Assembly (NCBI GenBank): GCA_017445585.1
Contig: JAFSTX010000065.1
Location: 48,128-112,127 of the forward strand
Direction of reading: 5' to 3'
DNA: 64,000 bases
Source: Lachnospiraceae bacterium
Lineage (GTDB): Bacteria; Bacillota; Clostridia; Lachnospirales; Lachnospiraceae
The position numbers and the translations under genes were made by a program. The notes beneath the pieces were generated by a model. The model was not told where the DNA came from. It did not search any database and was given only the letters and a program-made list of their open reading frames with translations. Within the stretch, counting starts at the first letter, position 1, and every line of letters begins with the position of its first letter. Positions 1 through 64,000 of the stretch are shown in pieces.

Positions 1-374
1 ATATAATTGTTGCGGCCTTCCTCCAGGCTCTGGCTGTTCACATTCGTGCCCGGAGTGACGATGCGTATCACCTCGCGTTTCACCAGGCCCTTGGCGGTCC
101 TGGGGTCTTCCACCTGCTCGGCTATGGCTACCTTGTAGCCTTTTTCCACCAGCCTGTCTATATAGCTGTCCGCGGCATGGAAGGGTACCCCGCACATCGG
201 AGCGCGCTCCTCGAGCCCGCAGTCCTTGCCCGTAAGGAACAGATCCAGCTCCCTGGATACGAGCAGAGCGTCATCAAAAAACAGCTCGTAAAAATCTCCG
301 AGCCTGTAAAAGAGCAGACAGTCGGGGTTCTGCTTCTTCGTCTCCAGATAATGCTGCATCATAGGTGAAAGCAT
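1..374 (-). CDS. mutS: DNA mismatch repair protein MutS, N-terminal fragment (continues beyond window start)
   Basis: Not in the ORF track because it runs off the window. Reverse-strand translation from the ATG at 372-374 gives [45 protein letters not shown]..., the canonical MutS domain I start. It lies directly downstream of miaB. Confidence 0.85.
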
Positions 375-1790
375 CTATTCTTCCATCCTTCCGATATAAT
401 AGAATCCACGCGACTCTGTAAGCCTCACGGGTACGATCCTGCCTATGAGGGAGGCATCTCCGCTGAAATGAACCATGAGATTATTGGACAGCCTGCCTGT
501 AAGACCGCCTTCTGTATGATCGTCTCTCTCCTCCACCAGGACTTCCCGAACACTGCCCAGGTCTCTGGCGCAGACCGTGGATGCGGTCTCCTGCACGAGA
601 TCAAGCAGACGGTTGAAACGGTCACGGATCACGTCCTCCGGAACCTGGTCCGGCATGGACGCGGCAGGAGTACCGTCGCGTTTTGAATAAATAAATGTAA
701 ACGCACTGTCATAGCGTACACGTCTTACCACATCCAGAGTCTCTTCAAAATCCTCCTCGCTTTCCCCGGGGAAGCCGACTATGATATCGGTAGTCAGCGC
801 GATGTCGGGAATGCGCTCTCTGATGCGCTCAACGAGCACCAGATATGACTCCTTGGAATAGTGCCTGTTCATAGCCTTAAGTATACGGGTAGAGCCGGAC
901 TGAAGCGGCAGATGCAGATGGCGGCAGATCTTTGACGATCCTGCCATGGTCTCTATGAGCTCGTCCGAGAGGTCCTTGGGATGGGACGTCATAAAACGTA
1001 TCCTCCGCAGTCCCTCTATCTGCTCGATCTCCCGCAGAAGCGCGGCAAATGACATCGGTTCCGGCAGGTTTCTGCCATAGGAATTCACATTCTGTCCGAG
1101 CAGCATGACCTCTACTACGCCGTCGTCCACAAGGCGCCTGATCTCTGCAATGATGTCTTCCGGCCTGCGGCTGCGCTCGCGCCCCCTGACATAGGGCACT
1201 ATACAGTAGCTGCAGAAATTGTTGCAGCCGAACATGATGTTCACGCCGGATTTGAACGGATATTTGCGTACCGAAGGCAGATCCTCAACGATCTGCTGCG
1301 TGCCCTCCCATACGTCGACGACCATGCCGCTTCCGTTCATGCGTTCATACAGAAGCTGAGCCAGCTTGAAGATATTGTGCGTACCGAAAACGATGTCTAC
1401 AAAGGGATATTTTTCACGCACACGGGTCACTTCGGCTTCTTCCTGCATCATGCAGCCGCAGATGGCTATGAGGGTATCCGGATGCTCTCTCTTGTATGCC
1501 TTCATATGTCCGAGGCGTCCGTATACACGTTCGTTTGCGTTCTCGCGCACCGTACAGGTATTATAGAGTACGAAATCCGCCTGCTCTGTGTCCGCTTCGA
1601 CAAAACCGGCATCCAGAAGTATGCCCATGAGTTTTTCGGAATCACGCGCGTTCATCTGGCAGCCAAAGGTCGCGATATATGCAGTCAGAGGCCGTCCGAT
1701 ACGCTCGGAGCGCTCTCTGACCATCCTGCGCACCTTTTCCGTATATTTTCTCTGAAGCAGGGCTTCGCCCTGAGGATCTGTCATGTTCAT
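375..1790 (-). CDS. miaB: tRNA-i6A37 methylthiotransferase MiaB (radical SAM)
   Basis: 471-aa ORF with a UPF0004 N-domain (ATFGCQMN), a radical-SAM CxxxCxxC (FGCNNFCSYCIVPY) and a C-terminal TRAM-like region. ATGA overlap with the upstream gene. Confidence 0.9.
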   Translation of the reverse strand: MNMTDPQGEALLQRKYTEKVRRMVRERSERIGRPLTAYIATFGCQMNARDSEKLMGILLDAGFVEADTEQADFVLYNTCTVRENANERVYGRLGHMKAYKREHPDTLIAICGCMMQEEAEVTRVREKYPFVDIVFGTHNIFKLAQLLYERMNGSGMVVDVWEGTQQIVEDLPSVRKYPFKSGVNIMFGCNNFCSYCIVPYVRGRERSRRPEDIIAEIRRLVDDGVVEVMLLGQNVNSYGRNLPEPMSFAALLREIEQIEGLRRIRFMTSHPKDLSDELIETMAGSSKICRHLHLPLQSGSTRILKAMNRHYSKESYLVLVERIRERIPDIALTTDIIVGFPGESEEDFEETLDVVRRVRYDSAFTFIYSKRDGTPAASMPDQVPEDVIRDRFNRLLDLVQETASTVCARDLGSVREVLVEERDDHTEGGLTGRLSNNLMVHFSGDASLIGRIVPVRLTESRGFYYIGRMEE

Positions 1791-2023
1791 CAGCTCAGCT
1801 TTCCGTTTCTGTTTTTGCCGTATTTTTCACCGAGATTGACTCTGCTGCCATCCGGATAGACCACAGTCGTGGCATCCAGACTTCCCCTCAGGTTCTCTCT
1901 GATGGCAGCGATATAGCGCTGGCGCAGTCCGTCGTGCTCCGCTATCTCTTCGGTAGTTGCTGTACCTTCTTTTCTCTTATGGTAAAGCTCATTGATCCTC
2001 TTGATATCGTCTTCTGTCAGCAT
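1790..2023 (-). CDS. DUF896 (UPF0291, YnzC-like) small protein
   Basis: Internal start MLTEDDIKRINELYHKRKEG...RQRYIAAIRENLRGSL matches the DUF896 pattern. The longer ORF-track start would overlap the upstream gene by about 100 nt. Confidence 0.7.
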   Translation of the reverse strand: MLTEDDIKRINELYHKRKEGTATTEEIAEHDGLRQRYIAAIRENLRGSLDATTVVYPDGSRVNLGEKYGKNRNGKLS

Positions 2024-3603
2024 GGTCTGTATCTCCTTATGATCTCTTCCGCTACACGCATTCCGTCCATCGCTGCCGAGGTGATGCCTCCTGCATATCC
2101 GGCGCCTTCTCCGCATGGGAAGAGTCCCTTGATATTACTTTCATAGTCGTCTCCGCGCAGGATTCGAAGCGGCGACGAGGTGCGTCCTTCCACGCCGGTC
2201 AGCACCGCATCCGCTCTGTCAAATCCGCCGATGCGTCTGCCGAAGATCCTGATTCCCTCGGCAATATCCGCTGAGAGTTCCCCGCCGAAGATCCCATCTA
2301 CGCGTCCGAAGCTCCATCTGCCGCAGATATCGCTCTCCACGTCTCCAAAAGCATCCGAGACGGCTCCCCTGCAGAAATCCCCGTAGAGCTGCAGCGGAAT
2401 GGCGCCTCCTCCCATCCGGAAGGCTTTTTGCTCGAGCGCTCTCTGCCAGACTACTCCTGAAAGCGGGCTCTCATCTCCGAAATCCGAAGTCCTGACCGTA
2501 ACGATCATGGCGCTGTTTGCGTTTCTCCCGTCCCGCAGGCTGCGGCTCATACCGTTAATACAGATACCTCCCTCTTCGGTAGAGGAATCCACGACCTGTC
2601 CTCCGGGACACATACAGAAGCTGTAAATACCTCTGCCATCGCCGCACCTGGCTGAAAGCCTGTAGTCCGCCACGGGAAAATGCTCATAGTCGACGCAGCC
2701 GTACTGCGACTGCTGGATCATGTCCTGAGGATGCTCAATGCGTACACCTACTGCAAAATCCTTTGGCTGCATGGCCGCGCCCCGATTCAGGAGCATCTCA
2801 TAGGTATCCCTTGCGGAATGACCGATCGCCAGAATGACGCTGCATGCGTCAATATTTTTCTCACCCTCGGGAGATCTCAGAGTCAGTTCGGGTCCCGAGG
2901 CGCCGCTCTTTATGTCGGTAAGCTTTGTCTCAAAGGCGAATTCACCTCCGAGCCTTATGATCTCTTCTCTGAGATTCCTGACCACGCGCCGCAGGACGTC
3001 GGTCCCTATATGCGGCTTGTGCCAGTAAGTCACGGACGGATCTGCGCCCATATCTGCAAAAGTCTGAAGTATAAAAGCTTCTCTGCCGGCCTCATCGCGA
3101 ACTCCGGTGGTCAGCTTGCCGTCAGAAAAAGTCCCGGCTCCGCCCTCACCGAAGCACACATTGGAATCCGGATCGGGTCTGCCGCTTTGCCAGAATTTAT
3201 CCACATCCAAAGCACGCTGCTCCACCTGTCTTCCGCGCTCTATGATCAGGGGCCTGTATCCGCAGCGCGCGAGCATCAGCCCGGCAAAGAGCCCCGCAGG
3301 CCCGGCTCCGATGACTACGTGCCTTCCGGCAGCCTCTCTAAGGCCGTATTCTGGCTCCTGATAGCTTCTGATCTCCGCGAAGGAACATTTTCTCCCCAAT
3401 CTCCCAAACGAGCGGAAATCCGGCTTAAAAGCCACGGAATAGATGTATCTGATCGCCGACTTGTCTCTGGCGTCCAGAGACTTCCTGATGATCGAATAAT
3501 CATCAGGAGTGCAGCGCACGCCTTCGCGGTAAAGCAGAGCGGTCAGCTTTTCAGGCGGATCATACGGGCTTAGCCTCAGATCCGATACGACAAGTCTCTT
3601 CAT
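2017..3603 (-). CDS. FAD-dependent protein (COG2509-type uncharacterised dehydrogenase)
   Basis: Rossmann motif VVIGAGPAGLFAGLMLAR, and C-terminal PCGEGAGYAGGITSAAMDG typical of this family. Start chosen at MKRLVV (ATG ending at 3603), which forms an ATGA overlap with the upstream stop. Confidence 0.7.
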   Translation of the reverse strand: MKRLVVSDLRLSPYDPPEKLTALLYREGVRCTPDDYSIIRKSLDARDKSAIRYIYSVAFKPDFRSFGRLGRKCSFAEIRSYQEPEYGLREAAGRHVVIGAGPAGLFAGLMLARCGYRPLIIERGRQVEQRALDVDKFWQSGRPDPDSNVCFGEGGAGTFSDGKLTTGVRDEAGREAFILQTFADMGADPSVTYWHKPHIGTDVLRRVVRNLREEIIRLGGEFAFETKLTDIKSGASGPELTLRSPEGEKNIDACSVILAIGHSARDTYEMLLNRGAAMQPKDFAVGVRIEHPQDMIQQSQYGCVDYEHFPVADYRLSARCGDGRGIYSFCMCPGGQVVDSSTEEGGICINGMSRSLRDGRNANSAMIVTVRTSDFGDESPLSGVVWQRALEQKAFRMGGGAIPLQLYGDFCRGAVSDAFGDVESDICGRWSFGRVDGIFGGELSADIAEGIRIFGRRIGGFDRADAVLTGVEGRTSSPLRILRGDDYESNIKGLFPCGEGAGYAGGITSAAMDGMRVAEEIIRRYRPC

Positions 3604-4811
3604 CAGCTCCTGCGGCTCCCTATCTCGCACCTCTCAAACAGAGCCCTGTGCTCATCGCTTATCTCCATCCCGGCAAAAGTTCTGCCGGTGGCCGCGCTAA
3701 ACCCAGCCATGACGCCGCTGGCCCAGGCAAAATGAAGATTATACCCGCCGCACAGACCATCCACATCCAGTATCTCTCCGGCAAAAAACAGTCCCGGCAC
3801 GATACGGGAGGCAAAGGTCGCGGGGTCAGTTTCGGAGAGCTCCACTCCACCGCTGGTGACATGAGCATTATCAAAGCCGGACGTCCCCTCCGGTATCAGG
3901 TTATAGTTCTTTGCAGATGCGGCAGGGTCAGCCTCCTGTGAAAGTACAGCCGCGAGTCTGGCCGGGACGAGCCCGGAAAGTCCGCAGCGGGTACCTGACA
4001 CGCTCCTGATCTCGTCTTCCGTCAGATTAGGTACGAAATCAGCGCAGATACGCAGATCGCTGCCTTTATTCCTGCTTATGATCCTGGCAAGGCTCATGGC
4101 AGGGATACCGGATACGCCATAATCCGTGATCTGTATCTCTCCGCGCGTAATGCGCAGGAGTCTTTCTCCGGCATACAGACCGAGCGAAGCCGTAACCCGG
4201 GATCCTGAAGCCGAAGTGATCGGGCTTTTGCACACTATTCCGGACAGTCCCGGTGAGAGACTGCTCACGTGATGCCCCAGCGATCTGACGATCCCGTAGC
4301 AGCTTCCGTCCGTCCCGAAGACAGGTGATGCCTTGCCGCCGGCAGCTATTATGACGCGGTCCGCCCTGTAGGTATATCCTTCTGTCTGTATATCGAATCC
4401 GTCACCGGTACGGACTATCCCAGTGACAGTGGTATTGTTATGTATCCTGACGCGCCTTTTTTCACACTCGGCCAGCAGTGCGCCGCGTACAGACGCCGCC
4501 TCCTCGCTGCGAGGGTAGACGTAGCCGTCCCTGATCACCGGCAGCAGCCCCATGGAAAAAAAGAATTCCAGAGCAGACTCCGGAGGAAAAACTCCCAGAA
4601 AAGCGGATACATACTCGCTGGGACAGTCGTAATAACTGTCCCGGTCCATACGCATATTTGTAAAATTGCAGCGTCCGCCGCCTGTGGCGAGTATCTTGCG
4701 GGCGGGCTTTTCACTGCGTTCGATCACCGATACGTCCGCGCCCTCCCTGGCAGCTGCTATGGCTGCGGCCAGACCTGCCGCGCCGCCGCCTATCACATAT
4801 ATCCCGCTCAT
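3603..4811 (-). CDS. HI0933/YhiN-like flavoprotein (aminoacetone-oxidase family FAD-binding enzyme)
   Basis: N-terminus VIGGGAAGLAAAIAAAREG...ATGGGRCNFTN and C-terminus FFAGEILDVDGLCGGYNLHFAWASG are hallmark HI0933-like motifs. Confidence 0.75.
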   Translation of the reverse strand: MSGIYVIGGGAAGLAAAIAAAREGADVSVIERSEKPARKILATGGGRCNFTNMRMDRDSYYDCPSEYVSAFLGVFPPESALEFFFSMGLLPVIRDGYVYPRSEEAASVRGALLAECEKRRVRIHNNTTVTGIVRTGDGFDIQTEGYTYRADRVIIAAGGKASPVFGTDGSCYGIVRSLGHHVSSLSPGLSGIVCKSPITSASGSRVTASLGLYAGERLLRITRGEIQITDYGVSGIPAMSLARIISRNKGSDLRICADFVPNLTEDEIRSVSGTRCGLSGLVPARLAAVLSQEADPAASAKNYNLIPEGTSGFDNAHVTSGGVELSETDPATFASRIVPGLFFAGEILDVDGLCGGYNLHFAWASGVMAGFSAATGRTFAGMEISDEHRALFERCEIGSRRS

Positions 4812-4814
4812 CTG

Positions 4815-6455
4815 TTACCTCATAAGCTTTATTTTCTTAAGCATACGGACCATCTTTCTGCCGATCTCGACACGGTTCAGATCCTTTTCCACGATGCCGC
4901 CGGTCAGTATCAGAGCTTCCAGATAGATGATCACACCCAGCAGCACAGCCAGAAGAACCGAAAGCGCGTTGCTGCCGCTTACGGCGTGCACACCCAGATA
5001 GATCAGCCATGCGGCCAATCCCATGATCGCAGACGATACCAGAGGACTGACAAAGGTCTTGTAGATATTCTGACGGTACCCGATCTTACGGCTGAGACTG
5101 ATTATATTAAGTACTGACATCACGATATAGAAGAAGATATTCGCGATTACCACGCCGTAGATCCCCGCATCGAATACCCAGAGTATCAGGGCCAGGAAAG
5201 CTATATGACTGACCAGCGCGATCGCTGCGTTTCTGACAGGAATCCAGATATTGCCCATGCCCTGGAGCACCGAATTACCGATAGTGGAGAGAGCGGTAAA
5301 GAGTATCGCCGAAGAACCGGCCATCATAAGCCCGGCGGCCAGAGTATTATCCGAGGAAAAGAGCATGTCCATAATTGGTCTTGCGAGCACTGCCATGCCC
5401 ACGGTTGCAGGAATGGCGATAAACATGTTGAAGCGTATCGCAAGTCCGCTCTTCTTTGCCAGATCCTTGCTGTCGCGTTTGGCTGCAGAAGCTGCAAGCG
5501 CCGGTATCACAGCCGAGCCCAGAGCTGACGCGATCGCCGTGGGCACATGGATAAGCACTGTATATTTGCCGCTGTAGGCACCCCATATGGATTTGTAATC
5601 GGTCTGTATATACGCTCCGAATATACCCTGATCGATGATGGAGCTGATCTGGTATACGGTAGAACTCAGGAGCACGGGGAAGATAGTCATTACCAGAGCC
5701 TTCATCAGCAGAGGATAACGCTCCGTGCTGCCGCTCCCGTCCCTGACGCACCTTTTCAGAGCCGGTCTGCGCTGCAGGGTATAGAGTACCGTACAAAACA
5801 TGAAAGCCGTAGCCGCTCCGGCCCCGGTACCGATCGTACCGCCGGCTGCACCATACGCGGAGCTGTAGTAATCACCTGTCCCCTGAGCCAGATCCATTGC
5901 GGCTCCCTGTCTGAAAAGCAAAAGCCCCGCGATGATACTGACCGCGGCGTTAACTATCTGTTCAAATACCTGCGACTGGGCTGTCGGGATCATGGTCCCA
6001 TGTCCCTGGAAATAGCCTCTCAGTACTCCGAGGAACGCCATGATAAAGATCGTCGGAGCCAGAGTTTTTATGGCGAGAGCAGCCTGAGGCATATTCATGA
6101 GCGCAGCAAAGCTGTCAGCACCTAAGAAACAGATGATGCCCATGATCCCGCCTGAAACCAGCGCAAAGAAACACGCGCAGATAAAGATGCGGCGGGTATT
6201 TATATACTGCTTAAGAGCCAGTCTTGAGGCCACGAGCCTCGATACGGCAAGAGGCAGCGTATAACTGGAAATGAGCAGAAGGATATTGTAGACGCTGTAA
6301 GCCGTGGAATACACGCCGATACCGCCCTCGCCGATGATATTCGTGAGGGGTATGCGGTAGAGCAGACCGATGATGCGGACTACTATGCCCGCGATCGCCA
6401 GGATACTGCCCTGTACTATAAAGCTGTCACTTTTGATCCTTTTGCCCATCTGCAT
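4815..6455 (-). CDS. MOP-superfamily flippase (polysaccharide biosynthesis / SpoVB-MurJ-like membrane protein)
   Basis: 546 aa with about 14 predicted hydrophobic helices. The N-terminal pattern GSILAIAGIVVRIIGLLYRIPLTNIIG..G.GVY is typical of the family. Confidence 0.75.
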   Translation of the reverse strand: MQMGKRIKSDSFIVQGSILAIAGIVVRIIGLLYRIPLTNIIGEGGIGVYSTAYSVYNILLLISSYTLPLAVSRLVASRLALKQYINTRRIFICACFFALVSGGIMGIICFLGADSFAALMNMPQAALAIKTLAPTIFIMAFLGVLRGYFQGHGTMIPTAQSQVFEQIVNAAVSIIAGLLLFRQGAAMDLAQGTGDYYSSAYGAAGGTIGTGAGAATAFMFCTVLYTLQRRPALKRCVRDGSGSTERYPLLMKALVMTIFPVLLSSTVYQISSIIDQGIFGAYIQTDYKSIWGAYSGKYTVLIHVPTAIASALGSAVIPALAASAAKRDSKDLAKKSGLAIRFNMFIAIPATVGMAVLARPIMDMLFSSDNTLAAGLMMAGSSAILFTALSTIGNSVLQGMGNIWIPVRNAAIALVSHIAFLALILWVFDAGIYGVVIANIFFYIVMSVLNIISLSRKIGYRQNIYKTFVSPLVSSAIMGLAAWLIYLGVHAVSGSNALSVLLAVLLGVIIYLEALILTGGIVEKDLNRVEIGRKMVRMLKKIKLMR

Positions 6456-6464
6456 GATCCGTTT

Positions 6465-6965
6465 CTATCTGCTGATCCCCAGTTCATCGAGGATCTCTCG
6501 CTGCCGATCCTCCATTACCAGTCTCTCGCTGTCGTTCTCATGATCGTACCCGAGCAGGTGCAGCATACTGTGCGCCACGAGAAACGCAAGCTCTCTCTCC
6601 CGGCTGTGTCCGTAGCTCTCCGCCTGTGACTTGACCTTCTGTACCGAGATCGCTATATCTCCCAGCAGCAGTTCGCCGGTACCCGGATGGAAATAAAAGT
6701 CAGAGAGCTCGTCCTCGAGAGCTTCGTATCCGGCAGGCCGCTCCCAGTCCACCATGGGGAAGGAAAGCACGTCCGTGGTCTTTTCGATATACCGGAATTT
6801 TGTATTCAGTTCCTTTATGCGCTCATCGTCAGCCAGGAGCACGTTTACTTCCGCCTCGTAAGGACATTTTTCGTGTTTGAGAACGCCGCGGACGACCCTG
6901 TCTATTATGTTCTCATACTCAAGGTCAAGCGGCTCTTTTGCTTCGTATTCTATCTCAATATTCAT
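6465..6965 (-). CDS. ybeY: rRNA maturation RNase YbeY
   Basis: 166 aa with the zinc motif HSMLHLLGYDH. ATGA overlap with phoH-like, matching the classical phoH-ybeY order. Confidence 0.9.
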   Translation of the reverse strand: MNIEIEYEAKEPLDLEYENIIDRVVRGVLKHEKCPYEAEVNVLLADDERIKELNTKFRYIEKTTDVLSFPMVDWERPAGYEALEDELSDFYFHPGTGELLLGDIAISVQKVKSQAESYGHSRERELAFLVAHSMLHLLGYDHENDSERLVMEDRQREILDELGISR

Positions 6966-7969
6966 AATCTCTTCTTCTTTTCGTAGGATTCTTTGCGTTT
7001 GGCCCTGTAGTCTTCTTTTTTCTCGTATTTCTCGTAGGCCTCGACGATCTTCTGGACCAGCGGATGCCTCACCACGTCGCGGTTCGTAAGCTCGATTATG
7101 GCAATATCCTCCACATCCCTAAGGACTTTGAGCGCCACGTCCAGACCCGAAACGGTCCCTGCAGGCAGATCCTTCTGAGTGATATCTCCCGTGATGATGA
7201 CCTTTGATCCAAAACCTATACGCGTCAGGAACATCTTCATCTGAGCCGGGGTCGTATTCTGGGCCTCATCGAGGATGATAAAAGCATTGTCCAGAGTGCG
7301 TCCGCGCATGTAGGCCAAAGGAGCGACCTCTATCGCACCCTTCTCGTAATTGTGCTGGTAGCTCTCCGCGCCCATGATCTGATAGAGGGCGTCGTACAGA
7401 GGACGCAGATACGGGTCGATCTTGCTCTGAAGATCGCCCGGGAGGAATCCAAGCTTCTCACCGGCTTCTATGGCAGGGCGCGTCAGAATCATCCGGTTCA
7501 CATCGCCGTCCTTAAAAGCCTGAATAGCCATCGCCATGCCCAGATACGTCTTTCCGGTGCCGGCCGGGCCGAGCCCGAAGCAGATCATATTATTCCTGAT
7601 GGCGTCTACGTACTTTTTCTGACCTGCGGTCTTGGGCTTGATCGGTTTGCCGTTGATCGTGCGGCAGACGATGTCGGAGTCCAGGTCGACTGCGTGCAGC
7701 TTCATGCCTTCGAGAGCTGTCGCTATAGTATAGTCCACGCTCTGCTCGTCGATCTCGCTGCCGCGGCTGTGCAGGGAAGCAAGCTCGCTGATGACTTCGG
7801 TTGCTTTGTCCGCAGCATTTTCGTCACCGATCACTTTCACACCGTCACCCCGGGCTATGATGCTGACCCCAAATGCCCTCTCGATCTTTTTGAGATATCT
7901 GTCCAGCTGACCGCTTACTGCCTTGAGAGCGTCTGCGGGAATGTCTATGGTCTTATGATGTTCTTCCAT
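6962..7969 (-). CDS. phoH: PhoH-family ATPase
   Basis: Walker A GPAGTGKTYLGMAMA and the PhoH signature ILDEAQNTTPAQMKMFLTRIGFGSK. Start set at MEEHHKTIDIP because the ORF-track extension runs through the rpsU terminator. Confidence 0.85.
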   Translation of the reverse strand: MEEHHKTIDIPADALKAVSGQLDRYLKKIERAFGVSIIARGDGVKVIGDENAADKATEVISELASLHSRGSEIDEQSVDYTIATALEGMKLHAVDLDSDIVCRTINGKPIKPKTAGQKKYVDAIRNNMICFGLGPAGTGKTYLGMAMAIQAFKDGDVNRMILTRPAIEAGEKLGFLPGDLQSKIDPYLRPLYDALYQIMGAESYQHNYEKGAIEVAPLAYMRGRTLDNAFIILDEAQNTTPAQMKMFLTRIGFGSKVIITGDITQKDLPAGTVSGLDVALKVLRDVEDIAIIELTNRDVVRHPLVQKIVEAYEKYEKKEDYRAKRKESYEKKKRL

Positions 7970-8040
7970 ATGGCATAATACTCCTTTATAACAACATGAT
8001 ATTTTACCATCTTTTGTGTCATTAGGAAATACGGAAAACC

Positions 8041-8070
8041 AAAAAAAATCCCGCACATAAGGTGCGGGAT
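8041..8070 (-). terminator. Rho-independent terminator of rpsU
   Basis: Minus strand reads ATCCCGCAC-CTTAT-GTGCGGGAT followed by TTTTTTTT, 16 nt after the rpsU stop. Confidence 0.75.
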
Positions 8071-8085
8071 AAATGCTCTGAATAA

Positions 8086-8259
8086 TCAATACTTGCGCTT
8101 GCGGGCTGCCTCAGACTTCTTTTTACGCTTTACGCTGGGCTTCTCGTAATGCTCTCTCTTACGAATCTCCTGCTGGATACCGTCCTTCGCACAGTTTCTC
8201 TTGAATCTGCGAAGTGCGCTATCTAAAGTCTCGTTCTCTTTGACGATAACGGTTGCCAT
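8086..8259 (-). CDS. rpsU: 30S ribosomal protein S21
   Basis: Not in the ORF track (57 aa). Manual translation gives [68 protein letters not shown] upstream. Confidence 0.9.
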
Positions 8260-8315
8260 GTCTACTACCCTCCCTCCAGCTTAGAGATTATGCCGGAAAA
8301 CGCGGCACGTGCTAT

Positions 8316-8343
8316 ATTTTATCAAAAGCATAAAAAAAGTCAA
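8316..8343 (-). promoter_or_regulatory. Candidate sigma-A promoter of rpsU
   Basis: Minus strand has TTGACT (8343-8338), a 16-nt spacer, then TAAAAT (8321-8316) with TG two nt upstream of the -10. Confidence 0.5.
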
Positions 8344-8431
8344 GATGTAATTTGCAGACGCGCAGGACCTGAATCTGCCGTGAATCTGCCGGTGTGCGCC
8401 GCGTCGAATCAAAAACGCTCCTTTGCCTGTA

Positions 8432-9793
8432 TCAGTAGATCTTCTCCCCTTCCAGAGCAGAGGATCCGTCCAGCAGGATGTTATCTCTGGCAGAGATGCC
8501 GTAGGAGGTACCGCGCCTGACTATATAGTATTCTTCATCCTGATCGATTACGATTATGACCTTGAATACGGCGTAGCCTTTGTTCACGGAGAGAACTCCC
8601 GGAAGCGGTTTGACGGCGGATACGGCGAAGCGTTCCTGTGAATCGGGCATGACGACAATGCTGCCCAGATCCAGCTGATCTTTAGGCACGTATGCATAGG
8701 TATCATCCCTGAAGAATATCTCCGCTTCCACGAATTTGGCAGTCGTCCCGTCCACCGTCACAGTCTCCGTAAAGAAACCCTCGCTGTCGGTATTGCCGCC
8801 CTTTGCGATATACTCCAGAGGTATGACGAAGAAATCCTTGCTCGTTACGGCGCTGACCGGGATCTTAAGACCCTGCTGCGCGTTTTTCTCGATGGTCACC
8901 GACAGATATCTGGACTCGGCATACTGTATCATATATTTGGACAGAGTCATAATGCCGTACTTACCCCCGTCAGAACCGGTAAATTCCTCAAAAAGCACGG
9001 TCGTGGATATGCCGGACTCATTGAAAGTGACGTTGACCCGCTCTGCATCCTTCAGATCGTCTGCATCCTGCTCGGAGAGGGGCACCACCACCGACCAGGA
9101 CTCGGAATCTATCAGCTTGTACACGGGAGAACCGGCAGAGACGGCTTCACCGCTGCGGTAATTCTTCTTTTGATACTTCTCGGTATCGAAGTCTTCGGCT
9201 GTAATGTCGGTATAGACAAATCCCTCGTATCCGTCCGAATAATACTCGACAATTCCGATATGGTCGGAAGAATAAGTATGAAAATATGTCTCACTGATAC
9301 CGAGCGACTCCAGGCCTTCCGCAGAGTTGATGTTCAGAAAGCTCAGGAGCCGGTATTCGAGATTGTCCTTGAGGGTATATACGTCGTCGAATTCAGCAGG
9401 GTCATATCCGAGTGAGAACTGCGAGAGGGTCGATGTAAGCTGTGAGAGATTCTCTGTGGAGAGACCGCTCGTGCCCGCACGGGAGGCAAGGAGGTTATTG
9501 AAACTGCCGTTCTCGTCTATGGAATAGATCACGTTCGTCGTAGAGCAGCGGCCGCCGTTCTCAACGTAATAATTCACATACCCGCTGCTCTCCGAGGGAA
9601 TGAGCCTCTCGCTGCGAAGGATCAGCCCCGTATAGGTCGGGTTGCGAGTAAGCGTGACCTCCTCTCCTACAGTATATACAGACACCTTCTCTCTGGTGAG
9701 ATAAGAGATCATGTGGTAGGAAAGGTATATCAGCACCAGCGCAAAAAGTATCACACCGATGGATATTCTGCGGTGTCCGGTGCCTTTGGCCAT
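8432..9793 (-). CDS. Membrane-anchored conserved protein, possibly HlyD-like (barrel-sandwich adaptor fold); function unknown
   Basis: 453 aa with a single N-terminal TM (ISIGVILFALVLIYLSY). The C-terminal beta-rich region resembles periplasmic adaptor proteins. The family assignment is tentative. Confidence 0.45.
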   Translation of the reverse strand: MAKGTGHRRISIGVILFALVLIYLSYHMISYLTREKVSVYTVGEEVTLTRNPTYTGLILRSERLIPSESSGYVNYYVENGGRCSTTNVIYSIDENGSFNNLLASRAGTSGLSTENLSQLTSTLSQFSLGYDPAEFDDVYTLKDNLEYRLLSFLNINSAEGLESLGISETYFHTYSSDHIGIVEYYSDGYEGFVYTDITAEDFDTEKYQKKNYRSGEAVSAGSPVYKLIDSESWSVVVPLSEQDADDLKDAERVNVTFNESGISTTVLFEEFTGSDGGKYGIMTLSKYMIQYAESRYLSVTIEKNAQQGLKIPVSAVTSKDFFVIPLEYIAKGGNTDSEGFFTETVTVDGTTAKFVEAEIFFRDDTYAYVPKDQLDLGSIVVMPDSQERFAVSAVKPLPGVLSVNKGYAVFKVIIVIDQDEEYYIVRRGTSYGISARDNILLDGSSALEGEKIY

Positions 9794-9794
9794 A

Positions 9795-10160
9795 TCAGTT
9801 TTCTCCCGGGATGGTCTCTATGAGCTTTCCGTCCCTCCAGATGCGCTCCAGATCGTAAAATCTGCGGTCCTCGCGTGAGAAAACGTTGATGATGACGTCG
9901 CCGTAGTCCATCAGGACCCAGTTGGCGGCGTTGTATCCTTCGGTGGATCTGGGCGTAAAGCCGGCTCTGCCGAGCTTTTCATCCACGTTGTCCACGAGAG
10001 CGTGGACCTGGTTGGGATTTTCGCCGTTTGTGATAATAAAATAGTCCGCTATCGTCGAGATACCGGATATATCGATGACCTTGATATCTGCGGCCTTCTT
10101 TTCGGAAAGAGCCTCGCAGGCAAGGTCGACCATCTGTTTTATCTTTTCCTGTTCTGTCAT
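9795..10160 (-). CDS. rsfS: Ribosome silencing factor RsfS (iojap family)
   Basis: Start at MTEQEKIKQMV. Motifs ADYFIITNG.N..Q..A and WVLMDYGDVIINVF...R.FYDLERIW. Follows nadD/yqeK as in B. subtilis. Confidence 0.85.
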   Translation of the reverse strand: MTEQEKIKQMVDLACEALSEKKAADIKVIDISGISTIADYFIITNGENPNQVHALVDNVDEKLGRAGFTPRSTEGYNAANWVLMDYGDVIINVFSREDRRFYDLERIWRDGKLIETIPGEN

Positions 10161-10191
10161 AAATGCTCCGTTTGCAAAAGAGCCAATCGGC

Positions 10192-11298
10192 TCAACAGTA
10201 GAAACTGTATTTATTATAGACGCTGAGAGTGGCCTCGTCAATTGACTTGCCCTTTTCTTTCAGGTGGCTGAGCGTTGACGCGGCGCAGGCAAAAACCGCC
10301 TTTTTTATGTCCGAATAGGCCAGCTCCCGAAGGCGCTCCAGATCCGGTATCCCCTCGCGCCCGGGCTCGATCATATCGGCTACATAGACTATCTCTTCGA
10401 GCAGGCCCATGTCCGGACTTCCCACGGTATGGTGGGCTATAGCAGACAGGATCTCTTTATCCTCTATACCGTAGTATTTCTCTGCTATCGCAGCTCCGGC
10501 CGCTGCGTGTCCGAGCGCGCCTCCGTAAGGTTTTCCCACATCGTGAAGCAGCCCGGCAAGATATGCCCTGTCCGGGTCTTCGCCGTATATGCAGGCCATA
10601 TCGCAGGCAGTATCGGCCACTCCGAGACTGTGGATAAACCGCGAGGGCTTGAGCTCCCTCCGGAGCCTGGCTTTCATCTGCTCAAGTGACGGATGCGGCC
10701 TGTAAAGCCCGATCTCGCGTATATATTCGAGCACTGCCGCCGGCACCTCGTCTTCGGCTTCATCCTTCGCCGCTCTCTCGCGGATCTCGGTGGAGCTGGT
10801 TTCAAAGCCGTCCCAATCTACGAGATGGATCCTTGCGCCAAAGCGCTCCCGCAGGCTGTCTATCTCGGAAGAAAGCCTTTCGTCTCCGGTCTGATCTCTG
10901 CGTCCAAAGACCGCCAGAGACGCCAGATCGCAAATCTTTTCAGGCTCGTGCCACGTGGAAAACTGGACGAGCGTGTCGGCGCCGAGTATGAAGAAAAGCT
11001 CATCGCCGGGATATTTCTCCGAAAGCTCTTTGAGAGTATCGGAGGTATACGTCTGCCCTTCTCTTGCTATCTCCATATCCGAAGCTTCAAAAGCCGGCTC
11101 TCCTTCGATCGCAAGCTTTGTCATGTTCAGGCGGTGGACGGCGAGAGATATATTCTGCGAGCCCGATTTGAAATACGGATCGCCAGCCGGTATGAAAACG
11201 ACCTTATCCAGCCACAGGCCAGATAAGGCTGTCTTCGCCATCAGAATATGTCCCTTGTGTATGGGATCAAACGTCCCGCCGAGGATACCGAGTCTCAT
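10192..11298 (-). CDS. nadD: Fusion of nicotinate-nucleotide adenylyltransferase NadD and the HD-domain Ap4A hydrolase YqeK
   Basis: N-terminal half has GILGGTFDPIHKGH (the NadD HxGH motif) ...SSTEIR. C-terminal half has RFIHSLGVADTA...LLHDVGK...IAHHT, the YqeK HD motifs. One uninterrupted 368-aa frame. Confidence 0.85.
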   Translation of the reverse strand: MRLGILGGTFDPIHKGHILMAKTALSGLWLDKVVFIPAGDPYFKSGSQNISLAVHRLNMTKLAIEGEPAFEASDMEIAREGQTYTSDTLKELSEKYPGDELFFILGADTLVQFSTWHEPEKICDLASLAVFGRRDQTGDERLSSEIDSLRERFGARIHLVDWDGFETSSTEIRERAAKDEAEDEVPAAVLEYIREIGLYRPHPSLEQMKARLRRELKPSRFIHSLGVADTACDMACIYGEDPDRAYLAGLLHDVGKPYGGALGHAAAGAAIAEKYYGIEDKEILSAIAHHTVGSPDMGLLEEIVYVADMIEPGREGIPDLERLRELAYSDIKKAVFACAASTLSHLKEKGKSIDEATLSVYNKYSFYC

Positions 11299-11595
11299 CT
11301 ATACCTCTATTCCTATCTTACGGTCTTTGGGATCCTTTGCCGGACGGTAGAGGACGATCTTGCGCCCTATGACCTGTACCAGCTGGCTGCGCGTGCGCTC
11401 TGCGAGGGTATTCCCCAGTTCTCTCAGATCATCCATGCAGTTCTTGTTTACGTCGATCTTGACCAGCTCGCGCGCGGCTATGGCCTCCTCGACCGACGCG
11501 GTAAGCTCCGGTGTCAGAGACGCTTTCCCTATGTGAGCCACAGGCTCTATCTTCTGTGCCAGACTCATAAGTCTGCTTCTGTCTTTGCTTGTCAT
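11299..11595 (-). CDS. yhbY: YhbY-family (CRM domain) RNA-binding protein
   Basis: Start at MTSKDRSRLMSLAQKIEPVAHIGKASLT...ELVKI...IGRKIVLYRP. The ORF-track extension would overlap obg. Confidence 0.8.
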   Translation of the reverse strand: MTSKDRSRLMSLAQKIEPVAHIGKASLTPELTASVEEAIAARELVKIDVNKNCMDDLRELGNTLAERTRSQLVQVIGRKIVLYRPAKDPKDRKIGIEV

Positions 11596-11605
11596 AAGTG
11601 CTCCG

Positions 11606-12886
11606 TTATTCGTAGTAATCAAATTCATGTCCGTACATACGAACCGTATCTCCCTGCTGTATGCCGGCATCCTCGAGGGCCTTCTGTATGCCGCGTTCCT
11701 TTATGAATTTCTGGAAAAACGCGAAGCCTCTCTCGCTCTCCAGATTCGTATATCCAAGCATCTTCTCGATCAGCGGGCCCTCTACCACGTAAACGCCCTT
11801 CTCAACGGTAACGTCAAAGGGCAGGTCCTCGATCTGCTCGCCGAATACGAATTCGCGTTCAAAGCGCACCGGCTTGTCCGGCAGAGTCTTACGAAGGTTA
11901 TTGATGGCGTAGAGAAACTCTTTGATGCCGGCTCCGGTCGCTCCCGATATGGGATAAACTTCTATGCCGAAAGGCTGCGCAGCGCTTTTTAGTCTTGCGA
12001 TGGCCGCATCCCTGTCCTCCTCGCTCATCAGATCGCATTTATTTGCTCCGATGATCTGAGGAAGCTTTTCCAGATCCTCGTTGTAGGCCTTAAGCTCATG
12101 CATGATCGCGGAAAAATCCTCTACCGGATCGCGCCCCTCAAGGCCCGAAATATCGATCAGATGCACCAGCAGCCTGGTACGCTCTATATGGCGCAGGAAG
12201 GTATGTCCCAGGCCGACGCCCTCGGACGCTCCGTCGATAAGCCCGGGAATGTCCGCGATGACAAATCCGTCGCCGTCCGGCAGGTCCACGACTCCGAGAT
12301 TAGGAGCAAGCGTGGTGAAGTGATAGTTTGCGATCTTGGGGCGCGCATTCGTAACGCGCGAGAGGAAAGTGGATTTACCGACGTTCGGGTAGCCCACAAG
12401 TCCCACGTCCGCGATGCTCTTGAGCTCGAGGATCACCTCCAGCTCCTGACCGGGTTTGCCGGGCTTGGCGTATTTTGGAGCCTGCATGACGGCGGTGGCA
12501 TAGTGCATATTGCCGATGCCTCCGCGCCCTCCGTATAGGATGATCTCGCGCATGTTATCGCCCGACATATCGGTGATGACTTTGCCGCTTTCGGCCTCTC
12601 TGACGACCGTGCCTTCAGGCACCTTGATAACAAGATCCTCGCCGTTTGCGCCGTGGCAGCGGCGTTTGCCGCCCTCCTGTCCGTTGCCGGCGACGTATTT
12701 TCTCTTGTGTTTGAAGTCGGTCAGGGTATTGAGGCCCTTGTCTACTTCGAATATTATATCTCCGCCTTTTCCGCCGTCACCGCCGTCGGGACCGCCGTCG
12801 GGCACGTAAAGCTCGCGGCGGAAACTGATATGTCCGTCGCCGCCGTTTCCGGATCTGATATATATCTTTGCGTAATCAGCAAACAT
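11606..12886 (-). CDS. obg: GTPase Obg/CgtA
   Basis: MFADYAKIYIRSGNGGDGHISFRRE... Obg fold, G-domain GYPNVGKST / DIPGLI / NKCD, and a C-terminal OCT domain. Start trimmed to the conserved MF.D. Confidence 0.92.
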   Translation of the reverse strand: MFADYAKIYIRSGNGGDGHISFRRELYVPDGGPDGGDGGKGGDIIFEVDKGLNTLTDFKHKRKYVAGNGQEGGKRRCHGANGEDLVIKVPEGTVVREAESGKVITDMSGDNMREIILYGGRGGIGNMHYATAVMQAPKYAKPGKPGQELEVILELKSIADVGLVGYPNVGKSTFLSRVTNARPKIANYHFTTLAPNLGVVDLPDGDGFVIADIPGLIDGASEGVGLGHTFLRHIERTRLLVHLIDISGLEGRDPVEDFSAIMHELKAYNEDLEKLPQIIGANKCDLMSEEDRDAAIARLKSAAQPFGIEVYPISGATGAGIKEFLYAINNLRKTLPDKPVRFEREFVFGEQIEDLPFDVTVEKGVYVVEGPLIEKMLGYTNLESERGFAFFQKFIKERGIQKALEDAGIQQGDTVRMYGHEFDYYE

Positions 12887-12956
12887 ACTTCCCTCACAGT
12901 TGTTAAAGTAAAGAAAAAGCGGCGCAATCAATACGCCGCTGATAGTCTGTTGAAAC

Positions 12957-13217
12957 TTAAGCCTCCTGGGGATAAACAGAAACCTGCTTCTTGTCTCTGC
13001 CCTTCCTCTCGTAACGAACGATGCCGTCCGTCAGAGCGAACAGGGTGTCATCACCGCCGCGGCCGACGTTGTTGCCGGGATGGATCTTGGTCCCGCGCTG
13101 ACGATAGAGAATGTTGCCGGCCAGGACGAACTGTCCGTCAGCTCTCTTTGCGCCCAGGCGCTTCGCCTCGGAATCTCTGCCGTTTTTGGTAGAGCCGACA
13201 CCTTTTTTATGAGCCAT
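12957..13217 (-). CDS. rpmA: 50S ribosomal protein L27 (no N-terminal pro-peptide)
   Basis: [29 protein letters not shown]... An AGGAGGTG SD lies upstream, and an in-frame TAA immediately precedes the ATG. Confidence 0.95.
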
Positions 13218-13259
13218 TAAAAAACACCTCCTAACAATTTACGGTTGGATCCTGACGGA

Positions 13260-13568
13260 TCACTTAACGATAGACTCGATCTTGAAAGCGGTAAAGGGCT
13301 GTCTGTGGCCGTTCTTTTTGTGATAGCCGCTCTTCGGCTTATACTTGTAAACGATGACCTTTTTGCCCTTGCCCTGGCCAACTGCGGTGGCCTTGACTAC
13401 TGCGCCTGCTACTGTAGGATTGCCTACTGTAAGCTCGCCGTCTGATACCGCCAGGACCTGATCAAACTCGTAAGCAGCGCCTTCCTCGACGTCAAGCTTC
13501 TCTACGCGGATAACATCGCCTTCGGAAACCTTGTACTGCTTACCGCCTGTTGCAATAATAGCGTACAT
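13260..13568 (-). CDS. rplU: 50S ribosomal protein L21
   Basis: [25 protein letters not shown]...[19 protein letters not shown]. Confidence 0.95.
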
Positions 13569-13693
13569 GAATGACTCCTCCTTTGTTTCAATCTCGCCAA
13601 TTACGGTGGCCCGAAAGGACTCTTAAACCTTTTTGCGCGGCATGTGCCCAAAAGCACCAATAGAATATAACATTTTACCTGCGTTTATGTCAA
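13569..13693 (-). promoter_or_regulatory. rplU promoter plus structured 5' leader of about 95 nt (possible L21-leader type element)
   Basis: Minus strand has TTGACA (13693-13688), an 18-nt spacer, then TATATT (13669-13664). The leader contains GGTG...CACC and GTCC-TTTC-GGGC pairings. Leader identity was not verified against a covariance model. Confidence 0.4.
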
Positions 13694-13703
13694 GCACTAT
13701 TTT

Positions 13704-14828
13704 TCACGCGAGCTGTTCCTTAAGGCTGCGCAGCATCTTCTTTCTCGTGACCTCCACGAGGTTAAGCTTTGTCACATCCACAAAGCTGGCCTTGACGGGG
13801 TCGTTAAACAGCTCCTTTTTCAGTACGGAAACGAGCTCGTCCAGATGTCCCTTGGATTTCATATCTATAAAATCTATAATGATCATTCCGGAGATATTGC
13901 GCAGACGCAGCTGGGCAGCGGCCTCCCGCGCGGCCTCGAGATTGGTCTTGAAAAAGACCTCTTCCATCTTGCCTTTTGTGTCGTTTTTCCCGGTATTTAC
14001 ATCGATGACCGTCAGGGCTTCGGTCTCGTCGATCACAAGATATCCGCCGCTCTTTAGCCAGACCTTTCTGGCAAGCGCATCCTCGATAGCGCTTTCGATC
14101 CTGTAAAGCTTTACGAGGCTGAGCATTTCATCCTGATAAAACTCGGCCTTGATCTCAGGGAACGAGCTGAGGATATCCTCGTATATTTCCCTTACGTCCG
14201 TGACGGCGCAGATCTCGCCGCGGTGATCCCTGAGCTTGTCCGAATATACGCTTGAGCCGGAGTAAAGCTTTTTAAACGGCACGCTGTGGGAAGCGCTCTC
14301 CCTCAGAGCGCGAAGCATCTCCATATGCGCCCTGGCTTCCTCGAGAATGACCTCGTTTTCGGCTTCAAGAGCATTGGTCCTGATGATGAAGCTGAATTCG
14401 TCGTCGTAAGAAAATTCCACGTCAAAGAGCTGCTGGAGCTCGAAGCGCCTGGGCCCGTCAGGGATCTTGGAGGAGATGCCGAGGCTGTATATACCCTCGG
14501 TCACGACCACATATTTTCCCGGTATCGACAGACGAATATCGCACTCGGCGTCCTTTGTCTTGACGGCCTCGCGCTTTATCTGGACCGGAAGCTCCTGCCC
14601 GATCTTCAGCTTTTCGTCCGGCTTCATCTGATAAAAGCATTTGACTCCGTCGGCGACTTCTATGAAGGCGGCCTTGATATTCTCGGCGATGCTCTCCACT
14701 CTTCCGGTATAAATATCATCTATACGCACACGGCCGCTTTCTTCAAAACTGATGTCGAGTATGCGCTTTTCATCGGTCTCGGCAGTCATGATCCTCCCGT
14801 TGTACTGCGTGATTATGATCTTGTTCAT
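13704..14828 (-). CDS. rng: Rne/Rng-family ribonuclease (RNase G-like, short form)
   Basis: S1-like N-domain (IYTGRVESIAENIKAAFIEV) and catalytic core (GGYLVIDETEALTVIDVNTGK ... NISGMIIIDFIDM). Confidence 0.8.
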   Translation of the reverse strand: MNKIIITQYNGRIMTAETDEKRILDISFEESGRVRIDDIYTGRVESIAENIKAAFIEVADGVKCFYQMKPDEKLKIGQELPVQIKREAVKTKDAECDIRLSIPGKYVVVTEGIYSLGISSKIPDGPRRFELQQLFDVEFSYDDEFSFIIRTNALEAENEVILEEARAHMEMLRALRESASHSVPFKKLYSGSSVYSDKLRDHRGEICAVTDVREIYEDILSSFPEIKAEFYQDEMLSLVKLYRIESAIEDALARKVWLKSGGYLVIDETEALTVIDVNTGKNDTKGKMEEVFFKTNLEAAREAAAQLRLRNISGMIIIDFIDMKSKGHLDELVSVLKKELFNDPVKASFVDVTKLNLVEVTRKKMLRSLKEQLA

Positions 14829-15544
14829 ATCTCTTCTCCCACCTCTCCGAGTGATGTCAGCTTGTCTTTATCCCCGGTAAACTGGTCAAGGCGCTCTATT
14901 CTGACTGTTCCGGTCTTAAAAGCCTGCTCGCCGCTAAGCGGAATGCCGCTGCTCTCAAAAAACGCGCTGAGCACGGCAACGGCTTTTACACTTTCGACAC
15001 TGCCCGCGGCAAGCAGCAGTCTGAGCTTTCCGGATGAAAACCCGGAATCCAGGATAAGAGGCCTCAGGTCTGTCTCAACAGTCTGCGTCTTGGTCTTTTT
15101 GATAACGGGGATGGAATCCCTCGATATAAAGCGCTGCCACATGCCGCAAAGGTCATACTCCGCCGCAAAGCTTTCGTCAAAGCTGACCATGTAGCTGCAG
15201 GCGGTAAGAGCAGCCATGGCGTTGTATTTGCCTTCATCCGGTATGCGCCTGACGCCAAGGACCCGGATCCCCTCGGTCATGGCGCCGTTTATCGCCTCAA
15301 GCAGCTCCCGTCCGCTCCCGCAGCTCTTAAGCTCCGCGTCAAAATACTCTCCCTGCGAGGTCATTCCCAGTCCCAGCGGAGAGGCAAACGAAAGTATCTG
15401 ATGAGGGTTGAATCCCTGTGAATAAGCTACGTCTATATGCGCGCGGCGGATGGCCTTCTGAAAGAATCTCATCATATCGAGATGCCCGAGATAACACGTC
15501 TCGCCTTCTTTGGAAAATCTGAATCTAACCTTCAAAGCAGACAC
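14825..15544 (-). CDS. TIGR03936-family radical-SAM-associated protein (DUF2344)
   Basis: N-terminus KVRFRFSKEGETCYLGHLDMMRFFQKAIRRA is the family signature. Always paired with the TIGR03960 enzyme upstream. Confidence 0.8.
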   Translation of the reverse strand: MSALKVRFRFSKEGETCYLGHLDMMRFFQKAIRRAHIDVAYSQGFNPHQILSFASPLGLGMTSQGEYFDAELKSCGSGRELLEAINGAMTEGIRVLGVRRIPDEGKYNAMAALTACSYMVSFDESFAAEYDLCGMWQRFISRDSIPVIKKTKTQTVETDLRPLILDSGFSSGKLRLLLAAGSVESVKAVAVLSAFFESSGIPLSGEQAFKTGTVRIERLDQFTGDKDKLTSLGEVGEEI

Positions 15545-17387
15545 CTCCTCCGTATACGCGCGCTCCGCAGCCGGCGCACTTTTCGCGGCAGTTGGGAGAG
15601 ACCTCGCCCCTCAGCGCCTTCTCCCACTCGCGCCTAAGAAAGCTCTTTGATACTCCGGTGTCTATGAAATCCCAGGGCAGGATCTCGTCGAGAGAGCGGG
15701 CGCGCACATTATAGAAATCCACGTCTATGCCGCACTCGGCAAAGGTCTCCATCCACAGATCATAGTTGAAATATTCGCTCCATGCGTCGTATATCTGACC
15801 CTTTTTATATGCCTCGAGGATCGCGGGCGCAATACGCCGGTCTCCTCTGGCAAATATCCCCTCGAGGATCGTTATGTCAGCGTCGTTGTACTGATAGTGG
15901 AGCGCGCGTGAATTGCGCGTGTTTTTGAAGCTGTCCTTGACTATATAGGCGCGCTCGAGATATTCGTCCTTGTGGAGCATCGTCGCCCACTGGAAGGGCG
16001 TAAAGGGCTTTGGCACAAAGAAAGACGAACTGGCGTTGATCTGGATCCTGCCCTGACGCTCCTCTTTGGGGATCTCGTCGTAATACTTCATGGCGACCTT
16101 TTCGCAGAGGTCCACGAGGCCGAGCAGGTCCTCGCGCGTCTCGGTGGGCTGCCCGAGCATAAAGTAAAATTTGACCTTGTTCCAGCCGGCCTTAAATGCC
16201 GCAAGGGCTCCGTCCAGTATATCTTCTTCGGTCAGGCCCTTGTTTATGACATCGCGCAGGCGCTGGGTCCCGGCCTCGGGCGCAAAGGTGACGGAGCTGC
16301 TGCGAACGTCGGTGAGAAGCTTCATTACTTCAAGCGAAAACTCGTCTATACGCAGTGAAGGCAGGGAGATATTGACCATACGGCGGTTGCACTCGTCTAT
16401 CAGGCCGCGGATCAGCGGCTCGATCTGGCTGTAGTCGCTGGAGCTGAGCGAGCTGAGGCATATCTCCTCCTGCCCGGTCTCATCGAGCATCCTGCGAGCC
16501 AGATCCATCAGCCAGTCCAGATCCTTCTCACGCTGTGGTTTGTAGACGCTTCCTGCCTGGCAGAACCGGCAGCCACGTATGCAGCCCCTCATGATCTCGA
16601 GGGTCACGCGGTCCTGGATAATGCGCATAAAGGGAACGATGGGCTTTTCCGGATAGTAGCTGCCGGTCAGATTCATCTCGACTACGCGCTTCACCTTTGC
16701 CGGCGCCTCTGGGCAGTTGGGCGTAAACGAGGCGATGGTACCGTCACCGCCGTAAGTGACGTCATAGAGCGAGGGGACGTAGATGCCGGGGATGGAAGCT
16801 GCGCGGCGCAGGTACTCGCGCCTGCCAAGGCCCTTTGCGCGGGCGGCTTTATATTCATCCACCACGTCATACATATTTGTCTCGGCCTCGCCGATATAGA
16901 ACATATCAAAAAAGTCCGCCATGGGCTCGGGATTGTAGGTGCAGGGGCCGCCTCCGATCACGATCGGGTCGTCCTCTCCCCGGTCCTTTGCGAGCAGCGG
17001 AATTCCCGCCAGATCCAGGACCTGCAGGATATTCGTATAGCACATCTCATACTGGAGCGTGATCCCCAGGAAATCGAAATCCCTGACTGGATCCTGGGAC
17101 TCCAGAGCAAAGAGCGGGATATGCCTCTCGCGCATGATCCTGTCGAGGTCCGGCCACGGGCTGTAAAGCCGCTCGCACCATATGTCCTCGCGGCGGTTGA
17201 GCATCTCGTATATTATCGGCAGGCCGAGGTGGCACATGCCCACGTCGTAGACGTCGGGGAAGCACATGACGTATCTGACCATGCCGGGTTTCAGATCCTT
17301 GTGCACGGAATTCAGCTCGTTTCCCAGATATCTGGCCGGTTTGTCGACGCTCATGAGCACGTCATGCGGAAGGGCTAATTTTCTCAT
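15525..17387 (-). CDS. TIGR03960-family B12-binding-domain radical SAM protein
   Basis: 620 aa with the radical-SAM cluster motif RGCIRGCRFCQAG and an N-terminal B12-like domain. Conserved partner gene downstream. Confidence 0.85.
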   Translation of the reverse strand: MRKLALPHDVLMSVDKPARYLGNELNSVHKDLKPGMVRYVMCFPDVYDVGMCHLGLPIIYEMLNRREDIWCERLYSPWPDLDRIMRERHIPLFALESQDPVRDFDFLGITLQYEMCYTNILQVLDLAGIPLLAKDRGEDDPIVIGGGPCTYNPEPMADFFDMFYIGEAETNMYDVVDEYKAARAKGLGRREYLRRAASIPGIYVPSLYDVTYGGDGTIASFTPNCPEAPAKVKRVVEMNLTGSYYPEKPIVPFMRIIQDRVTLEIMRGCIRGCRFCQAGSVYKPQREKDLDWLMDLARRMLDETGQEEICLSSLSSSDYSQIEPLIRGLIDECNRRMVNISLPSLRIDEFSLEVMKLLTDVRSSSVTFAPEAGTQRLRDVINKGLTEEDILDGALAAFKAGWNKVKFYFMLGQPTETREDLLGLVDLCEKVAMKYYDEIPKEERQGRIQINASSSFFVPKPFTPFQWATMLHKDEYLERAYIVKDSFKNTRNSRALHYQYNDADITILEGIFARGDRRIAPAILEAYKKGQIYDAWSEYFNYDLWMETFAECGIDVDFYNVRARSLDEILPWDFIDTGVSKSFLRREWEKALRGEVSPNCREKCAGCGARVYGGGVCFEG

Positions 17388-17917
17388 TCTCTCTCAAGTA
17401 TGTCCTTTTGAAGATTCGGTAAAAAGTGTATGTTCAGGCTGTTTTCGGCGGGAATGCGGCCCGTCTTGTCCATCTCATCGTAGGTGAAGCTCTTGCGCCC
17501 ACCGGCCTCTGCCCGGTCCCAGAAAAGCTTCATATCCCGGTAGGGCATATAGTAGAACTCATTTTTATGGGCGTAGTAGATGATAAAGAAAGCGATCCCC
17601 TGCTGTTTTTCGAAGTCGTCCATAAAAGCGATCTGGTGCTCCTGGACGTTCTGAAGAGAAAAAGTATCCACGTGGACTTCTTTTGCGTCAAAGCATATCG
17701 GTATGCCCTGCACGACCCCGAGATAGTCCACGGTGCTCTTCTGATCGAAGTATGCGAGGGTGATGTGCTTTGTCGCAGAATCGATGTTTACGGGCGTGAT
17801 CGGAGTCGGGATCTTCTGTATCAGCGCCAGACCGGCGTCCCTGTAGCGGGTTATCGTGTAATTGATGAGGTCTTCAAGCGTGGAGCCGCGAAGGCCGTGT
17901 TTTCCCCATGTCGCCAT
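17384..17917 (-). CDS. recU: Holliday junction resolvase RecU
   Basis: GSTLEDLIN.T...Y...GLALIQKIPTPI ... VDY.G...G..I.FDAKE ... EHQ pattern of RecU. Confidence 0.85.
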   Translation of the reverse strand: MATWGKHGLRGSTLEDLINYTITRYRDAGLALIQKIPTPITPVNIDSATKHITLAYFDQKSTVDYLGVVQGIPICFDAKEVHVDTFSLQNVQEHQIAFMDDFEKQQGIAFFIIYYAHKNEFYYMPYRDMKLFWDRAEAGGRKSFTYDEMDKTGRIPAENSLNIHFLPNLQKDILERE

Positions 17918-17919
17918 AT

Positions 17920-18858
17920 CTACTCTCCCATGGAAAGCCCCAGAAGGGCCGCCGTATCGGTAAAATCCTTTGGCGGAGCCGCAATAAAGCGCTCGCCGGT
18001 ATCCTTGAATACGAGCTCGTAAGAGTGCAGCAGCTGCCTGCGCGCGCGAGACAGATCGGCCGCTCCGTATTTCTTGTCTCCGACTATCGGATAGCCGAGG
18101 TACTGCATCGTGGCCCTGATCTGGTGGGTCTTGCCGGTCAGGAGCTTTACGCGGACGAGGCTGTAGCCGCCTTTTGTATCGAGAGGATAGATCTCCGTCG
18201 ATACGTGTTCCCCTCCGGATGATCCGTCTGTGCCAAGGCTGACGGTATTTGACGCGGCATCCTTGGTCAGATAACCGTCAAAGCCCGTATTTTGGCTTAA
18301 TTCACCCCTGACTATCGCGAGGTAATACTTGTCCGCCTTTCGCTCGCGGAAGGCCTCTGAGAGGCTCTGGAGGCCTCTGAGCGTCTTGCCCGCCGTGATG
18401 AGTCCGCTCGTATTGCGGTCAAGCCTGTTGCATACGCCCGGAGAAAAGACTTTTCTGCCATCCGCGGCATCCCCGCGTCTGTCGGCGAGATACGCAGCAA
18501 GATACTCGCACAGCGAGATATCTTCGGGACGTGCCTTCTGGGAAAGCATCCCGGCTGGTTTGTTGATAAATATCACGTCATCGTCCTCGTAGATAATATC
18601 AAGGTCGATGCGCGGGATCCCGGAAGCCTTATCTGCACCGGCGGTAAACTTTTCAAGAGTCTCGTCGGAGAAAAAGAGCTTTATATGGTCTCCGCTTTGA
18701 AGTATCTCGGATCCGTCGGCTTTTGCTCCGTTAAGGGTTATGTTCTTTTTCCTGAGCATCTTATAAAGAAAAGACCTGCTTGCCTGACGCAGGTATTTTC
18801 CCAGGTATTTATCAAAGCGGCCTCCGGCCTCGCCGGGACTGATGATTATCTCTCTCAT
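17920..18858 (-). CDS. RluA-family pseudouridine synthase (S4 domain + catalytic domain)
   Basis: S4-like N-terminus (RFDKYL...), catalytic HRLDRNTSG variant (CNRLDRNTSGLI), and KTHQIR near the C-terminus. Confidence 0.88.
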   Translation of the reverse strand: MREIIISPGEAGGRFDKYLGKYLRQASRSFLYKMLRKKNITLNGAKADGSEILQSGDHIKLFFSDETLEKFTAGADKASGIPRIDLDIIYEDDDVIFINKPAGMLSQKARPEDISLCEYLAAYLADRRGDAADGRKVFSPGVCNRLDRNTSGLITAGKTLRGLQSLSEAFRERKADKYYLAIVRGELSQNTGFDGYLTKDAASNTVSLGTDGSSGGEHVSTEIYPLDTKGGYSLVRVKLLTGKTHQIRATMQYLGYPIVGDKKYGAADLSRARRQLLHSYELVFKDTGERFIAAPPKDFTDTAALLGLSMGE

Positions 18859-18859
18859 A

Positions 18860-19426
18860 TCACATGCAGGTAAGGATCAAAGTCTCTTTGATCAGCTCTG
18901 CCCTCTTCTCGTCCGCGCAGGGTTTAAGTCCGTTCACTGCCTTGAGGAAGCCGTCAAAGTCCTCGTATATCCTGAACGAGGTCGTTACGCCGCGTTTTTT
19001 GAGCAGGTCGGTTATATGGGCCTCAGGGCGGAAGCGCTCCTTCAGCCTGGCAGGGGCGTACGCGGCGATCCCCGAGGCGTGGATTATGGCAAAGGCAAAA
19101 AAGAAGCGCTTGCCGTCGCCGTCCACGACCACCAGATCGGAAAGGAGCATGCCGGGCTCTTCAAAATTGCGGACCATAGAATACTGATCCGCTCCGGCGC
19201 TGTGAATCCTTATGAGCGCGGCAAGGTTTGCAAAGAAATTCGCGAACGGAATAACGCACAGCAGAGCCGGGACCATGAGCAGATTCTTCACGGTGCCGAA
19301 TATGAGAAGTCCCGCCGTGATCAGCGCGGCGATAAAAAAAGCCAGCACCAGCGAAAACAACGCCAGCTTGCGCTTTTTATAATCTACATATCCGTATGTG
19401 CCCGGTCTGAGTCTGTCGGAAAGCAT
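18860..19426 (-). CDS. Hypothetical membrane protein
   Basis: 188 aa with two N-terminal hydrophobic helices. No motif recognised. Tightly packed behind the rluA-family gene. Confidence 0.55.
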   Translation of the reverse strand: MLSDRLRPGTYGYVDYKKRKLALFSLVLAFFIAALITAGLLIFGTVKNLLMVPALLCVIPFANFFANLAALIRIHSAGADQYSMVRNFEEPGMLLSDLVVVDGDGKRFFFAFAIIHASGIAAYAPARLKERFRPEAHITDLLKKRGVTTSFRIYEDFDGFLKAVNGLKPCADEKRAELIKETLILTCM

Positions 19427-19453
19427 CTCTCCTCCTGCAGAAAGTGAATTTCA

Positions 19454-19480
19454 GAAAAAAAGGGGCGCCACAGGCGCCCC
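19454..19480 (-). terminator. Rho-independent terminator
   Basis: Minus strand has GGGGCGCC-TGT-GGCGCCCC followed by TTTTTTTT, 8 nt after the stop at 19488. Confidence 0.75.
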
Positions 19481-19487
19481 GGAAAGA

Positions 19488-20063
19488 TCACATATTGTAA
19501 TCGAGATCGTCCTGCTCGGGAGCTGCGACGGCTCCAAGCTGTCTTCTGTTGGAGTCGACCACCTCAAGGCAGTCGGAAAGCTGCTTCATAAAGCCATTGT
19601 ACCGTGTCTCGGTATTGGTCATGGCATTGCCGAGAAGATTCTGGAGCATCATGAGCTGATTATCGGTGTAGTTGATCGCGCCCTCGCGGATATTCTGCGC
19701 ATCGGAGGCGGCCTGATCGAGGATCTGCTTGGCCTCCGACTGAGCATCGTCGATGATGCGCTGAGCATTCTCGGTAGCTATGCGTGTGATCTCATGCTCG
19801 CTCACGATGAACTCGGTCTGCTTGTTCGCATCGTCGATTATGGTATCTGCCTTGGCCTTCGCATCGGCCAGTATGGCGTCCTTATTGGAGATGATCTTCT
19901 GGTATTTCTTGACCTCCTCCGGAGTCTGCATGCGAAGCTCTACCAGCATCTCGTCCATCACGTCCTTCTCGACAACTATCTTCTTGTTGCCGGAAAAGAC
20001 CTGGGGCTTACAGCTGTCAAGGTACATCTCTATCTCACTGATTAACTGTTCTATCCTGCTCAT
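19488..20063 (-). CDS. Coiled-coil protein of unknown function (V-ATPase subunit G/H-like repeats)
   Basis: 191 aa, A/Q/D/E/K-rich heptad-like sequence ([17 protein letters not shown]...[19 protein letters not shown]). ATGA overlap with coaD. Confidence 0.55.
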
Positions 20064-20557
20064 GACTTCTCCTTGCTATACTTTTCTTTGACAAGCGGGA
20101 TGATCTGCTCCGGAAGGAAATCTTCGATCTTGCCGCCGTATGAAGCAACTTCCTTAACTATACTGGAACTCAGATACGCATATCTGATGTTCGTGGTGAG
20201 GAATATGGTATCGATCTTCGGGCACATGATGTTGTTTGTCTGGGCCATCTGAAGCTCATACTCGAAATCCGAAACGGCTCTGAGACCTCTCACCAGGACT
20301 CTGGCTCCTACGGATTTGGCAAATTCCACTGACAGACCCGAGAATGACCTGACTTCCACGTTAGGGATGTCTCCCACTACACATTGAATCATTCTAACAC
20401 GTTCATCCACAGAAAACAACGGATTTTTTGCATTGTTGATAAGCACTGCAACGATGAGCCTGTCAAAGATCGACGAGGCTCTGCGTATGATATCCTCATG
20501 TCCCAGAGTGATGGGGTCAAAGCTTCCCGGATAAAGGCCTATCCTTTCTTCGCTCAT
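20060..20557 (-). CDS. coaD: Phosphopantetheine adenylyltransferase
   Basis: [18 protein letters not shown]...LVRGLR.VSDFEYE.QMA..N. Confidence 0.92.
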
Positions 20558-21126
20558 TTGTCCTCCTTGTCTGCAAGCCGCAGAAACACATGCTTGTTGG
20601 TCTTGTAGATCTTCTCCCGGACCACGGACAGCCCCGCGCTCACGGCAAAGGAAAAGTCCGTCTCTTTAAGGGCTTCTGCTACAATCAGAGTATCCCTGTC
20701 GGTCAGAGAGCTGCCGGCTATCCATTCCAGCGTCTTCTCGTAATATCCCGCCTCATACGGCGGATCCAAAAAGATAATCCCGAACGGCTTCTTCTCCGAA
20801 TCGAGCCTGCGCAGCGCACTGAATACGTCGCCTTCTATAAGCCTGCCCCGGTCAAAGAGTCTGGTCCTGCGGAGATTCTCCTTGATACAGGCGATGGCAT
20901 CGCGTCCGTTCTCAACAAAGACAGCCTCCGCCGCTCCGCGGCTGAGCGCCTCGATGCCTATACCGCCGCTTCCCGAGAAAAGATCGAGGAAACGCGTGTC
21001 ATAGAGATCGGGGGCGAGGATATTGAAAAGCGTCTCCTTGATGCGGTCCGTAGTGGGTCTGGTAAAATCTCCTCTGGGGGTTACCAGCTGGATCCTCCTT
21101 GCCTTCCCGGCGATCACACGCATCAT
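20554..21126 (-). CDS. rsmD: 16S rRNA (guanine966-N2)-methyltransferase RsmD
   Basis: [28 protein letters not shown], the SAM motif [18 protein letters not shown], and DPPY. Confidence 0.88.
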
Positions 21127-21127
21127 A

Positions 21128-21439
21128 TCAGATAAACTTTACGGCAGTACCGTACGCCATTACTTCAGCGGCGTTCTGCATTATGCTTGCGCTTGAATAA
21201 CGTACGCCGACTATGGCGTCCGCTCCGAGAGCGCCTGCCTCGTTGACCATGCGCTGGGTTGCCAGATTACGTGCCTTTTCCATCATTTCATTGTACTTTG
21301 TAAGCTCACCGCCGACCAGGGTTTTGAATCCGGCTCCGATGTCTCTGAAAGCGTTGACCGTCTGGATCGTACTGCCCTTAACAAGGCCCAGCATTTCGAG
21401 TTCTTTTCCGTTGATCTTGTTTGTAGTAGTAAGTATCAT
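21128..21439 (-). CDS. YbjQ-family (UPF0145) protein
   Basis: 103 aa. The pattern ...GGE...Y......AR..A..RM...A..LGA.A..G.R....... matches UPF0145. Confidence 0.85.
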   Translation of the reverse strand: MILTTTNKINGKELEMLGLVKGSTIQTVNAFRDIGAGFKTLVGGELTKYNEMMEKARNLATQRMVNEAGALGADAIVGVRYSSASIMQNAAEVMAYGTAVKFI

Positions 21440-21454
21440 GGTATCCTCCTATCT

Positions 21455-24400
21455 TCAGACGGCATGTGAATCTCCGTCATTCTTGATCCTGTATGTCTTG
21501 CCGTCGCTGCTAAGGTAAGTATTCTCAGCAGAATAGGGCTTGAGCTTGCCTGCGGCAATCAGGTCTATCACCACCCTTGAGATGCTCGGGTCAAACTGCG
21601 TACCGGCGCAGCGGGTAAACTCGCCGGTGATCATATCCAGTGAATACGGCTCCTTGTATACACGTTTCGACGCCATGGCATCAAAGCAGTCCGCGCAGCA
21701 GATGATCCTGGCAACGAACGGGATATCGTCTCCGCTGAGCCCTTCGGGATAGCCGGACCCGTCGTACTTCTCGTGGTGGGACTTGGCGCCTTCCACTATA
21801 TGGGGGATAGTTGAGATTCCTTTGAGGATATTCGCTCCGCGCGTCGTGTGGCTCTTCATCACGGCGAACTCGCTGTCGGTCAGTCTGCCGGGCTTGTTCA
21901 GGATGCTGTCAGGGATAGCGATCTTGCCTATATCATGGAGCAGGGCGATATAGTAGATGTTGTCCACCTCATCCGAACTCATCCCCATGTTCTCTGCGAT
22001 GACCCTGGAGTAGTATCCCACTCTGATGGAGTGACCGTTCGTATACTCGTCCTTTGCGTCGATGGTGCGGGCGATAGCCTGGATGGACTCCAGAGTGATG
22101 TTCTTGTACTCGAGCTGGCGCTTTAACGACTGTCTGGTCTTATATCGGATGACCAGGAAAGAGCCTGTAAAGACGGCCGCCGCAGCCAGCACAAAAAGGA
22201 TGCCCCAGAACCACCACTGCTCAAAGATCTTCTTTTCCTTGTCCAGATGGATACTGATTACGTTTGACGACTGACCGTATTCATCTTCAACGTAAATATG
22301 AAAGTCATAGCTTCCGCCGGGAAGGTTCGTATAGTTTATACTTCTGTTATCGTCTGAATAAGCGGTATAATCGTCGTCTACTCCGTCCATCTTGTAATAC
22401 GTCGTATAGCCGTTATTGGGCCGGAATCCGAGGACAGAGTAATTAAAGACGACACGGTATATATCCTGATCGACAGCGATGCTTTCTCCAAAGGACTGCA
22501 TTCCGTCAAGCTCTACTGAAGAAACGGCGATCTTTACGGGTGCGGGCACGTTTCTTGTCAGATTGAAATCGTAGACAAAGATGCCGTTCGTGGACTGGAG
22601 ATAATACTTCTGGCTCTCCTCGTCATAGAATCCGGAGGTGTTCGCTATGACGGGCTGCAGACCGTTCGTTGCATCGTATGATTCGTAATCCGTAAGACGG
22701 TCGCCAGCCAGCGAGTCGGTTATATAGAGCTGTGTCTGGCTGCCTATGACGTATTTGAATTCGGGATTTCCGTCCTTTGTGCCACAGCTGATCTTGGCGA
22801 GCTCGACGATAGAGCCCTTGATATAAGGGATGGCAATCTCCTCTGAGACGCCCAGTCCGTCAGCGGTATTGGTCCTGAACAATCTGCTGTTCAGAGTATA
22901 GTACAGATTATCTCCGTCTACCAGGAATTTCAGGCGGTTTCCTGTAACCTCTTTCTCAGTAGGAATCTCGGTCGCTTCAGTAAAATCGTCGTCTATGACA
23001 AAAAGGCCCTGAGTGCGGTCAAACATGATCTTGCCGTCGTTTGTCTTATTGATGTAGAGGACGTTCGACCCGATGTTCATGATGGAGAACGAGGTACCGT
23101 CAAAACGCATTATGCCTCTTGTGTATCCGAGTACCAGATAATCGTCAAAGTTCCTCATCGAACGGATGGAGGACACCAGAGCGAGATCGGGATCACCGAC
23201 AAGCTTGTCATAATGAGTGCTGATATAATCCTGATCAAAGATCAATACATCTTCCGTAACGGGATCATACTCGATAAGACCAATACCCGAAACGGCAAAA
23301 TATACCTTGTCCCTGAATATCTCGACGTCCTTTGGAGCAAATGAAAACTCGAAATTATTGTCTCCCTGCGCTTTGCCATCACGGGTCTTATCGGCGGCAT
23401 ATTCATTGACAGTCTGCATAATGGAGTTATCCGGCAGTATCTCATTTGTATTAAGGTCATATCTGTAGATCTTTGTAGCTGCAACGATATACAGGATATC
23501 GCCGTACCTCTCAACGGCGTATACGTTTCTGTCAAATGCGGGCGGAGCGCTGAGTGACTGCCAGATCGGATCGTCATACAGAAGCTCCGAAAGAGCGTTC
23601 CTTGTAATAATGGAAACTCCCGACGCACCGATATAATGCGATGCAACCCAGAGGTTACCTTCATAATCAATCATCAGGTCTACAAGCTGGCTCCTGTTTT
23701 CCAGATCGCCCGCAAGTGTGACGACAGGCTCCGGAGAACTCAGATCGACGCAGTAAATGCCGTTCTTCTCACAGGCGACGAACATTATCTGATCAGCCTC
23801 CGAATACAGCATTTTGTTGACCTGATCCGGTATGGTGATATCGCTTATCGCAGATCCTTTTTTCATATCATAGCGGTGAACGATACCCGTATCCTCCGCC
23901 ATAAAAAGTGTGGAACCATAGGAATAGATTTCGATGATCCTTGAATTCTCAAGGATCTGCTTTCCGTCTTTGTCGAAGATTCCCTCATCTATCTGATAGA
24001 AATAATCTCCGCTTTCGAGATTTATCGCAATATCACGGACTATGCCGTTCTCGGTCCCGGAGATATTACTGGCGCTTCCTGCGGCAAGATCATATATCAG
24101 GCCGCCCTTGTCCAGAGTGGAGACATAGAGCAGATCCCTGACATCGTCCAGTATAATGTCGGTAACGACACCGATATCCATAAGAAGCGGCTCGAATTGA
24201 TCGTCCTTATGTACGTATACGTGTTCGGAAGTGGCAATATATAGGGTATTTTCCTTTGAAGCGAGAGCGCGGACATTAATAATGGGACAGACGGCGTCGT
24301 CATATTCGAAGCTCCTGTATGTTACAAATTCACTTGAATCGTAACGCGTCAGACCTGAATACTGAGCTATCCATACGTAGCCGTCATCTGTCTGGCAAAG

Positions 24401-24547
24401 GGCTTCGGCGCCGGAGACCTCAAGCTCCACGGGAATCTCGGTCTTATTGCTCATGTATGAGGCAGCGTGGGATTCCGTCCCGTATGCGGGAAAAACAGAC
24501 GCAATGATCAAACAGGTTATAAAAATACAAAAAATCCGTTTATTCAT
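21455..24547 (-). CDS. Membrane sensor: extracytoplasmic beta-propeller/Y_Y_Y domain + TM + HD-GYP c-di-GMP phosphodiesterase domain
   Basis: Start at MNKRIFCIFITCLIIASVFPAYG (signal peptide). About 830 aa of propeller-like repeats end in a Y_Y_Y-like segment (YYKMDGVDDDYTAY...GSYDFHIYVEDEYG). A TM follows (WWFWGILFVLAAAAVF), then HD-GYP motifs LLHDIGK ... HHEKYDGSGYPEGL. The ORF-track N-terminal extension overlaps the tmRNA palindrome and was trimmed. Confidence 0.85.
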   Translation of the reverse strand: MNKRIFCIFITCLIIASVFPAYGTESHAASYMSNKTEIPVELEVSGAEALCQTDDGYVWIAQYSGLTRYDSSEFVTYRSFEYDDAVCPIINVRALASKENTLYIATSEHVYVHKDDQFEPLLMDIGVVTDIILDDVRDLLYVSTLDKGGLIYDLAAGSASNISGTENGIVRDIAINLESGDYFYQIDEGIFDKDGKQILENSRIIEIYSYGSTLFMAEDTGIVHRYDMKKGSAISDITIPDQVNKMLYSEADQIMFVACEKNGIYCVDLSSPEPVVTLAGDLENRSQLVDLMIDYEGNLWVASHYIGASGVSIITRNALSELLYDDPIWQSLSAPPAFDRNVYAVERYGDILYIVAATKIYRYDLNTNEILPDNSIMQTVNEYAADKTRDGKAQGDNNFEFSFAPKDVEIFRDKVYFAVSGIGLIEYDPVTEDVLIFDQDYISTHYDKLVGDPDLALVSSIRSMRNFDDYLVLGYTRGIMRFDGTSFSIMNIGSNVLYINKTNDGKIMFDRTQGLFVIDDDFTEATEIPTEKEVTGNRLKFLVDGDNLYYTLNSRLFRTNTADGLGVSEEIAIPYIKGSIVELAKISCGTKDGNPEFKYVIGSQTQLYITDSLAGDRLTDYESYDATNGLQPVIANTSGFYDEESQKYYLQSTNGIFVYDFNLTRNVPAPVKIAVSSVELDGMQSFGESIAVDQDIYRVVFNYSVLGFRPNNGYTTYYKMDGVDDDYTAYSDDNRSINYTNLPGGSYDFHIYVEDEYGQSSNVISIHLDKEKKIFEQWWFWGILFVLAAAAVFTGSFLVIRYKTRQSLKRQLEYKNITLESIQAIARTIDAKDEYTNGHSIRVGYYSRVIAENMGMSSDEVDNIYYIALLHDIGKIAIPDSILNKPGRLTDSEFAVMKSHTTRGANILKGISTIPHIVEGAKSHHEKYDGSGYPEGLSGDDIPFVARIICCADCFDAMASKRVYKEPYSLDMITGEFTRCAGTQFDPSISRVVIDLIAAGKLKPYSAENTYLSSDGKTYRIKNDGDSHAV

Positions 24548-24634
24548 ATGATCAGTATTCCCTCTCATGTATAAAACAGTCCACGCGCCGATATGCATGC
24601 AGTCCGAACGATGACTTACCCCATATCCCCGCTC

Positions 24635-24663
24635 ATTGTATATTTTTTCGGTGAATCGGTCAA
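24635..24663 (-). promoter_or_regulatory. Candidate sigma-A promoter of the HD-GYP sensor gene
   Basis: Minus strand has TTGACC (24663-24658), a 17-nt spacer, then TACAAT (24640-24635). Confidence 0.5.
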
Positions 24664-24701
24664 CTGAATCTTTACTGGTGTTTCTGCCCTTTTGCAGCCG
24701 C

Positions 24702-24791
24702 GGCGTTCGACTCCCCCCCAGCTTTCCATACGCAAACAGGCAGGACGCTGTCCTGCCTGTTTGCGTATGGAGCTGAGGGGAGTCGAACCCC
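24702..24791. repeat. Imperfect inverted repeat (arms about 44/42 nt) that duplicates the tmRNA 3' end in inverted orientation
   Basis: Left arm is GGCGTTCGACTCCCCCCCAGCTTTCCATACGCAAACAGGCAGGAC. Reverse complement of the right arm is GGGGTTCGACTCCCCTCAGCTCCATACGCAAACAGGCAGGAC. The inner 19-bp perfect stem also serves as the tmRNA terminator hairpin. Confidence 0.8.
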
Positions 24792-25114
24792 TGTCCGAAA
24801 ACCAATCCGCCAAAATTTCTCCCATTACAGTCGTTCTATTAGAATTCCCTTACCTCATGCCGGACGACAGGCTAAGAGGCTCGGTAGCTTCATAAGATCC
24901 GTTCAGCCCTCAAAGCTTTGGGCTGACAGTGCCTCACAGTTCATGACGCCGCATACCGGTGGTTGTGAGCAGCCCCCGGAGCGACGAGCAGCCATCAGGC
25001 TGCAAGTGCAACTTTGTTGTTTGCGTTTATATTTAGTTTCCGTTTTTATACGCAGTCACGGTCTGCGAATGGCTATTCTGGTATCACGATCCCCGTCGAA
25101 ACCGTTACAACCCC
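24768..25114 (-). ncRNA. ssrA: tmRNA (SsrA), one-piece, about 347 nt. Tag ORF ANNKVALAA-stop at 25024-24995
   Basis: 5' end GGGGTTGTAACGGTTTCGACGGGG, and 3' end GGGGTTCGACTCCCCTCAGCTCCA. The acceptor stem GGGGUUG/CAGCUCC has the G3-U Ala identity pair, and CCA is not encoded. The resume context AAAUAUAAAC-GCA AAC AAC AAA GUU GCA CUU GCA GCC UGA parallels E. coli. Confidence 0.9.
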
Positions 25115-25137
25115 TTTTGCGGCGTCAGCCGCTTATA

Positions 25138-25869
25138 TCATTCCTCTTCCCAGTTGTGCCAGACGTTCTGCACGTCATCGTCATCATCCAGGAAATCGAG
25201 GATACGGTTCATGTTCTTTATATCAGCCTCATCCGTCAGAGTCACATATGTCTGAGGGATCATAGTCACGTCGGCAGACACCATCGGAATGCCCTGCTTT
25301 TCGAGGTTTTCGCGGACAGTGCTGAACTCGTCCGGATCAGTAATGATCTCGTAGGAGTCATCCTCGTCCGAGATATCCTCGGCTCCCGCATCAAGCGCGA
25401 TCATCATCAGATCGTCGAAATCAGTCTCGTATTCCTCCTTGTCGATAATGATCTGTCCCTTCTTGTCAAACATAAAGGAAACGCAGCCCTGGGTTCCGAT
25501 ACTGCCCTGTCCCTTTGTAAACGCGTTGCGGACATTGGACGCGGTACGGTTCTTGTTATCCGTAAGTGTCTCCACGATGATGGCAGTGCCCTTGGGGCCG
25601 TAGCCCTCGTAAGTGGCCACGACGTAGTTCACGTCATTACCATCTCCGGCAGCCTTTTTGATACTGCGGTCGATAGTATCATTGGGCATGTTGTTTGACT
25701 TTGCCTTTGCGATGCAGTCGCGCAGCTTGGAGTTGTTTGCGGGATCGGGCCCGCCTTCCTTTACGGCTACGGCGATCTCACGGCCGATACGGGTAAAGAT
25801 CTTGCCCTTTGCGGCGTCATTCTTTTCTTTCTTGTGCTTGATATTGGCAAATTTTGAATGTCCTGACAT
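25138..25869 (-). CDS. yebC: YebC/PmpR-family transcriptional regulator
   Basis: [42 protein letters not shown] is the family N-terminus. Confidence 0.92.
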
Positions 25870-26131
25870 ATATATCTCCTGTTATCTGTAATATATTCTC
25901 TGCGTTCTCGGATTGATCCCGCAGACAAACTCATAGCTGAACCTGCAGCAGATGGCGGAGAGCTACTCTGCCGGAACGGTAGCCATGAGAGAATCTCTCT
26001 GGAAATTCCGTATGATTATAGCCTATTCGCGCACCTTTTTCCAGTCTTTTTATAAACGATCCCGCTTTTTATGGAAATCGTCGAATACTCATCAACTTCT
26101 CCCGAGAAATCCGGCGCAGACGCGCCGAAGA

Positions 26132-26761
26132 TCAAAGATTATTTTGAAGTCTGTAGGAAAGCTGCATCAGGCTGTCCGAAAGATGCACGTTCTCCACATA
26201 TGCGTCATCGGGCAGCCGCAGATCCACATGAGCAAAATTCCAGAACGCCCTGATACCGTAGCCGTAGAGTTCCTCGGCGATGTCTTTCGCCTGATCTTTG
26301 GGCACGGTCAGTCCGGCTATTGAGATATCGTTCTCGTCGATAAATCTCTTCAGTTCGCTCATAGGCATGATCGTGATACCGCGAACCACGTCCCCCACCA
26401 GATCGGGGTTATTGTCGAAAATGCCTTTTATATGAAAACTCCGGTTATCGAACTTATCGTACCCTGCTATGGCGCGGCCCAGATTGCCTGCGCCGATCAT
26501 GATCATATTGTGAGGGGTATCGAGTCCGAGGATCTTTGCGATCTCATCCTTGAGGTGCTCGACATTGTAGCCGTAGCCCTGCTGGCCGAAGCCTCCAAAG
26601 CTGTTAAGATCCTGCCTCACCTGCGATGCCGTGGCGTGCATCATGCGGCTCAGCTCCTCAGACGATATCCTCTCCACGCCCTGATCGAGCAGGTCTCTGA
26701 GATATCTGAAATAACGGGGTAATCTTTTAATTACTGCGCTTGAAATCTTCTTTTCGCTCAT
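26132..26761 (-). CDS. rex: Redox-sensing transcriptional repressor Rex
   Basis: IKRLPRYFRYL (winged helix), SSEELS...ASQVRQDL..FG.FGQQGYGY, and the Rossmann motif IGAGNLGRAIA. Confidence 0.9.
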   Translation of the reverse strand: MSEKKISSAVIKRLPRYFRYLRDLLDQGVERISSEELSRMMHATASQVRQDLNSFGGFGQQGYGYNVEHLKDEIAKILGLDTPHNMIMIGAGNLGRAIAGYDKFDNRSFHIKGIFDNNPDLVGDVVRGITIMPMSELKRFIDENDISIAGLTVPKDQAKDIAEELYGYGIRAFWNFAHVDLRLPDDAYVENVHLSDSLMQLSYRLQNNL

Positions 26762-26836
26762 CGCTTGCCTCCAGACCCATAAAAGAATACCATTTCACTT
26801 GATAAAAGTCAAAGGATTTGAGTTTCCGATATGTTA

Positions 26837-26865
26837 TTGCCCAAAACGAAAGCGGGTTATATAAT
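26837..26865 (+). promoter_or_regulatory. Candidate sigma-A promoter of the ABC-F gene
   Basis: TTGCCC (26837-26842), a 17-nt spacer, then TATAAT (26860-26865). A GGAGG SD follows, 6 nt before the ATG at 26884. Confidence 0.55.
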
Positions 26866-26883
26866 ACTTTACCGGAGGTATGT

Positions 26884-28809
26884 ATGCTGCTCGCCTGTCA
26901 TCACTTGTCCAAATCATTCGGAACTGACGTCATCATCCGTGACGCCACTTTTTTAATTGAAGACAAAGAAAAAGCTGCCATTGTGGGAATAAACGGCGCC
27001 GGCAAGACCACTCTCCTCGAGATGATCACCGGTTCTCTGTCACCTGACAGCGGCGAGGTGGTCACCTCACGCGATGCTGTCATCGGATATCTCTCACAGC
27101 ATCAGGGACTCGACTCCTCCGGCACCATATATGACGAAGTCTTCTCATCTAACCGCAGGCTTCTGGATATGGAGAGCGCTCTTCGGGATCTTGAGGAAGC
27201 CATGAAAAGTGCGCCTGAGAGCCGCGCCGCTGCTCTGGCCGATGAATATGCGGCGCTGAATCACAGCTTTGAGCTCATCGGAGGCTATTCCTACCGCAGC
27301 GAAGTGACCGGAGTCCTCAAGGGACTCGGCTTTACAGAGGCAGATTTCGATAAAAGATGCAGCCAGCTTTCCGGCGGTCTCAAGACCAGAATAGCGCTGG
27401 CAAAGCTCCTGCTGCTTCGTCCTGATCTGATCATACTCGACGAGCCCACGAATCATCTCGACATATCATCCGTCAAATGGCTCGAGGACTACCTTCGCTC
27501 CTATCCCGGAGCAGTCCTCATAGTCGCGCATGACAGATATTTCCTTGACCGCATCGCATCAAAGATAATAGAGATAGACAACGGCGCCGTCACCGTCTTT
27601 TCCGGGAACTACACCGACTACGCCATTAAAAAGGAAGCACTCCGCCTCGCAGCTCTCTCAGCATACGAGAATCAGCAGTCATATATTAAACATCAGGAAG
27701 AAGTAATCCGCAAGCTGCACTCATTTAATCGTGAAAAATCCGTAAAACGGGCGAGAAGCCGCGAAAAGATGCTCGAAAAGATGGATGTGCTCGAGCGCCC
27801 CACGCAGGTCAGATCAGATATGAGTCTGAGCTTTTCCACCGGCGGTGTGCGCAGCGGCGATGACGTGCTGACCGTCAAAGATCTGGCCAAAGCCTATGGC
27901 GGCAAGAAGCTCTTTGAGCATGTAGATCTCGATATAAAACGCGGCGAAAGCGTGGCTGTCATTGGTGAAAACGGCACAGGCAAAACCACTCTGCTCAAGA
28001 TCCTGAACGGTCTCGTACCGGCCGATCATGGCACCTTCAGACTCGGTACGAACGTCACCATAGGGTATTACGATCAGGAGCAGCAGCTTCTCTCCAATGA
28101 TAAAAACGTCTTTGACGAGATACAGGATGCGTACCCAAAGATGACGAATACCGAGGTGCGAAATGCCCTCGCACTCTTCCTCTTTACCGGAGACGACGTC
28201 TTCAAACCGGTATCTGCGCTCAGCGGAGGTGAGAGAGGCCGGCTGTCTCTGGCCAAACTGATCCTCTCTCCCTGTAATTTTCTGATACTCGACGAGCCTA
28301 CGAACCATCTCGATATCGTCTCAAAAGAGGTTCTCGAAAACGCACTGGAGACCTACGAAGGCACTCTTCTTTTCGTATCCCACGACAGGTACTTTGTCAG
28401 CAGACTTGCCGGCCGAATAATAGAGCTGGAAGGCAGGCGTTTTATCGACTATCGCGGTGATTACGAGTACTATCTCGAGAAGAAGGAAGCCGCAGCACTG
28501 ATTCCTCAGCGCTTCACTCCTTCCGAAAAGCCTGCCTCTTCATCCAGGGATGACTGGCAAAGAAAGAAAGATCTGGAAGCCGCGCGGCGCAAGCGCGAAA
28601 ATGACATGAAAAAGATCGAAGATGCCATTTCCGGGCTGGAAGCGCGCTGCGAGGAGATAGATACCTTGTTGACAAAGGAAGAAGTATTCACCGATAATAG
28701 CAAGTGCATGGAACTTACCGCCGAACAGAGCGATATCAGAGCACAGATCGACGAGCTCTTCGAGAAATGGAGCGAGCTCGAAGAAACGAAGGATCCGGAG
28801 GGATTATGA
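26884..28809 (+). CDS. ABC-F family ATPase (two ABC domains, no TM; YdiF/Uup-like, C-terminal coiled coil)
   Basis: Two Walker A motifs (GINGAGKTT, GENGTGKTT), two signature motifs (LSGGLKTR, LSGGERGR), an inter-domain linker and a K/E-rich C-terminal extension. Start at MLLACHHLSKSFG, which has the SD. Confidence 0.88.
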   Translation: MLLACHHLSKSFGTDVIIRDATFLIEDKEKAAIVGINGAGKTTLLEMITGSLSPDSGEVVTSRDAVIGYLSQHQGLDSSGTIYDEVFSSNRRLLDMESALRDLEEAMKSAPESRAAALADEYAALNHSFELIGGYSYRSEVTGVLKGLGFTEADFDKRCSQLSGGLKTRIALAKLLLLRPDLIILDEPTNHLDISSVKWLEDYLRSYPGAVLIVAHDRYFLDRIASKIIEIDNGAVTVFSGNYTDYAIKKEALRLAALSAYENQQSYIKHQEEVIRKLHSFNREKSVKRARSREKMLEKMDVLERPTQVRSDMSLSFSTGGVRSGDDVLTVKDLAKAYGGKKLFEHVDLDIKRGESVAVIGENGTGKTTLLKILNGLVPADHGTFRLGTNVTIGYYDQEQQLLSNDKNVFDEIQDAYPKMTNTEVRNALALFLFTGDDVFKPVSALSGGERGRLSLAKLILSPCNFLILDEPTNHLDIVSKEVLENALETYEGTLLFVSHDRYFVSRLAGRIIELEGRRFIDYRGDYEYYLEKKEAAALIPQRFTPSEKPASSSRDDWQRKKDLEAARRKRENDMKKIEDAISGLEARCEEIDTLLTKEEVFTDNSKCMELTAEQSDIRAQIDELFEKWSELEETKDPEGL

Positions 28810-29849
28810 GTGAATATACACTTAGCGAAATAAAGCAGACAGACCGCCGCGCCAACCGTCTCATGGATGAGCTTCTTATAAAAGAAGGAATACAGCGCGA
28901 CGGCAATCTGGACTATTCTCTGGGACTATTCGACGAAGATTATAAACTCGTCGCCACCGGCTCGTGCTTCAAAAACACTCTTCGCTGCATGGCTGTAGAT
29001 TCGTCCCATCAGGGCGAGGGTCTGCTTAATCAGATAGTGACCGCGCTGATGGACCATCAGTCAGCTATTGGAAATCACGAACTTTTCCTCTATACCAAAT
29101 GCGACTCGGCCAGATTCTTCGGTGATCTCGGTTTTCACGAGATTACCCGCGTAGACGGCAAGGTTGTCTTCATGGAGAACAGGCGCGACGGCTTTGCGCG
29201 ATATCTGGATTCGCTATCCGCGTTTAATTCCGGCAAAGAGGCCGGCGCGATCGTCATGAATGCCAATCCATTTACCAGAGGGCATCTTTATCTGGCCGAA
29301 ACCGCCGCCTCTCAGTGCGAGCAGCTCCATATATTTGTGGTATCCGAGGACGCATCTCTTGTTCCCTTTGAGGTACGCTACGAGCTGGTCCGCCGCGGAA
29401 CGAGTCATCTTAAGAATGTGACCCTGCATCCGTCAGGGAACTATATCATCTCCTCTGCTACCTTCCCGTCGTATTTTCTCAAAGACAGCGAGACAGTGAT
29501 AACCTCCCATGCACGCCTTGACATACGGATCTTTGCGCGGATCGCCGCCGCCCTCGGTATAGACAGACGCTTCGTCGGAGAAGAGCCTCTGAGCCAGGTG
29601 ACCGGTATATATAACAGAGTCATGGCCGACGAGCTGCCTTTATCCGGAGTGCAGGTCACTGTGATCCCTCGTCTGGCAGAAGGAGGATCTGCCATCAGTG
29701 CCTCCACAGTGCGTTCTCTGATAAAAAAAGGAGACCTTGCGGCCATAAGGCCACTGGTCCCCGAATCCACATACGAATACTTCACGTCTCCCGCCGCCGC
29801 ACCGGTCATCGAGCGGATACGATCAGCCGGTGAAGTCATCCATTACTGA
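28806..29849 (+). CDS. citC: [Citrate (pro-3S)-lyase] ligase-like protein (CitC family: GNAT-like N-domain + cytidylyltransferase-like domain)
   Basis: Start MSEYTLSEIK forms an ATGA overlap with the ABC-F stop. Contains MNANPFTRGHLYLAE (nucleotidyl-transferase HxGH-type motif) and ISASTVR near the C-terminus, as in CitC. Confidence 0.75.
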   Translation: MSEYTLSEIKQTDRRANRLMDELLIKEGIQRDGNLDYSLGLFDEDYKLVATGSCFKNTLRCMAVDSSHQGEGLLNQIVTALMDHQSAIGNHELFLYTKCDSARFFGDLGFHEITRVDGKVVFMENRRDGFARYLDSLSAFNSGKEAGAIVMNANPFTRGHLYLAETAASQCEQLHIFVVSEDASLVPFEVRYELVRRGTSHLKNVTLHPSGNYIISSATFPSYFLKDSETVITSHARLDIRIFARIAAALGIDRRFVGEEPLSQVTGIYNRVMADELPLSGVQVTVIPRLAEGGSAISASTVRSLIKKGDLAAIRPLVPESTYEYFTSPAAAPVIERIRSAGEVIHY

Positions 29850-30477
29850 TAAAATGCCCTATAAAGCTCCTGCGATGTATTTCGCAGGGGCCTTTTTCTT
29901 TTATTGCATTGATATGAACCGCCGTACCGTAACCCTTGTGCTGGGCAAAACCGTAATCCGGATAGAGTTCGTCGTACTTCATCATCAGACGGTCCCTCGT
30001 GACCTTGGCGAGGATGCTGGCGGCAGCGATGGACACGCTCTTCGCGTCGCCCTTGACTATAGGTACCTGACGGATATCCACATCCGGGATACGTACTGCG
30101 TCGTTCAGCAGGATCTGAGGCTTTACGGAAAGCTGCGAGATGGCCTGACGCATCGCTTCGTATGTTGCCTGGAGTATATTGATCTCGTCGATGACCTTTT
30201 CGGAGACTATTCCGATCCCGTAAGAGACCGCCTTTCTGACGATCTCATCGTAGAGCATCTCGCGGCGTTTCTCCGACAGTTTCTTGGAATCATTAAGAAA
30301 AAGGATCTCGCAGTCCTTTGGCAGGATACAGGCCGCAGCCACCACGGGGCCGGCCAGAGGCCCCCTGCCTGCCTCGTCTATACCGCAGATCAGATCGAAC
30401 TCGCTGTATTTATTTTCATAGATTCGCATTCCGGCGAGTCTTGTGCGTTCGGCCTCGATATCGAATTTTTTAGCCAT
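29836..30477 (-). CDS. rnhB: Ribonuclease HII
   Basis: GIDEAGRGPLAGPVVAAA, DSKKLS, and HR.SF at the C-terminus. Its 3' end overlaps the convergent citC-like gene by 14 bp. Confidence 0.9.
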   Translation of the reverse strand: MAKKFDIEAERTRLAGMRIYENKYSEFDLICGIDEAGRGPLAGPVVAAACILPKDCEILFLNDSKKLSEKRREMLYDEIVRKAVSYGIGIVSEKVIDEINILQATYEAMRQAISQLSVKPQILLNDAVRIPDVDIRQVPIVKGDAKSVSIAAASILAKVTRDRLMMKYDELYPDYGFAQHKGYGTAVHINAIKEKGPCEIHRRSFIGHFISNG

Positions 30478-30486
30478 TTTTCTCCT

Positions 30487-31299
30487 TTATCCGAGCATCA
30501 GGAAGCCGGCCATGTCGCCGCGCTTTCCTCCGGTAACTCTGTGTGAAAAGAATATATCAGGATTGCAGCATGTGCACAGCTGCGAAATCTCCAGATGATC
30601 GTCACGGATCCCGGCTTCCTTCATCGCAAGAGCATTAAAGCCCCACAGATCAACGAGATATTTGCCGTCGCCGCGCCTTTTGATAAGTTCCGGATCGGAG
30701 CCCGGGAAAGCTGAAGCAAAGATTTCGGCCACCTCCGCTCCCACCTCAAAACAGTCTCTGCAGATACCGGGGCCGATACATGCGAGGATATCCACTGGAT
30801 CCGAACCGAAAGCCTGCGTCATCGCTTTTACCGTCGCACACGCCATCTTTCCGGCAGTGCCCCTCCATCCGGAATGTGACAGCCCTATCGCCATTTTTAC
30901 CGGGTCCAGAAAGAACAGCGGTATGCAGTCGGCATAGCGGCAAACCAGTGCCAGACCAGGTGCATTCGTGATGAGGCCGTCGCAGCCGGACAGATCCGAA
31001 GGACAGGTTATTCCCTTGCCGGCGTCATCTGCCGAAACCCGCTTCACCACTGTCCCATGCTCCAGAACGGACATGACCATCTGCTCAGGCTTTATCCCCA
31101 GAGCGCGCCCCATACGGCGGTAGTTCTCATTGACACGGTCCGGATCGTCGCCCTTAAGAAAGCCCAGATTCATCGACGAAAGGTGCCCGCTGCTGACGCC
31201 TCCGAAACGTGTGGAAAAGCCGTGCTTCACCAAACCGGTCTCTTCGAGAAGATCAAAGGTCAGATAAGGTACTTTATACTTTGAAAAAAGTCGCATCAC
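30487..31299 (-). CDS. pgeF: Peptidoglycan editing factor PgeF (YfiH/DUF152, laccase-domain protein)
   Basis: GFSTR.GGVS...SMNLG, ADC.P, SHSGWRGT, CIGP.IC..C.EVG. Confidence 0.88.
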   Translation of the reverse strand: MMRLFSKYKVPYLTFDLLEETGLVKHGFSTRFGGVSSGHLSSMNLGFLKGDDPDRVNENYRRMGRALGIKPEQMVMSVLEHGTVVKRVSADDAGKGITCPSDLSGCDGLITNAPGLALVCRYADCIPLFFLDPVKMAIGLSHSGWRGTAGKMACATVKAMTQAFGSDPVDILACIGPGICRDCFEVGAEVAEIFASAFPGSDPELIKRRGDGKYLVDLWGFNALAMKEAGIRDDHLEISQLCTCCNPDIFFSHRVTGGKRGDMAGFLMLG

Positions 31300-31649
31300 A
31301 TACCTCCGAAAGCGTTTGCAAAGTGCCTGATCTCTCCGTCAGCAAAACACGCTATCACGTCAAATCTGCAGAGCGTGGTCTCCGGCAGTCCTCTCATCAT
31401 AAGATAGATTCTCGCAGTATTCATAATGGTACGCTGTTTGGCTGCTGTCACGGCTTCCTGAGGATATCCCATGACATTTGTCGTACGGTACTTTACCTCA
31501 GCGAAAACGAGCGTGTCCCCATCGAGCGCCACGATATCTATCTCACCGTGGCGTGACCTGAAATTCCTTTCGAGCACACGGATGCCCGCTGATTCGAGAT
31601 ATTCGCACGCTCTGCTCTCATATTCCGTTCCGACGCTTCTCCTGTTCAA
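31296..31649 (-). CDS. yraN: YraN-family (UPF0102) endonuclease-like protein
   Basis: G.E.E..A..YL...G...L.RN.R...GEIDIVA......VF.EVK.R. Confidence 0.85.
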   Translation of the reverse strand: MNRRSVGTEYESRACEYLESAGIRVLERNFRSRHGEIDIVALDGDTLVFAEVKYRTTNVMGYPQEAVTAAKQRTIMNTARIYLMMRGLPETTLCRFDVIACFADGEIRHFANAFGGM

Positions 31650-32515
31650 GCCCGAATTTCCTCCGGAACCTCCAGTGTAAATCTGCCCGTCCTGGATGAG
31701 CGAAGATCATCGAGAAAGAGCCTTGCCGCCCTCAGCGTATCCGGTGCGGCACCGGACTTTACCAGGTTGCGGTGCCTGGCTATATCAGTGAGCACTTCAT
31801 AGCTCATGCCTTCTTCACAGGCTCCGTATCTGGCGTTTATCACACCGGGATAATTGGAAACGAGGTATTTGATGCCCTCACAGGCAAGCTCTTCCGCATC
31901 GAGTATATTATCATTTATCGAACCTATAAGCGCAAGTTTCACTCCTACCATCGGATCCTCAAATCTGGGCCAGAGGATACCCGGAGTATCGAGAAGCTCT
32001 ACGCCCCGGCCTATGTTTATCCACTGATTACCTTTTGTGACTCCGGGTTTGTCACCCGTCTTTGCAGCAGTCTTCCCGGCCAGTGAATTGATCAATGTGG
32101 ATTTCCCTACGTTCGGTATACCGGCGATCATGACCCTGAGCGGGCGGTTCATGATACCGCGTGCACGGTCACGTTCACTCTTTTTTTGCAGTGCCGTACG
32201 GATCTGGGCCTCGATTGCGGATTTGTCACGTCCGTTTCTGGCGTCGGTGACCACCACGGCAAGTCCCTTTGCCTCGTAATAAGCTCTCCATCGGTCGTTG
32301 GCCTGCGGATCAGCCAGATCAGCCTTGGTCATCAGCAGGAATCTCGCCTTGCCACGGCAGAGTCCGTCCAGATCGGGATTACGGCTGGACAAAGGCACTC
32401 TGGCGTCGATAAGTTCTATGACGAGGTCTATCAGCTTCAGATCTTCCTTCATGCTGCGCACTGCCTTCGTCATATGGCCCGGGTACCAGTTTATCTTTGC
32501 TGTCGTTTCACTCAT
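31646..32515 (-). CDS. rbgA: Ribosome biogenesis GTPase A (YlqF/RbgA, circularly permuted GTPase)
   Basis: INWYPGHM.KA, DARVPLSSRNP, TKADLAD, GIPNVGKSTLIN, and DTPGILWP. Confidence 0.9.
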   Translation of the reverse strand: MSETTAKINWYPGHMTKAVRSMKEDLKLIDLVIELIDARVPLSSRNPDLDGLCRGKARFLLMTKADLADPQANDRWRAYYEAKGLAVVVTDARNGRDKSAIEAQIRTALQKKSERDRARGIMNRPLRVMIAGIPNVGKSTLINSLAGKTAAKTGDKPGVTKGNQWINIGRGVELLDTPGILWPRFEDPMVGVKLALIGSINDNILDAEELACEGIKYLVSNYPGVINARYGACEEGMSYEVLTDIARHRNLVKSGAAPDTLRAARLFLDDLRSSRTGRFTLEVPEEIRA

Positions 32516-33083
32516 TTCCTATGAACCCTATCTCGCTCAATGGCGCAATCCTGATCCAGACCCGCCCTTCGATATTATCCGAAGTGACTGTCCCCACGGC
32601 CAGAAAGCGGCTGTCCTCGCTGGAGTCTCCGTTGTCTCCCAGTACGAAGTATTCGTCCTGCAGGAGCGTCACCGTATCCTCAGCAAGCCCCGGCACGTTA
32701 TATACGGCTTCACCGTAAGGAAAATCGAGAAGACTGTCGTTAATATACACGCTGCCGCCTGTGATCCGGACCCTCTCACCGGGGAGGCCTATGATACGCT
32801 TTACCGATGTCCTGCCGTCACCGTAAGTAAAACTGACCACGTCAAAACGCTCTATATCATGAAATCTGTATCCCAGGCGATCGATCAGCACCGTATCTCC
32901 GTCACTGAGAAGCGGAGTCATGGAGTGTCCGTCCACGCTTACTCTGTTGCCGAAGGCCCAGATGAGCATGGCGGCCAGAGCCACGGCGATGACCACGCCG
33001 ATGACCCATTTTGCAATCTCTGATACAAATCTCGGTGACTGAAGATCCATGTATGCTCCCACGACGGCCTTAGCCTGGTTCAT
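32508..33083 (-). CDS. lepB: Signal peptidase I
   Basis: N-terminal TM, catalytic GHSMTPLL, VKRIIGLPGERV, and GDNGDSSEDSRF (S26 boxes). Confidence 0.88.
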   Translation of the reverse strand: MNQAKAVVGAYMDLQSPRFVSEIAKWVIGVVIAVALAAMLIWAFGNRVSVDGHSMTPLLSDGDTVLIDRLGYRFHDIERFDVVSFTYGDGRTSVKRIIGLPGERVRITGGSVYINDSLLDFPYGEAVYNVPGLAEDTVTLLQDEYFVLGDNGDSSEDSRFLAVGTVTSDNIEGRVWIRIAPLSEIGFIGNE

Positions 33084-33156
33084 TCCGCGCGGAAACGCGT
33101 CCAGGTACCGCCTCTGTCCGAATATGATACCATATTTTCAGCAGGGATTGAACAGC

Positions 33157-33192
33157 AAAATATAGAAAATGGGACAGCCGACTGGCTGTCCC
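33157..33192 (-). terminator. Rho-independent terminator of rplS
   Basis: Minus strand has GGGACAGCC-AGTC-GGCTGTCCC followed by ATTTTCTATATTTT. Confidence 0.75.
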
Positions 33193-33198
33193 GGGTGA

Positions 33199-33543
33199 TT
33201 ATCTGAGTACTTCCTTGACCTTAGCGGCTTTGCCGACACGGTCACGCAGATAGTTGAGCTTGGCTCTTCTGACTTTACCGCGTCTGACGACCTCGATCTT
33301 GGCGATCAGGGGAGTATGCAGAGGCCAGGTCTTCTCGACGCCGACTCCGTTAGAAGTCTTGCGTACGGTGAAGGTCTCTCTGGCGCCGCCGCCCTGACGC
33401 TTCAGGACTGTTCCCTCGAATACCTGGATACGCTCGCGGTTGCCTTCTTTGATCATGGCATGCACGCGTACGGTGTCGCCTACGTTGAAGTCGGCAACTT
33501 CACGAAGCTGCGCGTCCTCGATCTTCTTGATAATCTCGTTCAT
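33199..33543 (-). CDS. rplS: 50S ribosomal protein L19
   Basis: Start at [14 protein letters not shown]...[31 protein letters not shown] lies upstream. Confidence 0.95.
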
Positions 33544-33644
33544 GATAATCCTCCTCGTATATACAATGTCCATGTCCGGAGGACTTTCCTTACCGGCAGC
33601 GGGCCATTTGATCACGCAAGTTGGTACTTTAACATATCATCGGT
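33544..33644 (-). promoter_or_regulatory. 101-nt trmD-rplS spacer, possible L19-leader-type regulatory RNA
   Basis: Contains GTCC-TCC-GGAC. A CCTCC tract could pair with the GAGGAGG SD. Not checked against a covariance model. Confidence 0.3.
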
Positions 33645-34346
33645 TTATTTGCAAGCCTTTTTTTGTTTGTCCAGCAGATCCGGGCGTCTCTGGCGTGTAC
33701 GCATCAGAGACTGTTCGCGGCGCCATGCCGCGACCTTCGCATGGTCTCCCGACAGCAGGATCTCCGGCACTTTCATGCCCTGATAATCCGCAGGCCTCGT
33801 ATACTGGGGATATTCCAGCAGGCCATCGGAGAATGATTCCTCAGTCCCTGACTCTGCATTCGTAAGCACTCCCGGAACGTTGCGCGATATCGCATCTATC
33901 ATGACCATCGCGGGAAGCTCGCCGCCCGTCAGTACATAATCTCCTATAGAGACATTATCCGTCACGATCTTTTCGAGGATACGCTCATCCACACCTTCGT
34001 AATGCCCGCAGAGAAAAACGAGATCCTCCTCTGACGCGAGTTCTTTGGCCATGGCCTGATCAAAAACCCTGCCCTGAGGAGTGACGTATATCACTCGCAC
34101 ATCGTGATCCAGCCCCCGGCGGATGCTCTCGTAGGCCCGGTCTATGGGTCCTGCCTGCATCACCATGCCCGCTCCGCCGCCGAAGGGATAGTCGTCGATG
34201 CGTCCTTTGCGCCCGGGATCGGCAAATTCGCGGATATTTACGAGGTCCAGGCTGATATGGCCGGCCTTTACCGCGCGTCCGATGATGCTCTCATTCAGGC
34301 AGGCATCCATCATCTCCGGAAAAAGTGTCATAACGTGGTAAGTCAT
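33645..34346 (-). CDS. trmD: tRNA (guanine37-N1)-methyltransferase
   Basis: TLFPEM....L..SI.GRA......L...NIR.F.......DD.P.GGG.GMV, and GHYEG.DER. Confidence 0.93.
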   Translation of the reverse strand: MTYHVMTLFPEMMDACLNESIIGRAVKAGHISLDLVNIREFADPGRKGRIDDYPFGGGAGMVMQAGPIDRAYESIRRGLDHDVRVIYVTPQGRVFDQAMAKELASEEDLVFLCGHYEGVDERILEKIVTDNVSIGDYVLTGGELPAMVMIDAISRNVPGVLTNAESGTEESFSDGLLEYPQYTRPADYQGMKVPEILLSGDHAKVAAWRREQSLMRTRQRRPDLLDKQKKACK

Positions 34347-34855
34347 AGATCCTCCAGCCCGTCCAGCAGATGGACACAGATGATATCCGTATCAGTATCG
34401 ATACTGAGTACACAGTCCGGTATGACAGGGATCAGGAGCTCACGCTCTCCTCTGTCCACTACATACACATCATTCGCACCTGTAGTCATTACATCCTTAA
34501 GAACTCCGAGTTCTCTGCCGGAATCCTCGATAACTTTCATGCCGATAAGATCCGCCACATAGTGTTCGCCCTCGTTCAGAGGTATGGCATCCTCGCGGCT
34601 CACCAGCAGATCGCAGCCCTTATATTCCTCTATATCTTCTATACGATCCATACCTGACAGTTTCAGGATAGCCATTCCCTTAAAATACTTTACGCCTTCC
34701 ACACTGCAGGTCAGATGTCCTTTTTTCGTATCAATGATAACGGTTTTGAGCGTATCAAAACGATGCAGATCCTCCGTAGTGGGATAAACTTTGATCTCGC
34801 CTTTGATACCGTGTGTATTTACAAATATTCCGACTCTGAAATAATCCTGTTTCAA
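34343..34855 (-). CDS. rimM: 16S rRNA processing protein RimM
   Basis: GI.G..KV.P.T... N-terminal beta-barrel plus a C-terminal PRC barrel. ATGA overlap with trmD. Confidence 0.9.
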   Translation of the reverse strand: MKQDYFRVGIFVNTHGIKGEIKVYPTTEDLHRFDTLKTVIIDTKKGHLTCSVEGVKYFKGMAILKLSGMDRIEDIEEYKGCDLLVSREDAIPLNEGEHYVADLIGMKVIEDSGRELGVLKDVMTTGANDVYVVDRGERELLIPVIPDCVLSIDTDTDIICVHLLDGLEDL

Positions 34856-34959
34856 GGAATCACCTCACCGGATGATCACGCCGAGGTCACGCGGGCCCTG
34901 CGCATCATCCATTATTTATGATCTCGGGGCTTTCACCCGAAGGCGAAAGCCCCGAAGCC

Positions 34960-35187
34960 TTACTCGATGTCGAGAGTCACGTGCTTGTCCTCTTTTGTCG
35001 CGGCAACCTTGAGGATCGTACGGATAGCCTTGGCTATACGGCCCTGTTTGCCGATGACCTTGCCCATATCGGCAGGTGCGACGCTGAGGGTGAGACTGGT
35101 CTCACGATCATCAGAAGCTTCCGTGACCACAACCTGATCCGGCTCGCTGACGAGAGCCTTTGCGATCACCTCTACCAGTTCCTTCAT
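34960..35187 (-). CDS. ylqC: KH-domain RNA-binding protein (YlqC/UPF0109)
   Basis: 75 aa with the GKVIGKQGRIAKAIRTI (GxxG KH) motif. Located between rpsP and rimM. Confidence 0.85.
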   Translation of the reverse strand: MKELVEVIAKALVSEPDQVVVTEASDDRETSLTLSVAPADMGKVIGKQGRIAKAIRTILKVAATKEDKHVTLDIE

Positions 35188-35202
35188 AACCCGCCTCCTA
35201 AC

Positions 35203-35445
35203 TTATTCAAGGCCAGCAATCTTAAGGATCTTGGCAACAGTTTCAGTGGGCTTCGCGCCGTTGGCGATCCACTCCTTGGCTTTGTCCACGTCAACTTTGA
35301 TGACGCTGGGATCTACGTTGGGATCATAGTATCCGATCTCCTCGATAAATCTTCCATCTCTGGGAGAACGGGAATCGGCTACGATGACTCTGTAGAAAGG
35401 TGCTTTCTTCTGTCCCATTCTTCTAAGACGAATCTTTACTGCCAT
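35203..35445 (-). CDS. rpsP: 30S ribosomal protein S16
   Basis: [42 protein letters not shown]. Confidence 0.95.
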
Positions 35446-35468
35446 GATTATGTACCTCCTTATAATCT

Positions 35469-36812
35469 TTATGAAAAGGGGAATTTGAATTTACCGAAAC
35501 GGTTCTTCTTTCCCATCATTCCCGACATCTGTTTCATCATCTTGCGGCTCTCTCCGAACTGCTTGATGAGTCTGTTCACATCGGCTATATCCACTCCGGC
35601 GCCGCCGGCGATTCGCCGTCTGCGGGTCGGTCCGATATCATCAGGATGAGTCCTCTCGTATGGAGTCATTGACATGATAATGGCCTCCACTCTGCGCATC
35701 GACTTCTCATCCGGAAGCTGAGCTCCCTTGAGCTGACTGCCCATACCCGGAATCATCGCGAGCAGCTCGCTCATATCTCCCATCTTGCGCAGCTGTGCAG
35801 ACTGCTCGAGGTAATCATTGAAATCAAACTGCGCCTTTGACATCTTTTCCGCCATTTCCCTGGCAGACTTTTCGTCGTAGGCTGCCTGTGCCTTTTCGAT
35901 GAGAGTGAGCACATCACCCATACCGAGGATCCTCGAGGCCATGCGGTCCGGATAGAACTGTTCAAGATTCTCCGGCTTTTCGCCCATTCCTATGAAGTAG
36001 ATGGGTTTGCCTGTGACAGAGACTATGGAGAGTGCGGCACCGCCCCGGGTATCGCCGTCGAGCTTCGTAAGTATGACTCCGTCAATGCCGATTTCCTGAT
36101 CAAATGTACCGGCGACGTTCACCGCATCCTGTCCGGTCATGGCGTCCACCACGAGCAGACGGCAGTTCACGCTTACAGCCTTCTCGACGTCGCGCAGCTC
36201 CTGCATCATCTCTTCATCTATGTGAAGACGCCCGGCGGTATCCAGGATCAGCAGATTAAAGCCGTTCTTTCTGGCATGCTCCACTGCCGCTCTGGCTATA
36301 TCCGCAGGCGCATGTCCGGTACCTATGGAAAAGACTTCGACGCCAAGCTTCTCTCCGTTCACACGAAGCTGCTCTATGGCAGCCGGTCTGTGTATATCCA
36401 GCGCGACGAGCAGCGGTCTGCGTCCGGCTGAGCGATATTTGGCGGCGAGCTTTGCGGCAGTGGTGGTCTTGCCGGCGCCCTGAAGTCCACAGAGCATCAG
36501 AGTAGATATCTCACCGGCCGGAAGAAGCCCGGGTTCTCTCGTCTCGCCTCCCATAAGCCTGATCAGTTCTTCGTTGACGATCTTGATCACCTGCTGTCCC
36601 GGAGTCAGACTCTCGAGGACGTCGCTGCCGATGGCGCGCTCAGTGACCGAATTCACGAACTGTTTCACGACCTTAAAATTGACGTCGGCTTCTAGGAGCG
36701 CCATCTTGACTTCCTTCATGGCTTCCTTTACATCAGCCTCACTAAGTCTCCCTTTGCCGCGCAGATTGCGGAATATATTCTGAAGTTTTTCTGATAAACT
36801 CTCAAGTGCCAT
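35469..36812 (-). CDS. ffh: Signal recognition particle protein Ffh (SRP54)
   Basis: Start at [21 protein letters not shown]. Has the G-domain [22 protein letters not shown], and a Met-rich M-domain. Confidence 0.95.
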
Positions 36813-36838
36813 TATATGTTTCCCTAACAGTCGTGGGC

Positions 36839-37177
36839 TCAGTCCTCCCGAAGTTTCAGACACAGTGAACGGATGACGGCAAGAGCGTTTTTATCTCCGT
36901 CCGCGAGCCTGACGGCAGCTTCTTCGATCTCTTCGGTAATGAGACGCAGCTCGTTATGTCTCTTTACGAGACCGAGTTTAGCCTCATAATCGGCCAGCGT
37001 CCTGCCTGTGCGCCTGAGCATGTCGTGGATGCCCTGACGGCTGATACCCTCGTCCTCCGCAACCTCGCTTGGACTGTAGTCATCGAAATATACTTCCTGG
37101 TATATCTTGCGCTGCTGCTGTGTCAGCAGTTCACCGTAATAATCAAACAGCAGTGCCTGCTCGATCAGATCATCCAT
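36839..37177 (-). CDS. ylxM: YlxM (UPF0122) putative DNA-binding protein
   Basis: LFDYYGELLT..Q......YY.DD.S..EIAE..GISRQ...D is the family signature. Immediately upstream of ffh. Confidence 0.85.
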   Translation of the reverse strand: MDDLIEQALLFDYYGELLTQQQRKIYQEVYFDDYSPSEVAEDEGISRQGIHDMLRRTGRTLADYEAKLGLVKRHNELRLITEEIEEAAVRLADGDKNALAVIRSLCLKLRED

Positions 37178-37230
37178 GACTCTACCTCATCGCCGTACGG
37201 CCGTGTCCGTTCCGCCTTCTGTAAAGTAAA

Positions 37231-37275
37231 GATCCTTTACATGCAGCCTGAGTATAATACTACATGCAAAGGATC
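37231..37275 (-). terminator. 16-bp hairpin, likely terminator of the upstream cyclodeaminase-like gene, overlapping the ylxM promoter
   Basis: Minus-strand RNA GAUCCUUUGCAUGUAG-(13 nt)-CUGCAUGUAAAGGAUC pairs over all 16 positions. Two of the pairs are G-U wobbles, which would be A-C mismatches on the opposite strand. Followed by UUUACUUUAC. Confidence 0.45.
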
Positions 37276-37282
37276 GTGTCAA
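37254..37282 (-). promoter_or_regulatory. Sigma-A promoter of the ylxM-ffh operon
   Basis: Minus strand has TTGACA (37282-37277), a 17-nt spacer, then TATTAT (37259-37254). Confidence 0.6.
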
Positions 37283-37343
37283 GTGCTTTTGCTTTACAAA
37301 AAATCGATAATAAAACGGATCATTAAATTCGCGCAGATACGGA

Positions 37344-37970
37344 TCAGATAAGCAGACGGACCTTATCGAATATATCGTCCGAAAGCTCCTGCGCACGCAT
37401 CAGCAGCTCTTCACCTTCAGCGCGGTATCTGCCGGCCAGAGCGGTATCCTTCATGGAATTGATATTTATCAGGACGTTAAGCCAGGCGCCCTTTACCGTA
37501 GCATACAGATTTACGGCAGCCACACCTAAATCGCTGATGGCCGCTCTGGTCGTATGTCCCACGAGAACCGCTGTCAGTTCCAGAGCCTCCATGGCTATCT
37601 TCATAAGCTCCATAGGCGGCTTTACGCAGATGAGCAGTGCTTCCTGCATAGCCTGACGGCGTGCGTTTTTTTCTTCTTCCGTGTTTTTGGGCATACGGAA
37701 AACCGCTCCCATACTTTCAAAAGCTTCGGCATCCCTGTCCATAGCAGCCAGCAGTCTGGCTGCAAGCTGCCTGCACTCCTGTTTCCAGCTTTCGGTCTGT
37801 TCTTTCTGATCGGCAAATTTAGGATTTGTGACAGTAAGCGAGCAGACCATCTCGGACAGCGTCATGCCTATCGCCCCGGTGAGTGCCGCCGCAGCGCCGC
37901 CTCCAGGCGCAGGCGCGTCAGAACCGAGCAGTTCCAGAAAGTCATCTATACGGTAATCTTTGAATTCCAT
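37344..37970 (-). CDS. Cyclodeaminase/cyclohydrolase family protein (FTCD C-terminal domain-like)
   Basis: Start at MEFKDYRIDDFLELLGSDAPAPGGGAAAALTGAIGMTLSEMV, the family signature. SD GGAG lies 6 nt upstream. Confidence 0.8.
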   Translation of the reverse strand: MEFKDYRIDDFLELLGSDAPAPGGGAAAALTGAIGMTLSEMVCSLTVTNPKFADQKEQTESWKQECRQLAARLLAAMDRDAEAFESMGAVFRMPKNTEEEKNARRQAMQEALLICVKPPMELMKIAMEALELTAVLVGHTTRAAISDLGVAAVNLYATVKGAWLNVLININSMKDTALAGRYRAEGEELLMRAQELSDDIFDKVRLLI

Positions 37971-37986
37971 CGTATTCTCCTTTTTT

Positions 37987-38021
37987 AAAAATCCCCCGCC
38001 TGTAAGGGCGGGGGAAAAAAA
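37987..38021 (-). terminator. Rho-independent (bidirectional-looking) terminator after the EF-G paralogue
   Basis: The CCCCCGCC-CTTACA-GGCGGGGG stem is flanked by a T-run on both strands. It lies in the 62-nt gap between the stop at 38033 and the next start at 37970. Confidence 0.65.
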
Positions 38022-38032
38022 CAGACTTTGCA

Positions 38033-40123
38033 TCAGTCTTCGTCGTCCATAGCCTTGCGGGCTGCGATCTCCTTTTCCTGAATATCGGCGGGAGCCTGCT
38101 CGTAACGGGCGAATTCATAAGAGAACTCACCGATACCGCCGGTCATGGAGCGAAGATCCGTGTTGTATCCGAAGAGCTCGGACATAGGTACTTCGGCTTC
38201 CACAATCTGATTCCCCTTGTGGTCGGGATTCATGCCGAGCACACGGCCGCGGCGTTTGTTAAGATCACCCATAATGTCACCGGTAAACTTATCCGGTACT
38301 CTGACCTTAAGAGAGGCAATCGGCTCAAGCAGTATGGGCTTTGAGGCAGGGTCTGCAAAGGCAGCCTTTACAGCCAGATGAGCGGCAAGCTTGAATGCCA
38401 TTTCAGAAGAATCAACAGGATGATAGGAACCGAATACGAGGTCCGCTTTCAGGCCTACGATGGGATAACCGGCCAGCGGTCCCTTCGGTATCATCTCCTG
38501 GATACCCTTCTCGACGGCAGGGAAGAAGTTCTTAGGTACTACGCCGCCTACGATATGCTCTTCGAAGACGTAAGGAACTTCAAGATCGCCCGTGGGTTCG
38601 AACTCGATGGTGACGTCACCGTACTGACCATGTCCGCCGGACTGCTTTTTGTGCTTGCCCTGTACACGGACCTTGCCGCGGATAGTCTCACGGAATGCCA
38701 CTCTGGGCTTCTCCAGAGTGACCTCTACCTTGTAGCGGTTCAGAAGCTTGCTGACCGTGATATCCAGCTGCTGATCACCGATACCGTAGAGCAGGAGCTG
38801 GCGGTTTTCCTTATCGTTAACAGATTTAAGAGTCAGATCCTCTTCCATCAGCTTTGAGAGTGCACCGGCGATCTTGTCGTCGTCGCCTTTGTTGACTGCG
38901 CGGTAAGCCATGGAGGTGTAAGGTTTGGAAATATCAAGAGCGGGATACAGGATGGGAGTGTCCTTGGCAGCAAGACTGTCGCCCGTAGTGGTGACAGTAA
39001 GCTTGGAGATGGCGCCGATATCGCCAGCGCGAAGCTCGGGGACCTCGATAGCCTCCTTGCCGCGGAGGACATACAGCTTGCCGACCTTCTCGTCGGTATC
39101 CTTGGTGACATTAAGCATCGTAGAGTCGCCCTTAAGAGTGCCTGAGCAGACCTTTACGAAAGAGTACTTGCCGATGAAAGGATCCACGAGAGTCTTGAAC
39201 ACTCTGGCGCTTACAGCCTTTGAGGCATCGTAATCTGCTTCAAAAGCGGAATCATCCCTGGTGTTCGTACCGCTGATCTTAGTCTCATTGGGGGCGGGGA
39301 AATACTTCATAAGGACTTCCATAAGTCTCAGACCGCCGTTGCCATTGATACCGGTACCGCAGACCACGGGTACGAGCTCTCCGGCATGGATGCTGACAGA
39401 GAGTGCGCTCCTGATCTCTTCGAGCGTAAAGCTCTCACCCTCAAAGAAGCGCTCCATAAGCTCCTCATCTGTCTCGGCTACTGCCTCCATCAAAGTATTG
39501 CGGAGCTTGTCGAACTCATCCTTGAGTGCATCGGGTATAGGGCACTCAGTGACGTTGCTCTTTTCGGTATATTTGTAGCCTTTCTCCTGAACTACGTTAA
39601 CGTAACCTATGAATTTATCGTTCTCGCGGATGGGCAGCTGGAAAGGAGCGATCTTACCGTGATAGAGCTCCTCAAGAGTATCCACGACGCCGTCGTAGTC
39701 CGCGTTCTGATCGTCCATGTTCGTGACAAAGAATATACGGGGAAGTCCGAATCTCTCGCAGAGCTGCCAGGCCTTCTGGGTACCTACTTCAACTCCGGCC
39801 TTGGCGTTTACTACGATCACGGCCGCTTCCGCAGCGGTCAGAGCCTCCTCGACCTCGCCTACGAAATCAAAGTATCCGGGAGTGTCCAGGAAATTGTACT
39901 TGATGCCGTTGGCTTCGATGGGGACTATCGTGGTGGACAGTGAGAACTGGCGCTTGATCTCCTCTTTGTCAAAGTCGCTGATAGTGTTGCCGTCTGTGAC
40001 CTTGCCCATGCGGCTGATCACGCCGGTAATATATGCCAGAGACTCGACGAGTGTGGTCTTGCCGCAGCCGCCATGTCCGAGGACCGCAACGTTACGGATA
40101 TTCTTTGTCTCATAAACATTCAT
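38033..40123 (-). CDS. Elongation factor G paralogue (EF-G-II-like translational GTPase)
   Basis: Start at MNVYETKNIRNVAVLGHGGCGKTTL. Has G motifs DTPG and NMDD, and all five EF-G-like domains by length (696 aa). The P-loop GHGGCGKT differs from the canonical EF-G AHIDAGKT. Confidence 0.8.
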   Translation of the reverse strand: MNVYETKNIRNVAVLGHGGCGKTTLVESLAYITGVISRMGKVTDGNTISDFDKEEIKRQFSLSTTIVPIEANGIKYNFLDTPGYFDFVGEVEEALTAAEAAVIVVNAKAGVEVGTQKAWQLCERFGLPRIFFVTNMDDQNADYDGVVDTLEELYHGKIAPFQLPIRENDKFIGYVNVVQEKGYKYTEKSNVTECPIPDALKDEFDKLRNTLMEAVAETDEELMERFFEGESFTLEEIRSALSVSIHAGELVPVVCGTGINGNGGLRLMEVLMKYFPAPNETKISGTNTRDDSAFEADYDASKAVSARVFKTLVDPFIGKYSFVKVCSGTLKGDSTMLNVTKDTDEKVGKLYVLRGKEAIEVPELRAGDIGAISKLTVTTTGDSLAAKDTPILYPALDISKPYTSMAYRAVNKGDDDKIAGALSKLMEEDLTLKSVNDKENRQLLLYGIGDQQLDITVSKLLNRYKVEVTLEKPRVAFRETIRGKVRVQGKHKKQSGGHGQYGDVTIEFEPTGDLEVPYVFEEHIVGGVVPKNFFPAVEKGIQEMIPKGPLAGYPIVGLKADLVFGSYHPVDSSEMAFKLAAHLAVKAAFADPASKPILLEPIASLKVRVPDKFTGDIMGDLNKRRGRVLGMNPDHKGNQIVEAEVPMSELFGYNTDLRSMTGGIGEFSYEFARYEQAPADIQEKEIAARKAMDDED

Positions 40124-40199
40124 AGATATTTCCTCCTTATCGGAACCGCGGACGGCCCCGTTTATTTGCATGTGCGCGTTCAGCGCAGTTACTCAAAGT

Positions 40200-40228
40200 A
40201 TTTTACTAAAAACGCATCTGATATGCAA
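40200..40228 (-). promoter_or_regulatory. Candidate sigma-A promoter of the EF-G paralogue
   Basis: Minus strand has TTGCAT (40228-40223), a 17-nt spacer, then TAAAAT (40205-40200). AAGGAGGAAA SD lies before the ATG. Confidence 0.55.
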
Positions 40229-40243
40229 GTAAATTGTTGGATT

Positions 40244-41812
40244 TCAGCCGTCATTTTCACCATTTTTTTCAGGACCGCCACCGTCTGTGTCCTGATCGCC
40301 GCCGTCACTCTCTCCGGCCTGGCCGTTCTGAGTGTCTTTTGAGTTGTCTGCCGGCTCAGTGGCAGCTTCAGTGGGCTTGGGCTTGACGCCGACATGGACC
40401 TTGGCCTGCGACGGCATATAGTAATCGCTGTGAACCACCTCCCGCGAGTACTCCGCACCGTCCACGTATACGACCTTTTCAAGTCTCGACCATATCTCGT
40501 CATGCGTGGCGCCTTCCGTTTTTCTCTCACCGACAAAAAGCTCCTTATCTTCGATGACGATATCCTCCGATACGACACGTTTTTCCTCTATGGCTTCAAA
40601 GCTGACTTTTCTGTTCGCGGGGCGATACTCTTCACCGTAGATCCTGAAGAAGACCTCATAGCCGTCAGTCTCACCGTAGATATATATAGGGTATTCGAGA
40701 TTGTTCGTGAATACCATATCCTTGGAACCGACGGCGATGGCTGCATCCTCCGAAGGCAGCACATAAGAGACGTTCATCGAGTGATTATATCTCTTGTCTA
40801 TCTGGATCTCAGCGCGGAGCAGGGCATTGTAGAGAGTCGTCGATACCTGGCAGACACCTCCTCCCACTGCATCCTCGATCTGTCCGTTCACGTACTGACC
40901 GCCCATCGCATAGCCGTTCTCCACATTGCGCTCCTTCATGGCATCGCTGGCTGAAAGGCTCTCACCCGGCATCAGCAGAGTCCCGTTCAGATATGCAGTA
41001 GCGACCTCCACATTAATGCAGCGGTCTGTGCGTCCGTTCTCGGGTTTTCTGTATCTGGTGGAAAAGGATCCCAGGCGGTCCTTAACGTGCGAGAGGATCT
41101 CGGAAGTGATCTCCGGAAAGACCGTTTTGATGATGACCGAAGCGGTAAGGCTCTCGCCTTCTCCCATCTCGTGGAACCGGTCCATAATGATTCCCGCGGT
41201 ACTGTCGATATCGGCTTTTCTGCCTACTCTGCCGTCCGTGATTTTAAAGCCGTTGTCTGTATATTCTATAGCCGCGTTCACGGGAGCCTGATCAAACACG
41301 GCTGAGATGTTGGTTCTGATGAACTCGACTACTTTATCACGGTCCAGAGATTTGCTCAGATCAATATGATAAGTCCCCAGAGCGAGATCTCTGGAGGTCT
41401 TGTAGCGCTGCGTGATTCCTCCGCCTCCGGCAAGGGTGATCGCGCGGTTTATAGCTCTGTTTACGCCCCAGGCAGCTCCCAGATCGTTCAGGGTGGTATT
41501 TACCGTCTGCTGCTCCCAGTAGATCCTGACAGTCTGATTCTCCGGCATGGAATACACAGTCTCAAGCCTGCTGCGCGCAGCCTCCTTTGTAAGACCTCCG
41601 ACATATTCGGTCCCGATATATATTCCCTCGGCTATCCTGACGTCATCGGCATATCCGTCAGTGTCTGTCCGTGCCGTAAAATCTACAGGTACGGGGGCAT
41701 CCTTTCCGGACAGGGCAACGCACAAAACCAGAATAAGCACTGCTGCTATCCCGGCGATGATCAGGTGTTTCTTTTCTATTCTAAAGCCGATTTTGCTTTT
41801 GCCTTTTTTCAT
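40244..41812 (-). CDS. VanW-family protein (membrane-anchored, extracytoplasmic)
   Basis: N-terminal TM (LIIAGIAAVLILVLCVAL), VanW core GGGVCQVSTTLYNALLRAEI...R.NHS, and a low-complexity acidic/Gly tail. Confidence 0.85.
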   Translation of the reverse strand: MKKGKSKIGFRIEKKHLIIAGIAAVLILVLCVALSGKDAPVPVDFTARTDTDGYADDVRIAEGIYIGTEYVGGLTKEAARSRLETVYSMPENQTVRIYWEQQTVNTTLNDLGAAWGVNRAINRAITLAGGGGITQRYKTSRDLALGTYHIDLSKSLDRDKVVEFIRTNISAVFDQAPVNAAIEYTDNGFKITDGRVGRKADIDSTAGIIMDRFHEMGEGESLTASVIIKTVFPEITSEILSHVKDRLGSFSTRYRKPENGRTDRCINVEVATAYLNGTLLMPGESLSASDAMKERNVENGYAMGGQYVNGQIEDAVGGGVCQVSTTLYNALLRAEIQIDKRYNHSMNVSYVLPSEDAAIAVGSKDMVFTNNLEYPIYIYGETDGYEVFFRIYGEEYRPANRKVSFEAIEEKRVVSEDIVIEDKELFVGERKTEGATHDEIWSRLEKVVYVDGAEYSREVVHSDYYMPSQAKVHVGVKPKPTEAATEPADNSKDTQNGQAGESDGGDQDTDGGGPEKNGENDG

Positions 41813-41924
41813 AACAGATAGATATTATAATCCGCCCCAAAGGTTTTATCCACAGGTTTTTGAGTCTTATTAAATGCAGATAGTTATATTTCGTCTTAAG
41901 CAGCCGAAAGCATGTAATCGTCCG

Positions 41925-43970
41925 TCACAGACTCAAATGATCAAGACTGTCCGACATATATGAATCCAGTTTTCTCTCCAGCAGAGGAAAGCTTCCTTTG
42001 TGCGCAAGCACATAGTCGGCTGCTTCGGCAGCCTCTGAAAGTATCCTGCTGTCGGTAAAGATATCACCCAGTGCAAAGCTCAGCGCCCCGCTCTGGCGCA
42101 GCCCGAAGATATCTCCTGGGCCTCTGAGTTTCAGATCCTCTCCGGCTATATAGAATCCGTCGTTTGAGTGATTCAGCACATCCAGCCGCTGCTGCTTCTC
42201 GGGATCTCCGGATCCGTTGATAAAAATGCAGTATGACTGACTGCTGCCACGCCCGACACGTCCGCGCAGCTGATGGAGCTGTGCGAGTCCGAAGCGTTCG
42301 GCGTCCTCTATCATCATAACGGTGGCGTTTGGCACGTCCACTCCGACTTCAATCACAGTCGTCGATACCAGGACCTGTATTCTGTTCACCAGGAACTCCT
42401 CCATGATCAGATTCTTCTCGGCAGCTTTCATCCTTCCGTGAAGGTACTCCACGCGAATATAGGGAGGCAGCGCCTCGCGCAGCTTGTCCGTGTAGTCTAC
42501 CACGTTCTCCCCTTCGTCCTCCTCACCTTCTTCGACCTTGGGGCAGATCACATAGGCCTGATGGCCGAGACGCACCTGATCCCGGATAAAGTCATACGCC
42601 CGGGCACGGTAGTTTTGCCCGACCACGCAGTTCTTTATAGGCAGCCTGTGAGCCGGGAGCTCATCTATGACCGAAATATCCAGGTCTCCGTAAAGGATTA
42701 TGGCCAGAGTCCTTGGGATGGGAGTAGCACTCATGACTATGACATGCGGAGCGCCGCCTTTATCCGACAGTGTATCCCTCTGTCTGACGCCGAAACGATG
42801 CTGCTCGTCAGTGACGACCAGCCCGAGCCTGTCATATGTCACACCCTTCTGGATCAGTGCATGCGTACCTACTATGATATCCGCACCGTGCGCGGCGATA
42901 TCTTCATACACGCTGCGTTTTTCTCCGGCGCTCATGCTTCCGGTAAGAAGGACGGCTCTGTAGGGAAGAGAGTATTCTCTGAGCATCCGCGAGATATTCT
43001 CGAAATGCTGCCTTGCCAGTACCTCTGTCGGAGCCATAAGTGCCCCCTGATATCCGTTCTGAGCCGCGGAGATCAGAGACAGGATAGCCACTATCGTCTT
43101 ACCGGAACCCACATCTCCCTGGATCAGGCGGTTCATGAGCAGTGGACCGGACGTATCGCGTCTGATATCATCAAGGACTCTCCTCTGGGCACCGGTCAGT
43201 TCGTACGGAAGCGACTGTATAAGTCTGTCGGCGTCGGAATTATCCCTGATCACATATCCGTTTGCAGAAGCCTTATTCTCTGTCTTAAGCGCCCTTACTG
43301 CAAGTATGAACAGCAGAAACTCTTCAAATACCAGCCTTCTCCTGGCCGGAATAAGGCTTTCGTGATCCTTCGGGAAATGCATGCTTTTCAAGCATTCGAG
43401 CCTGTCGCCCAGCCCGTATTTGTCCCTGAGTATATCAGGGATGAAATCCTCATCAGGGACAAGATCAGTAAATGCATCTGCTATGGCAGTACGAAGCTTG
43501 CCCGTGGTAATCCCTTCGCTGAGCCTGTAGACGGGCCAAAGAGATCCTGCCATCCTGTCATACTCATCCGACGAGAAGACCATCGCCTGATCCATACTGT
43601 AGCCATAGCGGTTCCTGAGGAGTTTACCTCTGAAGACATACTGCTCTCCTTTATGGAGTCTGTTCCTGATATAAGGCATATGAAACCACGCCAGATTGAC
43701 CGGAATGCCATCTGCCGAGGCTGTAGCCGTGATAATAGAAAGTGATCCTTTTCTGCGAATCAGCGGGGAGGTGGCAAGTCTTGCGGAAAAAGCGATGACG
43801 TGTCCTGTAAGCTCCGGAACGACATTTACCGGAAAAGAATAATTATCATAGCGAAGGGGCAGATGCATAAGAAGATCTCCTATGCTCTCTACCCCTGCTT
43901 TTCTCAGAGCCTGCGAGGATTTTTCACCTATCCCCTTCAGGCTTGTTATACTGTCTGATTCCCTGTGCAT
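41925..43970 (-). CDS. recG: ATP-dependent DNA helicase RecG
   Basis: Wedge domain, helicase motifs GDVGSGKT, DEQHRFG, MSATPIPRT, QLHQLRGRVGRG. Confidence 0.93.
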   Translation of the reverse strand: MHRESDSITSLKGIGEKSSQALRKAGVESIGDLLMHLPLRYDNYSFPVNVVPELTGHVIAFSARLATSPLIRRKGSLSIITATASADGIPVNLAWFHMPYIRNRLHKGEQYVFRGKLLRNRYGYSMDQAMVFSSDEYDRMAGSLWPVYRLSEGITTGKLRTAIADAFTDLVPDEDFIPDILRDKYGLGDRLECLKSMHFPKDHESLIPARRRLVFEEFLLFILAVRALKTENKASANGYVIRDNSDADRLIQSLPYELTGAQRRVLDDIRRDTSGPLLMNRLIQGDVGSGKTIVAILSLISAAQNGYQGALMAPTEVLARQHFENISRMLREYSLPYRAVLLTGSMSAGEKRSVYEDIAAHGADIIVGTHALIQKGVTYDRLGLVVTDEQHRFGVRQRDTLSDKGGAPHVIVMSATPIPRTLAIILYGDLDISVIDELPAHRLPIKNCVVGQNYRARAYDFIRDQVRLGHQAYVICPKVEEGEEDEGENVVDYTDKLREALPPYIRVEYLHGRMKAAEKNLIMEEFLVNRIQVLVSTTVIEVGVDVPNATVMMIEDAERFGLAQLHQLRGRVGRGSSQSYCIFINGSGDPEKQQRLDVLNHSNDGFYIAGEDLKLRGPGDIFGLRQSGALSFALGDIFTDSRILSEAAEAADYVLAHKGSFPLLERKLDSYMSDSLDHLSL

Positions 43971-45664
43971 TACTCGACGGAAATGATGTAGTAATATACA
44001 GGCTGTTTACCGGAATTGACTTCAACGTCCATATCCGGGTAAGCTGCCTCGAGCTGGCAGCCAAGTCTCTCAGCTTCATCCTCTGTGATCATATCACCGA
44101 AATAAACACTGATGACCGAGCTGTCTTCATCAACCATCGCGGCGACGACCTGCTTTGCAACCTCCTCGATATCGTTACCCACTGCGAGCAAAGTCGAATG
44201 ATCACCGAGGCCCATGATGTCATTTTCGTGGATCTCCTTGCCGTCTATGGATGTATCTCTGACCGCATATGTGATCTGTCCGGTCCTGACTGCTGCGATA
44301 GCTTCAGTCATAGCTTCCAGATTCTCATCCGCGCTCATGCCCTCATCAAAGCTGATCATTGCAGTAATGCCCTGCGGCACTGTCTTAGTAGGGACGACCT
44401 TTACAGTCTTGTCTGAGACCAGATAAGTCGCCTGCTCGGCTGCAAGAATGATATTGGAATTGTTCGGAAGCACATAGACCACGTCGGCGTTCACGCCTTC
44501 GACGGCTTTAACTACGTCTTCCGCACTCGGATTCATGGTCTGTCCGCCCTCGATGATGCCGTCGGCCCCAAGATCAGTAAAGATGGCAGCAAGACCGCTT
44601 CCGGGTGCTACAGCCACAAAACCATAGGGCTTGTGAGGCTTGTTCACGGGAGTCTTTAAGGTGCTGGCTTCTGCAGCATTCTTTTGTTCCTTTGCGATTT
44701 TCGAAGCCTCGCGGATGAGCTTCTCTTCATGCTCCTCACGCATGTTGTCGATCTTCATCCTGGACAGGCTGCCATAAGATAGGCCCTTCTGTATGGCCAG
44801 TCCGGGATCATTCGTATGGACATGAACTTTGATGATATCGTCATCTGAAACGACCACAACGCAGTCTCCGATAGATTCGAGATACTGCTTGAAGCTGTAC
44901 TCTTCGAGTTCGTCATAAGGCTTTTCGACATTAACCAGAAACTCGGTACAGTAAAGGAAGGTAATATCGCCCATATCAGACGTCTCGGCAAAATCAAGCG
45001 CAGCTCCGCTGCCTTCGTGCTCTGCGATCTCATTTTCATCAAACTGTCCGGTCAGTGCCGCATATGCGCCCTTGACAAGCTGCATAAGTCCCTGTCCGCC
45101 GGAATCCACGACGCCGGCCTGCTTGAGCACGGGCAGAAGCTCCGGAGTATGCTCCAGAGTGACGTCACCGTGTTCGATAATGGCGGCTATAAAATCCTCC
45201 AGTGAAAGATCAGGATCGGAGGACAGCTCTTCTGCCTTTTCCGACATACCTCTTGCAACTGTAAGTATAGTGCCTTCACGCGGTTTCATGACTGCCTTAT
45301 ATGCGGTCTCTGTAGCCCTTTTCATGGCCGCCGAGATAGCAGCCTTGTCAAGCTCGGTATGCTCGGTCATCTCTTTGCAGAGGCCGCGAAAAAGCTGCGA
45401 CGTAATAACGCCGGAATTGCCTCTGGCTCCGCGGAGAGAGCCGGAAGAAATAGCTTTGGCCAGCGTCTCGAAGCTGACCTCCTCCAACGCCTGGATCTCC
45501 TTCACTGCAGAAAGAACTGTAAGGGTCATATTAGTACCGGTATCACCGTCAGGAACAGGAAATACGTTCAGATCGTTGATCCAGCTTTTGTTGCGTTCCA
45601 GATTAGAGGCAGCGGCAAGGAACATTGTCTTAACAGTTTGAGCATCAAGAATCATTGTAGACAT
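43970..45664 (-). CDS. yloV: DAK2-domain fusion protein YloV
   Basis: N-terminal Dak2 (DGDTGTNM, GARGNSG) plus the C-terminal DegV-like/YloV domain. TAATG overlap with recG. Confidence 0.9.
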   Translation of the reverse strand: MSTMILDAQTVKTMFLAAASNLERNKSWINDLNVFPVPDGDTGTNMTLTVLSAVKEIQALEEVSFETLAKAISSGSLRGARGNSGVITSQLFRGLCKEMTEHTELDKAAISAAMKRATETAYKAVMKPREGTILTVARGMSEKAEELSSDPDLSLEDFIAAIIEHGDVTLEHTPELLPVLKQAGVVDSGGQGLMQLVKGAYAALTGQFDENEIAEHEGSGAALDFAETSDMGDITFLYCTEFLVNVEKPYDELEEYSFKQYLESIGDCVVVVSDDDIIKVHVHTNDPGLAIQKGLSYGSLSRMKIDNMREEHEEKLIREASKIAKEQKNAAEASTLKTPVNKPHKPYGFVAVAPGSGLAAIFTDLGADGIIEGGQTMNPSAEDVVKAVEGVNADVVYVLPNNSNIILAAEQATYLVSDKTVKVVPTKTVPQGITAMISFDEGMSADENLEAMTEAIAAVRTGQITYAVRDTSIDGKEIHENDIMGLGDHSTLLAVGNDIEEVAKQVVAAMVDEDSSVISVYFGDMITEDEAERLGCQLEAAYPDMDVEVNSGKQPVYYYIISVE

Positions 45665-45678
45665 CAGGCTTCCTCCGC

Positions 45679-46035
45679 TTAATCTATGACCCTGATTCCC
45701 TCGACGAAAACGTCAACCTTGTCGACAGTAGCGCCGGTGAAATCCTGGACCTTGTATTTGACAGTTTCTATTAGATTATTGGATACAGCCTGAATGCTGA
45801 CGCCATATGCAACTACTACGTGAAATTCAAGAGATATCTTATCCTCTTCAACGGTAACCCTGATACCGTTTGCATAGTGGTCTTTTTTCAGTAGATTGAC
45901 TATACCGTCGCGCATATTAACGGAAGCCATCCCAACTATTCCGAAACACTCGACGGCAATGGTGCCGGCATAGGTAGCAATCACATCGCTGTCTACTACT
46001 ATGTCGCCCATTTTCGTACTCATACGATATTTCAT
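45679..46035 (-). CDS. Asp23/Gls24-family envelope stress protein
   Basis: Start MKYRMSTKMGDIVVDSDVIATYAG (AAGGAGG SD 7 nt upstream). Typical Asp23 pattern ...V.V.V..G..I..V...L...V...V...TG..V..V.V.V. Confidence 0.88.
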   Translation of the reverse strand: MKYRMSTKMGDIVVDSDVIATYAGTIAVECFGIVGMASVNMRDGIVNLLKKDHYANGIRVTVEEDKISLEFHVVVAYGVSIQAVSNNLIETVKYKVQDFTGATVDKVDVFVEGIRVID

Positions 46036-46074
46036 AGTACGCCTCCTTGTCATTTTTTGTGACATACGGAGGGT

Positions 46075-46103
46075 ATTATAATCTTTTTTATTCAGATTGT
46101 CAC
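46075..46103 (-). promoter_or_regulatory. Candidate promoter of the asp23-yloV-recG unit
   Basis: Minus strand has GTGACA (46103-46098), a 17-nt spacer, then TATAAT (46080-46075). It abuts the stop codon of the last pilus-locus gene. Confidence 0.5.
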
Positions 46104-47026
46104 TATTTTTTTATCCCTGGCAAAACACCCGCAGCGCACTTATCAAATGCCATCATACTCGTGCAATCAGTGAAACCGGTCTCCACTGAATAGTAATAAG
46201 GTTCATCTGAAAGGAAATCTTCGTCTGATACAACAGCCGAATTGACTTCCCGTATCATTTTTCTAAGATCCTCCACGGAAGCCGGCATCTCTTCGGGAAT
46301 CACTATAGCTTCATGGATCGATGAAGGAATTACAAAAAAACCATCCCCAACATATTCCTGTATCTGCTTTATGCATGAAGTAAATGTAACGTATGAAAAG
46401 CCGTATACACCCATCTCGGAAGTAATGAAAAGCGGAGTACTTTCCTTTCCCTCTTCGGGTTCGCCATTTATAGAACCTATTTTGAGAGGATAATTCCGAA
46501 GTGTAGTTTCCTCGGCTGCAGAAAAAAGTTCATCCGCATCCAGACCCCATGTTTCCATCAGTTCGTCCGAAACGGCGCATCCTGCAAAAGATCCGGAATT
46601 CCCCGGTTCGGTACATATTATGTACACTATCTGTGCCAGATCGCCTGCCGGCCTGCGATGAGGCAGTTTTTTCAAGATATCTTTATTACGCGTATGATTG
46701 ATCGTCTTTATTGTCAGCCTGTCTCTGACAGTATCCCAGACGTTTATGCCTGCGATAAGCTCAGGATCAGGCAAAGGCTCCTCGCGGATAACTCTGTCGA
46801 TCTCGCACAGAATCCTGTCCATTGAAGCTCCTCTCAGGTAGCACCAGAACATATCGTCCATGTCAAAAACAGGACTCACGAGACCTCTGACCACCTCCAT
46901 TCCGGTATAAGTCCTGTTTGGCTTCTCGACCTGTCTGATCATAGTTTCCAATGACCATCTGTCGGCTATATGCATCCGCACGGTTTCCATAAATTCGTTT
47001 TTGTTCATCCCGTTCATGTTCGTCAT
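46103..47026 (-). CDS. DUF5688-like hypothetical protein
   Basis: 307 aa. The C-terminal pattern FFVIPSSIHEAIVIPEE....E.L..MI.EVN...V..EDFLSDEPYYY resembles DUF5688 as I recall it. Not verified by search. Confidence 0.5.
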   Translation of the reverse strand: MTNMNGMNKNEFMETVRMHIADRWSLETMIRQVEKPNRTYTGMEVVRGLVSPVFDMDDMFWCYLRGASMDRILCEIDRVIREEPLPDPELIAGINVWDTVRDRLTIKTINHTRNKDILKKLPHRRPAGDLAQIVYIICTEPGNSGSFAGCAVSDELMETWGLDADELFSAAEETTLRNYPLKIGSINGEPEEGKESTPLFITSEMGVYGFSYVTFTSCIKQIQEYVGDGFFVIPSSIHEAIVIPEEMPASVEDLRKMIREVNSAVVSDEDFLSDEPYYYSVETGFTDCTSMMAFDKCAAGVLPGIKK

Positions 47027-47042
47027 CTCCGTTTTGCATTCT

Positions 47043-49049
47043 TCAGTCCGAGTTAAAGACAGCTATAAGTCTGATCTCGCCGTCGTTGACAAATGTTCCG
47101 TTAGAAACTACAGATGCTATCTCTCCGGGCAGCACCTTTCCCGAGGAATCTGTGATCTTTTCTCCGAGTACCGGCAGTCCCGCCGCATCCTCTCCCAGGC
47201 ATATATAGTATCCGTCAAAACTGCCCCGGTATCTGGCCGGGACCGGTACGGCGACCGTAGTATGATCACTTATATCACACGAGACGAATAAGCTGTTTTC
47301 ACCGTACTCGCTCCACAATACCCTTGTATCATCTGCTCTGATCCACGAGGCATATAAGCTGATACTGCTTTTATCCGAATCACTGATCCTGATCTTCTCT
47401 CCTCCTGTATAGGATGCAGGCCCTTCTGTACTCGTGCTCCATCCCGAAAAAGCAAAGCCTGTGCGTTTTGGTTCGCTGCCATGTGACAGAGTCTGTACCG
47501 TATGCGTCTCCCCAAAGACAAGCTCACTGGACAGGATATGATCATTCCCGGGCCAGCTGCCGCCGTTCACATCATAGCTTACAGTCACTTTAAGCGGATC
47601 ATAGCTGATGGCAAATGTCCCGCACAGGACCTGATTGGACGAACCTGACGACGTCTTCTGCTTTGAGCAGAAGGTCAGCACTATATAGTCATCACCTTTT
47701 GCAGTTACAACAGCTGTAAAATCCAGAAACGGATCCCTGCCAAAATCCCTGTATACGGCTTTTCTGACTTCAATGCAGCTGACTTGAAGCACCGAGCTTA
47801 TAGACAAAATGAAATCTCTCATATACTCGGAGCTGTAGTCAGTGATATCTGCTGTAGACATGTCTATTCCGTAATCTGCGTTGTACGTCGATCTATAGAC
47901 ATTCTGTTTGGTACCGTTATATGTCCCGGTCACGTAGTCTTCAGCCGCTTGTCCGTCATGCTCTACCAGCGAATCATAGAAATCCTCCTGACCGGGAGCC
48001 GAACCTGCCACAGACTGAACATAGCTTCTCAGAGCACCTCTCTTTGTATTTACACCCTTTGCGGTAAAATCCACATAATCACCTATCCTCGCCGTCCCGA
48101 TCCATACACCCGCGTCCGCCGTAATCGCATTCTGAGATGTGCTGAGCGCGTAGGCATCAGTGCTTCCAAACAGGCTCTCTGCTATCACCGACAGTATCCC
48201 TCTGTCATTTTCTCTGCTGCAGATCCGTAAATCAAAAACATTTGCCGGAGAGAGTGCGATTCTAAGCATACCCTGTTCAAAAGTATACAGATCCGGACTC
48301 AGCGCCACTCCGGAACCGTTGACATAAATTGCCGGATCACCTGAAAAAAGCGCTGTCAGATCGATATCCTGAGACCTTGCATTAATTATGATCTCAGGAT
48401 CATATACGGACTGATTGTGTATCAGCTCGGCTTCGTCTTCTGCCTCGATATGGATATCTATCTCTGTCCGGTCAGACCTGTACGCCCTCAGCAGCTGCAG
48501 CTGGACATAGTCTGTCAGTATCTCATCTCCATCATGCGAGTAAAGATCGGTTTTTTTTACATATACCACGCCGGAATCCCTGTCAAAGATCTCGTCATCA
48601 AGCAATATTCCCTCATAATTGTTCTCTGCAAATGCAGCGTCAGATACTCCTCCCGGCGATGAGATATCTATCAGCCCCACAACATACTCCGAGTATTCTC
48701 CTGGATCAAACAGGGGTATCGAAGTCTCGGCAGTCAGTATATATCCATCCGGAAATCCGGTGCTGCGCACATGGTCATAGTATCCGTCAAGTGTGCCGCC
48801 GGTCTTTCTGACAACACTCTCGCGGACATATGTGTCTTTGAGAGTGAGACTCGCAACTTCTGTCAGTGTTTCAGGCGAAAGTTCACTGATTCCTATGATA
48901 TCCCTGTCAATCCTTGAGGAGAGTGTCTCCTGCATCTCACGTGAAACTGAATATACTTCCCCCGATCCGGACGCAACCGCATACGCGGAAAGGATAAGCA
49001 AAGCAAAGGTTAGAACTGCCGCTGCAATCCTCAAACTGTTTTTAATCAT
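47043..49049 (-). CDS. Secreted large protein with a Listeria-Bacteroides (InlB B-repeat/Flg_new-type) repeat region
   Basis: Start at MIKNSLRIAAAVLTFALLILSAYAVA-SG (Sec signal). Contains VTVSYDVNGGSW...RTGFAFSGWSTSTEG...YTGGEKI and a second ...FDGYY... unit. No LPXTG and no prepilin motif. Confidence 0.65.
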   Translation of the reverse strand: MIKNSLRIAAAVLTFALLILSAYAVASGSGEVYSVSREMQETLSSRIDRDIIGISELSPETLTEVASLTLKDTYVRESVVRKTGGTLDGYYDHVRSTGFPDGYILTAETSIPLFDPGEYSEYVVGLIDISSPGGVSDAAFAENNYEGILLDDEIFDRDSGVVYVKKTDLYSHDGDEILTDYVQLQLLRAYRSDRTEIDIHIEAEDEAELIHNQSVYDPEIIINARSQDIDLTALFSGDPAIYVNGSGVALSPDLYTFEQGMLRIALSPANVFDLRICSRENDRGILSVIAESLFGSTDAYALSTSQNAITADAGVWIGTARIGDYVDFTAKGVNTKRGALRSYVQSVAGSAPGQEDFYDSLVEHDGQAAEDYVTGTYNGTKQNVYRSTYNADYGIDMSTADITDYSSEYMRDFILSISSVLQVSCIEVRKAVYRDFGRDPFLDFTAVVTAKGDDYIVLTFCSKQKTSSGSSNQVLCGTFAISYDPLKVTVSYDVNGGSWPGNDHILSSELVFGETHTVQTLSHGSEPKRTGFAFSGWSTSTEGPASYTGGEKIRISDSDKSSISLYASWIRADDTRVLWSEYGENSLFVSCDISDHTTVAVPVPARYRGSFDGYYICLGEDAAGLPVLGEKITDSSGKVLPGEIASVVSNGTFVNDGEIRLIAVFNSD

Positions 49050-52020
49050 AAAACCACCCCCATCCTGAATAGAATGTGATCCGCTGTCTCTGTTTTTCAA
49101 AACATACCTCTACCGGTCCGTAACTGCCGTATTCTGATCTGTATACCCCGTCATACACGTATGCCCTCAGAGTATATGTCCGCACACCGATATATTCATC
49201 AGGCCCTATTGAAAAAATATCCACAAGCCAGGATCCGTCGCTCTTTTCGGTATCACTGTCCAAAGTGCGGTCCACCGAGCGTACGATACAGTCATCACAG
49301 CCTTCCTCATGGCAGCTGATCTCATAATGGATACTGATGCTTCCGTCATCCGGATACATTTCGGCTGCGAGTACCGGCAGCAGTGCGGTATCATAGTGAT
49401 AGCTGTATCTTCCTCCGCCGGGGAGGGACACCTCCGGTGGAAGAAGACCTGATGCACTGCATACGAGATCCAGATCCTCAAGCCCCGCAGTGATCACGGA
49501 CAGCTCTGTGTCCGGATGTTCGATTTCTTCAGGCAGACCTGTTATCCTGGTTCCGCAGTATCCCGGTCTGCGGAGGATCTTGAGATACTCCAGCCGGATT
49601 TCCTCCCCGTACTCAAAAGTCTTACGTATGGTGCCGCTGTCCGTATCCCATTCATCCGCTCCGAGGGACTCTATACCTCTGCCCGGAGCGATACTTACTG
49701 TGCATACCGGCAGGGTATCCTGCCAGTCACCATAGTGATGCCCAAGTTCCGTCATATCCGGATACGGGTAACGCTTACCCTTCAATCCTTCTGAGACCGG
49801 ATATGTCTCGGATGCGTCGAGCAGGAGGCCTTCATACAGCTCTTTCAATCCTCTTAAGGATGATCTGATACCGCGGCTGTCTGTCTGAACATCTTTATTC
49901 GAATAAACCTCATCGAAGAAGCAGTCTGCAAATATGGAGTTTATCGCCTCATCACTGTCCGCAGCTTCAACTGTTCCGATGATCCCGCCGGCGAATACCC
50001 TGTCCCCTCCGACTATGACAGGAGCAGTATGATAGCTCATCTCATCAAGCTCGATATGAATGCTTTCTCCTACGACACATCCTATGAATCCCCCTATACG
50101 GATCTCTCCGCAATCATCTGTCATGACAGCCTTTAGTGACTGAACAGAATATGACGATCCAACGCATACTTCCGTATCCAACCCATCATCTCCGCACATT
50201 CCGGCAAAGCCTCCCATGCAGATCGCAGCACATCCCGAGCCTTTCGTATCCAAATTGCCAAATTCATGATCATACATCCCGCCGGGCGCATACCCTCCGC
50301 AGTAGCTTCGCCGTATATCCAGATACTCACCTGCCTTTCCAATAAATCCTCCGATGCACACATTATCCGGCAAACTGCTTTTCCCCGAGATTCTCATCGT
50401 GGAGTAGCATTCCGATATCTTCATCATCCCGGCACTGCCTGCAAAAGCACCTGCGCAAACCGTATCGGGCTGAAGGTACAGCAGCGGAGTCGACAGCGCC
50501 AGACCCGATCCCACGATGCCCAGCGATGTGATCTCCAGATCCTCTGCCCTCCCGAATAACCCTTGGCACGACATGAATCCGCCGCCTATGCACAGGTCAT
50601 ATATCTTCCTTCCGCATCCGGCAAGGTTCACCTTGCATACGCAGTCTATCGGCACAAATGCGTCTTTTCCGCTGCCGTCCTGCATACAGATACCGTAAAG
50701 AAGATCACAGTAGTCTCGCGTCACCTGATCGTTCTCAGGATACCTGCCGGAGTACGAAAGGTCTTCTCCGAGTATTACCCGAAGAGTCTTCCCTCCGGAA
50801 TAAACTCCCGGATCAAATCCGCTGACAGCTCCGGAGATGTTCTGAAGATGCCTTATTGCGGTGACCTCCAGCGTCCCGTTTACGGCGCGTTCAAACAGAG
50901 AGTTCACAGTTACCTGGCTGCAGACCGGAAGAGCCAGATAATCACCGGCCGGCGATACCGTAACGCTGATACAGAGATCTTCCCCGGGGATAAAACCGTC
51001 CCCCATGATCTCAGAGATATGACAACCTTCTGTTTCCGGTTCGTTTCCGCTGTTTCCCAGGAAAACAAGTGAATCCAATACTATTCCGGTCTCAAATATC
51101 CCGTCCTCGTCAAATCGTGCGTATTCTATCTCTAAAGGAGTCCCGTCAGAGGTCAGTGCGCAAAGGCCAATCCTTCTGTCAGTATCTCCGCTTTTCAGCA
51201 TGCAGCTATTCTTGTCTATAGAAAATTCCCTGCTGCATCCACTCTGTACTCCGACGATCTTAAACGATAAATCCGTACCTGCTGTATTCGGATCATAGAT
51301 TTCCAGCATCAGATCCTCTCCGTTTGATACAGACACGACCGGAGCATCAAGGCTGATACTCTTTACATCTGAAACAATCCCTCCTCCGTAGTATCCCAGG
51401 ATCACCTGCTGATCTCCGCTGACATATGTCTGTCTGTAATGCCTGGCGTCCTTTTCGCTGATGTCTCCGTTACGGCGACCGCCCCGATTCAGGTATGCGG
51501 CCACATGAGCATAATCCAGAGGCGCATCCGTATCAGCGTATATCACTCCGTACACGGCCATTGCCTCTGCATTATATTCGATAAAGAATCTGTCGTCCCC
51601 ACTGCGGCTTACAAGCACGCTGCTGCCGTCCAAAAGTGTGCCGTCTACGAAAGCAGAATCCTCTTCATCCATACTGTCCAGAAACCGGCAGTTGCCTGTA
51701 TCGCCGAAAGTGTATTCTATAAGAGCTGCTCTGTCGTATCCTGAAACATCAGACCAGTAGTCAAAATCAGACGGTGTCTCATCCATAGTATGCCCGTATC
51801 TTTCCATGCTTTCTCCGGAATGGTTCAGACGTAACTCTCCGATTCGATTCTGTGCCGTGATATAGATATTCCTGGCAGTCTCATCCGCTTCACGCGTACG
51901 GCTCTCAAGCCTGATACTGCGAAGTGAGACCGCGGCAAGAACCGACAGAATCGTGATCACAGATACCGTTATCAGCATTTCCGCAACAGTGAATGCCCGC
52001 CTGTATACAGACGTTCTCAT
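49042..52020 (-). CDS. Giant (992 aa) prepilin-like protein with GLUG-like repeats, a putative pilus-associated adhesin
   Basis: N-terminus MRTSVYRRA-FTVAEMLITVSVITILSVLAAV is a class III signal (F+1, E+5) but has Ala at -1. Recurring GGF[IA]G / GGIIG units (IGGFIGKAGE, MGGFAGMCGD, IGGFIGCVVGE, AGGIIGTVEA). ATGA overlap with the pilO-like gene. Confidence 0.7.
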   Translation of the reverse strand: MRTSVYRRAFTVAEMLITVSVITILSVLAAVSLRSIRLESRTREADETARNIYITAQNRIGELRLNHSGESMERYGHTMDETPSDFDYWSDVSGYDRAALIEYTFGDTGNCRFLDSMDEEDSAFVDGTLLDGSSVLVSRSGDDRFFIEYNAEAMAVYGVIYADTDAPLDYAHVAAYLNRGGRRNGDISEKDARHYRQTYVSGDQQVILGYYGGGIVSDVKSISLDAPVVSVSNGEDLMLEIYDPNTAGTDLSFKIVGVQSGCSREFSIDKNSCMLKSGDTDRRIGLCALTSDGTPLEIEYARFDEDGIFETGIVLDSLVFLGNSGNEPETEGCHISEIMGDGFIPGEDLCISVTVSPAGDYLALPVCSQVTVNSLFERAVNGTLEVTAIRHLQNISGAVSGFDPGVYSGGKTLRVILGEDLSYSGRYPENDQVTRDYCDLLYGICMQDGSGKDAFVPIDCVCKVNLAGCGRKIYDLCIGGGFMSCQGLFGRAEDLEITSLGIVGSGLALSTPLLYLQPDTVCAGAFAGSAGMMKISECYSTMRISGKSSLPDNVCIGGFIGKAGEYLDIRRSYCGGYAPGGMYDHEFGNLDTKGSGCAAICMGGFAGMCGDDGLDTEVCVGSSYSVQSLKAVMTDDCGEIRIGGFIGCVVGESIHIELDEMSYHTAPVIVGGDRVFAGGIIGTVEAADSDEAINSIFADCFFDEVYSNKDVQTDSRGIRSSLRGLKELYEGLLLDASETYPVSEGLKGKRYPYPDMTELGHHYGDWQDTLPVCTVSIAPGRGIESLGADEWDTDSGTIRKTFEYGEEIRLEYLKILRRPGYCGTRITGLPEEIEHPDTELSVITAGLEDLDLVCSASGLLPPEVSLPGGGRYSYHYDTALLPVLAAEMYPDDGSISIHYEISCHEEGCDDCIVRSVDRTLDSDTEKSDGSWLVDIFSIGPDEYIGVRTYTLRAYVYDGVYRSEYGSYGPVEVCFEKQRQRITFYSGWGWFYD

Positions 52021-52637
52021 ATCCGCACCTCCTTTCCTTTGCCTGCAGTTCCGACAGCCCCAGTATAACTATCGGCATACTCAATAAAAAACAAAGATAA
52101 AGTCACAGATACACAGCATTTCCCGGAGATACTCCGATCTGTCAGGTCTGCCTGTGGTTCGGGATCCACCGCATTGACCGCGATAGATCTGAATACCGTC
52201 CTGCACGGAGATCCGATGATAAGTCCCATTATCTTTCTCGCTTCGGTATAGTTTTCCGCCTTGAAATCTATACTGACTCCGCGCCTTATATATGCGCCGT
52301 CCGGTCCTGACGGTTCATCAAATGCGATATCGTATGTGATAGCCTGTTCCATTACAGACGACAAATAGGCCAGTTCCTCCTCGGCGCTGTCATATCTGAA
52401 CACCTTTTTTCCGAGTGACATGCCTTCCGCTATCTCACTTTTCATCTGTGCCAGTCTGGCTGCGCGCAGTTCCTCGGCAGATCTGTCCTGTTCTATCTGC
52501 GTCAGCTCTGCCTCAAGTCCAGCCTTCTGACCGTCTATATATGAGTCAAGCATACTAAAGCAGGTTATGCCCGCTAAAACGACGAACAGAAACGAGACTG
52601 CGGATATAACGATCAGTTTTTTCTTTCTTTCCTTCAT
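52017..52637 (-). CDS. PilO-like pilus assembly protein (bitopic, coiled coil)
   Basis: 206 aa with an N-terminal TM, then a coiled coil (LEAELTQIEQDRSAEELRAARLAQMKSE). Assignment rests mainly on position after the pilM/pilN-like genes. Confidence 0.45.
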   Translation of the reverse strand: MKERKKKLIVISAVSFLFVVLAGITCFSMLDSYIDGQKAGLEAELTQIEQDRSAEELRAARLAQMKSEIAEGMSLGKKVFRYDSAEEELAYLSSVMEQAITYDIAFDEPSGPDGAYIRRGVSIDFKAENYTEARKIMGLIIGSPCRTVFRSIAVNAVDPEPQADLTDRSISGKCCVSVTLSLFFIEYADSYTGAVGTAGKGKEVRI

Positions 52638-52646
52638 TCGGTCATC

Positions 52647-53222
52647 TCACTCCCTGTCTGCAAAACAGACTTTAAGTTCAATCGTCGGAACACGGACCGG
52701 TTCTCTTCCTGCGCCGTTACTGTATACAGCCATATTACTTGCTGTCCTGGTCGCCGCATATGATATAAGCTCATCAGCGGTCAGAAGCCCGATCATATCC
52801 GAAGCTCCCCAAAGCGATACATCAAATACAGTAGCCGAAAGATCATTGCCTGAAAGACGATATTTCATGACAGCACCGTTGGAAATGATGTATTCGTCGA
52901 TCTTGTCCAGCACTATGTCTCTGTCAGCAAGCATGCGCTCATCGTCCGTCAGATAGCCTGTCCCGTACTCGGTATACATAGCTGCGACATCACCGAAATC
53001 TGCATTAGCCTCCCGCAGGGCCTCCAGTTCTCTCAGTGAGGATTCTCTGTGAGATCTGAGCCCGGAGAGTGAATTATACGCAGGGATCATCAGGAAATAG
53101 ACTGCAGTAAGTACTGCAGCCAGAAGCGCCAGAAAAGACAGAATGATTGCTATCTCTGCGCGAAAGGAGCTGTTTTTCCTGACAAGATTGATCGAATGCG
53201 CGGTATGTACTTCTCTCTTCAT
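52647..53222 (-). CDS. PilN-like pilus assembly protein (bitopic)
   Basis: 191 aa. Short cytoplasmic N-terminus (INLVRK...), a TM, then a coiled coil. ATGA overlap with pilM-like. Positional/topological call. Confidence 0.45.
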   Translation of the reverse strand: MKREVHTAHSINLVRKNSSFRAEIAIILSFLALLAAVLTAVYFLMIPAYNSLSGLRSHRESSLRELEALREANADFGDVAAMYTEYGTGYLTDDERMLADRDIVLDKIDEYIISNGAVMKYRLSGNDLSATVFDVSLWGASDMIGLLTADELISYAATRTASNMAVYSNGAGREPVRVPTIELKVCFADRE

Positions 53223-54079
53223 ATCGCTGCGCCATCCGCCGAGACCACACCTATCGCAGAGAAAAGCAGCGATGCGTCATCACTGTCTATGGCGCACCCG
53301 AGCAGATTCCTGACGGAATAAATACTTCTGCCCAATTCCTTCTTAAGCGATCTGAGCGTGCTCTTTACGGTAGCTCCTTCCCCGTATACATAGACGCCGG
53401 AGCTGTCGCTGTCGGCGATATTGTTCTCATCGTAATAATCCAGAGTGCCCTTGATCTTTCCTATCTGATCCTCCACGCTTCCCGCATCCGAATTGATCTC
53501 ATGCTGTGCTATGCACTCACTTCCGCTGTAGACACGTATCAGTGTCCTCCTGGGATTCAGATCTACAAAGATCGGATTCTCCTTTGACAGTCCAGAGTTC
53601 CTGACTATATTGCCTATAGCCACGCATTCCGGTATCAGATAGTCCAGTCGGAGATTGTTCCTGACAAAGGCAGCCTGATAATCCGTGACCAGTGAACGCC
53701 TGGTGATTACACATAGATATTCGTTATCGCTTCCCGTGACTTGCTGACAGTCGAATACATAGTCCTCATCGTCGTTCATACGCATTTCTTCACCCAGACT
53801 TTCCATCAGCTTGCGGAAGATCCTGTCACGATCACCCAGGTCGTCCCTGACTGTCCTGAATATGCACTGCTCATCTGATATGATCGTCCCGGCAGAACAG
53901 TTCCTGACGCCCTCTTCCCGGAGCATCGCGCCTACCTTTCGCATATTTGAATCACACAGCCCGCTTCCGGGCTCGATAGCTATGGTCATCGTCTTCCTGA
54001 TCTCATTTCCCGCAAGGACGGATACATATATTTCCTCTTCACCGGGCTTTACAATGACTGTTTTTCTCATAATTGCCAA
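53219..54079 (-). CDS. PilM-like (actin-fold) pilus assembly protein, divergent
   Basis: 286 aa, cytoplasmic, no TM, located between pilD and the pilN-like gene. Sequence motifs are weak, so the call is by synteny. Confidence 0.45.
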   Translation of the reverse strand: MAIMRKTVIVKPGEEEIYVSVLAGNEIRKTMTIAIEPGSGLCDSNMRKVGAMLREEGVRNCSAGTIISDEQCIFRTVRDDLGDRDRIFRKLMESLGEEMRMNDDEDYVFDCQQVTGSDNEYLCVITRRSLVTDYQAAFVRNNLRLDYLIPECVAIGNIVRNSGLSKENPIFVDLNPRRTLIRVYSGSECIAQHEINSDAGSVEDQIGKIKGTLDYYDENNIADSDSSGVYVYGEGATVKSTLRSLKKELGRSIYSVRNLLGCAIDSDDASLLFSAIGVVSADGAAI

Positions 54080-54876
54080 ACCTCCATATTAAATATGCCT
54101 AGATAAATACTGATAAGCGTCGGCCCGAACACAGAACATACAAATGTAGACAGGCAGATAGACGGCACGAAAGCGAAACTCCTGTCTGTCGCATCCCGCC
54201 TGAATGCCGCATACAGCAGTCCGAACAGACACATAAGAACGATGTTAAGCAGGCTGCCTGCAAGCCCCAGAAACAGTCCCGTGGAGAACAGAAGCTTTAC
54301 GTCAGCTCCTCCGAGGCAGTCCTTTTTGAGTATCATTTTCAGGGCAATAGCCGCTGCAAGTATGAGTGCAGGTATCAGCAGCCCGCCCAAAGCCGCGTTT
54401 ATCAGGTATTTTGACGTATCCTTCTCAAAAGGTATCATCGCCGTCCAGATCAGGGCCATTAGTACAAAGAAAATGTTAGGCACGGTCCTGGTATCCAGAT
54501 CGGTCAGCGACGCCGGAATAAGAAGCGAGAGCATCACCAGAGCCTTTGCCAGCTGAAGTCCGTATCCCAGATACAGATAACACAGCAGAAATGACGCAGC
54601 CGTAAATAGTTCTGTCATAAAATGTCTGACAGGAATACGCTCTTTGCAGTATCTGCACCTTCCGCGCAGTATCAGATAACTCGCTATCGGCAGCAGATCT
54701 GCGGCCGACAGCAAATGCATGCAGTGGTCACACACACTCCTTTTTCCCGACAAAGCTGTATCGGCATTGACATATCTCCATGCGCAGCAGTCCAGAAAGG
54801 ACCCCATGACAGCACCTGAGATAAAGAATAAAAATGCGGAAAAAATCTTAAATCCCAAAAGATCGGTAATCTCCAT
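54067..54876 (-). CDS. pilD: Prepilin peptidase (A24 family, PilD)
   Basis: Start at MEITDLLGF. Has the N-terminal Cys pairs CDHC...CRYC, catalytic-Asp contexts LTDLDTR and GGADVKL, and is polytopic. Confidence 0.88.
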   Translation of the reverse strand: MEITDLLGFKIFSAFLFFISGAVMGSFLDCCAWRYVNADTALSGKRSVCDHCMHLLSAADLLPIASYLILRGRCRYCKERIPVRHFMTELFTAASFLLCYLYLGYGLQLAKALVMLSLLIPASLTDLDTRTVPNIFFVLMALIWTAMIPFEKDTSKYLINAALGGLLIPALILAAAIALKMILKKDCLGGADVKLLFSTGLFLGLAGSLLNIVLMCLFGLLYAAFRRDATDRSFAFVPSICLSTFVCSVFGPTLISIYLGIFNMEVWQL

Positions 54877-54889
54877 CACATCACCTCCG

Positions 54890-54912
54890 GGGAGAGGGAC
54901 CAGCCCTCTCCC
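54890..54912 (-). terminator. GC-rich 9-bp hairpin just after the short pilin gene (attenuator/mRNA stabiliser candidate; no U-tract)
   Basis: GGGAGAGGG-5 nt-CCCTCTCCC. It lies between the pilin stop (54935) and the pilD SD/start (54876). Confidence 0.45.
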
Positions 54913-54934
54913 GTGTATTGCCCTGAAAACCGGA

Positions 54935-55390
54935 TCAACCTTCCCAAACGAGCTGGATCGTTCCGGTATCATTCATGAAGACCTTGATATACTTGCCTGC
55001 CACAGCGCTGGTACCGGAGTAGGTGGCCTGAGCAACGGTCTCCGAAGGATTGACGACCATATAAAAGTCCTCGCATCCGCCGTCTGTAGCCGTACCTCTG
55101 CCGTAACCGACCGGAACGTCAGCTACAAGCATGCCGGAAGCCGCATCAAAATAGCACGTGGTGCCGGTTGAGGTCAGTGTCTGGTTCTCGAGATCTTCAC
55201 CAGACAGATACATGGCTACTGCAGCGGCCTTTGCCGAGCGCATGTTTGCTATGTCCGTTTCTTCTCGCGCATTCTCAAGTCTCGACCCGAATACCGGGAT
55301 CGCAATGACAGCGAGCACGGCGATGATTGCGACTACGATCAGAAGTTCGGCCAGTGTAAATCCATTCTCTTTTCTTTCTTTTCTTTTCAT
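54935..55390 (-). CDS. pilA: Type IV pilin (151 aa; likely major subunit)
   Basis: MKRKERKENG-FTLAELLIVVAIIAVLAVIAIPVF is a class III signal with G-1, F+1, E+5. Two C-terminal Cys (CYFDAASG...GGCEDF). AAAGGAGGAAATA SD upstream. Confidence 0.88.
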   Translation of the reverse strand: MKRKERKENGFTLAELLIVVAIIAVLAVIAIPVFGSRLENAREETDIANMRSAKAAAVAMYLSGEDLENQTLTSTGTTCYFDAASGMLVADVPVGYGRGTATDGGCEDFYMVVNPSETVAQATYSGTSAVAGKYIKVFMNDTGTIQLVWEG

Positions 55391-55467
55391 TATTTCCTCC
55401 TTTTATATCCCGGCAAAAGCAAGGATGGTCCCAGGGCCTGACCACGTCTTTGCTCCGCCTGTTTCTT

Positions 55468-56562
55468 CTAAAACAACTCATACATCTGAAATAAAGGAAT
55501 ATAGATAGCAAAAACTATAAAGCCTGCTATAATCGCTACAGCTATGAGCAATGCAGGTTCCATAAGGGACAGAAGCTTTTTGACCTGACTGTCGGCTTCG
55601 TCTGAAAAGTGTCTGGCACACATATCCAGCATGTTAGTCAGATCACCGGTCTCCTCCCCGATAATGATCATCTCCGTCAGAATATCCGGAAATACTTCTT
55701 CTCCTCTCATACTCACGCCCAAACCTCTGCCTGTCAGAACTCCCCTGCAGGATCTTGATACTGCTTCCGAAAAAGACGTATTGGTAATAACGGAAGACGT
55801 TATCTCGAGCGCTCTGGTGATCACTGTTCCTGAGGAGAGAAGCATGGAAAGCGTAGACGCGTACATAGATGAATATCTGTTCCTGAGCAGTCCGCCCAGC
55901 ATGGGCAGAGACAGTCTGGCTTTATCTATCTTCCTTCTCCACTGTATCTTCCTTCCCATGGCGATCCTCACCACGATCACAAGAGCGGCTGCGCCCGCGA
56001 TAAGCAGCGCATTTCTGCCGAAGAATCCCGATACTGCAACGATAGCCTTTGTAATCCCCGGGAGCTCGCTTCCCATTCCGTCAAATATCGCTGTGAGCTT
56101 GGGCATGACATACAGCATTACAACGAGCAGTACTGCAATGGCGATCAGGATGACAAACGAGGGATAAATCAGCGCGTTCCGGATCTGTCTCTTCATTCCG
56201 GATCGCTTTCTGTAGTATTCTGCAAGGCTGTCAAATGCTCTCTTAAGCTCTCCCGAGCTTTCACCCGCCCTGACAGTTTCTATGAAGAACGGCTTGAAAA
56301 GCCCCTCGCCGTTATTTGCGAAAGCAGACGCTACAGTACTTCCGGACCGGAGATCCCTGTATACCGACTCAAGAAGCGGACTAAGCTTGCGGTCGGATGT
56401 CTCCCGCTGTATCATCCCGACGCAATCTGTGATCTGCAGTCCGCTCCCGAGGAGTCCCGCGATCTGTGTACACATAAAACTCATGGAATCATCCTTTATT
56501 GCAGGACTGATATCCTTTTTTAATAAGCTTGTTTTTCTATCAGAAACATTCATATCATTCAA
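55468..56562 (-). CDS. pilC: Type IV pilus platform protein PilC (T2SS F family)
   Basis: Two T2SSF repeats (..R.G..L..A........F...F......GE.SG.L) with three TM segments. Confidence 0.9.
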   Translation of the reverse strand: MNDMNVSDRKTSLLKKDISPAIKDDSMSFMCTQIAGLLGSGLQITDCVGMIQRETSDRKLSPLLESVYRDLRSGSTVASAFANNGEGLFKPFFIETVRAGESSGELKRAFDSLAEYYRKRSGMKRQIRNALIYPSFVILIAIAVLLVVMLYVMPKLTAIFDGMGSELPGITKAIVAVSGFFGRNALLIAGAAALVIVVRIAMGRKIQWRRKIDKARLSLPMLGGLLRNRYSSMYASTLSMLLSSGTVITRALEITSSVITNTSFSEAVSRSCRGVLTGRGLGVSMRGEEVFPDILTEMIIIGEETGDLTNMLDMCARHFSDEADSQVKKLLSLMEPALLIAVAIIAGFIVFAIYIPLFQMYELF

Positions 56563-58282
56563 CCGTATTAAAGACTCTGACCGCTTCCGACGAGGTGGTC
56601 ACACCGTCAAAAATCTTGTCAAGGCATACCTGCTTGAGTCTCCTGTATCCCGTACGCAGTGCCATATCCCTGACAGTCTCTATATCTGCCCCCGCAGCAA
56701 TACATCTGCGCAGCTCCCGTTCCATGAGCAGAATCTCAAAGACTCCGCTCCTGCCCTTGTATCCCGTACCTGCACACGCAGGGCAGCCTGTGCCTCGATA
56801 CAGCCTCACCTCGTCTGTGGCATCCTCTCCTGCGGCCAGCTCGGCAAGCTCTCCGGCCTCGGCCTCATAAGACACCCTGCAGGCAGGACAGATTTTTCGG
56901 ACAAGTCGCTGGCTGATTACACCTATCAGCGAGGAAGCGATCATGTATCCCGGCACTCCCATATCCAGCAGACGTTCAAAGGCAGCAACAGCGCTCGACG
57001 TATGGATCGTGCTTATTACGAGATGACCTGTGATAGCCGCCCTCATGGCGATCTCAGCGGTCTCACGGTCACGGATCTCACCTATACAGATTATGTCCGG
57101 ATCCTGTCTCAAGGCTGCCTTCAGTCCTTTGACAAAAGTCATCCCGCTCTTTGTATTGATCTGCACCTGTGAAATCCCGTTCATATGGTATTCGACAGGA
57201 TCCTCCAGGGTTATTATGTTCACGTCCTTACGGTTCAGAGTACTGAGCATTGCATACTGAGTCGTGGATTTGCCGCTCCCTGTCGCACCTGATATCAGGA
57301 TAAGTCCGCTGTGATTGGAAAGGAGCTTTTCGTATTTGGACATATTATCCTGATCCATTCCCAGAGAATCCTTTTCCAGTATCCCGATGCTTTTGCGCAG
57401 CAGCCTGATGACTACCTTCTCGCCATATACAGTAGGCAATGTGGAGATTCGCAGATCCGTCTCCTCTTCGCCGCTGCGCACACTCGTGCGTCCGTCCTGC
57501 GGTACTCGCTTTTCCGCGATATCCATGCCGGCCATGACCTTGATCCTTGCTGTTACGGAAGGGTGCAGTCTCCTCGAAATACGCTGCATCTCTCTGAGCA
57601 GTCCGTCCACCCTGATACGTATCACACACTCACGCTCACCAGGCTCGATATGAATATCCGATGCGCGCTGCTCAAGTGCCATAGTGATCATCGAACTGAC
57701 ATACCTTGCCGTAGCTGAATCGATATCTTCCGTCTCCGCACCGGGATCGGGAGCAGCAGCTGTTTCCATGCTGTGTCCGTCGTGATCCTCTGTCATCTCG
57801 GCTATCGCTCTGTGGCTCTGTTCGACACCGTACACCTCGGTGATACGGCGGTCTATGGCAGACGGGAATGCCGTACAGGGTCTGATCCTTTTCCCCGAGT
57901 ATTCCCTTGCTTTCTGTATGGCCAGCAGGTCCTGAGGATCCTTCATGGCGAGCAGCAGCCACTGATCCGAGATTCTGACCGGAAATATCCCCTGGCTCCT
58001 GCATATCTGCGGCGGAAGGCTTCTGACTGCTTCCCCGTCTGTTTTCTCCGCATCTATATCAGCAAATACTGCCCCGGAAATCTCCGTATATATCCTGACC
58101 ACGTCGGTCTCTGTGAGAATCATCATCTCACACAGATACTCAGCCAGAGTCCTTCGGATCGTCTGTTTCTCGCTTCCTGAAAACCTGAGTGCTGTCTCTG
58201 CTTCCTCGAGCTGCTGTCTGCTGACAAGGTTATGCTGCAGGACGTATTTCCTGAAACTGATCTGCTCCATCATTTCCTCCAA
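56555..58282 (-). CDS. pilB: Type IV pilus assembly ATPase PilB (GspE family)
   Basis: T2SSE_N domain, Walker A GATGSGKSTT, Asp box, Walker B, His box, and tetracysteine CPAC...CPACAGTGYKGR. The ORF-track start is TTG. An ATG at 58270 with GGAGG 5 nt upstream is the more likely start. Confidence 0.92.
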   Translation of the reverse strand: MEEMMEQISFRKYVLQHNLVSRQQLEEAETALRFSGSEKQTIRRTLAEYLCEMMILTETDVVRIYTEISGAVFADIDAEKTDGEAVRSLPPQICRSQGIFPVRISDQWLLLAMKDPQDLLAIQKAREYSGKRIRPCTAFPSAIDRRITEVYGVEQSHRAIAEMTEDHDGHSMETAAAPDPGAETEDIDSATARYVSSMITMALEQRASDIHIEPGERECVIRIRVDGLLREMQRISRRLHPSVTARIKVMAGMDIAEKRVPQDGRTSVRSGEEETDLRISTLPTVYGEKVVIRLLRKSIGILEKDSLGMDQDNMSKYEKLLSNHSGLILISGATGSGKSTTQYAMLSTLNRKDVNIITLEDPVEYHMNGISQVQINTKSGMTFVKGLKAALRQDPDIICIGEIRDRETAEIAMRAAITGHLVISTIHTSSAVAAFERLLDMGVPGYMIASSLIGVISQRLVRKICPACRVSYEAEAGELAELAAGEDATDEVRLYRGTGCPACAGTGYKGRSGVFEILLMERELRRCIAAGADIETVRDMALRTGYRRLKQVCLDKIFDGVTTSSEAVRVFNTVE

Positions 58283-58844
58283 GGATCATTGATTCGGGCC
58301 ATACTCTGAAGCAGCCGTCAAGGATGGCGCTGCCTTCATCATCCGTGATCCGGACGGACAGATCGACAGCTCCGTCCGGCCCCAGACTGTAGTCCAGCGA
58401 TGTATTCAGAGTCACAGGCCTTATCGCGGTAAGAAACCTTGCGCGTTCCGGACAGAGACTTACCAAGTCTCCTCTTTCACTGCAGAATCTGATACTTCCG
58501 TTCACGCTCTCCAGATATCCCCTGCAGCCCCTGCTGCGGCTGGCAAACGTCAGTTTCCCGCTCACCGGATCTTCTGTGAAATCCTCCGCTGATTCAAGTT
58601 CATGCATCAGGGCGTATTCATAGTCAAAAAGGATCGCTCTCGCATTTGCCTTTGCCGTGCTTTCCGCGTAGACAGAAACTCCGGAATATATGGCGGCGAC
58701 GGCTATCAGACCGCTCAGCGCCGCAAAAAAAAGCGCGGTAAGTGACTCAGCCAGCGTAAAGCCGGCTTTTCTCCTGTCAGCCCTTATATCTGTAGCCGCA
58801 GAAGCCTCCCGTTTCCGCAAAAAACGTTTCCACCGTGATCTCAT
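58230..58844 (-). CDS. Minor prepilin-like protein (204 aa)
   Basis: ...RRKAG-FTLAESLTALFFAALSGLIAVAAI is a class III signal with E+5. Overlaps its neighbours on both sides. Confidence 0.7.
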   Translation of the reverse strand: MRSRWKRFLRKREASAATDIRADRRKAGFTLAESLTALFFAALSGLIAVAAIYSGVSVYAESTAKANARAILFDYEYALMHELESAEDFTEDPVSGKLTFASRSRGCRGYLESVNGSIRFCSERGDLVSLCPERARFLTAIRPVTLNTSLDYSLGPDGAVDLSVRITDDEGSAILDGCFRVWPESMILGGNDGADQFQEIRPAA

Positions 58845-59082
58845 CCCTTATCCCGTCCTCGCTTTCCGTATAAAGTATGCAGGTTCCGTTTGCATCATTC
58901 TTCCCTGATATAAAACTCCTGACTTCGCTTATCGAATCGCAGAGTCTTATCCTTTGATCTGTCGACGAACTGCCTATCCTCGTTCCCGTCAGTGTGCACG
59001 TCAGAAAAAGCACCGAAGAAAGTACTGTGATCAGGAATGCCGCAAGTGATTCTGCAAGCGTCTCGCCCCGGGAGCTTCTCAT
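58777..59082 (-). CDS. Minor prepilin-like protein (101 aa), degenerate signal
   Basis: MRSSRG-ETLAESLAAFLITVLSSVLFL has G-1 and E+5, but E instead of F at +1. ATGA overlap with the upstream gene. Confidence 0.5.
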   Translation of the reverse strand: MRSSRGETLAESLAAFLITVLSSVLFLTCTLTGTRIGSSSTDQRIRLCDSISEVRSFISGKNDANGTCILYTESEDGIRDEITVETFFAETGGFCGYRYKG

Positions 59083-59645
59083 GTGTAGGTTCCTCCCGTG
59101 AATGAGAGCATCCTTTCCCCGCCTTCATTTGCACTCTCATACAGATCGGCACCAAATAAAACGGTTCGTTTGCTCGGAAGCGGCATTTCTTCTCCATCTC
59201 TTTCTATCTTTCTCACGCTGACGCTCACACTGTAATCGGAGCTTGAAATCCTGAAGATCAGTCGCATGACTATCTTCTGACTGCTCAGACGCATGATGAA
59301 CGGAAGCTCGTATTCGTGCTCCGGTTCGGCACACAGCCTGTATAGTCCGTGCGCAAGGTATTTGTGGAACACACCTGTCCCGGCTTCCTTGGTCCGCATC
59401 TCCAGCTCGGCAAGCCCCATATTCTCAGAGTAGCAGACTTCCTTTCCGGAAATGCTGTCCGAGATCAGTCTCAGCGCCGACTCGGTAAAGAGTTTCGATT
59501 CGTATTCGTCGTTCATTTTTGTGTTTCCTCCTGATAAAGCAGATGAATTAGCTATAATCATAAGCCCCAGTGAGCTGCATATGAGCAGCATGAAAAGGGC
59601 TGCCGCGAGCGATGCGCCGCGATCTTTTCCTGTTCCTCTCATCAT
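59079..59645 (-). CDS. Minor prepilin-like protein lacking Glu+5 (PilX/GspK-class candidate, 188 aa)
   Basis: MMRGTGKDRG-ASLAAALFMLLICSSLGLMII has a hydrophobic pilin-type helix, but +5 is Ala. ATGA overlaps at both ends. Confidence 0.45.
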   Translation of the reverse strand: MMRGTGKDRGASLAAALFMLLICSSLGLMIIANSSALSGGNTKMNDEYESKLFTESALRLISDSISGKEVCYSENMGLAELEMRTKEAGTGVFHKYLAHGLYRLCAEPEHEYELPFIMRLSSQKIVMRLIFRISSSDYSVSVSVRKIERDGEEMPLPSKRTVLFGADLYESANEGGERMLSFTGGTYT

Positions 59646-60907
59646 GGCCTGACATACCTGACCCTGTAGCGAAGGCCGTTGTCCAGATCGTTTTCGAGCC
59701 AGTAATAATTCGCGAACATGTTTATTCGTCCCGATATATCCTGGTCAAAGCAAGCTCCCGATGCTCCTCCGATCTTCTGAGCAGCGCTGAAATAAAACGT
59801 ACAAGCGTATACGCCTCCCGAGGTCATCGAAACACCGCGTTTGCCCGTTATGCAGATGTCACCGTCGTTCTCAGATGTGCAGTCTCTCACCGTAAGTCCC
59901 GACAGAGTGCACTGACAGTCCTCAGCCAGAACCAGAGCGGCGCCCCTTGAGGCGGTGCAGTTCACTATAACTGCTTTTCCCGTCGTGCCGAACATCTTCC
60001 CGTCCGAATAGATTGCCCCGCCGCCTGCGTCAGAAGAATTGTGTCCGTTAGTAAGAGTGATATTGCCTATATACATGGTGCCATGATTGGCGATAAGCGT
60101 TCCGCCGCCTTCGTCAAAGCTGCCGTCAGCTCCGACGATGCTGCCGCCTCCCGCTGTATCGTCTATATCGAGCCGGTTGCGTGAAGCATTCTCTATAAGC
60201 CTCATTGGCTTTTTTGCAGAGATCGTATGCCCCTGAAGATAAAGCTTGAGCGTGATCCCTGAAGGGCTGTCAGGATTTGTGACCAGAGTGCTTCCGGACG
60301 CGGGGATGGCGATATCCTGCTCCAGATAAAAAGTCCCGCCCCTTCTGAATGCCTCAACGAGCTGACTGTATGTATAGACCCGTCCCTGCCTGAAGCCCTG
60401 AGCATACCGGACCGGGGTGATCTCGGTGCCTGCCCTGGTTTCTCCGTCCTCATTGACCCACCTGAGCGAATGCACTCCCGAATCATTCAGATAGACCTCC
60501 AGCACACAGCCTTCCACGTCGTTGTCGGAGCGGTAATACTCCCTGTCAAAGTACTCAAGGGGATCCGTAATGAGACAGAAATCCTCGCATCCTCCTTTCA
60601 TGGAAGTACCCCTGCCATAAGGCGCAGGCATCTCTCCCACGATCGAGCCTGAGGCAGCATCAAAATAGCAATAGACGCCTACATCATCCAGCATCTCTCC
60701 CCCGGGACCGCGTCCGGAAAAGATCATGTCCTCGGCCGCAGCCTTTGCGCTCCTCATGTTTGCGATATCGGCCGCCTCCCGCGAGCCTTCGAGCGAAGAG
60801 GCAAAGACAGGGATCGCTATCACTGTCAGTACAGCTATCACCGCAACCGTGATGAGCAGTTCACCTAGAGAAAAGCCGTATGCAGATGATAATCCATGTT
60901 TTCTCAT
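59642..60907 (-). CDS. Modular type IV pilin: PilA-paralogous pilin domain + C-terminal beta-helix-like (Pmp-type) module of about 250 aa
   Basis: Start MRKHGLSSAYG-FSLGELLITVAVIAVLTVIAIPVF, with AAAGGAGGAATGTTAC before the ATG. Residues 1 to about 170 parallel the 151-aa pilin, including both Cys. The remainder has AGGGSIVG, EGGGTLIANHG, DAGGGAIYSDG, NCTASRGAAL. Confidence 0.75.
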   Translation of the reverse strand: MRKHGLSSAYGFSLGELLITVAVIAVLTVIAIPVFASSLEGSREAADIANMRSAKAAAEDMIFSGRGPGGEMLDDVGVYCYFDAASGSIVGEMPAPYGRGTSMKGGCEDFCLITDPLEYFDREYYRSDNDVEGCVLEVYLNDSGVHSLRWVNEDGETRAGTEITPVRYAQGFRQGRVYTYSQLVEAFRRGGTFYLEQDIAIPASGSTLVTNPDSPSGITLKLYLQGHTISAKKPMRLIENASRNRLDIDDTAGGGSIVGADGSFDEGGGTLIANHGTMYIGNITLTNGHNSSDAGGGAIYSDGKMFGTTGKAVIVNCTASRGAALVLAEDCQCTLSGLTVRDCTSENDGDICITGKRGVSMTSGGVYACTFYFSAAQKIGGASGACFDQDISGRINMFANYYWLENDLDNGLRYRVRYVRP

Positions 60908-61130
60908 GTAACATTCCTCCTTTACTGTTTCAGCCGGCTGCTCACGCGCCCGTGCGGACTTCTGCCGCATCAGGGTGAACTTAACAGACCGGCGGTCCAT
61001 CCCGGATCCCGGCTGTAATAACATATTCATGTACCTTCCCGTTCCGGACCGAACCGGTCCGATATAAGACAGATACTTCATCTGAATCAGGTCTCGCCTG
61101 CTGTAATAAAACTGTATCACAAAGGCAGTG

Positions 61131-61189
61131 GACATAAAAGGCCGTCATCGGTGACATAATCTGCCATTTTTTATGACATAACCGGACAT
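61131..61189 (-). repeat. Phased direct repeats GACATAA (plus-strand reading) between the regulator gene and the modular pilin gene
   Basis: GACAT starts at 61131, 61153, 61175 and 61185. The first three copies are GACATAA at exactly 22-bp spacing, and the fourth (GACATTT) is 10 bp further on. Confidence 0.7.
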
Positions 61190-61205
61190 TTTCCGAACGT
61201 CTTTT

Positions 61206-61673
61206 TTATCCAAAAACCGCCTTTTTATGCGGTCTCTCGGTGTGCACCCTCTTCCTGACATTACTCATATATGCATAATTCTCATAATTTATGCTCAAAA
61301 TCGATCGTGCATTATCGATCAGTCGCTTGATCTGCCGCGTGGAATATTCCATGAGTTCCGCTGTCTCACTGATGCTCATCCCGTCTACGTAAATGTGAGT
61401 TATCACATCTATCATCTCTCTGCGCGGCAGATCTCTGATCATGAGATAGAGCACCTTTTTCATGCGGCTCTCCTCTTTTACGAGCCTCCTGATCTCCTCG
61501 TAGTATTCACGGATCTCTCTGACGTCCGCATCGGCGAAGGATGGCGCCTCGCCTCCGTATCCGCAGTGCGCCACCCCGGCTTCCCTCATAAGCGCCTTGA
61601 TATGCCTGAGTTCCCTCCCCAGGTACTCTATCCTCGAATCGACTGCCGCTATCTCATGTAACAGATCCATCAT
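61206..61673 (-). CDS. Small sigma-70-region-4-like / ArpU-RinA-like transcriptional regulator
   Basis: Start at MMDLLHEI (GGAG SD). The C-terminal HTH LPRREMIDVITHIYVDGMSISETAELMEYSTRQIKRLIDNA resembles sigma region 4, with an N-terminal coiled region. First gene of the pilus locus. Confidence 0.55.
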   Translation of the reverse strand: MMDLLHEIAAVDSRIEYLGRELRHIKALMREAGVAHCGYGGEAPSFADADVREIREYYEEIRRLVKEESRMKKVLYLMIRDLPRREMIDVITHIYVDGMSISETAELMEYSTRQIKRLIDNARSILSINYENYAYMSNVRKRVHTERPHKKAVFG

Positions 61674-61979
61674 TTTTCTCCATATCATATGTATTTCGCT
61701 TTTTCTGCAGGTCCGCCCGGAACCGGGCAAATAAAAAAGATCCGTCATCGACGGATCTGCTCAGACATATTCAGATAAATACATGGAAAACCCACATCAG
61801 TAAGAACAAATAATCTTACTGTCAAAAGCTGCCTGAAGCAGACCTGCGATATGGTGTTTTCCTGCTTTGGCCAGACATGAGAGAGGCCTCCACAACCCTG
61901 AAGCGAGTGAGAAAAGTATATCAGAACATATAAAAACCGCAAGACTTTTTTTAAAAAAAGCGGATGGGATTATTTCATT

Positions 61980-62007
61980 AAAAAAGCCGGAACCATCGGA
62001 TTCCGGC
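61980..62007 (-). terminator. Rho-independent terminator of plsC
   Basis: Minus strand has GCCGGAA-TCCGATGG-TTCCGGC followed by TTTTTT. Confidence 0.75.
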
Positions 62008-62057
62008 ATAACAAAGCAAATTCAGCTACAAGGATTACGATTCTGTATTAACCGTCT

Positions 62058-62810
62058 CTATCTGAAGGGCTCTGACACGTACTGCTCGTATGTGTGCTTT
62101 ATCTCATCCTCCACCTGCTGATGCACGGCGCGCAGACCCTCTCTGTCAAGCCCGGCGGTATCGACAGGTTTTCCGAAGACGATGATCGGCTTTGTCGGCA
62201 GAATGAGAGGCGACTGCTTTTCATAACATTCTTCCATGTGTATAAAGGTAACGGGCACGACCATGCATCCCGCTTTGTCTGCTATCTTGAAGCTTCCCTC
62301 GTGAAACTCCCCAAGCCCCTCGTGACGCACTCTGGTACCCTCGGGACAGATCCACATGGACGTTCCGTTTTTGATCTTTTCGGCGGCTGCATTTATGGAT
62401 TTCATTCCCTCTCTGGGATTCTTCCGGTCAACAAAGATGCAACCGAGCCACAGAAGCCAGATCCTGAAGGGCAGGATCGAGGCAAATTCCTTTTTGGCGA
62501 CAAAGCCGAGAGGGCGCTTCATGATCGGATAAACGCAGATCATGTCGAAAAAGCTTTTATGATTGCTGATAAAAGCTGCTGTCCCGGCCGGAACGTTCTC
62601 AAAGCCTATGACCCGCGCTTTCACGCCGAGCACGGCGGTTATGATCCGCAGTGCGGTCATGGCGATGGCGCGCACTGCCCGATCCCTTGCCTTTTTTGAA
62701 AAAAGGCCGGTTATCCACAGCAGAGGCAGTGTGACGAGACTCCAGACCGAGAAAAACAGTCCTACGAGTATATACGCGATAAACGATCTCAGGCAGGCTA
62801 TTACCTTCAT
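62058..62810 (-). CDS. plsC: 1-acyl-sn-glycerol-3-phosphate acyltransferase
   Basis: N-terminal TM, HxxxxD box (NHKSFFDM), and PEGTR box. Confidence 0.88.
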   Translation of the reverse strand: MKVIACLRSFIAYILVGLFFSVWSLVTLPLLWITGLFSKKARDRAVRAIAMTALRIITAVLGVKARVIGFENVPAGTAAFISNHKSFFDMICVYPIMKRPLGFVAKKEFASILPFRIWLLWLGCIFVDRKNPREGMKSINAAAEKIKNGTSMWICPEGTRVRHEGLGEFHEGSFKIADKAGCMVVPVTFIHMEECYEKQSPLILPTKPIIVFGKPVDTAGLDREGLRAVHQQVEDEIKHTYEQYVSEPFR

Positions 62811-62820
62811 CCCGTACTCC

Positions 62821-64000
62821 TTATGAGCGTGTCTTGATGCTTCCGAGAAGCTCGTGCTTCATGGCGTAAAGGCGGTCCGACAGATCCACGTGTGCCTCAT
62901 GGGGGTTGACCAGACGCCTGGTCTCGTCCCAGAGCGTGGCCAGATCGGCCTTGCAGTAATCCATGATCTCACGAAGCGAAGGCGATTCATATACGCAGAT
63001 ACCATTCTCAAACACGGGTATCAGGAGCTCCCTGAGCTCGTACTGCCCCGCCTTGAGATCCGTATGCTTCCAGGTGTATATCGGGTCAAAAATGGTCATG
63101 TCCCTTGAGGAGTCAAAGCTGTCGTCTACGAGCGAAATCAGGTCGGCGATCATCATATGATTGGAGCTGTCATATATCCTGTATACCGTCTTGTTGCCGG
63201 GGTTCGTGACCTTTTCGGGATTGTCTGATTTCTTGATCTTGGGGATCCAGTTGCCGTCATCATCCATGATCGCGGCGAGCTTGTAGACTCCGCCGAACGA
63301 AGGACAGTCCTTTGAAGTGATGAGATTCGTACCGACTCCCCAGGAGTCGATCCTGCAGCCCTGGAGTTTGAGATCGGCTATCAGATACTCGTCAAGATCG
63401 CACGAGGCCGTGATCTTCGCGTCTGTAAAGCCGGCTTCATCCAGCATGGCTCTCGCCTTTTTCGACAGGTAGGCAAGGTCGCCGGAGTCAAGCCTTATGC
63501 CGATCTTTCCCTTGATACCGGCGTCTCTCATCTCCTTGAAGACCTGAATGGCGTTGGGCACGCCGGAGCGCAGGGTATCGTAGGTATCCACCAGCAGCGT
63601 GCAGGCCGTGGGATAATACTTCGCATACGTACGGAAAGCGGTCAGCTCGTCCGGGAAGCTCATGATCCAGCTGTGGGCGTGCGTTCCCATTACGGGCACG
63701 TCAAATACCTGGCCGGTCAGGACGTTGCTGGTGCCTACGCAGCCTCCTATCATGGCCGCTCTGGCCCCGTATATGCCCGCGTCAGGGCCCTGGGCCCGGC
63801 GAAGGCCGAATTCCATTACTCCGCCTCCCGAAGCCGCCCAGACGACGCGTGAGGCCTTTGTAGCGATAAGGCTGGCGTGATTCACGATATTGAGCAGGGC
63901 CGTCTCCACAAGCTGCGCTTCTATGATGGGAGCCACGACCTTTACCAGCGGTTCTCTGGGAAATACGACCGTGCCCTCGGGGATGGCGTAGATGTTTCCG
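62821..64000 (-). CDS. pncB: Nicotinate phosphoribosyltransferase, N-terminus beyond window end
   Basis: EFGLRRAQG, GTHAHSW, DTYDT, IRLDSGDL. The frame stays open upstream of the ORF-track Met (…GNIYAIPEGTVVFPREPLVKVVAPIIEAQL), so the gene continues past 64000. Confidence 0.88.
   Translation of the reverse strand, partial: GNIYAIPEGTVVFPREPLVKVVAPIIEAQLVETALLNIVNHASLIATKASRVVWAASGGGVMEFGLRRAQGPDAGIYGARAAMIGGCVGTSNVLTGQVFDVPVMGTHAHSWIMSFPDELTAFRTYAKYYPTACTLLVDTYDTLRSGVPNAIQVFKEMRDAGIKGKIGIRLDSGDLAYLSKKARAMLDEAGFTDAKITASCDLDEYLIADLKLQGCRIDSWGVGTNLITSKDCPSFGGVYKLAAIMDDDGNWIPKIKKSDNPEKVTNPGNKTVYRIYDSSNHMMIADLISLVDDSFDSSRDMTIFDPIYTWKHTDLKAGQYELRELLIPVFENGICVYESPSLREIMDYCKADLATLWDETRRLVNPHEAHVDLSDRLYAMKHELLGSIKTRS

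Follow-up and report, generated by a model that had tools for sequence, protein, structure and literature searches.

A phage-type regulator and a phased box array at a type IV pilus operon of a rumen Lachnospiraceae bacterium

In an uncultured rumen Lachnospiraceae bacterium, a domesticated activator of the phage Ltr type and its cognate promoter probably control the type IV pili. The gene of this regulator, P0001, heads the type IV pilus operon, and a phased array of short boxes follows it. Motif architecture, conservation, co-occurrence with the regulator and family relationship were computed. It seems that the bacterium has co-opted a phage late-gene on-switch for a small pilus regulon, and the pilus case is best read as a variant of known Ltr-type control, with a use for type IV pili that is new in the searchable literature: the initial annotation knew of no such control module for these pili, and a search of that literature likewise found none. 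To our knowledge, little is known about how type IV pili are switched on in Gram-positive gut and rumen commensals.

The locus and its box array

The window (the whole stretch of DNA that was analyzed, 64,000 nucleotides) carries the regulator gene with NAPRTase and acyltransferase genes upstream and the type IV pilus operon downstream, where the modular pilin gene is followed by minor pilins, PilB, PilC, PilA, PilD and PilMNO, down to position ~46103. No phage genes were found beside the regulator gene in the neighborhood examined, and no response-regulator gene in or beside the locus. The features of the control region are as follows.

61206..61673, minus strand: regulator gene P0001, 155 aa (ORF and translation), RBS GGAG upstream
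61184..61189, minus strand: box 1, ATGTCC, distal pair, at about -85 from the predicted start; ACGTCC in the 58%-identity ortholog
61174..61179, minus strand: box 2, ATGTCA, 10 nt past box 1
61162..61167, minus strand: box 3, ATGGCA, degenerate, 12 nt past box 2, placed by colinear comparison with G000:C44 and L002
61152..61157, minus strand: box 4, ATGTCA, 10 nt past box 3
61140..61145, minus strand: box 5, ACGGCC, degenerate, 12 nt past box 4, at about -41; ACGTCA in the C44 promoter
61130..61135, minus strand: box 6, ATGTCC, promoter-proximal, at about -31 to -26
61111..61119, minus strand: extended -10, TGa-TACAGT, beginning 10 nt past box 6
60908..61106, minus strand: putative 5' UTR of the pilus operon, with the start site predicted near 61104 solely from the position of the -10
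59642..60907, minus strand: modular type IV pilin, first gene of the operon, ATG at 60907, RBS AAGGAGG

On the plus strand, GACAT starts at 61131, 61153, 61175 and 61185, the proximal motif lying 224 nt upstream of the pilin ATG. The phased repeats pointed out in the initial annotation are real: the copies at 61131, 61153 and 61175 extend to GACATAA (TTATGTC on the minus strand) and are spaced by 22 + 22 nt, with the fourth GACAT beside them. Counted on both strands of the whole window, TTATGTC occurs 10 times against 6.4 expected, and it is the sole 7-mer of the 64 kb with three equally spaced copies at 8–40 nt; an equally spaced 7-mer triple arose in 2 of 200 order-2 Markov simulations of the window. 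The two-turn spacing of 22 bp that had been proposed holds for the repeat period, but the underlying spacing alternates between 10 and 12 nt: six (A/T)(T/C)GTC(C/A) boxes, the first beginning 16 nt past the regulator stop codon (61206–61208), stand at offsets 0, 10, 22, 32, 44 and 54, as pairs 10 nt apart with a pair repeat every 22 nt. The third and fifth boxes are degenerate; the counterpart of box 3 in the paralogous promoter on contig C44 reads ATGTCC, and the box 3 segment is kept in L002. LytTR, Spo0A and CRP-type sites were rejected as identities of the box, which their consensuses do not fit.

From the end of box 6 to the -10 hexamer is 13 nt. This hexamer is weak (4/6), and 17 nt upstream of it a -35 hexamer is absent, the sequence there being TTTTAT. 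In the pilus-operon 5' UTR, alignment with L002 reveals a conserved block, GGTCTGTTAAGTTCAC, at 60975–60990. A terminator scan detected no canonical terminator in the leader (60908–61106) and none between the regulator and pilin genes. A riboswitch or other known RNA in the control region (60700–62200) was dropped as a candidate, the Rfam scan at E<=10 having returned only noise, with neither a c-di-GMP riboswitch nor any other family.

Comparison of the repeats across orthologous intergenic regions, as the initial annotation had suggested, found them conserved in six independent regulator lineages (the window, L002, L008/G006, L009/G004, L013 and L014), which were recovered via the protein and not via the box pattern. 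Across identities from 58% to ~25%, these lineages keep the two proximal box positions and the spacing to the extended -10, with TGn-TAnnnT at an equal offset from the proximal box in each; the number of pairs is 1, 3 or 4, and L014 has eight TGTCC boxes at offsets 0/10/22/32/44/54/65/75. Between the window and L002, the box block aligns gap-free with 54 of 61 positions identical; elsewhere, the intergenic region shows ~50% identity and numerous gaps. Each of the 12 bacterial modules examined has a proximal box and, exactly 10 nt past it, TGn-TAnnnT. The proximal box could also be read as a genuine -35 element (GTCACA-18-TAAAAT in L008); this reading was dropped, and the extended -10 at a fixed distance retained, because the other modules do not keep that arrangement. 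The array layout was found after each orthologous regulator with ample downstream sequence, down to 27% identity; for one family member, P0008 (L015), the ~300 nt of downstream sequence on hand contain no boxes.

These observations bear on whether the repeats might be accidental or neutral, or might belong to a read-through transcript as an RNA element, in either case without a function in the DNA. The boxes would indeed also be present in read-through RNA, because no terminator parts the regulator from the pilin gene in the window. However, the array is statistically rare, its position and spacing are kept at 25–30% protein identity, and unlinked loci with no regulator gene ahead of them also have it before a -10; we disfavor this explanation as exceedingly unlikely.

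Further orthologs were sought in metagenome and genome scans, which returned only the lineages already found, and a second homology search yielded only close variants. In the regulator tree, the grouping of the pilus-linked regulators is poorly supported (23/44). G000, G004 and G006 encode both the regulator and PilB, and G007, a 100% complete genome, encodes neither.

The regulator, its phage relatives and its leader

The initial annotation had described the regulator as phage-type (ArpU/RinA/sigma-r4-like), and this description is supported. P0001 (AF2 model, pLDDT 90.3) consists of an N-terminal helical hairpin (helices 2–36 and 46–80), a sigma-region-4-like HTH (85–131) and an extra C-terminal helix (133–145). 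In the profile search that had been recommended, no Pfam model exceeded its gathering threshold: Sigma70_r4_2 was matched below threshold (E 7e-5), and the DUF1492 model (PF07374) not directly, even at E<=10. However, phrog_36 was matched over residues 4–133 (E 5.6e-8), and among the ~140-aa relatives recovered by profile search 15 of 30 match DUF1492 and 28 of 30 match phrog_36. A search of 1.84 billion proteins gave only 5 representative clusters at E<1e-10, the next matches being ~140-aa DUF1492/phrog_36/phrog_248 proteins. Over its full length, the model resembles viral DUF1492 proteins (BFVD; TM 0.70–0.79, r.m.s.d. 2.5 Å over 134 residues). Family membership rests on profile and fold, and on these P0001 is best read as a chromosomal, domesticated member of the Ltr superfamily, in its LtrB/DUF1492-like branch. 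The pI is 7.9 for P0001, 9.4 for P0004, and 5.0–5.7 for the other clade members and phage relatives tested.

The C-terminal domain superimposes on sigma-E region 4 bound to -35 DNA with an r.m.s.d. of 1.7 Å over 56 residues; Foldseek returned 2h27 and 3vfz for it (1.2–1.7 Å), and a PDB profile search region 4 of SigF, FliA, SigE and SigW. This fold, the ECF-sigma profile matches over residues 65–135 and the -35-like appearance of the boxes would suit a minimal alternative sigma factor that replaces the housekeeping sigma and uses the boxes as its -35. We regard such a role as highly unlikely: sigma region 2 is absent from P0001, residues 1–80 being the two-helix hairpin; no sigma could be aligned over its full length (TMq <= 0.36, r.m.s.d. 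above 13 Å); what is conserved downstream is an extended -10 of the housekeeping type, TGn-TAnnnT; and the distance between proximal box and -10 hexamer is 13 nt instead of 16–18 nt.

The genes of the phage relatives lie between replication genes and HNH/terS, or beside terL/portal. Eight of the 11 phage relatives read have at least two direct hexamers ~10 nt apart, at or just past the stop codon, and in seven of these eight a -10 follows 13–15 nt after the hexamers. Their boxes are lineage-specific (TTGGCAT four times, TTTGCA twice, ATTCCA/ATTACA, GGGCA twice); in phage lineages L039 and L050 the box is identical to the ATGTCA of the pilus locus, arranged as ATGTCA-N4-ATGTCA.

This distribution also bears on whether the boxes are bound by some other factor, for example an OmpR/PhoB-type response regulator, with the sigma-4 protein serving another function. 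In sequence and position, the boxes do resemble the E. coli pho box. By contrast, the locus lacks a response-regulator gene; the boxes follow the sigma-4 gene in the bacterial lineages and also in the phage relatives, among which their sequence varies and their architecture is constant; none of the 57 related genomes without the regulator gene contains the module; and the spacing within pairs is 10 nt, not 11. We therefore consider another binding factor very unlikely.

Upstream of the regulator gene lie two further features.

61732..61908, minus strand: structured leader RNA (terminator scan; fold z-score -3.6)
61915..61942, minus strand: probable sigma-A promoter of the regulator, TTGCGG-16 nt-TATACT with TG upstream, read by eye

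The leader RNA ends in an intrinsic terminator (stem 61738–61758 and a U run), and its consensus structure has 5 compensatory pairs in comparison with L002/L007. It has no match in Rfam at E<=10, and a multi-copy riboswitch class was rejected, nhmmer having found a single copy in the genome. The probable promoter scores below the consensus-scan threshold and is kept in L002 as TTGCAG-16-TATAAT; there are no boxes at it. The two GACAT motifs noticed earlier upstream of the regulator, at 61764 and 61874, do exist, but they are not operator boxes: they read ATGTCT, stand 110 nt apart, unpaired, unphased and with no adjacent -10, and fall within the conserved structure of the leader RNA, and their reading as autoregulatory boxes was rejected. 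Upstream of the regulator genes of distant orthologs, too, no box module was found. Transcription of the regulator gene would start at an ordinary promoter and run through the structured leader and its terminator, and it is probably there that the signal enters.

Unlinked promoters, predicted mechanism and leader terminators

The same promoter type recurs away from the regulator gene. In the genome of the window, a second site (G000:C44:1965-2042) has a colinear box array with TGaTATAAT, before the gene of P0075. A search for the strict module pattern, covering ~165 Mb in all (2 matches in the reversed control), found it five times in G004, on contigs C2, C29 and C81 and twice on C84, and two times in G006, and in none of the other related genomes without the regulator (57 of 57); the 22-nt version of the module was confined to G000, with 2 sites, and G005, with 1. 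A P0075-family gene stands behind the module in both G000 and G004, and in G004 a homologous modular pilin at a separate locus has its own box promoter. One congener has the module before a separate modular pilin and a P0075-family nuclease-like gene, with two copies at contig ends; in another it precedes a PD-(D/E)XK gene. P0075 itself has no Pfam, NCBIfam or PHROG matches, and its AF2 model (pLDDT 84) matches PD-(D/E)XK nuclease domains weakly (best E 0.02). Because the same promoter type stands at unlinked genes, the regulator would govern a small regulon.

We propose that the six phased boxes past the stop codon are binding sites of P0001, each box being a -35-like hexamer (TTGTCA/ATGTCC versus TTGACA). 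Within each of the three pairs the boxes are 10 bp apart, and the pairs repeat every 22 bp; all boxes therefore lie on one face of the helix, where three dimers may bind next to one another. The pair closest to the promoter, at about -41 and -31, would cover the site of the missing -35. With the regulator bound there, RNA polymerase carrying the housekeeping sigma could start at the weak extended -10, TGaTACAGT, the pilus operon then being transcribed from ~61104. Binding, activation, start site and stoichiometry are predictions of this proposal. The suggestion in the initial annotation that the repeats form an iterated operator for an activator gains support from sequence comparison, namely from the six lineages, the unlinked sites, the phage relatives and the Ltr precedent (PMC3753634).

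Of 18 modules, 14 have a strong hairpin and U tract 10–90 nt past the -10 and before the gene, among them L008, L009, L013, L014, L031, L032, L033 and seven phage relatives. The terminator scan confirms L032, with two terminators, and L008, and in both there is no space for a further promoter between the last terminator and the RBS. At the unlinked sites, the hairpin cannot be the terminator of the regulator gene, because no regulator gene lies upstream. The leaders of the window and L002 are without a canonical terminator, and C44 has only a weak one. A plain activator leaves the strong terminators between promoter and gene in most related modules unexplained.

It is conceivable, although rather unlikely, that the box-bound regulator works chiefly, or also, as a processive antiterminator loaded at the promoter, a counterpart of lambda Q in function, with unmodified polymerase stopping at the leader terminator. 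The frequency of the hairpins, the lack of room for another promoter in L032 and L008 and the hairpins at unlinked sites argue in this direction, as do a second -10-like hexamer just past the first in several modules, which by eye resembles a sigma-dependent pause element, and weak profile matches to Phage_antitermQ (E 0.036) and phrog_79 (Q-like; E 1.4e-3). However, these matches are below threshold (14 bits versus a cut-off of 26 for Phage_antitermQ) and confined to the HTH region, with no significant homology to the known Q family in Pfam and PHROG scans; the leaders of the window, L002 and C44 do not fit; and the terminators could simply insulate the promoter or cut basal expression. Two published accounts of Ltr proteins, moreover, describe activation: the word stem of antitermination is absent from PMC3753634 and the word 'terminator' from PMC13123087. 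Tentatively, and with more doubt than confidence, sigma-4-type Ltr regulators, including the domesticated P0001, may be more than plain activators: assembled on phased -35-like hexamers where a promoter has no -35, they may make RNA polymerase resist terminators just downstream. The host would here have adopted such a device as the gate of its type IV pilus regulon, with the machinery, adhesin-tipped pilins and nuclease-like genes, and the device would itself be under a riboswitch-like, non-Rfam leader. If true, terminator resistance would make the system a Gram-positive analogue of lambda Q on a sigma-4 scaffold.

Under the preferred reading, a domesticated activator acting at its cognate promoter, a phage late-gene switch could be domesticated whole, as regulator and promoter, and then be copied to unlinked host genes as a regulon. 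The locus offers a testable cis/trans pair in which a single small protein and a defined box are matched by a few candidate target promoters. Independent target promoters with and without leader terminators form a natural series for distinguishing activation from read-through, a question outside the scope of PMC3753634 and PMC13123087.

Relation to known systems

The Ltr superfamily comprises RinA, ArpU, LtrA (Sigma70_r4), LtrB (DUF1492) and LtrC, activators of late genes in Gram-positive phages that act at terS promoters (Quiles-Puchalt et al. 2013, PMC3753634; Ferrer et al. 2011, PMC3152322; PMC13123087). Ltr proteins have been shown to bind direct repeats of the kind described here and were assayed with a two-plasmid reporter in S. 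aureus RN4220 (PMC3753634), and the repeats of the phi13 Ltr lie at -107 to -42 (PMC13123087). Like these, P0001 is a small protein, with the C-terminal part, which sets repeat specificity in the superfamily, resembling sigma region 4; its gene lies directly upstream of its predicted target promoter; and, as at Ltr/terS promoters, 2–4 or more direct repeats run from a point at or just past the stop codon to about -30/-40 of a sigma-A type -10. That layout is shared by its nearest relatives, the phage DUF1492 proteins, two of which also have ATGTCA as their box. Unlike phage Ltr genes, that of P0001 sits between housekeeping genes and a type IV pilus operon; the protein is predicted to act on pilus genes, pilins and nuclease-like genes instead of terS and the morphogenesis and lysis genes; its family has several unlinked candidate target promoters, and many members are not basic (pI 5–9.4); and P0001 differs from Ltr/DUF1492 proteins in its additional C-terminal helix and in the lack of a direct match to the DUF1492 model.

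In lactococcal phage TP901-1, Alt is likewise described as binding four imperfect direct repeats, at -76 to -32, upstream of the sigma-A type -10 of PL (as cited in PMC13123087). Alt belongs to a different protein family (phrog_2198, 'Alt-like', is matched by 1 of 30 relatives of P0001), and its context is a phage.

Most modules related to that of P0001 share their layout of site, promoter and terminator with lambda Q at PR'-tR'. Lambda Q has its DNA site at a promoter that depends on the -10, and a few dozen nt further downstream lies a terminator that has to be read through. By contrast, P0001 has no significant homology to Q, the leader in the window is without a clear terminator, and pausing or loading is only proposed here.

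The E. coli pho box consists of CTGTCAT direct repeats that recur every 11 bp, lie 10 bp upstream of the -10 and replace the -35. The array at the pilus operon is similar in that tandem TGTCA-like repeats about one turn apart take the place of the -35, with more boxes upstream in phase. However, PhoB is a phosphorylated winged-helix response regulator with an 11-bp period and no link to pili or phages, whereas P0001 is a sigma-4 protein.

Finally, in Clostridioides difficile a c-di-GMP-II riboswitch upstream of pilA1 controls type IV pili. Both organisms thus have a dedicated cis control region before the first pilin gene, and in the Lachnospiraceae bacterium the regulator also has a structured leader with a terminator. 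By contrast with pilA1, no Rfam match was found in this control region, and the control proposed here is exerted by a protein activator of phage ancestry.

The phased array and its conservation

On the minus strand, just after the stop codon of the gene for the 155-aa regulator P0001 (ORF 61206–61673), the sequence ...aaATGTCCggttATGTCAtaaaaaATGGCAgattATGTCAccgatgACGGCCttttATGTCCactgcctttgTGaTACAGTttt... holds the four GACAT motifs described in the initial annotation (plus-strand starts 61185, 61175, 61153 and 61131), three of them, as described there, GACATAA at 22-nt spacing. TTATGTC occurs 10 times in the window on both strands, three times in the array, where it is the sole 7-mer in the 64 kb with three equally spaced copies (8–40 nt); only two of 200 windows simulated with an order-2 Markov model contained any such triple. 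The modular pilin start at 60907, preceded by a strong RBS, lies 224 nt downstream of the last motif, again in agreement with the initial annotation. The 22-nt period is present, but when set beside the orthologous arrays and a paralogous site elsewhere in this genome it resolves into a 10/12-nt alternation: six hexamer boxes, consensus (A/T)(T/C)GTC(C/A), at offsets 0, 10, 22, 32, 44 and 54, arranged as three direct-repeat pairs with one helical turn within a pair and two turns between pairs. Boxes 3 (ATGGCA) and 5 (ACGGCC) are degenerate in the window, and the paralogous site carries ATGTCC and ACGTCA at these positions. Exactly 10 nt after the last box follow TGa and TACAGT, an extended −10 element, with no −35 hexamer 16–18 nt upstream. 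If this −10 spans −12 to −7, the proximal pair would lie near −41 and −31 and the distal box near −85.

The regulator family is very small: only five clusters reached E < 1e-10 when 1.84 billion representative proteins were searched with its profile. Its clade comprises metagenome-assembled genomes and metagenome contigs: among 61 related genomes searched, the carriers are four from one uncultured rumen Lachnospiraceae genus, and the remainder are a few metagenome contigs. Downstream sequence was obtained for six independent lineages.

Regulator lineages, identity to the window's regulator and number of box pairs
Window: reference; three pairs
L002 / L007 (genome G005): 58%; three pairs (L002)
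L008 (genome G006): 32%; one pair
L009 (genome G004): 27%; one pair
L013: about 29%; one pair
L014: about 30%; four pairs (eight TGTCC boxes, offsets 0/10/22/32/44/54/65/75)

The repeats are conserved in these loci, with boxes after the regulator's stop codon at the same two proximal positions in all six lineages, followed in every case by 10 nt, TGn and TAnnnT (variants TAACCT, TATCAT, TATGAT, TAATAT and TATCCT). The loci were retrieved by searching with the protein, without use of the pattern, which makes the fixed box/−10 geometry an independent line of evidence. Window and L002 agree at 54 of 61 positions of the box block without gaps, whereas the remaining intergenic sequence is about 50% identical with many gaps, bar one short block. 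Minor-pilin genes lie directly downstream of the regulator in L008, L009 and L014, where contigs are long enough; a PilB-type ATPase gene follows them in L014 and is on the same contigs in G004 and G006.

The short block (GGTCTGTTAAGTT / GGTCTGTTAAGTTCAC; 60975–60990, minus strand) lies in the pilin 5′ UTR and is, besides the boxes, the sole intergenic conservation with the 58% ortholog. With its reading TGt-TAAGTT, roughly 70 nt upstream of the pilin ATG, it may represent an additional extended −10 promoter that does not depend on the boxes.

The regulator and its phage relatives

The proposal that P0001 ends in a sigma-region-4 domain is borne out by its predicted fold and by profile searches, in which Sigma70_r4_2 (E 7e-5) and ECF sigma models (residues 65–135) matched below threshold and phrog_36 ‘transcriptional regulator’ matched residues 4–133 (E 5.6e-8). 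An AF2 model built from the profile-search alignment (pLDDT 90.3) contains two long antiparallel helices (2–36 and 46–80), a three-helix sigma-4-like domain (85–131) and one further helix (133–145). Comparison with the PDB gave matches through the C-terminal domain only, the best being sigma-E region 4 on −35 DNA and SigD4 (r.m.s.d. 1.2–1.7 Å over 53–56 residues); a PDB profile search also found sigma region 4 for this domain. The whole chain matches viral models of DUF1492 proteins (TM 0.70–0.79). A sigma factor proper was considered and ruled out, because sigma region 2 is absent.

Beyond the core clade, the profile finds proteins of about 140 aa, of which 30 were tested: 15 match DUF1492, 28 phrog_36 and 22 phrog_248 ‘transcriptional activator’. 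The suggested likeness to phage late activators is strengthened by the nearest outgroup proteins, which are phage-encoded and occupy the classic location of late activators (helicase, regulator, HNH, terS; VRR-NUC, regulator, terS, terL; or regulator beside terL and portal). The tree does not resolve where within the phage family the pilus-linked clade originated. At least two direct hexamers about 10 nt apart occur at or just after the stop codon in 8 of the 11 phage relatives read, and in seven of these eight, 13–15 nt separate them from a −10 hexamer (with TGn in three).

Boxes in phage relatives
Gardnerella phage: TTGGCAT, four copies
L049: TTTGCA, two copies
L040: TTGCA, two copies
Ruminococcus phage: ATTCCA/ATTACA
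L044: GGGCA, two copies
L039 and L050: ATGTCA-N4-ATGTCA, identical to the window's box

A constant architecture and gene linkage combined with a box that varies by lineage is as expected for a protein and its own binding site.

Unlinked modules and downstream terminators

Only two sites in the window's own genome, G000, combine four or more boxes in 80 nt with the proximal-box/−10 geometry: this locus and a second one (G000:C44:1965–2042, minus strand), which has an array colinear with the window's, ends in TGaTATAAT and precedes the gene for P0075. Matches to the strict pattern TGTCM-N5-TGTCM-N10-TGnTAnnnT number five in G004, two in G006 and none in the rest of the 61 related genomes (reversed control, two matches); its 22-nt version is confined to G000, with two sites, and G005, with one.

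Strict sites in G004 and G006
G004: before the pilus operon
G004: at a separate locus, before a modular pilin of 441 aa that carries BspA-type LRRs
G004: before a P0075-family gene (L034)
G004, two sites: copies at contig ends
G006, second site: before a PD-(D/E)XK ‘transposase’ gene

No module sites were found in the regulator-less genomes of the genus, one of which, the complete genome G007, also lacks PilB. Confinement of the sites to regulator-bearing genomes implies a trans-acting factor, and the regulator gene is the sole candidate that always travels with them.

P0075 (269 aa; L018 on G000:C44, 886–1695, minus strand, 3′ of the second box promoter) belongs to a family with five copies in G000 and members in seven of the eight genomes of the genus. 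It matches nothing in Pfam, NCBIfam or PHROG, contains a conserved motif RSKSE...PDF...WEH and resembles PD-(D/E)XK nucleases only weakly in fold (best E 0.02). Just downstream (L018, 571–864), a 52-nt unit is repeated 5.7 times in tandem; each unit contains a CAGGCCTG...CAGGCCTG hairpin and then a T run on the strand of the P0075 gene. The single-pair modules L029–L035 of G004 and G006 have their 10-nt box-to-−10 spacer within a conserved palindrome, CACAAA-N2-TTTGTG, that a second protein might recognize and that is absent from the window's promoter. Near-identical box promoters and leaders with one or two terminator hairpins recur (L031 1758–2567, L033 and L035); their location before the PDDEXK_2 PD-(D/E)XK ‘transposase’ gene in G006 and at two G004 contig ends suggests a multi-copy element that carries the module or is driven by it.

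Of 18 modules examined, 14 place a strong hairpin and U tract downstream of the −10 but ahead of the gene. Among these 14 are the modules of the pilus operons in G004, G006, L013 and L014, that of the separate modular pilin and those of seven phage relatives, which have this promoter–terminator–gene arrangement in common with the bacterial loci.

Terminators after the box promoter
L008, 1299–1326: one, confirmed by terminator scan
L032, 1545–1605: two, confirmed by terminator scan
Also L009, L013, L014, L031, L033 and phage loci L039–L046

A promoter running straight into a terminator is unexplained by a plain activator and would be explained by the principal, though less likely, alternative, in which the regulator, by analogy with lambda Q, is a promoter-loaded antiterminator; L008 and L032 moreover leave no room for a further promoter between terminator and RBS. 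This reading fits the window's locus less well, since neither the window nor its closest ortholog shows a clear leader terminator.

Proposed mechanism and relation to known systems

For activation in the window, regulator dimers, presumably formed through the N-terminal hairpin, would bind the −35-like hexamer pairs on the same face of the DNA. As many as three dimers would be aligned, the proximal one covering the missing −35 and recruiting or stabilizing sigma-A holoenzyme at the extended −10; the predicted transcript, with its 5′ end near 61104, would comprise a leader of roughly 200 nt followed by the pilin gene and the pilus operon. Since no terminator separates regulator gene and operon in the window, some read-through from the regulator's own promoter may also occur. 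That promoter has no boxes. The two upstream GACAT motifs of the initial annotation are not supported as operator sites.

Features upstream of the regulator gene
61942–61915, minus: probable sigma-A promoter of the regulator, TTGCGG-16-TATACT
61732–61908, minus: structured leader, about 180 nt, between this promoter and the regulator gene
61738–61758, minus: intrinsic terminator ending the leader, 65 nt before the regulator ATG

The leader (fold z-score −3.6) is single copy in the genome, has no Rfam match and shows five compensatory changes/pairs against the 58% ortholog, in which a variable hairpin is swapped for a different one. As a candidate riboswitch or attenuator, it may control the pilus regulator: a folded, conserved leader with a terminator is where an environmental signal would be expected to act, and the regulator would relay that signal to the pilus regulon. 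Complementarity of 90% exists between CAGAUCCGUC, the 5′ arm of this terminator, and GAUGGAUCUG, the regulator start-codon region (window 61662–61671 and 61750–61759); it is partly kept in the ortholog and may be a coincidence of Met-Asp codons.

Searchable literature yielded no such control module for type IV pili, consistent with the initial annotation, and no pilus connection for DUF1492; other pilus-link searches were likewise empty. The dedicated activator with an iterated operator proposed there gains support from the conserved layout, the unlinked modules and the phage relatives; binding, activation and the start site are predictions. Quiles-Puchalt et al. defined the Ltr superfamily of phage late transcriptional activators as RinA, ArpU, LtrA (Sigma70_r4), LtrB (DUF1492) and LtrC; purified ArpU and LtrC bind repeats, and an LtrB member of an S. 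suis prophage activates terS expression (PMC3753634). Ltr repeats span −107 to −42 in phi13, and Alt repeats −76 to −32 in TP901-1 (PMC13123087). The window's module agrees with this superfamily in every respect except genomic context and targets: by these likenesses, the switch belongs to a known kind, that of phage Ltr activators with direct-repeat promoters, here in a new role as predicted chromosomal regulator of a type IV pilus regulon, a role that belongs to a narrow, uncultured rumen lineage.
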